From assembly GCF_963921235.1 (NCBI RefSeq), contig NC_086106.1, positions 70,184,001 to 70,248,000 on the forward strand: a stretch of DNA of 64,000 bases, given 5' to 3'. The notes under the pieces were generated by a model. It was not told the origin of the DNA. It saw nothing but the letters and a program-made list of their open reading frames with translations, and ran no database searches. Shown here piece after piece: positions 1 to 64,000 of this stretch. A program made the position numbers and the translations under genes. Within the stretch, counting starts at the first letter, position 1. Every line of letters starts with the position of its first letter. The DNA is from Mobula hypostoma. Lineage: Eukaryota.

Positions 1-2083
1 TGGAGCTGCAGTTCAATGACATTCGGCTCATATGGGAGGCTGAGGAAATAATAGATAGAAGCTACAGAGAGTTAATCACTCCTAGGTTGCAGGAGGCAGG
101 TAACTGGGTGACTGTCAGGAGAAGGAAGGGAAATGGGCAGGCGGTACAGAGTACCCTTGTGGACTTTTCCCTCAATAACAAGTACACTGTTTTGGATAGT
201 GTTGAGGGGAATGACCTACTCGGTAGGACCCACAACTACCGGTTCTCTGGTACTGAGTGATGCTGTGGCTGAGAAGAGAAGAGATATGAAAAGGATTGCA
301 GTAGAGATAAGAGCTTCCATAGTTAGAGGAATAGAGATGAGATTCTGTGTATGTGATAAGGACAGCTGGATGGTATGTTGCCTCCCAGGTGTCTGGGTCA
401 GGGATGGTTAGGATCAGGTCCACGCATTCTAAAGGGGAGGGGGGAGTGCGGTAAGCAGCCAGATTACTTGGTACCTACTGGCACCAAAGTAGGAAAAGTG
501 AGGAGGTCCTGAAGAGAGATTTTAGGGAGCTAGGCAGAAAGCTGAATGGCAGAACTGTCAGGGTAATAATCTCTGGATTGCTGCCTGTGCCATGTGTCAG
601 TGAAGGTAACAATTGAATCATTTAGCATTTAAATGCGTTGCTGAGGAACTGGTGTAGGGGGCAGAGGTACACATTTCTGGAACATTGGGATCTCTTCTGG
701 GAAAGGTATGATCTGTATAAATAGGACTGGTTACCACATGAACCCGAGGGTGACCAATATCGTTGAATGCAGGTTCGCTAGAGCTGTTCGGGAGGGTTTG
801 AATGAAATTGGCAGGGTGTTTAGGAACCAGAGTGATGAGGCTGAGGATGGGGCAGTTGGTTTACAAACAAAGGCAGAGTGTAGTAAGACTGCCAGCAAGA
901 GCAGGCAGATAATGTGCAAAATGGCAGTCAACAAAATGGCTGGAATTTCTGAGAGCAATTCTGAAGGTGTAGGATAGAAGGTAACAGCAGAAGGCAACTA
1001 AAAGTCATGCAGAGAGAAAAAAGGAAATATTGAGATAGCTAATAATTTTAAAGACAATACCAAAAGATTCTTCAAACATATAAATGTTAATAGAGAGTCA
1101 AGGGTAGATATCAGACAATGCTGGAGAGGTAGTAACGAGATACAAAGCAATGGCTTCAGTCTTCACTGTGAAAACACTAGCAGTATGCCAGAAATTCAAG
1201 GGTGTCAGGAGTCGGAAGTGATTGTAGTTGTCTTCACTAGGGAGAAGGTGCAGGGAAGTCAATAAATCTCATGGACCAGATAGTCTACCTTTGGGCTTCT
1301 GAAAGAGGAGACTGGAGATTTTGTGGATCAATAGATTCTGGCATGGTTCCAGAGGACTTTTTTGCCACAGGGCAATTTACAATGACCAATTAGCCTATTA
1401 ACTGGTAGGCCTTTGTAATGTGGGAGGAAACTGGAGCAGCCGGTGACATTCCACACAGTCACGGGGAGAATGTACAAATTCCTGACAGGCAGTGGCAGGA
1501 ATAAAAGCAAGGATGTCATGTTGAAGCTTTACACGGCACTGATGAGGCTTCACTTAGAGGTTTTTACTTTCTGTGTCCACTATCCAAGAAAGGATGTGCC
1601 GACATTGCAGAGGAACTTCACTAGAATGATTCTGGCAATTAAAAGGGTTACCATATAATGACCGATTGATGGCTCTTGGTACTCACTGGAATTCAGAACA
1701 GTGAGGAGGGATCTCATTGAAACTATCAAATGTTGAAAGGCCTCAATAAAGTGGATATGGAGAAGATGTTTCCTGTGGTGGGATAGTCTAGGACCAAAGG
1801 GCACAGCATCAGTATAGAGAGATATCCATTTAGAATGGAAATGAGTAGGAATTTCTTTAGCTAGAATGGTGAATCTGTGGAATTTGTTACTACAGGTGGC
1901 TGTCATTGGGTATATTCAAGTTAGAGGTTGATAGATTCTTGACTTGTCAGTGCATGAATAGTTATGAGGAGAAGGCATGAGTTTGGGGCTGAGAAGGAGA
2001 TGGATCAGCATGAGATGGTGGAGCAGGCTCAATGGCCCAATGGCCTAATTCTGCTCCTATATCTTATAGTCGTATTGTCCTAT
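1..2083 (+). mobile_element. Decayed CR1 LINE (ORF1 esterase region, ORF2 fragments, 3' tail), interrupted by a V-SINE
   Basis: ORF1-like SIVRG..RFC..D...MVCCLPG and DGYHMNPR. RT C-terminal remnants KDVMLKLYTALMRLHLE. CR1 tail ...aatggcctaattctgctcctatatcttatag. Many stops and frameshifts. Confidence 0.85.
1367..1502 (-). mobile_element. V-SINE (HE1-like) fragment
   Basis: Reverse complement reads tttgtacattctccccgtgactgtgtgg...ctccagtttcctcccaca, the V-domain consensus. Confidence 0.8.
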
Positions 2084-2169
2084 GTTAAGTGTCCTATTTC
2101 TGGGTACTTCTGGGTAGACCACAAAATTATTTATTTCACTCTTTTAATCTATTTTTCATCTTTAATGTG

Positions 2170-2841
2170 TTTATAGACTTGTTAGGGCCTGTAATTTGCG
2201 GTTTGGAAGTCGATTGAGTTATCCAGCATTTTGCTGTCTCCAAGAAGATACCAGGAAGCAGTGAGTGTGAGCCTCAAGGTGAAGAAATTACAAGATGGGG
2301 TGTGCGCCGCTTTTCGACTGTATTTTGCCAGTTAATGCTTCCTTTATTTGCCAATGAAAAGGCAAGGGAGATTGAAACGTCAAGGTGAATGTGGAAGGGG
2401 GGCGCCGACTACCTGCCTTTTATTCGCTGGTGGGATCACTCTGTTGCTTTAGAAGGAGAGTGTGCGGACTATTGCTGTGCCTGGAGGCAGGTCTCTGCAT
2501 TTAAGTGATGTTTCTCTCTTTCGATGATGTGGAGGATGTTACAGAGGCATTGTGTTTATGGATTGGGACTGTGGACTATGGACTTTTTCAGACTTATGGT
2601 TTTTACATTCTGTGCTTTTGCCCGTTCTTCTTTGTTTCTTTTTGTGCAGGGGGAGGGGTTTTGTGGGGGTTGATGATCATGTTGCTGGTCTTTTTTCTGT
2701 CCTGGGGAGTGGGTTTGGTGTTTCTCTTTGAACGGACTTCCATGTTTTTTTCTTTAGTTCATGGCTAGCTGGAGAAGAAAAAATTCAAAACTGTATTCTG
2801 TATACATACTTTGATCGTAAATGAACTTTTGAGCCTTTGAA
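2170..2841 (+). mobile_element. Non-coding retroposon with Rex1-like 3' tail
   Basis: Ends tgtatacatactttgatcgtaaatgaacttttgagcctttga, like the tails at about 15835, 53935 and 63845. No coding capacity. Confidence 0.55.
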
Positions 2842-3749
2842 TGTCATGGTCCGGTCCGTGAAGTCCGTATTCCGGTTCACGGTCCGGTCCATCGACCCTT
2901 GCTACAGGTTTTCCTGTCTACCCTGTTTCTGTTCTTGTTGAGCTCTAATTGAGGCAGCTGATGCTCGTTGGGGCTGACTGCATAAATACCTTCAGAGACC
3001 AGGGCGTGGCGGCTGGATTGTTCTTGTCCTTGTATCCCTTCCTCTGCCTTCTGTTTCCTCGCCTGAAGCCCTGCTTTGTCTTGTCGGTAATTCTCGCCTT
3101 GCCTGAAGTTCTCGTCTCGCCTTGCTTTGCCAGAAGCCTTGCCTTGTCTTGCTGTCTTGTCCTGGAGTCACCCGGTACCTAGCTCCTTTCCTGTCCCTTG
3201 CCTCCGCCCAGGTAAGCCAGGCCGTTTTGCCGTTACCTGCGGTTGGTTCTGTCCCTTCCTGTCCCTTGCCTCTATCGGGTGGTGATCCACGCCCTGCCCA
3301 GGAGTACTGCGCCCTGCCCAGGAGTACCGCGCCCTGCCCAGGTGAACCGCGTCCTGTCCTGGAGAAACCTGCCTATCCTCAAGCCTGAAAACTGCTGCCT
3401 CCTGCCTCCTGCCAAGCCTCGCCTCAAGCCTGAAGACTCAAGTCTCCTGCCTCCTGCCAAGCCTCGCCTCAAGTCTCTAAGACTCCAGCCTCATCCTGCC
3501 TGCCAGCCAAGCCTTGTCCTTGCCTGGTTCTGGGGTCCAAGCCAGAGGCAAGACCCAGGTACTGGGTCCTTGTCCAATCTCTGGCTCGGAGTTCAAGCCC
3601 GGGCTCCTAGCTCTTTTATCCAGTCCTGTTCCGGCTTCCCAGTTTTCCTGTCCATGTCCCTGTCATTGTGCTGTATCCTAGTCCTGTCGCTAGTACTTCA
3701 GTGTCTGTGTCTTGCACTTGGGTCTGTTCCCAGCCACCGCCTTATGACA
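2842..3749 (+). mobile_element. Solo LTR (Gypsy-like), 908 bp
   Basis: TGTCAT...ATGACA termini. Perfect 5-bp TSD TTGAA (2837-2841 / 3750-3754). Confidence 0.88.
3289..3472 (+). repeat. Tandem repeats inside the solo LTR (20-bp unit x about 3; 45-bp unit x about 2)
   Basis: gccctgcccaggagtac(t/c)gc and cctcaagcctgaa...ctcctgcctcctgccaagcctcg are each repeated. Confidence 0.85.
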
Positions 3750-6700
3750 TTGAAGTAGAGTAAGTCTACATTATTTCAAGTAAAGCAGAACGTGAAAGAA
3801 CATGTTTCAAAAGATAATGTTCCTAAATAACTTTAAAAAGGTAAGGTTTACAATTTTTCCTCTTATTGCTATGTCTAGACCCTAGAATTACAGTTCCAAG
3901 TTAAAGCTTTACATATTATGTTTAAAATGAAGATAAATCACTTCACTTCAAAGGTTATGAATCTATGGACTTCTGAATCCATGGGATTTCCATTTAGAAT
4001 GTCCTATAATCCCTCATACCAAGTTCAGTAAAGAACTTCCTGCTAGTCTTCACCACATAAGTCCAGTCAGATATCTAGAGCATCAAAAACTCACTTCTCT
4101 CCCAACTCCTGCAAAAATATTCATAACCAACTCAAGTTCTCCTAGAAATCTGATGGCACCAATCTTATTCAAATGTTCCATGGCATTCCACTGTGCAGAA
4201 TGTTATCAAGAAAAACACGATGGGTTGATACAACATTCCTAATCTGATCAAGTGACTCCTTAGCTTAGCAGAAACCAAAATACTGGGCTGTAAAGATTGA
4301 TTAACAGAACACACTGCATTTTACAGAAAAGCTACAGAAATTAAAAATATCCAACAGCATATCTGTAGTAATACAATAAAACGTGTTCTTAACCAAGGTA
4401 TTATACCTGCTTAGAGGTGAAAATTTTCAGTCACACATCCCCACGCTTCATTGTCCACATCTGGTTAGATGTGGATGTACCAGCAAAGGCTATAATCATG
4501 ATCATCTTTAAGGAAAGATACAAGTATTATCTGTGGTAACCACTGTGGATGTTCATTGCAGCTGGGCACAGGAAGAAATATTATGAAGTTCTTCTCAACC
4601 ACCTCCTCCCAATGACGAAATTGGTTCTGTTCACCAAGAGACACAGTGGACTTAATCTTCTCTGTGTAAAATGTTCAAGAAATTTCCATCCCATTTTCAG
4701 TTAAAGGGAGTTCATTGGCTGCACAAAGCCTTTGACACCATCCAAATTTAGTCCTCTTTTCTCTTTCCACAGATTTGGCCTGACGTGCTGAGGATCTTCT
4801 ACTTTTGTTTTAGATTTCCAGCATGTGTTTTTTCCTTATAATTTTTGAAATACAGCTAATTTCAGTGATTTGGGTGCAAAACTTTTGCCTCACATTTCTC
4901 TCCATCCTTCATTCCATGATACTGCATCTCATCTTCAACAGCCTTCCTGCAGGTGAAGAGATAATCTACAGATGAATGGTAAACTATACTGACCACTCTG
5001 TTACCCAAACTCTGGGTGTGATTGGGTCTTCCTTCTTACAAAGAAGATAACCAAGGCAAAACTACCATAAAACAAAAGTAGAGCTTACTGGAAATACACA
5101 GCAGGTCAAAACAACTCCTGTACAGAGAGGAGCAGAGTTAATTCAGGACAATGATCTCTTATCAGAAGCAATAAAACATCCTTCATGAACGCATTCCAAA
5201 GTATGGCAATGTATGGTACAAAAGATCAAAACTCATACCACACAGTACCCTCAGTTGATGTTATATTAACATTCAGATAAAGCAAATACTAGACATCCTT
5301 TGAAAATAACATAATAATTACTGGAGAATGAAAACAATATTCTGCAAAATTGAACTGAAATTGTTCTAGGATGAATAGCTGCTGAAAGGACTATCCATAC
5401 AATATTAATGTGCTGGATTTTCAGAAAATTATATATAGAAAATTTCTTATCTCCCAATGCATTATTTGTGTTCTATTAATTGCAAATTAGATGTTATAAA
5501 AGGCTTGCTAAATCATATTTTTTTAGGTTACAGCTCATTAATAGCTGATGGATGCCACATTCAGTAGAAAGATAGTTATGCAGCATTGCACAATTTAGAG
5601 GAGAAATGCTCAATTACTGAAGATATTCCAAGAAAACCAATTCCCAGGTGCCATTACTATTGCTTTCCCCAATGTTTTCTTTGATTCCTGCATCTAACAA
5701 GAATGTTGCTTTTGTTCTTCCTTTGCAGAAAAAGTATGACACTCCAATACATTTGCGCAAGCTGACAAACAATTTGTTCAAACATGGAAAGATATTTTAT
5801 ATAAATTAGTAAATAATTCTCAGCCTCAAGGGAAGCTGCCTAACCAAAAACGATGAACAGATAATTAGGCAATGCATTTCTAATTGCTGCAGCACATCTC
5901 CAGAGACTTGCTCCTGGGCATCTGTTTATATCCATGAAATATGATCCATTGTAAATAACAAGCATATTTTCTCTCCTTAAATTCTTCCAAAATGTATTCT
6001 TCATATTTATGTATTTACCGATGCAGCAGACTTTATTTGTGGTGAAGTGGCAATGTTAATTGCAGAAAGAAAAAGTGCTTTATTCTGCTAATTTACCAAT
6101 TAATTCCAAAGCATTGGCTACTAAAATTTGCAATTGCTTGCATCCCTGTTAAGAAAATAACCCTCCATTTATGACAGATTGATGTCATTAAACCTTATCT
6201 CTTCCATTCTAAATGCTGTGTTGGATGTACAGAGATTTTAAATACTTGAAATGTTTAGACAAGAATATGCTCCTAAATTAAATTAGGTGGAGTACGGCAC
6301 TGAGAGCATCACTAAGTCGTGAATGAAAGAAATTCACACCTGGGAGCTTAACATCCGAAGATACACATGCATCAAAGGGACTGGCAAGTGGGCAGAGGGT
6401 ATAAATTGAAATCAAAAACTTAGAAAGAAGTGACATAGAATCAGATGATGCAGAATGTTTGTGGGAAGAGGTCAGAAACTGCAAGGGAAAATAGACCCTG
6501 ATGAGAGTTACATACACGCATTCAAGCCAGGATGCGGGGAACAAATTAAAATGTGAGATAGAAAAAGCATGTCAAAATGCAATGTTACGGTGGTCATGGG
6601 GGTTTTCAATATTCAGGTAGATTGGGAAAATCCAGTTGCTCTGGGTCCCAAGAGAAGGAATTTATAGAATACCTACAAGAAGGCTTTTTAGTACTGCTAG

Positions 6701-6899
6701 TGCACTTTGAAACTCAGAAGTTAAAATTGCATGTATTGGTATTACATTGGAGTAAAGGAGCTATAAGTGCGAGGAGCTAGCCAAAGTTGAGTGGACGGTG
6801 ACACAAGCATGGATTACAATAGAGCAATAATGGCTGGGGTGACTGGGAATAAATTGGAAGCCGCAAGATGAGTTTATCCCAAAGAAGATGAAGCAGTCT

Positions 6900-7133
6900 G
6901 GGAGCCTGGTAGTGTAGTGGTTAGCACAACACTGTTACAGATTAGGGCGTCAGGTTCATTCCGATGTCATCTCTAAGGAGTTTGTACTTCCCTGTGAATA
7001 CGTGGGCTTCTTCTGTGTGCTCCAGCTTCCTCCCACTGTCCAAAGACGTACAGGTTAGTAGGTTGGTTGTTGTAAATTGGGGTTAAATTGGTGTGTTGCT
7101 AGTAGCACAGTTCAAAGGGCCAGAATGGCTGAC
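6900..7133 (+). mobile_element. V-SINE (tRNA-derived head plus V domain); 3' remainder displaced to about 8926-8951
   Basis: A box TAGTGTAGTGG, B box GGTTCATTCC, V domain gctccagcttcctcccactgtccaaagacgta. Tail tatctctaaataaa reappears near 8940. Confidence 0.8.
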
Positions 7134-8925
7134 AGTACTGTGTCAAAGTCTTAGGCACATATATAGAGCCTATCAAAAGTATTCACCTCCTCTTGGAAGT
7201 TTTCATGTTTTATTGTTTTACAGCATTGAATCACAGTGGATTTAATTTGGCTTTTTTGACACAGATCAACAGAAAAAGACTGTTATGTTGGAGAAAACAG
7301 ATCTTGACAAAGTGATCTAAATTAATTACAAATATAAAACATAAAATAATTGATTGCATAAGTATTCACCCCTTTAATATTACACACCAAATCATCGCTA
7401 GAGCAGCCAATTGGTTCCAGAAGTCACATAATTAGTTAAATTGGATCTGTTTTTGGAGAACTGTGTGTAGTCAAGGTGTTTCAATTGATTGTAATAAAAA
7501 TACACCTGCATCTGGAAGTCCAACTGTTGATGAGTCAGTATCCTTGCAAAGATTACACCATGAAGGCAAAAGAACATTCCAAGCAACTCTGCAGAAAAGT
7601 TACTGAAAAGCACCTGTCAGGTGATGGATGTAAGAAAATTTCCAAGTCGCTGAATATCCCTTGGAGTACAATTCAGACAATCATCAAGAAATAGAAAGAA
7701 TATGGCACAGCTGGAAATCTGTCCAGAGCACTGAGTGACTGTGCAAGAAGGGGACAAGTGAGGGAGGCCATTGAGAGACCTATGACAGCTCTGGAGGAGA
7801 TCCAAGTTTCAGTGGTTGAGATGGGAGACACTGCACATACAACAACTGTTGTCCAGGTGTTTCACCAGTCACAGCTTTATGGGAGAGTGGCAAAGAGAAA
7901 ACTACTGTTGAAAAACTTATATGGAATCTCAGCTAGAGTTTGCCACAAGGCATGTGGAACTCTGAAGTCAGGTGGAAGAAGGTTCTATGGTCTGATAAAA
8001 CCAAAATTCAATGTTTTGGCCATCAGATTAAACACTATTTGGCATAAGCCAAGCACAACACATGATAAAAAAAAACTCACCATTCCTATTGTGAAGCATG
8101 GTGGTGGCTGCATAATGCTGTGGCAGGTCCTGTTGCATCACTGTAGAAGGACCTGGAAGGCTTGTGAAGGTAGAGGGTAAAATGAATGCAGCAAATACAG
8201 GGAAATCCTGGAGGAAAACACAATGCAGTCTGTAAGAGAACTGCAATTTGGGAGATTTGTTTTCCAGCAAGACAATGATCCCAAGCATAAAGCCAAAGCT
8301 ACACAGCAGCAGTTTAAAAACAACAAAGTTAATGCTCTACAATGGCCAAGTCAGAGTCCAGACCTCAATCCAACTGAAAATTTGTGGCTGAACTTGAAAA
8401 GTGCTGTTCACTCATGATCCCCATGCTACCTAACAGAGCTTGAGCAGTTTTGTACAGACCAATGGGACAAATTGCAGTGTCCAGATGTGCAAAGCTGATA
8501 GTGACCTATCCACACAGACTCAAGGCTGTGATGGTAAACCATTATTCTGATATGGGTCCCAATTGTGGACTGAGACTGGGAAAGGAGCAGGGAGAGAGGA
8601 ATCATGGTTGAGAAAAGGGGAAGGGAGAGGGAAGGGCTTGGGAAGCATTATCAAGGCATTCTGTAATAATAAATCAATTGTTTGAAATCAAATGACCTTG
8701 CCTAGTGTCTCAGAGCTGGGTGTATCTGCACTCATGCTACCCACCCGCTCCTGCCTCTCCTTCTCTGTCACCTGTCCCACTCGCCTCCCACAGTGCTCCA
8801 CCCTCGCCATTCCTAACATTCTTTGCTCCTCCAGATTTACAAACTTACTCTCTGCCTCAAGTTGACAAATACAGTACTGTGCAAAAGTTTTGGGCACCCC
8901 AGCCTCAGACTTTCTCACAGTCCAA
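7134..8925. mobile_element. Non-autonomous Tc1-family element with CAGTACTGTG termini, hosting a Tc1 insertion
   Basis: cagtactgtgtcaaagtcttaggcac at 7134. Palindromic cagtactgtgcaaaagttttgggcac...cagactttctcacagt at about 8872-8921. Splits the V-SINE. Confidence 0.55.
7164..8530 (+). mobile_element. Tc1 (IR/DR-type) DNA transposon with decayed DD34E transposase (ATG 7560); right TIR missing
   Basis: Left TIR agagcctatcaaaagtattcacc after TA, with inner DR aagtattcacccc near 7360. Motifs [55 protein letters not shown]. Confidence 0.92.
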
Positions 8926-8983
8926 TATACCACACACTATCTCTAAATAAATCGAAGGAAGGCTGAGGCAGTGGTTGACAAGA

Positions 8984-9177
8984 ACTGTTCCCTCTAAGCT
9001 ACACAGGTGTGTAAATGTGCAGTAACTGAACTGCTCCTGTGCACTTAGTCTTTGTTATTGTGCAGCTGTAATTTTCTGTTCTATAATGTGCCACACAGTT
9101 TTTAGACCATATAAAAGTGTCCTGCTCAGAACCATAGTTGGTCGGTGCAGCTGTGAAATAAAATAGAGAGAACATAC
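8984..9177. mobile_element. hAT-family MITE
   Basis: Termini actgttccctctaa ... tagagagaacata. Flanked by a degenerate duplication of host CR1 sequence (tgacaag / cgaccag). Confidence 0.6.
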
Positions 9178-9602
9178 CGACCAGGGAAGTCAAAGACAGC
9201 AGATAAGTAAAAGAGAGGGCATACAATAATAACAAGTATTGATGGGAAGCTAGAGGATTGGGAAGCTTAAAAAAAGGCAATTAAAAAAGTGAGAATGAGA
9301 GGTAACTTGATAGAAGTGTACAATTTGACAAGAAGCATAAATCTTATGGATTGACTGCTTTACGGAAGGTAAAAAGTGGGAGTAAAGGGAGCTTTTCTTG
9401 TTGAATCCTGGTGGCACTCTGTCAAGGTTAGGGTTGGGTACACTATAGTTCACATTATACGTGAATAATCTGGACGATGGAATTGATGGCTATGTCGCCA
9501 AGTTTGCAGATGATGCAAAGAAACGTGGAGGAACAGGTAGTGTTGAAGAAGTTGAGAGCATGCAAAAGGAATTAGACAGATTAGGAGAATAGGCGAAGAA
9601 GT

Positions 9603-9745
9603 GATTCAAAGATTCAAAGAATCAAAGTACATTTATTATCAAAGTACCTATGCGACACATAACCCTGAGATTTGTCTTCTCACAGGCAACCATGAAGCAA
9701 AGAAAAAACATTGATCCCTTTTAAAGGAAAGCATCAAACCCAAAA
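9603..9745 (-). mobile_element. Rex1-type 3' tail fragment
   Basis: Reverse reads tttgataataaatgtactttgattctttgaatctttgaatc. Confidence 0.6.
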
Positions 9746-9959
9746 GCAATTGGAATACAGTGTAGGAAAGTACATGGTCATGCACTTAGGTAGAAGGAAT
9801 AAAGGCATAGACTATATCCTAAATGGGAAGAAAATTCAAAAATCAGAGATGCAGGGAGACCTGAGAATCCTCGTGCAGAATGCCTTAAAGGTTAACTTGT
9901 AAGTTGAGATGGTAGTGAGGAAAAGAATGTAATATTAACATTCACTTTGAAAGGAACAG

Positions 9960-10206
9960 TGCCTTGCTTTTAGTTAGCTGCACGGTGGGTTTTTTTTGGG
10001 GGTTTTTTTTTTCTTTTTTTTCCATTGATATATATAAAATTTAGTATACTATTATGTTATCTTGGTTTCTTATGCTTAAATTACATTGTTTGTAGTATTT
10101 TCTTTTTGGTATTGTTATCTTTTGGAATTTTATTATACTTTAACATTGTATTAATGTTTATATGGCTTACCTTTTTTGTATACTTACTCAATAAAAAGAT
10201 TTAAAA
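9960..10206 (+). mobile_element. 5'-truncated L1/Tx1-type 3' end
   Basis: T-rich UTR, AATAAA, short A tail. Perfect 11-bp TSD GAAAGGAACAG (9949-9959 / 10207-10217). Confidence 0.75.
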
Positions 10207-11099
10207 GAAAGGAACAGAATATAAAACCAAGAATGTAATGCTGAGTCATCATAAGGCATTGATGCGATTGCATTTGGAGTATTGTGAGCAGTTTTACGCC
10301 CATGTCTAAGAAAGGATGTGCTCGAATTAGAGAGGGCCCAGAGGATGCTCATGAGAATGATCCTGAGAATGAGAGGGTTAACGCATGAGAAGCATTTGAA
10401 TGCTCTGGGCCTGCACTCACAGGAGTTAAAAAGAAAGACTGGTGGGGAGGAGGATCTCATTGAAACCTATCGAATATTAAAAAGCCTGGATAGAGTGGAT
10501 ATAGATAGAATAATTTCAATAGGGGCAAGTCTAGGATCAGAGGATTCAGTCTTAAAATAGAAGGATGTCCCATAGAACAGAGATGAGAAGGATTTCTTTA
10601 GCCAGAAGGTGGTGAATCTGTGGAATTTATTGTCACAGATGTCTGTGGAGGCCAAATCATTAGGTATACTTAAAACAATTGTTGATAAGATCTTGATTAG
10701 TAAGAGCATCAACGGTTACAAGGAGAATGCTGGAGAAGGAGAGTGAGAGGGAAAATAAATCAGCCATGACTGAATGTGGAGCAGACTCAATGGGCTGATT
10801 GAGCTAAATTTTTATAAAAATAAACACTAAAATACAAACAAAAACTACATGTATTTGTGTCCCGAATAATAATTAATATTTAGCACAGGACCTTATTAGC
10901 ACTGTAAAATATTTTAGAATATGTTATGAGATAGAAAAAGATAGATAGATGGAGAAAGAGAGAGAAAGAGAGATAGATATTTGTACATTGTGAGCATCTA
11001 TCCCATTTTCAATCATGTTTTATAAAACCAGTTTGTTTCTTATGGAGATAGAATGATTCTGAAATCGGTCTTTCTCTTTCTTCCACTTCTTCATCTTAG

Positions 11100-11241
11100 C
11101 AGCCTGTGGTTCCAAAGAGAACCAACAGTTCACAATATTGTATGGGTGCAGTAAATGACATTTTTGATTTGCATATCAAAAGCAACATAATTCATTTGAA
11201 TGGGTTCACTGACCTGAATGTAACATACTGTATATATGACG
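11100..11241 (+). other. Candidate host exon, product unknown
   Basis: Polypyrimidine tract plus TAG/CAG acceptor. One open frame (QPVVPKRTNSSQYCMGAVNDIFDLHIKSNIIHLNGFTDLNVTYCIYD). Consensus donor G|GTAAGT. Non-repetitive context. Confidence 0.35.
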
Positions 11242-11851
11242 GTAAGTGGTTTGATGTTTTCATTATAAAACATGAGCTGGGTCAAGCACAGCTCTGCCCA
11301 TTGCAGTGTTCTATCTGTTAATCTCAGCTATTGTAAATCATGAAGAACATTTATTTTTCATTAAAAAATAAACTGTTGGAGAAACCCAGTGAGTCAAACA
11401 GCATCCGTGGAGGAAAATATACACAATATTTTGGGTCAAGAACCTTCATCTGGAATTATATTTGGATTACGACCATTCAGTCTAGAATAAAGGTCTTCAT
11501 CTAAAACACACTTGTCCATTTCCCTTTACACAAGCCAAGCCTTCGAATTCCTCCAACTACATTCCATCATCTACAATCTCTTCTGTCACCTGCACTTTTT
11601 GTAATGAGATGTATAATATTCAGGAACTTATTGGCATTAATCTTAATATTAGTTATAGTATTTGATTAATTTTGAAAAGATATTTTACATTGACTTAATA
11701 TTGCTCACTGTTATCTGGAAGGTCTTTACATGTCATTCAATGCTACAGTATCTAACATGCAGTATCACAACATAGAAAGTGATATGAAAGCAATTTTTTT
11801 TTTGCTTGCTCTCTTCCATGTCACATAATAGACTGAATAACTGAGTAAATA

Positions 11852-12834
11852 TATATTAATGACTTGGATGAGGGAATTAAATGCAGCATCTCCAAGTTTG
11901 CGGATGACACGAAGCTGGGCGGCAGTGTTAGCAGTGAGGAGGATGCTAAGAGGATGCAGGGTGACTTGGATAGGTTGGGTGAGTGGGCAAACTCATGGCA
12001 GATGCAATTTAATGTGGATAAATGTGAAGTTATCCACTTTGGTGGCAAAAATAGGAAAACAGATTATTATCTGAATGGTGGCCGATTAGGAAAAGGGGAG
12101 GTGCAACGAGACCTGGGTGTCATTATACACCAGTCATTGAAAGTGGGCATGCAGGTACAGCAGGCGGTGAAAAAGGCGAACGGTATGCTGGCATTTATAG
12201 CGAGAGGATTCGAGTACAGGAGCAGGGAGGTACTACTGCAGTTGTACAAGGCCTTGGTGAGACCACACCTGGAGTATTGTGTGCAGTTTTGGTCCCCTAA
12301 TCTGAGGAAAGACATCTTTGCCATAGAGGGAGTACAAAGAAGGTTCACCAGATTGATTCCTGGGATGGCAGGACTTTCATATGAAGAAAGACTGGATGAA
12401 CTGGGCTTGTACTCGTTGGAATTTAGAAGATTGAGGGGGGATCTGATTGAAACGTATAAGATCCTAAAGGGATTGGACAGGCTGGATGCAGGAAGATTGT
12501 TCCTGATGTTGGGGAAGTCCAGAACGAGGGGTCACAGTTTGAGGATAGAGGGGAAGCCTTTTAGGACCGAGATTAGGAAAAACTTCTTCACACAGAGAGT
12601 GGTGAATCTGTGGAATTCTCTGCCACAGGAAACAGTTGAGGCCAGTTCATTGGCTATATTTAAGAGGGAGTTAGATATGGCCCTTGTGGCTACGGGGGTC
12701 AGGGGGTATGGAGGGAAGGCTGGGGCAGGGTTCTGAGTTGGATGATCAGCCATGATCATAATAAATGGCGGTGTAGGCTCGAAGGGCCGAATGGCCTACT
12801 CCTGCACCTATTTTCTATGTTTCTATGTTTCTAT
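11852..12834 (+). mobile_element. Young 5'-truncated CR1 LINE
   Basis: Uninterrupted RT C-terminal ORF. Tail (TTCTATGT)n. 7-bp TSD GTAAATA (11845-11851 / 12835-12841). Confidence 0.95.
11864..12736 (+). CDS. CR1 ORF2 reverse transcriptase C-terminal fragment (5'-truncated, 290 aa)
   Basis: SKFADDTKLGG, WQMQFNVDKC, LYKALVRPHLEYCVQFWSP, RTRGHSLRI, FFTQRVVNLWNSLP. Confidence 0.9.
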   Translation: MDEGIKCSISKFADDTKLGGSVSSEEDAKRMQGDLDRLGEWANSWQMQFNVDKCEVIHFGGKNRKTDYYLNGGRLGKGEVQRDLGVIIHQSLKVGMQVQQAVKKANGMLAFIARGFEYRSREVLLQLYKALVRPHLEYCVQFWSPNLRKDIFAIEGVQRRFTRLIPGMAGLSYEERLDELGLYSLEFRRLRGDLIETYKILKGLDRLDAGRLFLMLGKSRTRGHSLRIEGKPFRTEIRKNFFTQRVVNLWNSLPQETVEASSLAIFKRELDMALVATGVRGYGGKAGAGF

Positions 12835-15598
12835 GTAAATAAGATGAGGTAAATGTATATTGGCATCAAATTTGAAGTCGGCTGTGAGGATGCCACTCTT
12901 AGCACTTACCTCCACAGAAAGTTGAGACTCATTACATGGTGTTGCCTCTTTTTGGAAAGTGTGAAGTAAAATTGCCTCTATTAATCATAATGACAGGATC
13001 TCCTCTGTTTTATTCTATTTTTAGATCACAAAACAAGTGAAAAATCTCAGCTAACAGCGAATGGTCAAATATGTCCAGATTTAAATAATTTATCAATATT
13101 TCTGACATTCAGAAATATTTAGAAAGAGTAAATGCTATTAAATTCAAGCTATTATAAAGTAAGCATGTAAAATTTTAAAATTTTATAAAGTATAAATAAA
13201 TGATCATAAACCATTCAAATTAACTCAAAACTAAATAATATTTTGGTCTCTCTCAGATATTCTCCTTTACTGAATGAAATGGGATGCACTCCCTGTTCTG
13301 GATCCAATCTATTGTATGCTGTTTGACTACACTCCTCACTGCAATTGAAGCAGAATTGCTATAAATCTGTCATCTAATGAGAGCATTGGAAAAGTCAGGA
13401 AAACTACTGGAATGCTGAAACTTCCGTATTCATAAGGAAATCCCAAAATCTGGATTGTTCATTTAAACTGACTATCATTACTGAAATTATTTTATGACAT
13501 GTTGTGACATTTACATTCTTAGTAATTAACTGTTCAGTATGTTTAGCAGAGTTGTTGTACCTTATACTTGACTTTGACTTTTGCAAATTGGTCAGAGAGC
13601 TCCTGTAAATGTCAGCTGAAAAAGAACTTTAAGCTGATTTTAAAAATTTACATATACATGATCTAATCAGAATTCTGTTCCTTCTTTACTAGCTTCATCA
13701 GATGTTTCACTAACCACTGACCTTTCTTCACTCACACTTTCTCATTGTGGGCGCTTTCATGGACTGTTTGTAATAGTGTCAGTAATTTGGGTGTTTAACA
13801 ACCAAGTAGTATAATGTAAAGCATTGAATTTCACCTGTGAGTTGCATTTTTATGCTCATTCATATAAATATATATCACAGGGTCTGGGAAAATAAATCCT
13901 CCAGTTGCAAAAATGAATTTGTACTTGAACTAAGTTTTAGTATTGTCTGTTCAGATTTTAATTTAATTTGCTCTGTACAGTCAAAATGAAGGTCAGCTGT
14001 GATAACAAAATTTAGTTTTATCAGTAAATCTTTAATTTCTTCTCATCTGTTGAATTATAGATTTCAATAAGGCATGGTTCCTGGTATTTTAGAAGGAACT
14101 AATTAAAAAATCAAATATTTAATTAAGAACATAATCCAGTTGTTTTTTTCAATTAAAGTGCCTTTGACGTAAGCCTATCTCAGGTGCTTGCAAGCTTCTG
14201 ACTAAGGAAATAAGGGCGGGTAAGGTGAATTTTGAGCAAGATGAATAGTGATGAATATATTTGTGTTAACAATTATAACTCACTCAGAACCCAAATCAAA
14301 AATAGTGCAATGAATAATTTAAAGGTTGACATCAGATTTCCAAATCTTAACAGTGTTAATATTTTTAGTTGACAAACACGAGAAAATCTGCAGGTGCTGG
14401 AAATCTAAAGCAACACACTCAAAATGCTGGAGGAACTCAGCAGGCCAGGCAGCATCTATGGAAAGGAGTAAACAGTCAATGTTTCGGGCCAAGACCCTTC
14501 ATCAAGAGGGATCAAATAAAGAGCTAGATGGTTGATAGATGAAAAAGATAATGGGCTGGAAAAGGGGGAATCCGATGGAAGAGGACAGAAGACCTTAGAA
14601 GAAAAGGAAGTAGGAGGAGCACCAGAGGGATGTGATGAGCAGGTAAGGAGGTAATGTGAGAGAGGAAAACAGGAATGGGGAATTGTGAAGGAGAAGGGAA
14701 GTAATTACCAGAAGTTTGAGAAATTGATGTTCATGCCTTCAGGTTAGTGGCTACCTAGATGGAATATAAGCTGTTGCTCCTCCACTCTGAGTATGGCCTC
14801 ATCATGGCAGTAGAGGAGGCCATTGACTGACATGTTGAAATGGGAATAGGAAATAGAACTGAAATGGTTGGGTACTGGGAGATCCAGCTTTTTTTGGTGG
14901 GTGGAGTATAGGTGCTCAACAAAGTGGTCTCCCAATCTACCCTCAGGTCTCACCGATATACAAGAGGCCACACGGGGAGCACCAGATAGAGTTGGTGACC
15001 CCAACAGACTCACAGATAAAGTGTCACCTCACCTGGAAGGACTGTTTAGGGCCTTGAATAGTAGTGAGGGAGGAGGCGTAGGGACAGGGGTAGCAGTTGT
15101 TCTGCTTGTAAGGATAAGTACCAGGAGGGAAATCAGTGGAAAGAGATGAGTGACAAGAGAGTCACATAGAGACTGATCCCTGCAGAAATTGAAAAGTGGG
15201 GGAAGGGGGAGAGAAATGTTGTGTTTGGTGGTGAGATCCTGTTGGAGTGGTGGAAGTTATGGAGAATTATGTGCTGGTCATAGGTGCTGGTAAGATGGTA
15301 GGTGAGAGCAAGTGAAACCCTATCCCTTGTGTGACGGTGGGAGGATTGGGTGTGCACAGATGTGCAAAAAATGGAAGGAGATGAAGGCAACGTTGATGAT
15401 GGAGGAAGGGAACCCCTTTATTAAAGAGGAGGACATCTCAGTAATTCTGGAATGAAAAGCCTAATCCTGAGAGCAGATGCAGTAGAGATGGAGGAACTGA
15501 GAGAAGGGGAAGGCAGATTTACTAGTGACAGGTTGGGAAGAGATATAGTCCATACATAGTGAGCTGTGAGAATCTTAGAGTTTATAAACTATATCAGT

Positions 15599-15835
15599 GC
15601 TCGGTGACGGGGGCCAACGTTTCTTTTTGCCGGTGGCGGGAGGGGGGATCGTGCTTGCTGCCGCTTATGCGCAGGAGGGTGGGGAGTTGGGGAGGACTTT
15701 GGGGTTCTGACATTTAACTGTCATTCATTCTTTGGGACACTCCTCTGTTTTTGTGGATGATTAGGAAGGAAGAGCATTTCAAGAAGTATATTGTATACAT
15801 TTCTCTGGCATTAAATGTATCATTGAAACCTTTGA
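15599..15835 (+). mobile_element. Truncated non-coding retroposon with Rex1-like tail
   Basis: Similar to 63640-63845. TSD atatcagt / atgtcagt (15591-15598 / 15836-15843). Confidence 0.65.
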
Positions 15836-15904
15836 ATGTCAGTAGATAGACTGTTGATCAAAAAAGGGGAGAGAGGTGTCAGAAATGGACCAAGTATATA
15901 TTTT

Positions 15905-16590
15905 TTTAGATTATGAGAACACTCAGTCCTCTTTTATTGTCATTTAGAAATGCATACATGCATTATGAAATGATACAATGTTTCTCCAAAGTGATATCAT
16001 AGAAAACAGGACGAACCAAAGACTAACACTGACAGAACCACATAATTATAACATATGGTTACAGCAGTGCAAAGCCATACCATAATTTGATGAAGAACAA
16101 ACCATGGGCGCAGTAAAAAATAGTCTCAAAAGTCCCCGAGTCGATCGACTCCTGAGTCCCGGATAGATGCAGCAAAAGGGAGAAACTCCCTACCATAAAC
16201 CTCCAGGCACCGTCAACTTGCTGACACCTTGGACGTAGTTGACCACAGCCAACACTGAGTCCATCCGTCCCAAAACTTTGAGCCTCTGACCAGCCCTCCG
16301 AAACAACTTCCCGAGCGCCATCCTCTGCCGAGCACCTTCGACCTCACCCCGGCCGCCGAAACACGCAAAGGCGAGGATTTCGGGGCCTTCTGCTCCTGCG
16401 ATTCCAGTTACAACACAGTAGCAGCGGCAGTGAAGTGGGCATTTCAGAAGTTTTCGAGACGTTTATCCGTACTCTCACATCTGTCTCCATCAAATCAGGA
16501 TTGTGCACGGTCCCCTACTTGACAGATAACAGATATTCATCACCGGAAAGGCCACGTGTGCTGCTGTCGCGCCGCCATCTTATCATCTTT
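15905..16590 (-). mobile_element. Apparently full-length non-autonomous retroposon (about 680 bp)
   Basis: 5' end AAGATGGCGGCGCG, GC-rich body, 3' end tgacaataaaag...taatctaaaa. Interrupts Penelope RT with an atattt-like duplication. Confidence 0.6.
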
Positions 16591-17503
16591 TACCTGATAT
16601 TTGGGTGCAGGTTGGAAGTTTGCAGTAAAGTTGGTGAAATCGACAAGCTCAACATGAGTACAGGAAACACCAGTGCAGTTGTTGATGTAGCATCGGAAGA
16701 GTTGGGGAGCAATGCTGGCGTAGGCTTGGAGCATGGACTGTTTCACATAGTTGACGAAAAGACGGGCAAACTGAGACCCATGCAAATACCCATGGCTATA
16801 CCTTCAGTTTGAAGGAAATGGGAGGAGCCAAAGGAGAAATTATTGAGGGTGAAAACCAATTCCACCGGACGGAGGAGAGTGGTGGTAGAGAGAAACTGAT
16901 TATACAATAACTCTTACGTGATAAAGATATCTCAAGCAACACACATAAAAGTTGCTGGTGATCGCAGTAGGCTATAGGAAGAGGTACAGTTGACATTTTG
17001 GGCCGAAACCCTTCGTCAGGACGAACTGAAAGAAGATCTAGTCAGAGATTTGAAAGTGGGCGGGGGAGGGGGAGATCCAAAATGATAGGAGAAGACAGGG
17101 CGGGAGGGATGGAGCCAAGAGCTGGACAGTTGATTGGCAAAAGGGATATGAGAGGATCATGGGACGGGAGGCCGAGGGAGACAGAAAGGGGGAAGGGGGA
17201 ATCCCAGAGGATGGGCAATAACAGATGGGGTGCGAGGGAGAGGTGGGGCATTAACGGAAGTTAGAGAAGTCAATGTTCATGCCATCAGGTTGGAGGCTAC
17301 CCAGACGGAACATAAGGTGTTGTTCCTCCAACCTGAGTGTGGATTCATCTTTACAGTAGAGGAGGCCGTGGATAGACATATCAGAATGGGAATGGGACGT
17401 GGAATTAAAATGTGTGGCCACTGGGAGATCCTGCTTTCTGTGGCAGACAGAGCGTAGGTGTTCAGTGAAATGGTCTCCCAGTCTGTGTCGGGTTTCGCCA
17501 ATA

Positions 17504-17794
17504 GATAGATAGATAGACATACTTTATTGATCCCGAGGGAAATTGGGTTTTGTTACAGTTGCACCAACCAAGAATAGAATATAAGTATAGCAATATAAAA
17601 CCATAAATAATTAAATTATAATATGTAAATTATGCCAGGTGGAAATAAGTTCAGGACCAGCCTATTGGCTCACAGTGTCTGACCCTCCAAGGGAGGAGTT
17701 GTAAAGTTTGATGGCCACAGGCAGGAATGACTTCCTATGACGCATCTCAGTGGAATGAGTCTCTGGCTGAATGTACTCCTGTGCCCAAACAGTA
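17504..17794 (-). mobile_element. Rex1/Babar 3' end inserted in the Penelope GIY-YIG region
   Basis: HRSTFSQRLIPLRC...RKSFLPVAIKLYNS. (CTAT)n tail. TSD CAATA (17499-17503 / 17795-17799). Confidence 0.85.
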
Positions 17795-18113
17795 CAATAT
17801 ATAGAAGGCTGCATCGGGAGCACCGGGCGCAGTATATCACACCAGCCGACTCACAGATGAAGTGTTGCCTCACCTGGAAGGACTGTCTGGGGCCCTGAAT
17901 GGTGGTGAGGGAGGAAGTGTAAGGGCATGGGTAGCACTTGTTCGGCTTACAAGGATAAGTGCCAGGAGGGAGATCGGTGGGGAGGGATGGGGGGGACGAA
18001 TGGACAAGGGAGTCGCATAGGGAGCGATCCCTGTGGAAAGCAGAGTGGGGGGGGGGAGGGAAAGATGTGCTTAGTGGTGGGATCCCGTTGGAGGTGGCGG
18101 AAGTTACGGGGAA

Positions 18114-18908
18114 TTATATGTTGGACACGGAGGCTGGTGGGGTGGTAGGTGAGGACAAGGGGAACCCTATTCCTCGTGGGGTGGCAGGAGAATGGAGTAA
18201 GAGCAGATGTGCGTGAAATGGGAAAGATATGTTTAAGATCAGAGTTGGTGGTGGAGGAAGGAAAGCCCCTTTCTTTAAAAAAGGTGGACATCTGCTTCGT
18301 CCTGGAATGAAAAGCCTCATCCTGAGAGCAGATGCGGCGGAGCTGGAGGAATTGCGAGAAGGGGATTGTATTTTTGCAAGAGACAGGGTGAGAGAGGAAT
18401 AGTCCACATAGCTATGAGAGTCCGTAGGCTTATAGTAGACATCAGTAGATAAGCTGCCTCCAGAGATAGAGATAGAAAGATTTAGAAAGGGGAAGGAGGT
18501 GTCGGAAATGAACCAGGTAAACTTGAGGGCAGGGTAGAAGTTGGAGGCAAAGTTAATGAAGTCAACAAGCTCAGCATGCGTGCAGGAAGCAGCGCCAATG
18601 CAGTCGTCAATGTAGCGAAGGGAAAGTGGGGGACAGATACCAGTGTAGGTTTGGAACATGGATTGTTCCACAAAGCCAACAAAAAGGCAGGCATAGCTGG
18701 GACCCATACAGGTGCCCATGGCTACACCTTTAGTTTGGAGGAAGTGGGAGGAGCCAAAGGAGAAATTATTAAAAGTAAGGACTAATTCCGCTAGACAGAG
18801 CAGAGTGGTGGTAGAAGGGAACTGGTTAGGTCTAGAATCCAAAAAGAAGCGGAGAGCTTTGAGACCTTCCTGGTGGGGGATGGAGGTATATAGGGACTGG
18901 ACATCCAT
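18114..18908 (-). pseudogene. Penelope reverse transcriptase fragment
   Basis: 264-aa ORF with PLE RT motifs DVQSLYT, GVAMG, RYIDD. Frameshifts after YKPTDSHSY. Confidence 0.9.
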
Positions 18909-19224
18909 GGTTTCCTAGTGGGGGATGGAAATGTATAGGGTTCCTGGTGGATCTCAAAGTTCTTTATGTGAGCTTTATCAAAGGAAGCTTAGCCAAAAGT
19001 GACATTGAGAAGAATGAGACAACGAACTGTTTGGTCAAAGAGATATATTTTTGAGAAGAGGGAGAACAAGCTTGCTAGAGAGGTTTTAGAAGGGAATTCC
19101 ACAGCTTTAGAGGTCAGATGAGAGAGCAGTCACAGGCAGACTGACAGAACCATATAACATTGAAGCAGGGCCTTTAGTCCATTGAGTCTGCACTGACTTT
19201 CATGCATCTCTTTACACTAATTCT

Positions 19225-19960
19225 GCATTGCAGCACAATGACACCGTTCATGGAGCTGCTGTCTCACAATTCCAGAAACTCAGGTTAAATTCTGCCGTCT
19301 TGTGATAGCAAATTTCTTCTGGCTACTTCAGTTTCCTCCTATATCTCAAAGAGGTACAGGGGCAAATTCAAGGTGAATGTATGAAAAATGTTGCAGAAGT
19401 AATTTAAATGGTTGATGGTTGTTATGAGCTCAGTAAGATGAAAAGCTTGTGCTGTACTATTCTCTAACCTTGTATCATGCATTCTACTCCACTCTCTGTA
19501 AGCAGTTTGTAGGTTCTCCCCCTGACCACATGCGTTTCCACAGATGCTCTGGTTTCTACCCAGGTCCAAAGGTATGCCAATTGATTGGTTAATTGGCCAT
19601 TGTAAATTGTCCTGTAGTTAGGCTAGGGTTAAATAGGGGTTGCTGAGTGGTGCAGCTTGAAGGGGCCAAAAGCGCCTGCTCCACACTGTATCGCAGTAAA
19701 TAAATAAATAAATAAACATTTGAATTCACTCTCATTATATCCTACCACTCAGCTCCACTCTAGGGGCAATTTACAATCAGCAATTAATCTATCAGTCTCT
19801 GCACCTTTGGAACGTCAGATATAATCGGAGCTTCTGGCAGAAACCTGTACAGTCACGAGGAGAAGATGTAAACTCCATCACCAGCGATCAGAATTAGTAA
19901 ATTGGGAAACTGATAAACTGGGCTGAACCCAGGTCAGTAGGCTGCGAAACAGTCTGCTTC
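19225..19960. mobile_element. Cluster of V-SINE copies (+ about 19225-19340, + about 19495-19716, - about 19760-19960)
   Basis: V-domain motifs gtttgtaggttctcccc...ctctggtttc...ccaaag. (TAAA)n tail at about 19697-19716. Confidence 0.7.
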
Positions 19961-20732
19961 TGTCTACTGCTACTCCCAGAGGCACTCTTCTGTCACCTTA
20001 CTGCAATAGTCATGTCTGGAAATATGTGGTCTTGGTGGTCAGAAGTCATGTAATGGAAACAGTGTAATTTATCAAAGAGATGGTAATGCATATTTTCGGC
20101 TTACATCATCCAATTGGTGGGTCCTGCTATGTTGCCGAATGAAAAGCCAAAATACAATACTGTTGATATTGTAAGTCTGAAATACAGGGCACAGGATTCT
20201 GCAAATATCCAGCGGGTCTATTAGCATTTGTGGAAGGGGAATTGAGTAATAACTATTTGTGGTTCCATTCAAGTAGATCATCACAGTGACTGAATATAGC
20301 TTCCTATCCTCACCTTTGTTACCTGTCAATCCATCGATGCATGGTGACCTATTCTAGTCTGACATGGTCTGCCTCATTATGGGAGTTTGCTCCTTGAGCT
20401 GATCACTGTGGAAACGATCAAACGAGTTCACTTCTGAATACCATGAAGGAAAGGTCACTGGTGGAATGACTGAAGATAGTCAAGCTGTCCTCAGGAATTG
20501 ATGAAATAATGTACTGTATCTTCAGTCTATAATCAAAGTTATCTTTCTTTATATCAGGTGTAACTCCTCCCACTGAAGAATATATCCCTTGATCCTTACT
20601 GACTTCAAAATTGAGTGACTCTGAATTGAAAGTATTCTTCATGCATTTGAAGCCAAGGGCACATTCCTCACTTGACCTTTGATATTTATTTATCCCAGTC
20701 ATTCGTGAACTGCCAGTAGAGTGAAGTCTGGA

Positions 20733-21030
20733 TATCAGAATCAGAATCAGGTTTAATATACTTGCCATATGCTGTGAAATTTGATGACTCTATGGCAGCA
20801 GAACAAGGCAATGCATTATACAAGAAAAGAAAACTGTATAATAGTTAAATTAATTAAGTAGAGCAAAAATAGAAATAAAAAAAGTGCTGCTGGTTCAAAG
20901 TCCGTTCAGAAATCAGATGGCGGAGGGGAAGAAGCTGTTCCTGAATCATGGTGTGTGCACTTTCATGCTTCTGTACTTCCTTCCTGATGGTAGCAATGAG
21001 AACAAGGCATGAATGTTCGGCTGAGTATAA
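20733..21030 (-). mobile_element. Rex1/Babar 3' fragment
   Basis: Reverse: attcaggaacagcttcttcccctccgccatc (FRNSFFPSAI) and tail taaacctgattctgattctgat. Confidence 0.8.
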
Positions 21031-21309
21031 ACGTGTATATTTTTTCATTGATGCTATAATTGATAGATCCAACATCAATCTGTCTTCACTGTCCTTGTTT
21101 AGAAAATTCATGTCCATGAAATGTAGCACACTATGACATGAACAACCCATTTTACACAAACCTCTGAGGTAAAACAGCCAAATCTGATCTTGAAACACAG
21201 TCATTACTGGGTATCAATCAGGATTTGGTCACAAGGTCCTGTCCCTAACCAAGGACAGCAAGGCCATTTGTGCTAGTTATGTCAAATAACTCTGCTTATA
21301 CCATAAGGT

Positions 21310-21510
21310 GCCAGCATAGTGTACCATTTAGTGCTGCTGTCTTACAGCTTAAAGGATGTAGATTTGATCACAGTCTCAGATGCTGTTTGTGCAGAATTTG
21401 TCTTTTCACCTTGTCCCTATGTTGATCAACCCAGGTTCTCTGGTTCTTTCCTTTATCACAAAAGTATTCAAATATATTAACTTGGTACTGTAATTTGCCT
21501 CTTAGTTCAA
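21310..21510 (+). mobile_element. Old V-SINE
   Basis: Decayed tRNA head and V domain (tgtgcagaatttg...ctctggttctttcct). Confidence 0.5.
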
Positions 21511-22789
21511 GTTAATGGTACAAAAAAAATCAAAAGGGATCTGATAAACGTGTAAGAGAAAATAAATTGCTGTGGTATAAGGAAGTAAGGAGTAGGGATT
21601 TAGGATTATTGAGGTTATTCTCCTAGGATTGGCTGATGTCATAAAATTAACATTAGATTAGAACTCAGTCTAATATCTATCAATGTTTATCACGAATAGA
21701 AGACATTACATATTTATTTCTAATATGTCGCTATTAGCCAGGTGCTCTACTAAAATTATAAAATCTGAGGAAAAATTCAGTGATCTTGAAGTACACTCGA
21801 GTGGGACACAGATTAGAGTCAGAACTGCGGTTTTGTAAGTCTATTTTAAGCCGTCTCCAATGGGAGTGTGTCAGGATTGAACTTATCCTATAATTCTCTG
21901 ATTGTCTGTCAAGGCATACTTGTCAAAAGCAAATCCATCAGTAACATAAAATACAAAAATATACTGGTTTCATACGTCTTACATAACCTGATGAACTGCA
22001 TCTTGGTACTGCTGAGTTTTAGCTGAATAAAAATTTCAAAAAAAAATTCAGACTGTCAAAATGGTAACATGTACTAGGTATTATGAAAATAGTACAGGAA
22101 ATTGTATGTTGGAATTATAACATGCAATTATTCCATGCCTACTCTACCTTGTACAGATAAAACATACAATTTGTTCTACCAGTTCAATGTCTTGATGTAA
22201 CATGAGATCTACTCCAAGCACACTAGCTTATTGTATATTAGCAGATGTCCATGAGGTGCAGTATTGCTCAAACTCCAATTACAGCCATCCCTCACTTTTC
22301 ATTAAATGAGACAATCTCCTCATTATTAATGTGCCTTTAATACTCAGACTCCTACTTACCCACAAGTGCTTCCGATTAACAAGATACAGTGGTACAAACA
22401 TGCATTTTCTATCATTGTTCAACTTCTCCTCTCTTGGTTTCCAAAACATTACTTATATATACGGTATTATAAGTATTGGCAATCAAAACAATACTGAAGA
22501 TTATACCCATCCGAAACCAGCAGCTCCAAAGCACAGTAAATTTATTATCAAAGTATATATATGTTACCATCTACAACCCTGAGATTCATGTGCTTGCAAG
22601 TGTACTCAATAAATCCAATAACAATAATAGAATCAATTGCTAATAACTGTAGATGATTTAAGACTTTTGTAAGGAGTATATTTTTGTGTTTTATTTTGAT
22701 GATGGAATTCTTTTTCTCAAAGATTCTGAATTGGCTTGCCCACAGTAAGCAACGTTTGGTAGTAGATGTTTTGTATTCTACCTAAAGAT

Positions 22790-23004
22790 TAGTGACCAAT
22801 GGAATTCTGCGTGATCTGTTCTGGGACCCCTGTTTTTGTGATTTTTCTACATCTGTTGAATGGACAAGTAGAAGGGTGGGTTAGTAAGTTTGCAGATGGT
22901 AGTTGGTGGTGTTGTGGATAGTGTAGAAGGTTATTGTAATTGCTAGGATGAAAAGCTGGGTTAAGAAATGGCAGTTGGAGTTTAACCCAATGAAGTGTGA
23001 AGTG
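22790..23004 (+). mobile_element. CR1 RT fragment (host of the Penelope insertion)
   Basis: gggtgggttagtaagtttgcagatg (WVSKFAD) and tggcagttggagtttaaccca. Resumes at 24343. Confidence 0.75.
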
Positions 23005-24342
23005 ACGCAAACATGAAGAAATCTGCAGTTGCTGGAAATTCAAGCAACACACACAAAATGCTGGTAGAACACAGCAGACCAGGTAGCATCTATAGGAAGA
23101 GGTGCAGTCGACGTTTCAGGCCGAAACCCTTCATCAGGACTAACTGAAAGAAGAGATAGTAAGATATTTGAAAGTGGGTGGGGGAGCGGGAGTTCCGAAA
23201 TAATAGGAGAAGGTACAGGAGGGAGAGAGATGGAGCTAAGAGCTGGAAAGTTGATTGGCAAAAGGGATACAAGGCTGGAGAAGGGAGAGGATCATGGGAA
23301 GGGAGGCCTAGGAAGAAAGAAAGGGGGAGGGGAGCCCAGAGGAAGATGGAGAGCAGGCAAGGAGTGATTGTGAGAGGGAAAGAGAGAGAGAAAAGAGAAG
23401 AAAAAGGGGGAGAAATAAAAAATAATAAGTAATAAGGGATGGGGTAAGAAGGAGAGAAGGGGCATTAACTGAAGTTAGAGAAGTCAATGTTCATGCCATC
23501 AGGCTGGAGGCTTCCCAGACGGAATATAAGGTGTTATTCCTCCAACCTGAGTGTGGCTTCATCTTGGCAGTAGAGGAGGCCGTGGATAGACATGTCTGAA
23601 TGGGAATGGGATGTGGAATTAAAATGTGTGGCCACTGGAAGATCCTGCTTTCTCTGGCAGACAGAACATAGGTGTTCAGCGAAACAGTCTCCCAGCCTGC
23701 GTTGGGTCTTGCCAATATATAGAAGGCCACATCGGGAGCACCAAACGCACCCCAGCCGACTCACAGGTGAAGTGTTGCCTCACCTGGAAGGACTGTCTGG
23801 GGCCCTGAATGGTGGTAAGGGAGGAAGTGTAAGGGCATGTGTAGCACCCGTTCTGCTTACAAGGATAAGTGCCAGGAGGGAGATCGGTGGGGAGGGATGG
23901 GGGGGGAACGAATGGACAAGGGAGTCGCATAAGGAGCAATCCCTGTGGAAAGCGGGGGGGGGGGAGGGAAAGATGTGCTTAGTGGTGGGATCCTGTTGGA
24001 GGTGGCGGAAGTTACGGAGAATTATATGTTGGACCCGGAGGCTGATTGGGTGGTAGGTGAGGACAAGGGGAACCCTATCCCTAGTGGGGTGGCAGGAGGA
24101 GGGGGTGAGAGCAGATGTGCGTGAAATGGGAGAGATGCGTTTGAGAGCAGAGTTGATGGTGGAGGAAGGGAAGCCCCTTTCTTTAAAAAAGGAAGACATC
24201 GCCTTCGTGCTGGAATGAAAAGCATCCTGAGAGGAGATGCGGTGGAGACGGAGGAAATGCGAGAAGGGATGACATTTTTTCAAGAGACATGGTGGGAAGA
24301 GGAATAGTCCAGGTAGCTGTGTGAGTGCAAGAGACAGGGTGG
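23005..24342 (-). mobile_element. Penelope-like element, 5'-truncated
   Basis: CSRCGLLYIGKTQRRLGDCFAEH and RVPLVLTYHP. 11-bp TSD AGTG(T/C)GAAGTG (22994-23004 / 24343-24353). Confidence 0.93.
23105..23142 (-). ncRNA. Minimal type I hammerhead ribozyme in the Penelope terminal repeat
   Basis: Minus strand reads AGUC-CUGAUGA-AGG(GUUUCGG)CCU-GAAA-CGUC^-GACU. Intact core, stem I AGUC/GACU, stem II AGG/CCU, palindromic ACGU stem III. Confidence 0.8.
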
Positions 24343-25424
24343 AGTGCGAAGTGGTTCAGTTTATGTGCTGGTATTAGGTTAACTGTCGAAAAGCCATAAA
24401 CTCAAAGAAAAATTTTAAGTCCTGTCCTATATAGGTATCTATGGTCACTCTCATTATAGTAACATTGTTACTGGATCTACTTACTCTTCAAGAACTAGCT
24501 AACTTCCCTGTGTGGTCTTTGAGGCAAGGTCTACCAGCCAAATACCCATTATTTAAGTGGTTGTTTCCCCCCTCACTACCAAGCAAGAGTTATTTCGAGC
24601 TAACTACGTAGTTTAAACACAGTTTATATTATTTTAATCATTCACATTTTAAATGTCGACATTTTAAACTTGTACATAAGAAACATTAACAATAACGGAG
24701 GATTTATGATTTATAAAATATTTCTGAATTACTGAAGATTTATAAATTACAAAGGAATTCCAAACACAGGTACAATTCTTAAGAACTAAAAGAACATGCC
24801 TATGAGTTGCAGATACAAGTTGTCCATTACCGAATCTGAAGATTAAAGAATGAATTCTAGTTCTTATTTCTGTCACCTTGTCATTCCTAATAATCTCCAA
24901 ATTCTTCCTAGCATTTATACTGTTTTGAAACTAGTTGACATTATTTACATGTGATGTTTCTCAGATACCTTTGCTGTAATAAAAGTAATTCACACAGATG
25001 GTCCGAAAGCTTCTGGGACAGAAATCCTAGACATCTAAAATGAATGCTGTGAGGGCTATCTCTCTGAGTTGATTAGTATTCCAGGTAATGATTGATCATA
25101 CCTGGGACCACATTTGATGTGCTAAGTGCCAAAATCACATAGATTTGTGTTTGACTAATGCAGAAAAGGAGCCTCTTGGTTACTTCACTTTGCAAACTAT
25201 ATTATTTGAGCAGCCTGCTCTCTGTAAACAATGTTGTTTGAAAAGTTGTGCTTTTAACTTCAAACTGATTGTTGCTTGCACTTCATGTTAAGAACTGAAG
25301 ATTGGTTCTTGTTTATGTTGTTGCATGAACAAAGTCACTGGAGAGAATACTTGTAGACATGAGGCAATCTCTTTATTTGACAAAATATCACAAGTAAGCT
25401 GACAGCTTCTGAAGCCACAAGGAA

Positions 25425-25552
25425 AAGAGAGTGTGTGAGAAAGAGGGGAGAGAGAGAGAAAGAGAGAGAGAGAGAGTGGGGGGGAAGAGAGAGAGATAGA
25501 GCGAGAGAGAGAGAGAGGGAGACAGACAGACAGAGGAGAGAGAAAGGGAAAG
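25425..25552 (+). repeat. Imperfect (GA)n microsatellite
   Basis: gagagagaga tracts with GACA interruptions. Confidence 0.9.
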
Positions 25553-26074
25553 ACCCTCTCGAAGCAAGATCTGATTGACCCAGTACTACACATTTTTTAA
25601 TGTGCTAAACATCAAAGAAAATATAAAACTCAGGACAATTCAAACAAATCCATACTTACAATACTTTCTTCAAACTACACATGTAACAGTTTCAAATTCC
25701 TGGTTCTTCCCAACATCACACCCAAAGTAAGTGTTAATAACGGTCGCAACCATGCAATGGGGTGTTGATTGGATTCATGCATATATAGATAATCAGTTAC
25801 GCGCTTGTTTACTAGGCTGAAGTTATCTACAATTTCCTGTTCTGAGCCACATTTTAACTTTAGTCTTCAATGCATATTTGAATCTGAAGGTTGGTCACTG
25901 AGGTCAATATTTTGTATTGCTATTTATCCTAAATCCAAAAATTGCCCTAGCAATTTAGAACAAGGAGTATATGTTAAAAGTTCAACTTAGTCACAAAGAA
26001 CTCTGACCTTTTAGGAAGGTTATACTGTTGTGGTAGAAAGCTGAATTTAGCAATAAGCTTCTTAGGTCGGGGAA

Positions 26075-26425
26075 AGTGAATATTTATCACATTTGGATGG
26101 CCGTACTTGAAGGCAAAGTACAGGGTTAATGGCAGAATTCTGAGAAATGTGGATGGTCAGAGGGATCTTGGCATCTAGACCATAGATGCCTCAATATTGA
26201 AGCACAAGTTGACAAGGAGATTAAGAACGCGTGTAGTGTCTTAGTTTTCATTAGTTGGGTGATTGAATTCAAGAGCTATGGGGTCTGACTGCAACACTAT
26301 AACATTCTAGTTAGACCACACTTACAATATTCTGTTCAGTTCTGGTCACCTCATTATAGGAAGGATATTGAAGGATTAGAAGGTGTACAGAGGAGATTTA
26401 TTAGGATGGTGCCTTAAGCACATGT
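26075..26425 (+). mobile_element. CR1 RT C-terminal fragment
   Basis: ctagttagaccacacttacaatattctgttcagttctggtcacctcattataggaagg ([19 protein letters not shown]). Confidence 0.8.
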
Positions 26426-26429
26426 CTGA

Positions 26430-27800
26430 TAACCGCAGCACCAATTGTGTGTTGGAGAACAGGGAAGGTTCAGGCATAAAAGGAAGACACTGCCTGGTGG
26501 AGCAGTCATTGATGGAGTCGTCTTTAGCTCATTTTGGCTTCAGTGAGGTAAGTGGGTAAATGGATTTTATTTTCTGAGGAATAGGGAGCATGTATGTAGG
26601 GTTAGTACTTTGCTCTAGGTGTCAGATGTGGTAGTCCTGGGAACCTTCCAGTCTCTCAGATGGCCACATCTGCGCCAGGTGCACTGAGATACAGCTCCTG
26701 AGAGACTGTGTTAGGGATCTGGAGCTGCGGCTTGATGACCTACAGCTTATTAGGGAAAATGAGGGAGCTACTGGGAGTTGGTCATCCTGAAGCTGCAGGA
26801 GTTAGACAAGTGGGTGACTGTCAGGGATAGGAAGGGAAGAGCTCAGATGGTAGAGAGCACCCCTGTGGTCATCCCCCTCAGTAATCATTATCTTGCTTTG
26901 GTTGCTGTTGAGGGGGGTGACCTGCACTGAGCCTTGTTCCATGGTGCAGAAGGGAGAGAAGAAGATAAGGAATGTGGTAGTCACAGTGGTTTCCATAGTG
27001 AAGGGAACAGACAGGAGGTTCTGTCAGCCTGATAGAGATACCCGCATGGTGTGTTGCCTCCCAGGTACAAGATGTCTTTGATCAGGTGCAGAGTATTCTG
27101 AGGGGAGAGGGTGAACAACCAGAAGTCTTGGTACACATTGGTACCAATGATATAGGTAGAAAAAGGGAGGAGGCCCTGAAGAGAGAATTCAGGGAGTTGG
27201 GTAGGAAGCTGAAAAGCAGGACCTCTAAGGTAGTAATCTCAGGACTGCTGTCTGTGCCACATGCTAACAAGTGCAAGAATAGCATGATCAGCCATATTAA
27301 TGCATGGCTGAGAGACTGGTGTAGGGGGCAGGGTTTTGGGTTCCTGAATCATTGGGTCCTCTTCTGGGGGAGGTACGACCTGTACAAAAAGGATGGGTTA
27401 CACCTGAACCCAAAAGGGTCCAATATCCTAGCTGGCAGGTTTAATAGAACTGTTAGGGAGTGTTTAAATTAATTTGGCAGCGGGATAGGAACCGGGTGAT
27501 AGGGCTGAGGAAAGGGGAAACAGAAATAAATCAAAGATACAGTGCAATAGGGATGATAGAGAGGGCAGGCAGGAGATGAGGCTTAATCACAACCAGTAGT
27601 TATGGTTTACAGGGCAATACAGGCGTGGTGTAGTTAAAACAGAAAGCAACAAATACTGGACTGAAAGTGTTATATTTGAATGCGCACAGCATAAGAAATA
27701 AAATGGCCAATCTTGAAACTCAGCTACAGATCAGCAAGAATAATTATTATGGCCATCTCTGATACTTGGCTAAGGGATGGCTGCCATTGGGAGCTCAGTG
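26430..27800 (+). mobile_element. CR1 5' region: ORF1 (zinc finger/leucine zipper plus SGNH esterase) and start of ORF2 endonuclease
   Basis: CSRCQMW...ICARCTEIQLLRDCVRDLE, VLVHIGTNDIG, FWGRYDLYKKDGLHLNPKG, LKVLYLNAHSIRNK. Confidence 0.9.
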
Positions 27801-29616
27801 GACAGAGTAAGAGTAGTGATCTTGAGGTTTTAGCTCTTTGAGGCTTCAGCGAAAAGAGGATTCAGTGGAAAGAAAGCAGTGGAAGGAAAAGATCAAGTTT
27901 TTTCATTCTCTTCTTTATATCTGCTTAGCTAGGACAGTAGGGATGACAGGCAGGATAGTGGAATGCTCCTCTTGAGGGATGTGGGAAGGCAGGGAGACCT
28001 CCAGTGTCCCAGACGACTATAACTGCTAGAAGTGCATCTGGATGCAGCTTCTAACAAACCACAAAAGGGAGTTGGAACTGAAACTGGATGAACTCCAGAT
28101 CATTCGAGATGCTGAGGGGGTGAAAAGATTAGACAAATAGAGAGTTGGTTACACCCAAGATGAAGGACGCAGGAAACTGGGAGACAGTCAGGAAGAGGAA
28201 AGGGTTCAGCAGCCAGTGCAGAGTACCCCTGTGGCCATCCCCCTCAATAACAGGTAGATCACTTTGGATTCTGTTGCAGGGGGTGGCTTAATAGAGTAAA
28301 GTTGTGATGGTCATTTCTCTGGCACTTAGTCTATATCTGTATCTCAGAATGGAAGGGGAAGATGAGGCATGCACTGGTGATAGGGGACTTGTTAGTTAAG
28401 GAAAAGGACAGGAGGTTCTGTGGGCAAGAACGATATTCCCAGATTGTATGCTGCCTCCTATCTCGGAGCGATTCCTCAGCAGGTGAACAGCCAGAAGTCG
28501 TGGTCCATGTAGGTACCAATTACACGGGTAGGACAAGTGATGATGTTCTGCATAGCGAGTTCAGGGAGTTAGGTGCTAAGTTAAAGGGCAGGACCTCCAG
28601 GGTAGTGATCTCAGGATTGCTACCTGTGCCATGTGCTAGTGAGGCCAGATCTAGGAAAATTGTACAGTTTAATACATGACTAAGGATTTAGTGTAGAAGG
28701 GAGGGCATAAAATTTTTGGATTATTGGGCTCTCTTCCAGGAAAGGTGAGGACTCTACAAAAGGGATGGTTTGTACCTGAACTGGAATGGGATTAATATCC
28801 TAGCAGGAAGGTTTGTTAATGCTGCACGGTGCAGTTTAAACTGGAGTTGCAGGGGAACAGGAACCAGAGTGCTAAAATAGTAAGTGGAGAGGTTGTGGGG
28901 CAGATATTGGTAAAACCTCAGACAAAGTTAAGAATCAAAAAGTTGAGGGTGGGGCCACTGGTGTCCTGAGCTGCATATTTTTCAATGCAAGAAGAATTGT
29001 GGGAAAGGTGGATAAGCACTGCTGAGGCCACACTTGGAGGACTGTAAGCAACTTTGGGCTCGTAGAAGATGTGTTGAAACTGAAGAGCTTTCAAAGGGGG
29101 GGGGTTCATGAAAATGATTCCAGGATAGAATGGCAACACACATCAAAGTTGCTGGTGAACGCTGCAGGCCAGGTAGCATCTCTAGGAAGAGGTATAGTCG
29201 ACGTTTCGGGCCGAGATAGAATAGCTTGTCATATGAAGTGTATTTGATGGTTGTGGGCCTATATTCACTGGAATTCAGAAGAGTGAGGGGTGATCTCATT
29301 TAAACCAGCCTCAGAATAGAGGGGAACAGAGTGGGAAATAGAATAGAGATGAGGAGGAATTTCTTTAGTCTCAGAGTGGTGTATCTGTGGAATTCTTTGC
29401 AACACACAGCTGTGGAGGCCAAGTCTTTATATATATTTAAGGTAGAGGTTGATTGATTTTTGATTGGTCAGGGCATGAAGGGATATGGGGAGAGGTCAGG
29501 AGATTGGGGTTGAGTGGAAAACTGGATCAGCCATGATGAAATGGCGGAGCAAATTCAAAGGGCCAAATGGCCTAATTCCGCTCCTATATCTTATGGTCCT
29601 ATGGTCTTATGGTCTT
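27800..29616 (+). mobile_element. Internally deleted CR1 (5' UTR, ORF1, then RT 3' end and tail)
   Basis: ALVIGDLLV...VVVHVGTN...VVISGLLPVP. Jumps from endonuclease start (about 29010) to the RT C-terminus. Tail cttatggtcctatggtcttatgg. Confidence 0.85.
29132..29214 (-). mobile_element. Penelope terminal fragment truncated within its hammerhead
   Basis: PLE tail ending at tcggcccgaaacgtcgac. TSD GATAGAAT (29124-29131 / 29215-29222). Confidence 0.8.
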
Positions 29617-29724
29617 TAATTTGTCACAGTTTTATGCAGGTATTAACATAACCTGTCCAGCACAAGTGTATCAATCTCTTAGCCAGCAAGTTATAGTTGG
29701 TCTGATAATGGTTCTTCAACCTGA

Positions 29725-30455
29725 AAGAGTTATAGAGTTGCAGTATGCAGCATAGACCAACTCAACATACTGACAAATTTGCCTACCTGACCTAGTTCCA
29801 TTTGAGGTTTGGCTTCTTTCCTATCCGTAAATTTGTCCAAATGTTTTTTTAATGGTGTAATTACGCGAGCCTCCGGCATCTTCCTGGTAGCTTATTCCAC
29901 ATTCCCATTACCTTGTGTGAGAAAAAGCTATCCGTCATGTCCCTTGAATTTATCCCCCTCACCTTAATGTCTGTGCCCTCTAGATTTGGAGTCCTCTAAC
30001 ATTTGGAAAAAAAAGACCCTATCACCCTATGACTTTATGTACAATAGTTCTAGAAGATCACTCCACAACCTCCTACACTTGAGGGAGAAAAAGCTCGTTG
30101 ATTGTATCTATCCTTAAAATTCAGGCCCTCTATTCCTGTTAACATTCTTGTCAATGTTTTCTGCGTACTTTGAAGCTTAATGACATCTGGTCCATAGCTG
30201 CATGACTAGAAATACACCCTATACTCCAACATCTTCCACAGTTGCGACATGATGTCTCAACTTTCATATTCAAAGCCCCAACCATAGAATGCAAGCAAGC
30301 CAACTGACCTCTTCACCATCATATCTACCTATGCTGCTACTTTCAGGGAACTTTGTAATTGTACTCCTATTTCATCAATACGCTCAAGTACCCTGCTATT
30401 GGTTTTATAGGTCTTGCCCTGGTTTAACTTCTCAAATTTTAACATGTTAACTTTA
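29725..30455 (-). mobile_element. Old CR1 3' fragment
   Basis: Reverse contains actccaaatctagagggcacagacattaaggtgagggg and other RT C-terminal remnants. Confidence 0.7.
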
Positions 30456-30459
30456 TATG

Positions 30460-30686
30460 TGGAGTTGGTGCATAACACAAGTCCTGGTTGAGTGACACTG
30501 ATGCCAGATTGACAGTCTCTGAAGAGTACTGATAATGGCTGCGGTCACCCATCTTGTAAAGTCACTGCCCTGATTAAGGGAATGACAAACCACGTCTATA
30601 AGAAAATATAGCCAAATCATGGTGATGGATGGAGAGATAAAGACTATGACTGCCCACGTCATAACACGTAATGATGATAATGATAA
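30460..30686 (+). mobile_element. RTE-related short retroposon 3' part
   Basis: aagggaatgacaaaccac motif resembles the RTE/Bov-A box. (TGA)n-like tail. Confidence 0.45.
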
Positions 30687-31203
30687 CTCTAGTTATCTTT
30701 CCACTGATGTTCCTTAACCTGTTGAATGTTTCCCCAATAATTTACAGTATATTTCAATGAAATTAAAGTAGTGGATTTGTAAGAGGTCATACAATAAGTA
30801 GAGCTGTTGAAGGGTCTCAGAGTGTACCAGGCCTAGAGAGAATTTCAGTTATAGAGAAAGAGAGAGAGCCAGGACTGGAGTTAAAATCAAGAACATGAAT
30901 TTACAAATTGCATCATTCTGGGCTGTTAGACATTTTAATTGATCAGTTAGATTATCTAAGTTAGGATGCAGCAGCAGAAGTTTGAGTAAACTCAAATGTT
31001 ATGGAGCAAGGTAACTGATCCCTAGATGGGAATTTCATCAGGTGTGGATATACGGTTATATGGTTATATAGATATGAGTGACATTACAATTGTGGAAACA
31101 GGTGCTATTACTAGTGAGAAGGATATTGGGTCATAAATTCAGTTCATGTTATATCCGATCAAATGGGAGCAGCTAAAATTGCCATGGAAGATATCAAAGT
31201 AAT

Positions 31204-31571
31204 TGTCCTATGGGGGTGTGCCTTATTCTGACTGTTGAAAGTCGCTTCCTTTGTGATTGGTTGGTTTAGAAGATGCAGCTGCTTTTCTCATTGGATAGAT
31301 GCCTGGTGTCCAGTTTCGAATATCTTGGGTATATAAAATAGGACATGGAAGGGGCTTGCTTTCTTCCTCCCTTGTTTAAGGCAAGGGTGCACATGATGAT
31401 TGAGAAGGTATTGTGCCTGTTGAATGTACATACGTTTGTTGAATAGCTCTGTATTGTCTGTAACCTGGGGAACATGAATGTTGGGTTGAATTTTAATGTT
31501 TGTAAATAAATGATTAATACACCTATTCACAGAGAGTGCCTTCTGCATCACAAATCTGATTCAGCATTACA
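31204..31571 (+). repeat. 5' LTR of ERV
   Basis: TG...CA termini, reverse CCAAT boxes, TATATAAAA near 31330, AATAAA near 31505. Homologous to 33991-34210. Confidence 0.88.
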
Positions 31572-31573
31572 TT

Positions 31574-31594
31574 TGTCTCTGCTTTGAGCAGGGT
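31574..31594 (+). promoter_or_regulatory. Primer-binding site, tRNA-Ser-like (degenerate)
   Basis: gctttgagcagggt matches 12/14 of GCTGTGAGCAGGAT, the complement of the tRNA-Ser(CGA) 3' end as recalled. Lies just after the 5' LTR. Confidence 0.5.
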
Positions 31595-31689
31595 CTACTT
31601 TTTGAGTAGAAATGTATTTCCTTAAGAGGTTATTTAAAAGCGAGGACCCTCAAGATGAGAGATGCAGAATTCTAGGGTGGACAGATAAC

Positions 31690-32720
31690 AATGCGCGCTT
31701 CGGAAGTCTCATTAATGACTGATGGGTTACGTGATGCCAGTAGATTGGTCGGACCAGTTAGATTTTGCCGGGTTTGAAATGGGACATTGTTTCTACACTT
31801 AAATTTTTGAGTTTTCCCAAAAGAAAATATAGCTGGTGGAATGCTCCCAGGTTTTTTGCAGCAATTGTAAGACATCAGTATAAAACAATAGCGAATCTTA
31901 AGAAGGAATTGGAAGATCTCAGTCAATACTGTATTACTCTGAGTGAATCACTATTGATGGCCCAGAGAAGGGCTACGAAGTTAGAAAATATGGATGTACA
32001 AGTCGTCTGTCGGCTAATGAAAGTACAGAAGTAATGAAAGGTGGCTTGAGGAGGCCTGTTGAGAACCTCATCTTGTTAAGGTTCGAGCCATATTGAGACA
32101 GAGCGATGATCATACAGCAGGGCTGGGAGATGAGGATATCTGGCTGGATAATGAAAATGAGGGAGAGAGATTTAATCCTTGAGATGTTTGCCTTCTCCCT
32201 TGTGTGTCCAGAACAGTATGGGCCAGGCCAGTGATTATGTGTTCCCACACCTGCCTTTGGGGGGGGCATCAGGCTGCAGTTTCTTTCTCTCAAGAGAGGG
32301 AGGGGGGAGGCTCAGGAATGTGTAGGGATAAGGATGGTATGATTGACCCCTTCGACACAGTAGAGCTCAGAAAATTAACTGCTAAGGAAATAGCAATTTT
32401 TGGGGATAGGTACAGTCAAAATGCTGGGGAGTCTTTGGTCATGTGATTATTGAGAGTACATGATGAGCGGAGTATCGGAGCGATCCTGTCTAACAGAGGG
32501 GTGGGTGCCTTTGGAAGCCTATTGTCCCAACATGCGATCAGTAACGCCCTGAGAACACTGCTTGCTTCCTCAGAGCACAATGAATTACTATGGATTAGGG
32601 TAATGGCAGTTTATGCATCCCACTGAGTGGAATTTAAAAACCCAAGTGCAGTGGAGCACAGTGACTAAAGTTCTACGCGAGTAGGCTCTTATCACAGAAA
32701 TATACCATGATAGAGGTATC
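31690..32720 (+). pseudogene. gag: ERV-L-like gag remnant
   Basis: ITLSESLLMAQRRATKLEN...VCRLMKVQK, VKVRAIL...DEDIW and LTAKEIAIFGDRYSQNAGESLVM*LLRVHD are collinear with recalled ERV-L Gag blocks. Confidence 0.75.
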
Positions 32721-33189
32721 CCACTTTGTTATTTGTTTTCCCATTTTTTTTTGTAATTGGTTTTAGCAATTATTCATTTTTCATAGTGGCTATTTGAAAT
32801 TTGTTTGAAAATTGGTAGAAATTTGGGTAACTTTATTCTGGATATGAGATGCCCACATTTCAGAGGGAATTGAGCATGGGGAGCAATTCTTGTAGTTGTC
32901 TTGTTTTTGTGTTTTCTAAATATCTAGTGACTATTCAGGAGCGAGTACATTTGTATCTCCCTGCATTACAGAATGACAAAGTGTGGATGCTAATTTGTGG
33001 TGGGAGATCCTGTTATACATTCCTGTGGATGGTGTTTGAATTTGTACACTGGTCCAACAGATTGCTGAATTTGTATGAAGACTCTTTGTATGAAGCGATT
33101 CCACTGTTATCAAATTTTTTGATGACAACGAAAGACTGTTGGGGGAAATTATCTGGCCTCTTGGGTTTTGGTATTTTGTTTTGGGGGAG

Positions 33190-33950
33190 CTAGGAGGGGA
33201 CAGTCTATTCCAGCCAACCTCAACCCAGAGTATGGTAACAGCGTTAAGAGCCTTGATCCTTAATAGCTCCGGTGGAGTAAGTGCTTTAAGAGCTGGTATT
33301 TCCCTACACACCATTTATATAATTGGAATGTCCTGACACTTAAAATGATTTCCCCACCTGACAGAGTGTTGACAGGAGCAGTAATCTGGGATGACTGTTT
33401 CTATGTCAAATGGTGTTGTGAAGCTGGGCACTTTTTGGAAGCTGAATGGCACTTACCAGATATGCAGTTCCTAGGCTTACCCGCGGTTCCCACAGGGTGG
33501 TGCAGTTGATATGTGCTGCTGTGTGTATCCCACCCCAGTGCCCTGGATGAGCATCTTGCCCATACTGATTGGTAAGAGGGCTATTAAAAAGGAAGGATGT
33601 TTTGTATGATTGCCTTTCTCAGCATGGTACTGCTATTCAGTCCCAGGAATCGATGCCTTGGATTACCTACCCACAAAGGAAGATGGCACTTATACTGCTA
33701 ATGGTTGAGAATGCTGCACCTACATTCCTGATGGGTTGGTCATATCTCAAAATCAGTGTATAAAATTAAGCGGGGGACCAGCTCTTTGCCTATTACACTC
33801 CAGGGTGGGGCTAGTAGCCTTTTGCGGCACAGGGAGGCTGGTGGACTACTAGAGTGTACTGGCAGGTGACTATTGGATTTACAGTACTGCGTATTTTACT
33901 CGTGTTTTACGTATAACATAGTTGGGAGCTTGTGAGAGTCATACAAGTCT
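33190..33950 (+). pseudogene. env: Gamma-type env remnant (SU C-terminus, cleavage site, ISD/CX6CC region, TM helix)
   Basis: NGTYQICSS*AYP..P.GW, IGKR/AI, ALDYLPTKEDGTYTANG*ECCTYIPD, then a Trp-rich and hydrophobic stretch. Confidence 0.75.
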
Positions 33951-33990
33951 GAGGGTTGGGTCATCACATTTGCAACTTTCGAAGGTAGTG

Positions 33991-34210
33991 TGTCCTGTGG
34001 AGGTGTGCCTTGTTCTGATTGAGAAGGTATTCTCTTCGTGCACTCTTGTTTCTTGAAGGTACACATGTTTGTTGAATATTCAACTCCAGTGTCTGTAATT
34101 TGGGGAACATGAATGTTTGGTCGAATTTACACCGTTTGTAAATAAATGATTAATACAGTGAGTGCTTTCTGTATCACTTTCCAGACCCACAAACGTAAGT
34201 CAACATTACA
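33991..34210 (+). repeat. 3' LTR of ERV (internally deleted)
   Basis: Preceded by PPT-like gaaggtagtg. Lacks the U3/TATA segment present in the 5' LTR. Confidence 0.88.
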
Positions 34211-36152
34211 GTACTTCTCAGAAATTACAACATGGTTCACTTCATGATCTTATCTCTGTTCTGAGCAGAATGGTAACAATACTCTATGTGAAGACCTCAT
34301 ATAATTTAGAAATGGACTTCTTGTATACTCAGAATTTGCATACACACTACTTGGCAGATTGCATAATGCAAAATGAAACTCAATCAGATTTCATTAGAAG
34401 CCTGAGCCCTCAGAGTTTTAGCTCATTGTGCAGCGTTGTAGCCGGGTTGCGAAGAGGAAAAGGAAAATGAAGAACAGTATCCTTCAAATCTCAGGTGTCT
34501 GCAAAATGCTTTATTGACATTTGCAATTTGATTTTGTTTCTAGTCACCATTGTAGCACTAACAAAAGTTTTCAATCTATACACAGCAAAGATACACAAAG
34601 AGTAAAGTAATTACTTGGAGTTATAATAATTAAAGGCAAATAGTGGCCCAAAGGTCTGGTTGGAATATCCCTGCTCTTTTTGAAAATGTTTCCTTGGAAT
34701 TTTTGCATTCTCTTGAGACAGCAGATGAAACCCAACTTACTGTGACATTACTGCACTCCCTTTATGACATATTTTTTTCAATTGGTTGTTATCAGTATCA
34801 ATTTACACTCCATGCAGTGTCAACGAGAAATAACATTAAATGAACCCCTTGGCAGTTGCCTGACTCCATTACACTGCATGACTCTGAATTTATTCTGCCA
34901 GTCTAGTGTTAGTGGGAAATTGAAATTGCTTCATAGTGACATTAAACATGCTTAGAGCTGTCTCCTTAAAGTTAAAATTGTAATTGTCTTTAAAAAGAAG
35001 ATCAAAGAGTCTCTGCCGATAAAGCAAAGTGGCAGATGTTAAAAATCCGGATGAAGGAAAGATATGGACTGGAAACACATAATACTTCAGTGAGTATATT
35101 ACAAAAAGAGTTGATTTAAGATCCTGTGTAGAGATGGCTCAGGCTCAATGTGGTTATGCTTGCATACTGAACTCTACTATGGAATTGAAGTCAGCAGCAT
35201 CACCTTTTAGAAGAAAAGTACAATGTAGAACCACTATTTTGCTTTGTATTAAGTATTAGCAGCTGAGCATGAATGTTAACCTTTAATACTGACTTCCTAC
35301 AATTTTTGAGGCATTGTGAGTTGAGTTCTTTTTGTTATATACTGCTGTGAACAAGTAATAGAAACAGGAAAGTCTGAAAATTCAATAAATTTACTCACAG
35401 TGTGCCCTTTGGACACTTTACTGTGCAATATTGATATACATTTTGCTTGAGTTCAACTGTCTTTCCTTTCATCAGTATGCAGGACAATATTGAAAATTTT
35501 ATGATTGTAAGACTTTTGACATTATAAAATATACTTGGTACAATAAAATTACTTGCAAAATATCTTCACCCTTCAGGTATTTCATGAGCTTTATTTAACT
35601 AGAATATGCAATTGGCTTTTGTTGTAACTGTAGTCTAATGAACTGCAATTATCAACATGATTTGCTGCTACAAAAGAATGTTTTGTTGGAAGATACACTG
35701 TCATTAGTCAATGAGTCTTACAATTCGTGGGTTATGACCGAAGAGAAACAGCTGGAGTTGCTTTGCACTTTTGTGCAAAGGTGTTTATTCTGTGCATCAA
35801 AAGATCAAACTTACAGAAATTTGTGAAAATGATGAAATGAAAACTGCCATAATTTACAAAAAGATATCTACCAGAAATCACAACATTAATTACCTACTAT
35901 GTCCAGTGTGAACTCCTGGCAGATCAATCTCCCTCTGTTCCTTAGAGTGAACTGGCCCATTTTTTTATAGTCATCAGGACATACCGTCATTAATTACCCA
36001 CAAAGTTAATTTAAGACTACACATGAATCAGAATGTGATGCACCCCACAACACAGTTACAAAATAAACAGAAGTATCTACCTTGAATAGAGTATACAAAC
36101 AATATATACACGTTTACACATCCTCATTACTAAAAGAATTGAATAGTCTACA

Positions 36153-36794
36153 TGTAATGCCCTGGTTCACACCTTGACTATTATTTTGTGGGCATTTCAT
36201 TTAGCAGCTCTCTGAGAGTTGAATGCTCTGCCTTCAGCCTGTATGGGTTATTGTCGAAGGTAAAGGATGATGTGGAATTTCTGCCATCCAATTAGCGGGA
36301 GATTTTCTTGGTGAGGGACAATAAGGTTGGTCTTGGGCATGTGTTTGGCGTGAGATGGAGAGAGAAGACGCTGGGGAGAACCAGTCGTAGCATACAATCC
36401 AGTGGGAGATCGGTTTGTTCGAGACAGATTGCGAGCGACGTTCGGAAGCTGGTGCGTGCTTTCTCATTGATTGAGGGCCCAGCATGTGAGTGACAGAGAA
36501 GTTCAAGATGAGCTCAAACTTGCGCACATTTGACTGTTTAATTAGAATGGGTCCTTTTCTTTTTGTTATTCTTTACTAACCCTTCAATTAAGATTCATAA
36601 ATATAATTCCTTTGATCGATTGCGGTGTACCGTCTGTTATTTTGTGACACTAATTTGTAACAGGGTAGCAAATGACACAGCATCCACACAAACTGGGGTT
36701 TGGGGTGGGATGAGCCATCTCAATCTCACGAGTTTGGAGGGACTTGAGAGTGTCTTCCCTAGATTTACGCAGCCAAGGAAACCAGGGTGTTTCA
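36153..36794 (+). mobile_element. Solo LTR (Gypsy-like), 642 bp
   Basis: TGTAATGCCCTGG...CCAGGGTGTTTCA imperfect inverted termini. 4-bp TSD TACA (36149-36152 / 36795-36798). Confidence 0.8.
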
Positions 36795-38994
36795 TACAAG
36801 TATGGCAGGAAAGGCAACATAAAGTCAACCCATTATAAGAATATACCGGGCGGGGGAAGAGATTGAAGTCCGCACACTCAGTACAATAACAGAATGACAA
36901 GGCAATGTTTGTGTGTGTGTGTGTACAGTATATAAATGTGCATGTGTGCAGAATGTGTTTACCAAGCACTCTTCATCACAGTGAGATTACAAGTGGCTTT
37001 ATTAGTAAGCAAGATAATTTTTCTGAGGCTCTTGGACTGTATTCAGTTTAAGACAATAAATTACTTTTTTCTTACTAATGTCAAGTTGATCCATAATATT
37101 GCTTCACTGGTTGACAGATGTGGTCTTTGTATCACTGAAGAAGCTGATAGTAAAAGACTAGTACTAAACTATTCAGAGGTCTTTCATTTTTCTACTATCT
37201 TTTCTTGTCACCCTTGCACCTTTGACAGCTCTGACACAATGTATCTGAGTGATCATTACTGAAGGAATGGATGAAATGCTTGGCAGCAAGTATAGACGAG
37301 CTAAAGGTAACTTTTGGCATTATATTTTGAACCTTTCTGATATGACAGGAACGAATATTTTTTTTCTACCCTTTGTTACTAAGCAATGACTAGTTATCAG
37401 AGGATGGTATTGTTGCAATAAGGAACATTGGTTCTAAGTTTCCATAAGTCTCAGCTTCGTTGCTGATATGAATTCATGGGATGGGGGATGGGTATGCAAA
37501 TTCCCAGTCTATGCTTTAGGTTTTCAAAGGGAGGACACTTGAGTTGTGTAAGCATGATTCATCCTGTGTGGCACAAAGCCAATGAAAATAATAAGAAATA
37601 AAATTAAATGATATTAACAGCTTGTTTGTGGGGTATGGCATGATGGCCATTTCAATCTCTGAGAAAGTACTAGCACGTAACTGTATCGGCACGTTCACAT
37701 ATAAACAGCAAATGTTCATTAACCTTCTCCCAAATATTCCTTCTGTGTGCCACAGAAACTTACAAGTAATCTCTTCAGTCTTCTGCATTCACATCCCCTA
37801 AGGATATCTCCTCTACTTAGGAATCCTAAAGACAGTTTCAGTTGTTTTGTAAAATATTTCCATTCTTTGTGCAATATTGATCCTGACCTTACAATGGCAA
37901 GCCATTTCATCCTTTTCCGTTTCCAGGCTGACGTTTCATGGGTCAGGTTCATGAAGAGAGCTCAGTCTGAGTTTTAGGAATACTATCTCCTTCTCACGGG
38001 ACTTCTGCAGGCATCTGGACTGAATGCTATTTTCTTGCAACATTATTTCCTCACTACAATTCCAGTTTCTTCCGCGATCTTGCTATCTGATTGCTGTATA
38101 TGCTTTTGATGCGTCACGTTTTGATGACTTTTCAGCACCACTACTTGCTTACTTTCACAGTTTTCTGGTCTATTATGTATTTTCATTGTGATACAAAGAT
38201 AATTTACACTTGACCATTTCCTTCATTCTTGCTTTCTTTTAAATTGTTTGAGATCCGTTAAGTTGTTTAATTCCTTTTCTGCAGCAGAATGTAATAAGAT
38301 TTTTAAATGTTATATGCTTGGAGAGACAAAAGGAATTTGATTCACTACTGGTTTTTAAAAAAAGTACTGGCGAAGCCCTGGAATCTGTGGAAGTGCATTT
38401 CTGTACGTGTGAGTGTAAGTGTAAGAACAGATCAACTCCTTGTTCCCAAAACAATATATTCCCAATAATTCAGGATAATAAGCAGGATAATTTTGCACAA
38501 AGACTCAGTTGGGGACCAACATAGTTTGTGATCGAAACATTTAATAAAATACTCGATGAGTTGCCGACTGAAATTAATAAGGGGAATTAAGAACAGGAAA
38601 TACTAGAAACTCTCAGTAGCTCAGGCTGCATTTGTGGAAGGTTATTGTTTGAACTGTTAAGTGCTTCTTGCATTCCCTGCTTTGATTTCATATTTATTTC
38701 CTGATGAATACTGGGTTATGTAATATTTTGCTTCTGAGTATATTTTCCTGCATGGTCAAAGCAATAAAAAAAAACCTTGATGAGGCATTAGTCTTAGATA
38801 TGGATCATTGACATTATTTTTTGGATGCCAGGCAATCACTCTCAACTTCGCACAGGACTGGTCACATGAAAAATCATTTAGGAGTCAAATTGTGCAGACC
38901 CAACATTTGACTGGGCTCATTGATTCCTGACACTTTTCCTAATGACTGGCATGATGTTAATATTCCCCAGGGGTCACGTTTCCCTTAAGTTGCA

Positions 38995-41228
38995 TAAATT
39001 GATGAGAGAGCTTAAGGTAAAAGAACCCTTAGGGGAGGTAATCATAATATGATTGAATTCACCCTGAAATTTGAGAAGGAGAAGCTGAAGTCACATGTAT
39101 CAGTATTACAGTGGAGTAAAGAAAATTACAGAGGCACGAGAGAGGAGAACTGATTGGAAAAGAACACTGATGAGAATTATGGTAGAGCAGCAAAGGCTGA
39201 AATTTCTGGAAGCATTTCAGAAAGCACAGGATTTATATCCCAAAGTGGAAGATGTATTTTAAAGGCAAGATGACACAAATGTGGCTAACAAGAGAAGTCA
39301 GAACAAACATAAAAGCAAAAGAGACGGCATATAATAGAGCAAAAATTAATAGGAAGTTCGAGGATTGGGAAGCTTTTAAAAACAACAGAAAATAACTAAA
39401 ATAGTCACTAAGAAGGAAAAGATGGAATACAAAAGAAAGCTACTTTCCTGAGATATATAAGGTGTAAAAGAGGGGCGAGAGTGGATATCATACCACTGGA
39501 ATACGATGCTGGAGAGGTAGTAATGAGGTACAAAGAAATGTTGGATGAACTGAACAAGTATTTTGCATTAGTTTTCTTTGTAGATGATACTAGCAGTACG
39601 GTGGAAGTTCCAGAGTGTCAGGGGTCAGAAGTGTGTGAAGTTGGGAAACTTAAAGATGTGAAGGTAGATAAGTCATCCAGACTATATGGTGTATACCTCA
39701 GGGTTCTGAATGAGGTTGCTGAAGAGATGGTGGAGGCAATAGTAGTGATCTTTCAAGAATCACTAGATTCTGGAATGGTTCCAGAAGACTGGAAAAATGA
39801 AAATGGCACTCAGCTCTTCAAGAAGGGAGAGAGGCGGAAGAAGGGAAATTATAGGCGAGGTCCTCAGTGGTTGGGAAGGTATTGGAATCAATTGTTAAGG
39901 ATGTTGTTTCAGGGTACTTGGATACACATGATAAAAAAGGCAGTAGTCAGCATGGTTTCATCAAGGGAAAATCTTGCCTGACAAATCTGATAGAATCCTT
40001 TGAAGAAACAGCAAGCAGGATAGACAAAGGAGAATGATATGACGTGTACCTGGATTTTCAGAAGGCTTTTGCCAAGGTGTCACACTGTGTAACAAGTTAA
40101 GAACCTGTGGTATTATAGGAAAAAATATTGCATGCATAAAGCAGCGACTGATAGGCAGGAAGCAAAGAATGGAGATAAAGGGAACCTTTTCTGGTTGGCT
40201 GCTGGTGATTGGTGGTGTTGCTCAGTGGCCTGTGATGGGTCTGCTTCTTTTTACATTATAGGTAATTGACTTGAATAATGGAATTGATCGGCTTGTTGCA
40301 AAGTTTGCTGATGATGGATGAAGGGGCAGGTAATGCTGAGGAAGTATAGAGGCTACATTAGTAGAATGGACAAAGAAGTGGCAGATGGAATGCAGTGTCA
40401 GGAAGTGTGTTGTCATGCACTTTAGTAGAAGAAATAAAAGGTAGACTATTTTCTAAATGGAGAGAAAATTCAAAGACTCAAAGGCACTTGGGATTTCTTG
40501 TGCCAGGTTCCCTACATGTTAATTTATGGGTTGAATCTGTAGTGAGGAAGGCAAATATGATGTTAGCATTCATTTCAAGAGGACCAGAATATAAAAGCAA
40601 GGACGTAATTTGAGGCTTTATAAGCACTGGTGAGGCCTCACCTGGTGTATAGTGATCGGTTTTGGGACCCTTATCTTAGAAGTGATGTGCTAAAACTGGG
40701 GAGCGCTCAAAGGAGGTTCACAAAAAAGATCCAAAAGATTCAAAGCTATCAAGCGCTCTTCGTATTGATCTGCTTGTCATATGAAGAACGCTTGATGACT
40801 TTGGGCCTCTATTCACTAGAATTCATAAGAATGAGTGAGTTACCTAATTGAAACCTATTGAATGGTGAAAGTTCTTGATAGAGTAGATGTGGAGAGGATG
40901 TTTCCTTTGGGGAAGAGTCTAAGACCAGAAGACAGAGCTTTAGAATAGAAACGCATCCTTCTAGAATGGAGAAGAGGAGGAATTTCTTTATCAGAGACTG
41001 GTAAATCCATCGAATTCATTGCCACAAGCAACTGTGGAGGCCAAGTCCTTATGAATATTTGAGGCAAAGGTAGATAGATTCTTGATTGGTCAAGGTATGA
41101 AGGGATACAAGGAGAAGATTGGAGACTGGGGCTGAGAGGAATAATAGATCAGCCATGATGAAATGACAGAGCAGACTTGATGGGCCGAATGGCCTAATTC
41201 TCCTCCTATATCTTATGTTCTTATGGTC
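38995..41228 (+). mobile_element. Decayed CR1 ORF2 and 3' tail
   Basis: LNKYFALVF, IFQESLDSGMVPEDWK, KKGNYR, YLDFQKAF, AKFADD. Tail ctcctatatcttatgttcttatggtc. Confidence 0.9.
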
Positions 41229-42639
41229 ATAATAAACTATGCTGGTTAATGAATAGGAGGAGAGAAATAGACATCTGCTGCAAGCAAGGTCAACCAAGCC
41301 CAGCCTGTCCAACATAGACAATAGAACAAAAAATTGTTGGCTATATTATACACTTATCACCAGGACTTGCAAATTGTTGTAAATAAGGAAGTATTTTTCA
41401 TTCCAGTCCTCTGCAACGTCTGTCACCAGAGTGCGTATGGCTGCTATGTTGCTACCGTGGGCAAGGAACCATTAAGGTCTGACACGCTACTTTGGTGCTG
41501 CACAGCAAAATATCAGGAGCTACACTGAATTAAGTGAAGTCCAAGCAGAAAGACAATTTTCCATTGTACTTTTTGACTCTGAATGTAAAACAATTTAATA
41601 CTATTTTAAGCTTTATCTGAGCATCCTAGTGATTTTATTTATTTATAGGGGACTTCATTTGTCATTGGTATTAAATGTGCAACTGAATTGGGATAGTCCA
41701 ATTTTCTGTCAATTGTATTCTGTATTATAAAAACCATCAAGCAAACTAATTATAGAAAAAAGTGATAATACAGTATATGTGTGTTCAGATTTCCCTTTTT
41801 ATTGCAGGTAAAATTTGCAAATCAACCCTGAAACATTGGCTATGCTAGTGCTCCATTGAAAATTCTAGCAGAATATGGCTGATTGGCATGTTGGCCTCAT
41901 TTTGTAAGGTTTGATCTTCAAATGAATCTCCACGGATATGGAAATATTTCAAAGAAATGCCTGAACAGTGTGATATGCTTCTGAACTTCACCAAGGGATT
42001 CTGAAAAGCTTACATCCATTTGAAAATAATTATATGATCTCCTGCACATTTCTGTAATTAAAAATGCCTGAAAAATAATCAGTAAGCTTCTAAAATAAAG
42101 TTGGCACACCTAAACAACAGATTACAGTAAATACTGCTGCTTATTTTGATCAATTTCCATTTAAAATAATAAAGAAGAGCTCATAGCAGAAAGCCTGTAC
42201 AATACACAGGAGGAAATATTAAGCAGCTTGGAAAAAGGGAAGTCAAACCCCAAGTCGTTTCAATCATAATCCACTTGTATTTCTAAATATCCAACTTCTT
42301 TCTCTGGCACTGCTCAGCATGGGAACTGAAGGATAAGAACAATTTATTTGATCAGCCAGGAGTCTTCACTCTTGCAGCTTGTAACATTGAAATAGAATTT
42401 CTGACATGCATATAATTGAACATGTTCTTGAAAGCACAAGCCTGGAAATAATAAACTAGTAGATGCAAAGTTGCTTCTCAAATTATATTTACAAAACTAA
42501 CATCACCAGAAATAATAATAAAGAAAAAGGAATGATACAGAGAGTGGAAAGAAATAACCAACACCGTAAAATCCAATGCGTGGGCTGATTTGCTAAGGTT
42601 TTTTTGAATGAACGAAAATCAGGATGTGGTTTATATAAT

Positions 42640-42845
42640 ACACACAAAATGCTGGAGGAACTCAGCTGGACAGGCAGCATCTATGGAAAAGAGTATATTT
42701 GATGTTTTGGGCCGATACCCCAGGGTTTCAGTCTGAAACGTCGACTGTGCTCTTTTTTCCATAGTTGTTGCCTGGCCTGATGAGTTCCTCTAGCATTTTG
42801 TGTGTGTTACTTGGATTTCCAGCATCTGCAGATTTTCTCTTGCTT
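42640..42845. mobile_element. Inverted pair of Penelope terminal repeats joined at the hammerhead region
   Basis: cacacaaaatgctggaggaactcagc...gggccgataccc | agggtttcagtctgaaacgtcgac...gagttcctctagcattttgtgtg. Confidence 0.8.
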
Positions 42846-42917
42846 ATGATGTGGTTTATGTAGAGGTGTGAATTACTTAGCTGTGTCTCTATTCCCAAGT
42901 GTCATGTCACATCAACT

Positions 42918-43072
42918 ACAAAGTGCTGGAGGAACTGAGCAAATCAGACAACATCTATGGCGACTAATAAACCATTGACATTTTGGGTTGAGATGGAGGG
43001 CCTGATCTGCTGAGTTCCTCCAGCATTTTGTGTATATTGCTCTGGATTCCCAGCAACTGCAGCATTCCTTCT
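42918..43072. mobile_element. Second inverted pair of Penelope terminal repeats
   Basis: caaagtgctggaggaactgagca ... tgctgagttcctccagcattttg. Confidence 0.7.
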
Positions 43073-43109
43073 AGTCATATCATCAGCTGGGGTTACATTT
43101 GCATCTCCA

Positions 43110-43466
43110 TGTTACCAGAATCAGGAAACAGGCAGAGTTGCTATTCAGACAGACAGAGTTCAGATACAAATGCTGGAAAGGCTCAAGAAAACTCACTGGC
43201 ACAATTTGGGAACAAACAGGTGAAAACACAGGACTGAAATACACTGAGCAGTAAACAGAGAGGCAGGTGATAGGTGGAGCACAATGAGACACGGGTGGCA
43301 GCAACACAGGTAATAATAAGAAACAGATGAGAGACAGAGTCCTCAGTAATACAGGGGTCGGAGTAGAACATGAGCGGGGACAGGAGCACATGGCAATACA
43401 AAACCACAGACTGACAGCTAGGGGGAAACACACAAAAAGACAGAGTTCAACTGGAGGTACTGACAC
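43110..43466 (-). mobile_element. Gypsy-like LTR (partial or solo)
   Basis: Reverse begins TGTCAGTACC and ends GTAACA, with cacctg-rich LTR-like composition. No TSD found. Confidence 0.5.
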
Positions 43467-44545
43467 ACTTATGTCAGGATGCTGTTCATCGACTATAGTT
43501 CAGTGTTTAACATCATGATTCCCACAGTCAAGGTTACAGAACGTGGGACTCTGTACCTCCATCTGTAACTGGATGCTCGACTTCCTAACTGGAAGACCAC
43601 AATCTATGTAGATCAGTAATAATATCTCCTCCTCGCTGGCGATTAACACTGGTTCACCTCAGGGGTGAGTGCTTTGACACTGCTCTACTCTCTCTATACC
43701 CATGACTGTGTGGCTAGGTACAGCTCAAACACCATCTATAAATTTGCTCATTGTTGGTAGAATCTCAGATGGAGATGAAAGAACATACAGGAGCAAGATA
43801 TACCAGCTGTTTGAGTGGTGCCGCAGCAACAACCTTGCACTCAATGTCAGTAAGACAAAAGGTCTGATTGTGGACTCCAGGAAGGGTAAAATGAGGGACC
43901 ACAAACTAATCCTCATAGAGGGATTAAAAGTGGAGAGAGTGAGCAATTTCAAATTCCTGGCTGTTAAGATCTCTGAGGATCTAACCTGACAGTGACATAT
44001 AGACAGTGGCTATATTTCATTAAGAGTTTGAAGTTATGTAGTTTGTCACCTAAAATACTCAAAAACGTGTACCATGGCAAGCATTCTCACAGGCTGTGTT
44101 ACTGTCTGGTATGGGGTTCGGGGGCCTCTGTACAGGACCGAAAGAAGCCACAGAAAGATGTAAAATTTTTCAGCTCTATCTTGGGTGCTAGCCTCTGTAG
44201 TATCCAAGGCATCTTCAAGGAGTGGTGCCTCAGAAAGGCAGCATCCATTATTAACGACTGCCATCACCTCACACTCAGCGATTCAGGAACAACTTCTTCC
44301 CCTCTGCCATCTGATTTTTAGATGGACATTGAATCTATGAACGCTACCTCACTTTTATAATATTATTTCTGGTTTGCACTATTTTTAATATAACTACTTG
44401 ATATACATATATATGCTTACTGTAATTGATATACTGATTTAATTTCTTTCTATATTATTATGTATTGCATTGTACTGCTGTTGCTAAGTTAACAAATTTC
44501 ATGACAAATGGCTGTGATAATAAACCGAATTCTGATTCTGATCTT
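43467..44545 (+). mobile_element. Rex1/Babar LINE RT-to-tail fragment
   Basis: YVRMLFIDYSS, WCRSNNLALNVSKTK, FKFLAVKISEDLT, FRNNFFPSAI. Tail taataaaccgaattctgattctga. Confidence 0.9.
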
Positions 44546-44586
44546 TCAGTCAGAAAATTTGAACTGACTGGAATCTTAACTCTGGT

Positions 44587-45585
44587 TAGAAACATAGAAA
44601 CATAAAAAATAGGTGCAGGAGTAGGCCATTCGGCCCTTCGAGCCTGCTCTGCCATTCAGTATGATCATGGCTGATCATCCAACTCAGAACCCTGTACCAG
44701 CCTTCCCCCCAATACCCCCTGATCCCTTTAGACACAAGGGCCATAATAGGAAAAATAGGAAAACAGATTATTATCTGAATGGTGGCCGATTAGGAAAAGG
44801 GGAGGTGCAACGAGACCTGGGTGTCATTATACACCAGTCATTGAAAGTGGGCATGCAGGTACAGCAGGCGGTGAAAAAGGCGAACGGTATGCTGGCATTT
44901 ATAGCGAGAGGATTCGAGTACAGGAGCAGGGAGGTACTACTGCAGTTGTACAAGGCCTTGGTGAGACCACACCTGGAGTATTGTGTGCAGTTTTGGTCCC
45001 CTAATCTGAGGAAAGACATCTTTGCCATAGAGGGAGTACAAAGAAGGTTCACCAGATTGATTCCTGGGATGGCAGGTCTTTCATATGAAGAAAGACTGGA
45101 TGAACTGGGCTTGTACTCATTGGAATTTAGAAGATTGAGGGGGGATCTGATTGAAACGTATAAGATCCTAAAGGGATTGGACAGGCTAGATGCGGGAAGA
45201 TTGTTCCCGATGTTGGGGAGGTCTAGAACGAGGGGTCACAGTTTGAGGATAGAGGGGAAGCCTTTTAGGACCGAGGTTAGGAAAAACTTCTTCACACAGA
45301 GAGTGGTGAATCTGTGGAATTCTCTGCCACAGCAAACTGTTGAGGCCAGTTCATTAGCTATGTTTAAAAGGAAGTTAGATATGGCCCTTGTGGCTACAGG
45401 GGTCAGGGGGTATGGAGGGAAGGCTGGGTTCTGAGTTGGATGATCAGCCATGATCATAATAAATGGCGGTGCAGGCTCGAAGGGCCGAATGGCCTACTCC
45501 TGCACCTATTTTCTATGTTTCTATGTTTCTATATCTAACTCCCTCTTAAATATAGCCAATGAACTGGCCTCAGCTGTTTCCTGTG
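44587..45585 (-). mobile_element. Short CR1 3' end (44587-44745 plus 45533-45585) split by an oppositely oriented CR1
   Basis: Halves join as ...cacaagggccat|atctaactccctcttaaatatagccaatgaac, the reverse complement of the CR1 3' end. Confidence 0.88.
44746..45532 (+). mobile_element. Young 5'-truncated CR1 LINE
   Basis: Open RT C-terminus to 45434, near-identical to 12047-12834. (TTCTATGT)n tail. Confidence 0.95.
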
Positions 45586-45589
45586 TTCT

Positions 45590-45945
45590 TTCTCTGCACA
45601 AAGGCTAACTAATCTGTTGGATATTTGCATCATTCACCCTTTTTTGGTCTTCTGGTAACCGCTTTGTTCTGCTTCCACTTTCCCAGCGTGTGCTTTTATT
45701 TATCATTCTTTCTGAAAAAAGTCATCATTCACCTATTGACCAAGTGGCTCCAAATGTCTTGTGCTATCAAAACAAGTTGCCACAGATATTTGTCTTGTTT
45801 TCTCCACTGTCCTTCCATCTCTGCAACTTAAAACATTTATTTTCTCACTTTTCTATCTCTGATAAAGGACTTATCATTAACTGTTGATCTTATAACAAGA
45901 CATTGCTGAGTCTACTAAGTGTTCTCAGCATGTTCTGTTTTAATT
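45590..45945 (+). mobile_element. Old Penelope-like 3' remnant
   Basis: Pyrimidine-rich body, tctgataaagg, and gctgagtctact...gcatgttctgttttaatttc tail. Confidence 0.45.
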
Positions 45946-46429
45946 TCTTGAAGCCGGGGTGAACTGTGACTGGAGTCAAAGCTGAGGATGATGGAGCAAA
46001 TGAACTTCACCTGGGAATCAGTGCTCAGTGCATGGGATTTGAGAAAGTCATCTGCAAAGATTTTGCATGCCGTATGAGTGACCTTGATGGAGACACTGGA
46101 AAGTAGAAGAGACTTCTGGTCTTCTGAGATGCCCAATCAAGAGGCAATGAGAGCTGACAAGCATTGTGGTTACTGCAGGAATCCTACTGCAATGAGACTA
46201 GATCCAGTCCTGAAAGAAGGCCGATGACCTTTTGCATTTCATGAAGAGAGATAGCTACCTTTTAGTGAAAAAAGAAAAAAATCCCAGCAACAAAAATGCC
46301 TCTTTTATTGCCACATCTTGCAACCTCAAATTCTTGTTTCAGCCACTGCTCAATTTGCTATCACCATCCATCACAAGCCTATCTAGAATCTGCACTGGCA
46401 CTCATACCAAACTTTATACTTACAGGCCA

Positions 46430-47024
46430 CAGAACACCGAATAATACACCATAGGAACAGGTCCTTCGGCCCATGTTGTTGTGGCAAACTAATTAAGCTA
46501 ATGCCACCTACTGTAATCCTATTTGTCTGCACATGGGCAATATCACTCTCTATGCATACGCATGTGCCTATGGCATCTAACCCCATCACCCTTGACAACA
46601 CATTCCAGGCACCTATCACACTCAAGTAGAAAAACATGCCCCGCTCATTTCCTTTGAACTTTTCCTCCCTCATCGGAAATTCATGCCCTTTAGTATTTGA
46701 CATTTCAACTGTGAGGGTAAAGGTACTGGCTGTCTTCTCTATCTACACCTCTCATAACCACATGTACTTCTATCATGTCTCCTTTCAGCTTCTGTTCCTC
46801 CAGAGAAAATATTCCTAGTTTGTCCAACCCGTCCTTATAGCACATGCATTCTAATCCAAGCAGCACACTGACAAACCTCCTCAATATCCTCCCTACAGTC
46901 TCCCCATCCTTCCATAATGGGATGACCAGAAGTGAATACATCTGAGGTTAAAATGGAGCTTTATAAAGTTACAATATAACGTCCTGACTTCTGTACTCGA
47001 TGCCTCAATTAATAAAAACAAGGA
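46430..47024 (-). mobile_element. Old CR1 3' fragment
   Basis: RRFVSVLLGLECMCYKDGLDKLGIFSLEEQKLKGDMIEV and SNTKGHEF. Confidence 0.8.
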
Positions 47025-47030
47025 TATCAT

Positions 47031-47512
47031 ACACGAGGAAATCTGCAGATGCTGGAAATTCAAGCAACACACATAAAAAATGCTGGTGAATGCAGCAGGC
47101 CAGGCAGCATCTAAAGGAAGAAGTACAGTCGAAGTTTCAGGCTGAGACCCTTGTCAGGACTAACTGAAAGAAGAGACAGTAAGAGATTTGAAAGTGAGAG
47201 GGTAAGGGGGAGATCCGAAATGATAGGAGAAGACAGGAGGGGGAGGGATGGAAGTTGATTGGCAAAAGGGATACGAGGCTGGAGAAGGGAGAGGATCATG
47301 GGATGGGAGGCTTAATGAGAAAGAAAAGGGGAGGGGGGGAAGCCCAGAGGATGGGTAAGGAATTATAGTGAGAGGGACAGAGGGAGAAAAAGAGAGGAAA
47401 AAATAAGGGAAAGGGAAATAAATAAATAAATAAATAAATAAGGGATAGGGTACGAAGGGGAGGTGGGGCATTAGCGGAAGTTAGGGAAGTCAATGTTCAT
47501 GCCATCAGGTTG
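47031..47512 (-). mobile_element. Penelope 3' fragment
   Basis: QPDGMNIDFPNFR end, tail with mutated hammerhead (CUGACAA). TSD TATCAT (47025-47030 / 47513-47518). Confidence 0.88.
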
Positions 47513-48414
47513 TATCATGTCAAGCATATCATGTTGGACTGTGAAGACACTTTTAGGGAGCTTTGGACTTGGACCTTAAGATATCTCTGCACATCAAGGT
47601 TGTTGAGATGTTGTGGCGTATTAAAGTTTCGTGAAATATTGGATGAAAGTCTGAACAGCTCCAAGTGACACTGTAACCTTTGTGAGTTCACAGCATGTAA
47701 GGCATCAAGATGTCTGTACAAGTTAACACTATTAAACAGTGTTAATGTCTAATGTTTGCTGATAACAGCTGGAGTCTTCCTTGGCCTCAAGGCACAAGTG
47801 ACAACAGGATGTCTGTCAGTGAACACAAGTTGTTTGAATGAAAGAAACTGTTCTGAGTTAGTGGCATGAGACCAAACGCCTGAAGAATTTATTTGACTCT
47901 GCATGCCTCTCAATGCTTGTAGATTGAATCCCAGTTTATTGAGACACCTTTCCCTCGTTTCACCTAGACTGAAGAATTGCGATCGATATATGCATAGGAC
48001 AGACACAGGGTGATCTCACAAATCAGAATTCAGAGCTCCCCTGACAACAGTGGCAATCACATCCCCCAAATTGTCGACAATCCAGAGTCAGTGGAAAATC
48101 ATGAGCCCTGAAATTCTTGTGGAAATCTTTGTAACTTGCTAAGTAGCATTTTGTGTGATTTAGTTGTGCTTTTTATTCTATGATAATATATTAGGCTTAA
48201 ATCACTTTGTTGTGCTTCTCCGCTTATTACTACATGTCCCGGACACTTGAATTGGTTTAGGTCTTTTGGGTCTGATCAATCCGATTACATAAGGGTGCAC
48301 AATTAACTATGTACTTTCCATTTATATTCAATCATTCAAAATGCAAAAACTTGCACTTGCCTGGATAGTCACATCTGCCATTTCTCCACCAATAGCTGCA
48401 ACTGAACTGTATCT

Positions 48415-48550
48415 CAAAGTCAAAGTCAAAGTAAATTTATTATCAAGGTATATATATATATGTCTCCATATACTATCCTGAAATTCATTTTCTTGTGGGC
48501 ATTCACAGTATATACAAAGAAACACAATAGAATCAATGAAAAACCACATA
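48415..48550 (-). mobile_element. Rex1-type 3' tail
   Basis: Reverse: ttgataataaatttactttgactttgactttga. Confidence 0.65.
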
Positions 48551-49067
48551 GAGCAAAGTGTAGGGGCTCTGTAGAGATCCTTGCCGAACACTGGTTGTCA
48601 CAGACCTCCATACAGAATTAGATCCATCAACCACTACCTTCTCATCTTCAATGGTAAAGCAATAATTAATCCATGGGCCAAGTCACCATGAGTCCCATGC
48701 ATCTTAATCCTATACACTAGGGATCGCCAACCCGTCGATCGCGATTGACCAGTTGATCTTTGAGACTTTCCTGGTAGATCCCGAGAAAAATCAAGAATAA
48801 ATACACAAATACTGTTGTAATGTGAGTATTATAAAATTAAGTAATACTAATTAGGATAATGGTAATATAGCAATATTTTTGCTACAAAGCTGTTTGTAAA
48901 GAGAGATTGTTTCTGGGTTGCGGGGTTTTAGTTCCGTTCTTTCTGCCCAGTGCTCATGTGTGTAGTTCCCCCTGCCATGCACCGCGTTTTCAGCGTAGCC
49001 TGTGCTGCATCAAAGTGACCAATCAGATTAGATAAGAGTACAGACTGTCGCAAACATCAGTATATGG

Positions 49068-49240
49068 CAGTGGTCCCCAACCTCCGGGCCGTGAAGAATG
49101 CAGGGGTGCAACGGAATTCAGAACGCACACAGCACATCTTTAAGAAAAAAAAGCCAAAATAAACAAGCTAATTAATTAGATGCCGCCCGGCACATAAGTG
49201 TCGGCCCAGATCGGAGGCGACACAATCGGCAATCGCTCGT
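49068..49240 (+). mobile_element. Nested hAT terminal fragment
   Basis: Begins CAGTGGTCCCCAACC. Second TIR not found. Confidence 0.5.
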
Positions 49241-49254
49241 GATATCCTGATAGC

Positions 49255-50662
49255 ATAACGGAGGCTCCACGAAAGAAGGTGAAAACGTACAAATTCCATC
49301 CTGAATGGGAAGAGGAATTTCTATTTACCTTGGTGAAAGACAAGTGTGTATGTATGTTGTGCCACCAAACACAAGCACTGATGAAAAGGCGGTATCTGGA
49401 GTGGCACCACAACACCAACCACCAGAAATTGAAAGACACCTACCCCCCAAAGAGCACAATTCGTGGCTGGAAAGTTGAGGAGCTGAAATCAAGGTTGAAG
49501 GCCCAGTAATCATTTTTCACAAAACATGCTGCTCAAAATAAGGCTGCTATTGAAGCATCATTTCGTGTAAGTCGCCTTTTGGCAAAACACAAGAAACCTT
49601 TTACAGATAGCGATTTATTCAAGGAAGCAATGGCCATTACCGCAGAGACTATTTTTAATGTCTTTAAAAACAAAACCAGCATCACATTCGCAATACATAA
49701 TGTACTGCTTGGCCCTGCAACAGTGACAAGGAGGGAAGAGTCATTGTCAGGGGACGTGGATCGACAAGTGTTAAAGGACTTGTCACTCTGTAAGTATTTT
49801 TCACTACAGTTTGATGAATTCCTGGATGTAATGCAAACAGCTCAGCATGTTGTATTTGTCAGAATGGCTTTCCAGAATTTTACAACAAAGGACTTCCTCA
49901 CTCTTTTGCAATTAAAGGAGAGAATGAGAGGTGAGGATATCTACAATGAGTTTAAAATATATGTCCGTGAAAGTGACATCCCGGGGGGCCCCAGCAATGC
50001 GCGGTGTGCGCGTTGGTTTTATTGCACTAAAAGTCAGTGCCTACTTCGGGTCAACTTATCTATGTGAAATTGCATTTTCACAGACGAAAATTATTAAATC
50101 TAAGTACAGGAGCTGACTTACTGACAGACACCTCATTAGAGTTGCTAACTTCCTCACTCCCAAATAAGGGACAAAAGCAGCAGTCAAATCCCGGAACATT
50201 TGTGTTTACCCCGAGAAAGACTACCATGACCATGAAGCCTTGCGCGGGCACCTGTGTGCGCATGCACGTACGTGCCAACATTTTTACCCCACAAATCGGT
50301 TTTGGCTTAATCTTCATTATTTCTACTTTATATAGGCTGTGTATTTATCATATCATTCCTGCTTTTACTACATGTTAGTGTTATTTCAGGTTTTATGTGC
50401 TATTTGGTTTGATTTGGTAGGTTATTTTTTTGGGTCTGGGAAGGCTCAAAAATTTTTTCCATATAAATAAATGGTAATTGCTTCTTCAGCATAAAGTATA
50501 TCCACACGAAAGCTTTCATGGGAACGTCCTATCTTAACGGTGGAAATATGGGACAGTTGGCAACCCTACACCTCATAGACTGTCTCAGACTGGCTGTATG
50601 TAGTTATGAGCCAAATTTCAGGGAACTAGCAGAAAGTATTCAGCCCCAGTCATCACACTGAG
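49255..50662 (+). pseudogene. hAT transposase remnant (BED-like zinc finger, first catalytic region, dimerisation domain)
   Basis: FHPEWEEEFLF...CVCMLC, AKHKKPFTD, FSLQFDE..DV..TAQ, GAPAMRG, FGSTYLCEIAFS..KIIKSKYRS. Large central deletion. Confidence 0.9.
50137..50568. mobile_element. hAT (Blackjack-like) MITE
   Basis: TIRs TAGAGTTGCTAACT / AGTTGGCAACCCTA. Perfect 8-bp TSD CACCTCAT (50129-50136 / 50569-50576). Confidence 0.9.
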
Positions 50663-50961
50663 TGCAACAGTCAATTCTTATTCATTTATTTTTCGTGTTG
50701 AAATAAAATTAAATAATGAAACTTAGAAGTAAAGGTGTGAAGTATTGTAATATACTTAAAGAAAGACAGCGATGGCCTGTTAGATATGATAGTTAGTGTT
50801 TTCTTGTTTGAATTAATTTGAAAGTTTGACTAAAGTATTTTGTGTAATTCAAATACAATTAGCCTAAATAAAAGGCCTCAAATTGGAAGTACAACCTGAG
50901 CTGTTTTTTCTCTAAACGATTTAGTAGGTAGATCTTGCCTTTCACTAAAGTCGAGGTAGGG

Positions 50962-51824
50962 TACAGAGAGGAAATTAAGAACCTGGTGGCATGGTGCAAA
51001 GACAATAACCTATCCCTCAACATCAGCAAGACGAAGGAATTGGTTGTTGACTTCAGAAGGAGTAGCGGACCACACCACCCAATTTATATCGGTGGTGCGC
51101 AAGTGGAACAGGTCAAAAGCTTTAAGTTCCTCGGGGTCACAAATGACCTGACTTGGTCCAACCAAGCAGAGTTCACTGCCAAGAAGGCTCACCAGTGCCT
51201 TTACTTCCTGAGAAAACTAAAGAAATTTGGCCTGTTCCCTAAAACCCTCACTAATTTTTATAGATGCACCATAGAAAGCATTCATCTAGGGTGCATCACA
51301 ACCTGGTATGGAAGCTGTCCTGTCCAAGACCGAAAGAAGCTGCAGAAGATCGTGAACACAGCACAGCACATCACACAAACCAATCTTCCATCCTTAGACT
51401 CACTTTACACCGCACGCTGTCGGAGCAGTGCTGACAGGATAATGAAGGACACGACCCACCCAGCCAACACACTTTTCGTCCCTCTTCCCTCGGGGAGAAG
51501 GCTCAGGAGCTTGAAAACTCGTATGGCCAGATTTGGGATCAGCTTCTTTCCAACTGTGATAAGACTGCTGAATGGATCCTGACCCGGATCTGGGCCGTAC
51601 CCTCCAAATATCCGGACCTGCCTCTCGGTTTTTTTGCACTACCTTACTTTCTATTTTTGTATTTTCTATTTATGATTTATAATTTAAATTTTTTAATATT
51701 TACTAATGTTAACTATTTTTAATATTTAATATTTGTAATCCAGGGAGTGGGAAGCGCAGAACCAAATATCGCTGTGATGATTGTACATTCTAGTACCAAT
51801 TGTTTGGTGACAATGAAGTATAAA
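50962..51824 (+). mobile_element. Young Rex1/Babar LINE 3' part (ORF open to 51582)
   Basis: WCKDNNLSLNISKTKELVVDFRR, LYFLRKLKKF, LPSGRRLRS, SFFPTVIRLLN. TSD GTAGGG (50956-50961 / 51825-51830). Confidence 0.93.
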
Positions 51825-51974
51825 GTAGGGGATCTTGGGCTTAAAAAGGTTGGTGACCACTACTATACACCCTATATACCCGAGCCCCATACTCGCATAC
51901 CACACACATGTAGGGCCAGTGTTAAACAGTGACATGGATTGAAGGTGCATTACTGCTCAACTTTCTCTGAAAGG

Positions 51975-52965
51975 TTAACATTTCCTTTGGTATGAAAAAA
52001 ATACAGACAGGTGTGCTGCTTGTGGCGAGAAGGGAACACTTCAACATATTTTGAGTACATGCAGAGTCAACCTTTCCAGCGGCATGTACACTTGGAGACA
52101 TAACAACGTTATCAAAGTTGTAACAGAAGCAGTTGAGTAGAGAGTACTGCAGCACAACTTATCTTATGCCCCACGCTGCACAGGACATCGCATATCATTT
52201 GTGAAAGAAGGCTCCAAGTCAAGGGTGTACAGCGCAGGCCCAAGATCAAGCATACTTTCTTCAGCCAATGACTGGTGTGTCAGGGCCAACCTGGATGGGA
52301 AAGGCAGCTTCCCGGAGCAAATAGCTTTCACCAAATTACGTCTAGATATAATCGTATGGTCTGACACCAGTAGAGAAGTGGTTATTGGTGAACTCACAGT
52401 CCCCTGGGAAGACAACATCGATGAAGCCCATGAGCGCAAGTTAACCAAGTACGCAGAATTAAGATCAGAGTGCAGAGACAGAGGGTGGAAGGTCTCATGC
52501 TATCCATTCGAAGTAGGCTGCCATGGGTTTATTGCGTTCACTTTCCAGAAGTGGCTGCGTGACCTTGCCTTCACTAGAAGAGAGATCAATTCAACCAGCA
52601 GGGCTGTAGCTGAGGCAGCAGAGACAGGATCAGCATGGGTGTGGACCAATTATGTCCAGAGGGGCAGATAGTCGGACAGTGTATCTATCTTTTACAAACC
52701 CTTCAGTAGTTGCATAGACACCTGAAGAGTAGACTATCTGTTGGATGGAAGTGACCAACAACTCTGATAGAGGCAAATGCCAAGTTTTTAAGCTCACCAG
52801 TGGGAGGTGGTGCTTTAGCACTGCTGGCCCACCACCTCGAGGGAGTCTTGATCATAAGCGGGCCAAAACTCCTGAAGACAGGTGGCAGATCAACTGATGA
52901 TCCCACTGGTGATAGCACAGGACAGTTAACATCTTAGTCCGCGTGTATTTTCAATTCTAATTCTG
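51975..52965 (+). mobile_element. HERO-type non-LTR retrotransposon 3' part (CCHC knuckle, restriction-like endonuclease, structured 3' UTR)
   Basis: CAACGEKGTLQHILSTC, YTWRHN, LRLDIIVWS...IGELTVPWE...EAHERKLTKY..L...C...GW....PFEVGCHGF, AEAAE..S.WVW. Stop at 52671. Short tail ttcaattctaattctga. Confidence 0.88.
52832..52912 (+). ncRNA. Permuted hammerhead-like RNA structure in the HERO 3' UTR (putative)
   Basis: GGGAGUC^UUGAUC ... C(A)AAACUCCU ... GAUCAA-CUGAUGA. Stems I and III are 6 bp each. G12 appears lost by CpG decay. Confidence 0.5.
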
Positions 52966-53419
52966 ACTAAAGCAGGATTGAGAGGCCGAAAGCAACAATT
53001 AATATCCACCTTGTCATCACTTCATTAGGGGAGTCTTTCACACATTTGTTGCATATATCCCAGAGCACTAATCAATCTCTTCTGGTTGACTAATTAAACA
53101 TTTATTTTTGGTTTCAAGAAACTCTTATGCATTTTTAACATTTTTGTAAGTGAATACAGTAATAAGTTTCTCTATCAGTGGCTACTTCTGTGCTTTCCCT
53201 CCAAAATCTATGGTTGAACCAAAGTCCTTATTCATTCCTGAGACCTTCCAACTCCTAACCTCCATGGTCAACTTGATGATTAATTCCAGTGATCCAGGAG
53301 AACAATTCCCCCGGTCATCAGCTCAGCCAATACGTTTAACCTTTTCTAAATCCCCATCTGTCAAAAATCTTCTTTCAAAACACTTTCCCAACTTATATAT
53401 ATATATATATATAAAGAAT

Positions 53420-53940
53420 TCTACAAAAGGTAATGGATTCAGCCCAGTATGTCATGGGTAAAACCCTCCCAACAACTGAGCACATCTATATGAAACACTG
53501 TTGTGGAAAAGCAGCATCCTTCATCAAAGTTTCTCACCACCCAGACCATGCTCTTTTCTCGCTCCTGCCATCAGGTGCCTCAGGTACAAATGCCTCAGAA
53601 CTGGCACCATCATGTTCAAGTATAATTACTACCCCTCAATCACCAGGCTCTTGAACAAAAGAGAATAACTATGCTCATCTGTTGAGATGTTCCCACAGCA
53701 AATGATCTCATCTTATCTTTATCTTGTTTTTTCATGCTTTCATTATTTATTGCTATTTGTTTATATTTGCTGTTACACAGTTATTTGTCTTCTCTGCTCT
53801 ACTCGATCTTTCATTGATCCTGATTACATTTACTATTCTATAGACTTGCTGAGTATGCCTCCAGGAAAAGGATTCTCAGGGCTGTATGCAGGGACATATA
53901 TGTACAATAATAATAATATTCACTTTGAACTTTGAACTTT
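53420..53940 (+). mobile_element. Rex1/Babar 3' fragment
   Basis: MDSAQYVMGKTLPTTEHIY...HPDHALFSLLPSG. Tail ctttgaactttgaac. Confidence 0.85.
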
Positions 53941-54509
53941 TTTTTGGTTATGGAGAATTAAACTCTACATCAATTAAGAATGTAATCACCTCTTTGACTT
54001 GGGAAGGGCTTGGGTTCTGAAAATCAAAAGGAAGTGGCAGGAAACATTTGTTTTATTTCACCTTTATTTTTTCAAGGTATATTTACTGTTAGCTTTTTGG
54101 TGATATTCCAGCCCTTGAAATTTCACTACCACTACCCCATCCTCCACCGTTAATATTACTCCTCCACAACCACCAAACTGGACCCATACTTCTCTTCCTA
54201 TTCCTCCATGCCTGGGCTGAGTAGGTTTTAGGTCAACTATGAAAATATGGTGGGAATTATTGTCAGCCAGTCATCCTTAGGTAAACCATGTGTAGCACAA
54301 AGTGATGTTTGCAGAGGAGATAGGATATGGTAAAGAATGGAGAGATCTCTATTAACATGTCAACTCCTTTCCCTCCATCAATGTACTTCTATTTTTATTT
54401 TCCACATTTGCAGCTGCTCAATTACTTATTATGCTATCAAACAGTTTCAAACAGTCTTAGTTTCTTTCGGTTCAATATTCCAACTTTTCTAACAATGTTT
54501 TTACTTATT

Positions 54510-54745
54510 GCGATACAGCATGGAATAGGCACTTTTGGCCTTTCAAGTTATGCTGACTAGCGATCCCCCAAATTAATCTGCGTTTACTCACAGGATATTT
54601 TATGCTGACCAATTAACCTAACAACCGTACCTTTTTGGGATGAGTAAGGAAACCGAAGCACTGAGAGGAAACCCAGGTGGTCACGGGGAGAGCATAAAAA
54701 AAACACTTTACCGGTAGCAGCAGGAACTGAACCTGGAGCACCAGG
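54510..54745 (-). mobile_element. V-SINE
   Basis: Reverse: gggttcagttcctgctg...ctctccccgtgaccacctgggtttcctctcagtgcttcggtttcct. Confidence 0.7.
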
Positions 54746-54749
54746 GTAG

Positions 54750-55030
54750 AACCCCCTGAGGAAGGTGATAAGTAGATAAGGAGATAAGGTAACAGGGAAA
54801 TAGGAACAGAGAATCAACGTTCATGCCATCAGGTTGGAGGTTACCCAGACAGAATATAGGGTGTTGCTCTTTCAACCTGAGTGTAGCCCCATCTTGACAT
54901 TAGAAGGGGCCACAGACTGACATGTCGGAATGGGAATAGGAAGTGGACTTAAAATGGGGGGGTTCAATGGGAGATCCCGCTTTTCTTGGCTGACAGATCG
55001 TAGGTGATCAACGAAGGTGTCTCCCAATCA
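54750..55030 (-). mobile_element. Penelope GIY-YIG C-terminal fragment
   Basis: Reverse: ttgaaagagcaacaccctatattctgtctgggtaacctccaacctgatggcatgaac. Confidence 0.8.
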
Positions 55031-55528
55031 GACGGTTGAGGAAGTTTAGTATGGGCCCCCAAATCCTAAGAACTTCCTACAGGGGCACAACTGAGAGCAT
55101 CCTGACTGGCTGTATCACTACCTGATATGGGAACTGTACCTCCTTTAATCGCAGGACTTTGCAGAGAGTGGTGCGGACAGCCCAGCACATCTGTAGTTGT
55201 GAACTTCCCATGATTCAGGACATTTACAAGGACAGGTGTGTAAAAAGGGCCCGTAGAATCATTGGGGACCCAACCTATCCCACCACAATCTATTCCAGTT
55301 GCTACCATCCAGGAAACAGTACCGCAGCATAAAAGCCAGGACCAACAGGCTTCAGGACAGTTTCTTCCACCAGACCATCGGACTGATTTGAGTGCACGCT
55401 ATATTACATTGACTCTTCTATTCATTATAAATTACTATGATTGCACATGGCACATTTAGATGGAGAAGTAACATAAAGATTTTTACTCCTCATGTATGTG
55501 AAGGATGTAAGAAATACAGTCAATTCAG
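55031..55528 (+). mobile_element. Rex1/Babar 3' fragment
   Basis: LRKFSMGPQILRTSYRGTTESILTGCITT.YG, LLPSRKQYRSIKARTNRLQDSFF. Confidence 0.85.
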
Positions 55529-56269
55529 TTCCTATACCTCCTTCCTGAAGGCAGCAGCGAGAAGAGAACATGGTCTGAATTGAATTGACTACCTTGGTAC
55601 TGGGGTCTTATTGACATAAATTTTAAGTGCAGATATTTTTGTACTGAAGAATTAAATGTGGGGAGCCAGGAGTTAAATTCTCTTTCTGAGTATACTTCCT
55701 GCCGTAGCTGCTGCATTGAGCAATTGGATAACAGTACCATAATCTCAAAGCAAAGGCTTCTATTATGTAGAAACTCAGAAGGAAATTAGAAATGGTAAAC
55801 TTTATAGGGGGAGTGAGAGAAAGAGAGAACAAACAAAAACAAAACAGACCACCGCAATGGCAAAGAAGTATTGCCTATATCATAAAGCATGGTGATTTAT
55901 TTTGTTTCTCCCCTATGTAAACCAGACTTGGTCTGTGAACCGAACTGAATTAATAAGCTCAGAAATAATTAGCTGCACAAGCTAGAAGATCACAGCAGTC
56001 TTCATGTCAGTGTATTGATACATAACCAAACTAGGTTTTTGCTATCTTGCTGGACTGGGGAGGCTGCCCTGAAGCGTTATGTGCACCACCACATGCCCAT
56101 ATTTATCTGGGCCAAATGCATAAGCCAGATCTCCTTATGTCCTGTGATAGTGTCTGGAGGAGTAAGGGACCCTCTCTGGAAAACAGACTGTAATAGATTG
56201 TGGGCTGAGCCCTATCTTCTGTCTTTGATTTTAAATGTTTTATTTCTCGAACATTCAGTATGTAAAAAT

Positions 56270-56790
56270 ATATGAATATTCGAATTGGAAAGAAGAGTCT
56301 ATCGATCTGCTTATTGAAAGTGTTCCAACATTCATTATGATCATCGCTGATCTGACAGTAACATCAGCTACACATGCCTGACTACCCTTGTTAACCTTTT
56401 ATCTATTAGCAATGATTCAAAGACTCTCTTTTTACTATCCATGAGAAAGATAGTTGCAAGTATCTTTGCTGAGCTTAAAATGGGCCTCCCTTTAGTTTTG
56501 AACAGTACCCCTAGTTTAAGATTTTCTCACAAGGAAGTATTCTCCTCACTGATAGCTTGCCAAAACCCTCGAGATCTTTTAAGTTTCAATTAAGTCACTT
56601 TTTTTTTGAAATTACAAACAAGACTTATCCAATCCATTCTCATAAAACAAATTTCCCATTTCACTTAGTAGTCAAGTTGTCTCTGAACTGCTTGCAACAC
56701 CTTTATATCCTTCTTTAAAATAAGAATGGCAACTCATTACACTAGATGTGAACTCAAATAATATACTCTTTATATGAAATATAACATTCT
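56270..56790 (-). mobile_element. Very old CR1 3' remnant
   Basis: Reverse: aaactaggggtactgttcaaaactaaagggaggcccattttaagctcag resembles the TRGH..K..GRPF region. Confidence 0.45.
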
Positions 56791-56989
56791 TAATCTTTGT
56801 ATTCAAATGTTTAAAAAATAATGATTTGAAGTATATGGTTAATAATTATTAAGGGTTTAAAAATAAAAAAGACAATTAGCAAATTTCACCCTCTGACCTT
56901 ATGCAAAGCAATGTGGAAGCATGTAAAGTGTTCTTGTTCTGCCTTTCTGGCTCATCTTAATTTTCTGAGAGATTGGTAATGAATGGCAT

Positions 56990-57494
56990 CCTCATGTTGG
57001 CTTTTAAGGCGTCTTTGAATCTCTTCTGTTGTCCACCTCTTTTACGTTTGCCTTCTTTAAGCCGGGAGTAGAAGATTTGTTTTGGCAGACATTCGCCTTT
57101 CATCCGAACAACATGACTGCTCCATCTTAGTTGGTTCTTCATGACGTAGGCATCAATGCTTGTTGTTTTTGCTTCATTTAGCACACTGACGTTGGTTCTT
57201 CTATCTTTCCAGTTGATATTTAAGATGTTTCGAAGACAGAGTTGATGGAACTTTTCAAGTGCCTTCAGATGTCATCGGTATGTTGTCCAGGTTTCTGATG
57301 CATACAGGAGCGCTGGGATTACCACTGCTTTGTACACTAACATTTTGGTGTCCATTCGAATTTCACGATCATGAAAGACACTTGTTTGGAGACGTCCAAA
57401 AGCTGGACAACTTTCTGTATCTTGGAAGTCACCTCTCCTCCAATGTTGACCTTAATGATGAGATCCAACATCGCCTTAAATGCGCTGGAACAGC
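56990..57494 (-). mobile_element. RTE LINE fragment with 5' inversion
   Basis: Minus 57405-56990: AFGRLQTSVFHD...YKAVVIPALLYASETW...QLRWSSHVVRM...LPKQIFY...KRFKDALK. Plus 57406-57494: DNFLYLGS...DEIQHRLKCAGTA. Confidence 0.9.
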
Positions 57495-58847
57495 AGAATG
57501 TGTATCATGAAAGTTAATGATGACAACAGCCCACCTTTATTCGGAGGTTACCTGTCCTACCTCACAACATATTGTGTGGAGTTCCAAGGGTGTCAAATGG
57601 AATCAGTTTAGAAGTAGCAATTCAGAATGATTTATTCATGCAGAACTCTAGGACACCAGCAGCAGCAGATGGTGACTTCATGGCCAACACACACATCACT
57701 CAACTACTTCAGTCAATGAGATCAAAACCAGGTCACTGATGTTTATAAACAGGCAGAGATAAATGAATTTCAAATTATCTGAAGAAAAGTGCTGGTATGA
57801 CTAATCACCTAAAAGTGGTAAATGTATTGTCAGGTGTGGAAGGCCGTAATGTGGCAAGTCAAGGATAAAGATCTACTTCCTGTGCTTGTGTTTAACTTCA
57901 TTAGAGGTCAAAGACATGGTAATCTGAGTGAGAGTGGAATGAAGAATTAAAGAGACCTCTCTGACTGAATGGGAAGTGATGAACAGACAATTATCATGAA
58001 TACGAAATACAGTACAGTGAACCACAGCAGAAGTATAAATCAACCACTGCATTACCTGAGCCAGGAGGATGGAGAAAGTCAGAAGGACAGGTGCTGTATT
58101 CCGTTGGTTGTGTGGGAAGGTACTGTGCAAAAGAAAGCGGGCATTGTCAGTGATGAGTGTCTCAGGGTAAAATTTAATTATTAATGGATTTGTCATAATT
58201 TGTCAAGGGACTACATTCTGGAATTCCCTCCTAAGATCCAAATGCCATTTTATAACTAAGAGGATCCACAAAAAACTAATTATGTCCAATCCTTTTGTTT
58301 TCCATGTAATGCCAAGAGCAGCACCAATTTGAGGTTCCATCTTAGTGAAGCTTTGATGTAGAGTAACTATACAGTATATGCTAACCACCAGTCACAGCAG
58401 CAACAGAGAACCAACTAATCCTATAACAGATCAGATCAAAACACTGTCATATTTGATACAATTGTAAGTGATGTCGGGAATTTAATAGTGAATGGACAGA
58501 GGCTGCACCGAGTACATTTCCATCCTCAAAGATGACAGGGCCCAGCAAGTGACTGCCAAAGGCAATTGCTGAAGTATTTATAACCACTTTCAGCTGTGTG
58601 CTGAATAAATCATTGGTCATGACTTACTCTTGTGTTTCTCACCATCACAAAAGTTAGTTTAAAGTTAATTCTTTTCACTTCATGTCGAACTGAGAAATGA
58701 TCCTGACTGTATTTGAATACTTGCCCACTTTCTACAAATTAAAAGTAAAGCCAGTGACTTTTGGATGGACTTTGATTATTTCCATCTTGTGGGATACATG
58801 GAGGAGTCTCACTGCCAGTCACATCTTCCTTTCTCCCCAACACTTAG

Positions 58848-59650
58848 GAACCATAGAAACCATAGAAAAACTACAGCACAGAAACAGGCTTTTTGGCCCT
58901 TCTTGGCTGTGCCGAACCATTTTCTGCCTAGTCCCACTGACCTGCACACGGACCATATCCCTCCATATACCTCCCATCCATGTATCTATCCAATTTATTC
59001 TTAAATATTAAAAAAGAACCCCTATTTACCACCTCGTCTGGCAGCGCATTCCATACTCCCACCACTCTCTGTGTGAAGAAGCCCCCCCAATGTTCCCTTT
59101 AAACTTTTCCCCCCTCACCCTTAACCCATGTCCTCTGGTTTCTTTCTCCCCTTGCCTCAGTGGAAAAACCCTGCTTGCATTCACTCTATCTATACCCATC
59201 ATAATTTTATTTACCTCTATCAAATCTCCCCTCATTCTTCTGCGCTCCAGGGAATAAAGTCCTAACCTATTCAACCTTTCTCTGTAACTGAGTTTCTCAA
59301 GTCCCAGCAACATCCTTGTAAACCTTCTCTGCACTCTTTCAACCTTATTTATATCCTTCCTGTAATTTGGTGACCAAAACTGAACACAATACTCCAGATT
59401 TGGCCTCACCAATGCCTTATATAACCTCATCATAACATTCCAACTCTTATACTCAATACTTTGATTAATAAAGACCAATGTACCAAAAGCTCTCTTTACG
59501 ACCCTATCTACCTGTGACGCCACTTTTAGGGAATTTTGTATCTGTATTCCCAGATCCCTCTGTTCTACTGCACTCCTCAGTGCCTTACCATTAACCCTGT
59601 ATGTTCTACCTTGGTTTGCCCTTCTAACGTGCAATACCTCACACTTGTCT
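58848..59650 (-). mobile_element. CR1 LINE 3' part (second subfamily), ORF open
   Basis: DKCEVLH...LYKALVRPNLEYCVQFWSP...ETRGHGL. Tail (TTTCTATGG)n. Confidence 0.93.
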
Positions 59651-59654
59651 GTAC

Positions 59655-60515
59655 TTCTCTCCACTGTCTCCATAACACCTTATTTCATTTTGCCCTCACC
59701 TTTTCCTGCACTTTCTCCTGCAACCATAAGAATTGTAACACATATACATACACCTCCTACCTCAGCAAGATTCAGGGACCTACATAACTCTACCCATATG
59801 CATCTCCTCCAACCTGGTCTATGCCACTTGGTGCTTTCAATGTGGCAATACCAAGCATCAACGAAGCAATGGTTTCACAAAGTACACACAATCTATCCAC
59901 AATTGTCATTCTGTGTTTCTGGTTGAATGTCATTTCACTTTCCCTTCCCATTCCTGCACTTTTTTCAGCTTCCTTCACTGCTCTGGTGAAGCCAGATCCT
60001 GTACAAACCAGAAGAACAACTTCTCATATTCAGCTTGTGTAGCGTACAACTCAAGGGAGCAAACACTGAATTTTCCAGGTTCAGGTAAACCACACACTCC
60101 TGTGTTCCTTTCCTCCTTTCATCAGTGCACCATGTCTTGTATTCCCTTATTTACCTTTCCCATAGCTTTCCCCCTTGTTATCTAGATTCATCACCCTCCC
60201 CATATGCTTCCAACTGCCCATCATCCCTTCCTTCCCTGGTTCCACCTACCATCTACCAGCTTCTGTCTCTGCCCTTCGCCACTCCTCCACATCAGGCTTT
60301 GTCCTTTTTTGTTATTGTGTTCACATGTCACCTACCAGCCACAGTTTCACCCCTCCCTCTGACACCTATATACTGTCTATATTTCCTCTATACTCTCAGT
60401 TGTGATGCAGGATTGTGACCTGAAATGTCATGCATCCTGTTGCTTCCAAATGTGATCATCTGAACTCATCCAGTAGATTGTTTTATGCTCCAGTCTCCAA
60501 CATCTGGAGTCGTCT
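59655..60515 (+). mobile_element. Old Penelope-like 3' part
   Basis: cacctcctacctcagcaagattcagggacc and aaaccagaagaacaacttctcatattc remnants, with a degenerate PLE tail. Confidence 0.65.
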
Positions 60516-61134
60516 GTGACCCTGACAATAATCTGCTTAATAACTGGCTTCACCTCTGGCTAAGCTATTCTATTACAGCTCCAGCTCATCATTGCAGAAC
60601 AGTTTCTCAGATCACCTACCCACCAAAGTCATGACAAAGTGATTGACTGTATGACCAAGAAGTTATATACCAATTACCTACCTGCTGAATCTTGGTTTGA
60701 GTTACATCAGGAACCCTCAGAAGTTGTTCCTATCCACAAAATGCACCATAACAACTTGCCAAGACACCTCCCAAGCCTTTGTAACAGACAGGACATGAAA
60801 CAGATCCTGGGGACAAAGGAAAGAGAATAGGCCTCCCGCACGTACTATCCTTACACCCCGGGATGCTTGAAACCGGGTGTCATGGCTGCAGCATTGTTCA
60901 AATTTGGATTGTCTTCACCACAGTGATTGCACAGCTCATGTACACAGTTCAAATGTCTTCTTTCAAGGGACTGACTTTAAACTGCTCCCCTTAGTCTACA
61001 GGGCAACATCCCATGAAAAAAAAATGAAAACGTAAGTGTCAGAAATAAGAGGAAACTCAATAAAATTAGTTTTGGCAAATTCAAGATTCTTTAGAACACT
61101 TTCTACTGACAAAAATAAGATTGAAATGCTTAAC

Positions 61135-62095
61135 AGATACAAAATTCTGGAGGAACTCAGCAGGTCAGACAGCATTTATTGAAATGAATGAACAGTTGGT
61201 CGTAAACACAAAATAATCTGCAGATGCTGGGGTCAAAGCAACACTCACAACACGCTGGAGGAACTCAGCAGGTCAGGCAGCATCCGTGGAAAAGATCGGT
61301 CAACGTTTCGGGCCGGAACCCTTCATCGGGACTGTAGGGGGAAGGGGCAGAGGCCCTATAAAGAAGGTGGGGGGAGGGTGGGAAGGAGAAGGCTGGTAGG
61401 TTCCAGGTGAAAAACCAGTAAGGGGAAAGATAAAGGGGTGGGGGAAGGGAGGCAGGGAGGTGATAGGCAGGAAAGGTGAAGAAAGAATAGGGGAAAACAA
61501 TGGGTAGTAGAAGGAGGTGGAACCATGAGGGAGGTGATAGGTAGCTGGGGGAGGGGGCAGAGTGACATAGGGACAGGGGAAGGGAGGGGGAGGGAATTAA
61601 CGGCAGTTGAAGAATTCTATGTTCATACCAAGGGGCTGGAGACTACCTAGATGGTATATGAGGTATTGCTCCTCCAACCTGAGTTTAGCCTCATCATGGC
61701 AGTAGAGAAGGCCATGTATGGACATACCTGAATGGGAGTGGGAAGCAGAGTTGAAGTGGATGGCTACTGGGAGATCCTGTCTGTTGTGGCAGACGGAGTG
61801 GAGGTGCTCGACAAAGCTGTCCCCCAATCTGCGTCAGGTTTCACCAATGTAGAGGAGGCCGCACCGGGAGCACCGGATGCAATAGATGACCCCAACAGAC
61901 TCACAAGTGAAGTGTTGCCTCACTTGGAAGGACTGTTTGGGGCCCTGAATGGTGGCAAGAGAGGAGGTGTACGGACAGGTATAGCACTGGCTCTTACAGG
62001 GAACAGTTAATGTTTCAGGCTTTATCAGGATTGGAAAGAAAGCGGAAGGATACCAGAATAAGAAGGTGAGGGGATGGGAGGGGGTGGGGGAAGTT
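61135..62095 (-). mobile_element. Penelope fragment (about 61203-62000) nested in an older Penelope tail
   Basis: GDSFVEHL...DLPVAIHFNS...LRLEEQYLIYHLGSLQPLGMNIEF. Host tail duplicated around gaacagtt. Hammerhead core mutated (CCGAUGA). Confidence 0.85.
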
Positions 62096-62519
62096 TAAGT
62101 TGTTTTTTTTTAATGAAGTTTTTAAAAGGCTTTCATTCTGTTAAATTTCTGAGCTACGGTTAATTGCCAAAATTTTGCACCTTCTTAACAATGATTGGAG
62201 AGGTCAGAGGAGTTACAATTTTTCAAGACTATTCATGTGCAAAGTGGCCAGCAGCTTGGGACAACTTGAAATTCATATGATATGTTTTCACCATAGGTTC
62301 CTGAAAGATTAGTTCGAACATGAACCGTTAAATTTGTGATTTCTTTGACAGGAGAATTAGGGCCTTTCTTTTTAACTGCACTTAAATATCTCTACAACAG
62401 TAGTCAGAGTATGTAATCAATATTTATCAATATTTGTGCTTCTAAATAATCAAGTTAGGATATAATTCATGTCACAGAACTTTCATTAAAAATCTTCATA
62501 CTGCCTTCTTTCAGTCTGT

Positions 62520-64000
62520 GCTGACTGTGCTGCTATCATGTTGCCACTTGCCTTTTAATAATGTTTTCAATAGGGTCCATAAGGACAAAACAGTAAGATT
62601 GCCAGCGGAGATTGTTAGTGCTATCTCAGGCAGATATCAAGCATTTGTGGAGCTAAAAGCAATGATCATAAAGAACAAAGCAGTGTACCAGAATGCCTGT
62701 CATATCAAGGCAGGAGTCTAGCTTGAAGAAATCTCCTCCGAACTACTGTCAACACATCAATTACAGGGCTAGAGGAATCAACACATTTGACCACCGCTAG
62801 CTATACCACCACTGAAAATGCCAACTACTCGGATACTTGACTACACTTTGTTAAATCTGATCACTTGGCTATGCTTCTTCCTGCATTCAGAGTGAGACTG
62901 AAGAGCATGACACCAGTGAAGAGCTGGATGTCAGACGCAGAGGAGTGAATTCAGGAGTTCTTCGAGTCAGTGGACAGAAAGATTTTCAAGGATAAATCAG
63001 ATGAAATAAAAGATTTAAAGATCAGCTTCACTTGACACATATACATTGAAACCTACAGTTAAATGTATCATTTGTATCAAATTAAATCAGCGGTTATTGG
63101 AAAAGATTATGCCACATTCATCATTGACTTCACATGGACATGAGTGGATGAATGCGTGCCCACAAAAACACTCCAAATCTTCCTCAAACAGAAACCCTGG
63201 ATGACCAGGAGATTAGTGATCTGCTGAGGGCCAGATTTGCACTGTTTAGAACTAGGAACCCAGAGTCATGTAAGAATACAGGATCAACCTCTGGAAGGCC
63301 ATATATGAGCACAATGAGACATCACATGAGATTGAAATACATCCCAGCAGTGTACACTGCTGTCGAAAGAAGGCCCTAGGGTCAGGGGAACACAAAAAAG
63401 AGTCGCTGCAGATTGTAACATTGAAACAGTGAGCTGGTGGTCTCCCTCTCATCTGTTGCAGGAGCGATATCTCTCTCTCCCTTGCTAGTGAGAGAGAGAG
63501 AGTCTGTCTGAGATGTTGAAGGGTTGGGATGGACAGTATTTTTTGATAGACTCTAGATAATGGTCTCTGGGGGTCTTTGCTATTGTTAACATGGTGGGTG
63601 GTGGGGTTTGAACTATTGCTGGAGCAAATGGTAGGGAAGGGGAAGTAGAGGGTTGATGCTTTTACTGCTGCTTGTGCATGGGAGAGGGGACGGGGGGGGC
63701 TTTGGGGTTCTAATGATTCCTCTCGTTCATTCTCTGGTGTCTTTTTTCCTTCTGTTTGATGGATGTTTGCAAAGAGTAAGGAATTCGGGTTGTATATTGT
63801 ATACATTCGCTGATACTAAATTGAATTACTGAACCATTAAATCATTGAATTTCTGACTAAACTAGACTCAGAGATGGATGTTTGACAGCTGTGCCAAGAC
63901 TTGCACAATATAAATTCCTGCAAGCAATCAGGTAGCAAATGGCAGCATCCTATTACTGCCAGATGAGCTCAGTGCCTTAATGCAAGCTTTGATAGGGAGA
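62520..64000 (+). mobile_element. Decayed Rex1/Babar LINE (endonuclease-linker region), interrupted
   Basis: NTFDH...KSDHL, FFESVD, DECVPTKT..IFLKQKPW, LPDELSA. Continues past the window end. Confidence 0.8.
63340..63849 (+). mobile_element. Non-coding retroposon with Rex1-like tail
   Basis: Homologous to 15599-15835 (ctttggggttct...ttcattct...tgtatattgtatacatt). Interrupts the Rex1 ORF. Confidence 0.65.

Follow-up and report, generated by a model that had tools for sequence, protein, structure and literature searches.

The LTR-bounded element at positions 31204..34210 of the 64,000-nucleotide stretch of Mobula hypostoma DNA analysed here (the window) carries gag and env remnants and no pol. 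With a probability that we put at roughly 0.7, the element is dead and fixed, one copy of a family that lacks pol, descends from a class III ray retrovirus with an env, and probably spread in germ cells by means of its own Gag and borrowed protease, reverse transcriptase (RT) and integrase. The single window locus shows no sign of function. What is new is its membership of a high-copy pol-less family with a selected gag and a dead env; the class III plus env architecture itself is already known. The first-pass annotation had called the host a probable cartilaginous fish, and RAG2 identities bear this out, placing it in the manta/stingray group of rays (98% to Mobula birostris; Narcine 84%, Amblyraja 83%, sharks 74-81%, no bony vertebrate above 57%). 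The features of the element are as follows.

31199..31203, plus strand: left target-site duplication, GTAAT; a 5-bp duplication is a family trait
31204..31571, plus strand: 5' LTR, 368 bp, TGT...ACA, 77-89% identical to 39 other scored genomic matches
31256 and 31290, 31330, 31505, plus strand: 5' LTR signals, respectively two ATTGG boxes, a TATA box and AATAAA
31572..31594, plus strand: decayed primer-binding site for tRNA-Ser(CGA), from host tRNA genes and match counts
31612..32707, plus strand: gag remnant of ERV-L/Fv1 type (tblastn, profiles), 3'-truncated, with stops and frameshifts; contains the N-terminal helical region, the VRA/DIW block and the N-terminal part of capsid
32708..32722: copy-specific deletion junction, about 860 bp gone by comparison with sister copies; bridged by a contig of organism B
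32805..33904, plus strand: env remnant of gamma type, collinear with the env of locus L057, whose TM has database matches
About 33060, 33445 and 33571, plus strand: SU and cleavage marks of env, respectively a decayed CWIC-like motif, LNGTY and a furin-like GKR
33655..33732, plus strand: decayed CX6CC of TM, accompanied by ALDYL and followed by the membrane-anchor region; heptad repeat 1 is absent, as it is family-wide
33981..33990, plus strand: degenerate polypurine tract, clearer in sister copies and in L057
33991..34210, plus strand: 3' LTR, 220 bp, TGT...ACA, with an internal U3 deletion of about 150 bp that is common to organism B
34211..34215, plus strand: right target-site duplication, GTACT

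The two LTRs are identical at 173 of 202 aligned bases (K2P 0.16), and the flanking GTAAT and GTACT agree at 4 of 5 bases. A 5-bp duplication is found at solo LTRs of the family as well, 10 of 18 having flanks that match at 4 or 5 of 5 bases (5 of them perfectly), against 2/18 and 0/18 when 4-bp and 6-bp frames are tried. Six host tRNA-Ser loci were scanned, four Ser(CGA) and two Ser(TGA); the window's primer-binding site matches the 3' end of Ser(CGA) at only 12 of 18 positions, ungapped, and seven of the nine other copies tested match it at 15-17 of 18, the remaining scores being 12/18 for L057 and 11/18 for L150, where the scan lay off-site. HERV-S also has a Ser primer-binding site, and that of ERV-L is Leu. 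The paired LTRs with TG...CA-type ends and the 4/5 target-site match noted in the first-pass annotation are therefore all present at 31204..34210, and its Gag and Env blocks all lie on the plus strand, in shifting frames; its Ser-like primer site holds for the sister copies, although the window's own site is decayed, and its polypurine-like tract exists, although in degenerate form. Relative to the sisters, the ~860 bp missing from the window copy comprise the C-terminal third of Gag and most of a family-specific spacer. Just upstream of the element, window positions 30370-30700 hold a very high-copy repeat (read depth in the thousands), and the remainder of the 64 kb is mostly LINE and DNA-transposon debris.

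By tblastn the window gag remnant matches stingray Gag (E 1e-11 to 3e-13), electric-ray Gag (E 5e-8) and the sister open reading frame P0001 (51%). A Gag profile was built from 26 natural stop-free Gag stretches taken from the window, its sisters and ray loci further removed; of 1.84 billion proteins searched, 268 matched it at E 0.001. Names were looked up for 20 of the 150 proteins listed (7 of the 20 are nameless), and only ERV-L/Fv1-type proteins were seen among the named ones: an electric-ray "Friend virus susceptibility protein 1-like" protein is the best (E 2.8e-41), and a chinchilla ERV-L-type Gag (E 2.6e-13), rodent Fv1 (E 1.6e-10) and snake, frog, bird, killifish and pipefish proteins are also present. 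With a narrower profile of 15 family rows, Gag of stingray and electric ray still matches at E 1e-19 to 1e-24, the chinchilla protein at 3e-4 and Fv1 at 0.034. None of 16 gag regions has a Cys-His box. Pfam gave nothing significant for the window's own fragments, a word-based protein search with P0001 gave 970 candidates with none at E 0.01, the Gag profile found only ribosomal L19 noise among PDB sequences, and the ESM Atlas held no match at 0.9. The predicted model of the capsid region of a sister copy is helical (pLDDT 87), and its structural matches are led by capsids, namely the Arc C-lobe (Z 6.0, 78 residues aligned at rmsd 4.2) and foamy virus capsid (Z 5.9, 146 aligned at rmsd 4.8), both too low to exclude chance; Foldseek gave none at E 0.001, and a likeness to retroviral capsids at Z ~6 is suggestive only.

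The top database matches of the Gag profile are RefSeq "Friend virus susceptibility protein 1-like" models of Hemitrygon akajei and Narcine bancroftii, which fall in the same batoid clade as the ray elements in Gag (85) and RT (94) trees. They differ in being automatically labelled genes of a sister lineage, with ~30% identity in Gag, and we found no description of them as an ERV lineage. We note that one cluster (P0143) groups ERV-L Gag sequences of bird type that were submitted, on short contigs, as hypothetical proteins of Klebsiella pneumoniae and probably reflect contamination by a host, and that killifish (Nothobranchius; clusters P0017 and P0227) have many intact dUTPase-bearing ERV-L-type Gag and Pol open reading frames, suggesting recent activity there.

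The env of L057, a pol-bearing relative used here for comparison, has a CWIC near the start of SU, a furin-like site, heptad repeats, an ISD and CX6CC, which are gamma-type hallmarks according to the available text of PMC9967133. Its TM matches TLV_coat (E 2.4e-12), and syncytin-1 is its best PDB match (E 2.9e-9). The window env is collinear with it, which supports the gamma-type env first proposed; the combination of CWIC, ISD and CX6CC, as in the frog element XtERV-S discussed below, is present in L057 and decayed in the window. Of the 9 env intervals compared across the family, 5 have a modal length that breaks the frame, and in one of these the frame is broken in 23 of 25 copies. At least 18 of 19 copies lack about 40 codons, comprising heptad repeat 1 and half of the ISD; in at least 18 of 19, too, the heptad-repeat-1 interval is no longer than 9 codons, as against 50 in L057. 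The env selection test had too few sites and little power. In all 13 gag intervals the modal length keeps the frame, and no single stop is present in more than 4 copies. Shared breaks in env beside an open gag indicate that the replicating ancestors had an open gag but an env that no longer functioned, and env was thus already broken when the pol-less family spread. The window element, at first described as an env-bearing provirus, does contain an env remnant, but it belongs to a family that was not env-competent.

Searches of the genome gave 836 candidates with internal DNA, 1133 with the LTR and 682 with a Gag piece (40, 40 and 150 of which, respectively, were scored), figures that are not copy numbers. 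Eighteen of 29 LTR loci inspected are solo LTRs. The family layout is LTR, primer-binding site, gag, spacer, env, polypurine tract and LTR, without pol, and no class III pro or pol lies inside any of 25 close loci; pol in the long inserts of L016, L029 and L034 was considered and rejected, as these inserts carry LINE RTs. One and the same post-gag spacer occurs in 36 of 43 distinct loci, 17 of which were chosen by Gag protein search, a possible bias, and is matched by none of 15 pol-bearing relatives. In L023 (~2090-2540) this spacer is ~450 bp of DNA between gag and env that includes a TG microsatellite and a stretch resembling a poly(A) signal. Pairwise divergence between copies is ~20%. Contigs from three presumed-RNA runs match family copies mostly below 95% and are uninformative on expression.

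Purifying selection on the family gag shows in 36 copies, where non-CpG changes shared between copies are 52 synonymous to 71 nonsynonymous (42% synonymous) versus 104 to 345 (23%) for singletons (p 3e-5), and falls short of significance when only the 20 copies mapped in full are used (p 0.10 and 0.26; one of the frame controls there gave p 0.02). In the larger set, shifted frames gave p 0.54 and 0.20, and the N-terminal half alone p 0.01. Codon-position divergence in the capsid region of gag is flat. The absence of a signal in the 20 copies and in the capsid test favours an explanation in which the family was a fully passive parasite that needed only cis signals (LTR, primer-binding site, packaging signal and polypurine tract), like VL30 or ETn, and whose open gag and synonymous excess were inherited from an autonomous ancestor or renewed by recombination with a helper; that most divergence between copies is post-insertion decay also speaks for it. 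We regard this as unlikely, since the selection signal was measured among copies that share the pol-less spacer, env gained shared breaks over the same history while gag gained none, and the nearest pol-bearing loci known, at 64-74% DNA identity to the family in gag or env, are too distant for recent recombination to explain the shared variants. Very improbable is an origin of the copies as independent deletion products of an infectious, env-competent virus that reinfected and then lost pol copy by copy; env- and pol-bearing relatives do exist in the genome, but the single spacer that stands in place of pol in most loci and the shared env defects would not coincide in separate deletions.

The class placement of a dead copy of a pol-less family rests on pol-bearing relatives, because neither the window nor the family has pol; these relatives are linked to the family by the Gag tree and by DNA identity. 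The suggested use of the LTR to retrieve pol-containing relatives failed, in that none of the pol-bearing elements found has the LTR of the family, the one trace being a U5 match of 72% in L120. DNA searches with the pol of L070 gave 9 usable loci and with that of L074 none, both being swamped by inserted repeats, and a scan of viral contigs for reference retroviral Pol found none. Pol-bearing relatives with env in the genome are L057, L070, L074, L121, L163 and L165. Gag and pro are in the same frame, with a junction stop in L057 that is absent in L059. Screening 21 ray pol loci, not all of which extend beyond integrase, for a dUTPase core gave no match, and three control proteins were positive. 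Among the 36 long proteins that the Pol profile matched, sequences of amphibians, lungfish, killifish and stingray rank first; there are also clusters containing Mus and Gallus members, which we take to be MuERV-L and chicken ERV-L. The RT of the ray relatives is ~50% identical to that of the mouse ERV-L cluster.

Trees were quick IQ-TREE runs without bootstrap, and the window's own sequence is in neither the RT nor the Gag trees. The RT trees held no class II, foamy, snakehead, HERV-S or Gypsy rows, and L069 and L074 were left out of one and L164 and L074 out of the other; in them every class III row from rays groups with mouse and chicken ERV-L, and gamma-like proteins and two ray class I rows are split off with support 100. 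The batoid rows form one clade that includes the stingray protein (94) and does not join the chicken/mole pair; inside it, the loci nearest to the family in DNA identity group together with support 95. In the Gag tree, which left out the window (no qualifying match), L121, L164 and database proteins without a long enough match, the family (99) adjoins pol-bearing L070, L120 and L162 within a ray clade (99). The Gag profile match to Fv1 and this RT placement, the two checks that had been suggested, both support the class III ERV-L/S affinity originally claimed, and neither of the outcomes named beforehand as refuting it came about. An epsilon- or gammaretrovirus or a Gypsy retrotransposon with a captured env, for which the class I-like TM might speak, is extremely improbable given named Gag matches that are only of ERV-L/Fv1 type and 16 of 16 gag regions lacking a Cys-His box, and a class I reading in particular is refuted by the relatives' RT, with its identity to mouse ERV-L and full-support split from class I in trees that had no Gypsy row.

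Several other elements were observed in the course of this work. In L057 (G000:C91:58106600-58116599) an env 3' end and polypurine tract precede the 5' LTR (~8735-9580), an arrangement that resembles a tandem or partly duplicated provirus, and both flanks are 31-34 bp satellite; with 96% identity between its repeat copies, this lineage is far younger than the family to which the window copy belongs. L115-L117 and similar matches on small contigs C122-C163 represent a near-identical multi-copy class III element in which the RT active-site segment is tandemly repeated several times, either a young amplification or an assembly artefact. L124 and L125, in the same genome, have ERV RTs of class I (epsilon-like, YVDD-type), and their open frames are long.

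From these comparisons we infer the following course for the pol-less family. Its LTR would have driven a genomic RNA, which the family Gag would have packaged in preference to others; a co-packaged helper Gag-Pol, primed on tRNA-Ser, would have reverse-transcribed and integrated it, with env carried along as inert RNA. The putative donor of protease, RT and integrase is a pol-bearing class III relative. After insertion the window copy would have lost 860 bp internally and 150 bp of its 3' LTR and then decayed neutrally.

Contigs of organism B span both host junctions and both deletions at ~98-99% identity, and the 3' junction is spanned in organism D at ~94% and in organism C at low depth. 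The insertion is therefore common to three other organisms (B, C and D), is fixed, and predates those splits. LTR-LTR distances are 0.11-0.26 in 10 sisters, a range that includes the window copy. The LTR dating proposed at the outset thus yields a distance but not an absolute date, which we rejected: 0.16 corresponds to ~365 My at a rate assumed in PMC4422223 (in the text available) or ~80 My at an arbitrary 1e-9, neither rate being calibrated, and the accessible part of PMC10587355 gives a per-generation rate only.

The closest described counterpart is XtERV-S of African frogs, which joins a class III gag-pol to a class I env and has a Ser primer-binding site and a 5-bp target-site duplication (Yedavalli et al. 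2021, PMC8278194, available text), so the architecture, first taken as novel here, had already been published. As far as that text describes it, XtERV-S resembles the ray elements in having gag and pol of ERV-L type, a class I TM that contains an ISD and CX6CC, a CWIC close to the N-terminus of SU, a Ser primer, TGT...ACA ends, a 5-bp duplication, a YIDD active site and deleted derivatives, and in lacking a Cys-His box. It differs in having a dUTPase and in its tRNA-Ser(AGA/TGA), whereas the ray relatives are without dUTPase and match Ser(CGA); its deleted copies (n=19) keep little internal sequence, whereas the ray family has a whole selected gag, a broken env and hundreds of candidates. In the same source the authors expected the class III plus class I env structure to be common, and their discussion describes mammalian ERV-S as having env and no dUTPase. 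Going by that account, ERV-S/HERV-S is like the ray lineage in being class III, env-associated and dUTPase-less. A Ser primer is a further point in common. MuERV-L, HERV-L and Fv1 share with the ray lineage a homologous Gag, the RT clade and a 5-bp duplication (PMC6114882 and PMC11359688, both in part). ERV-L sensu stricto differs in having a dUTPase and no env, the canonical form being described as env-less in the available text of PMC6114882, whereas the ray relatives have env and no dUTPase.

Precedents for the proposed mechanism are MaLR, pol-less elements with ERV-L gag homology (PMC11359688, available text), and IAP 1-delta-1, whose Gag fusion acts in cis (PMC6466679, available text). 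ERVL-MaLR, going by its description in those excerpts, resembles the ray family in being non-autonomous class III, pol-less, homologous to ERV-L gag and abundant, with many solo LTRs; it differs in being mammalian and env-less with only traces of retroviral homology, whereas gag is still full-length in the ray family and its env relic is almost collinear. The ray family Gag nests among pol-bearing ray viruses, so its origin is likely separate from that of MaLR, and the family is likely a MaLR-like parasite of independent origin. The surprise at class III elements in chondrichthyans that the first-pass annotation implied is not supported: in the available text of Blanco-Melo 2024 (PMC11089739) clade III RTs outnumber clade I there, 2843 versus 2018, a count that also takes in snakehead-virus-like and foamy-like elements. 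Clade Huo, class III included, is reported from all major vertebrate lineages (Xu 2018, PMC6001957, in part), elephant shark has a snakehead-virus-like lineage (Han 2015), and 13 cartilaginous fish genomes have been mined for relatives of bird ERV-L-related groups (PMC12287698, in part). We found no published env-bearing ERV-L/S lineage in rays, and no pol-less derivative of one, in a search without most subscription journals and Repbase.

We offer a broader conjecture tentatively, at somewhat less than even odds: that batoids (electric rays, stingrays and devil rays) have an old env-bearing, dUTPase-less ERV-L/S lineage of their own, and that this lineage, present since batoids radiated, gave rise independently to a MaLR-like parasite by discarding pol, letting env die and keeping gag under purifying selection for cis-packaging. 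If true, the MaLR strategy would have arisen a second time, outside mammals, and here with the env relic still attached. The findings extend the "class III body with class I envelope" architecture to cartilaginous fish and support env-bearing viruses as the source of env-less ERV-L-type retrotransposons. The pol-less family represents a stage between virus and MaLR-like parasite at which gag selection and env decay are measurable over hundreds of copies, and fixed orthologous insertions such as that in the window can yield a minimum age for the lineage in rays.
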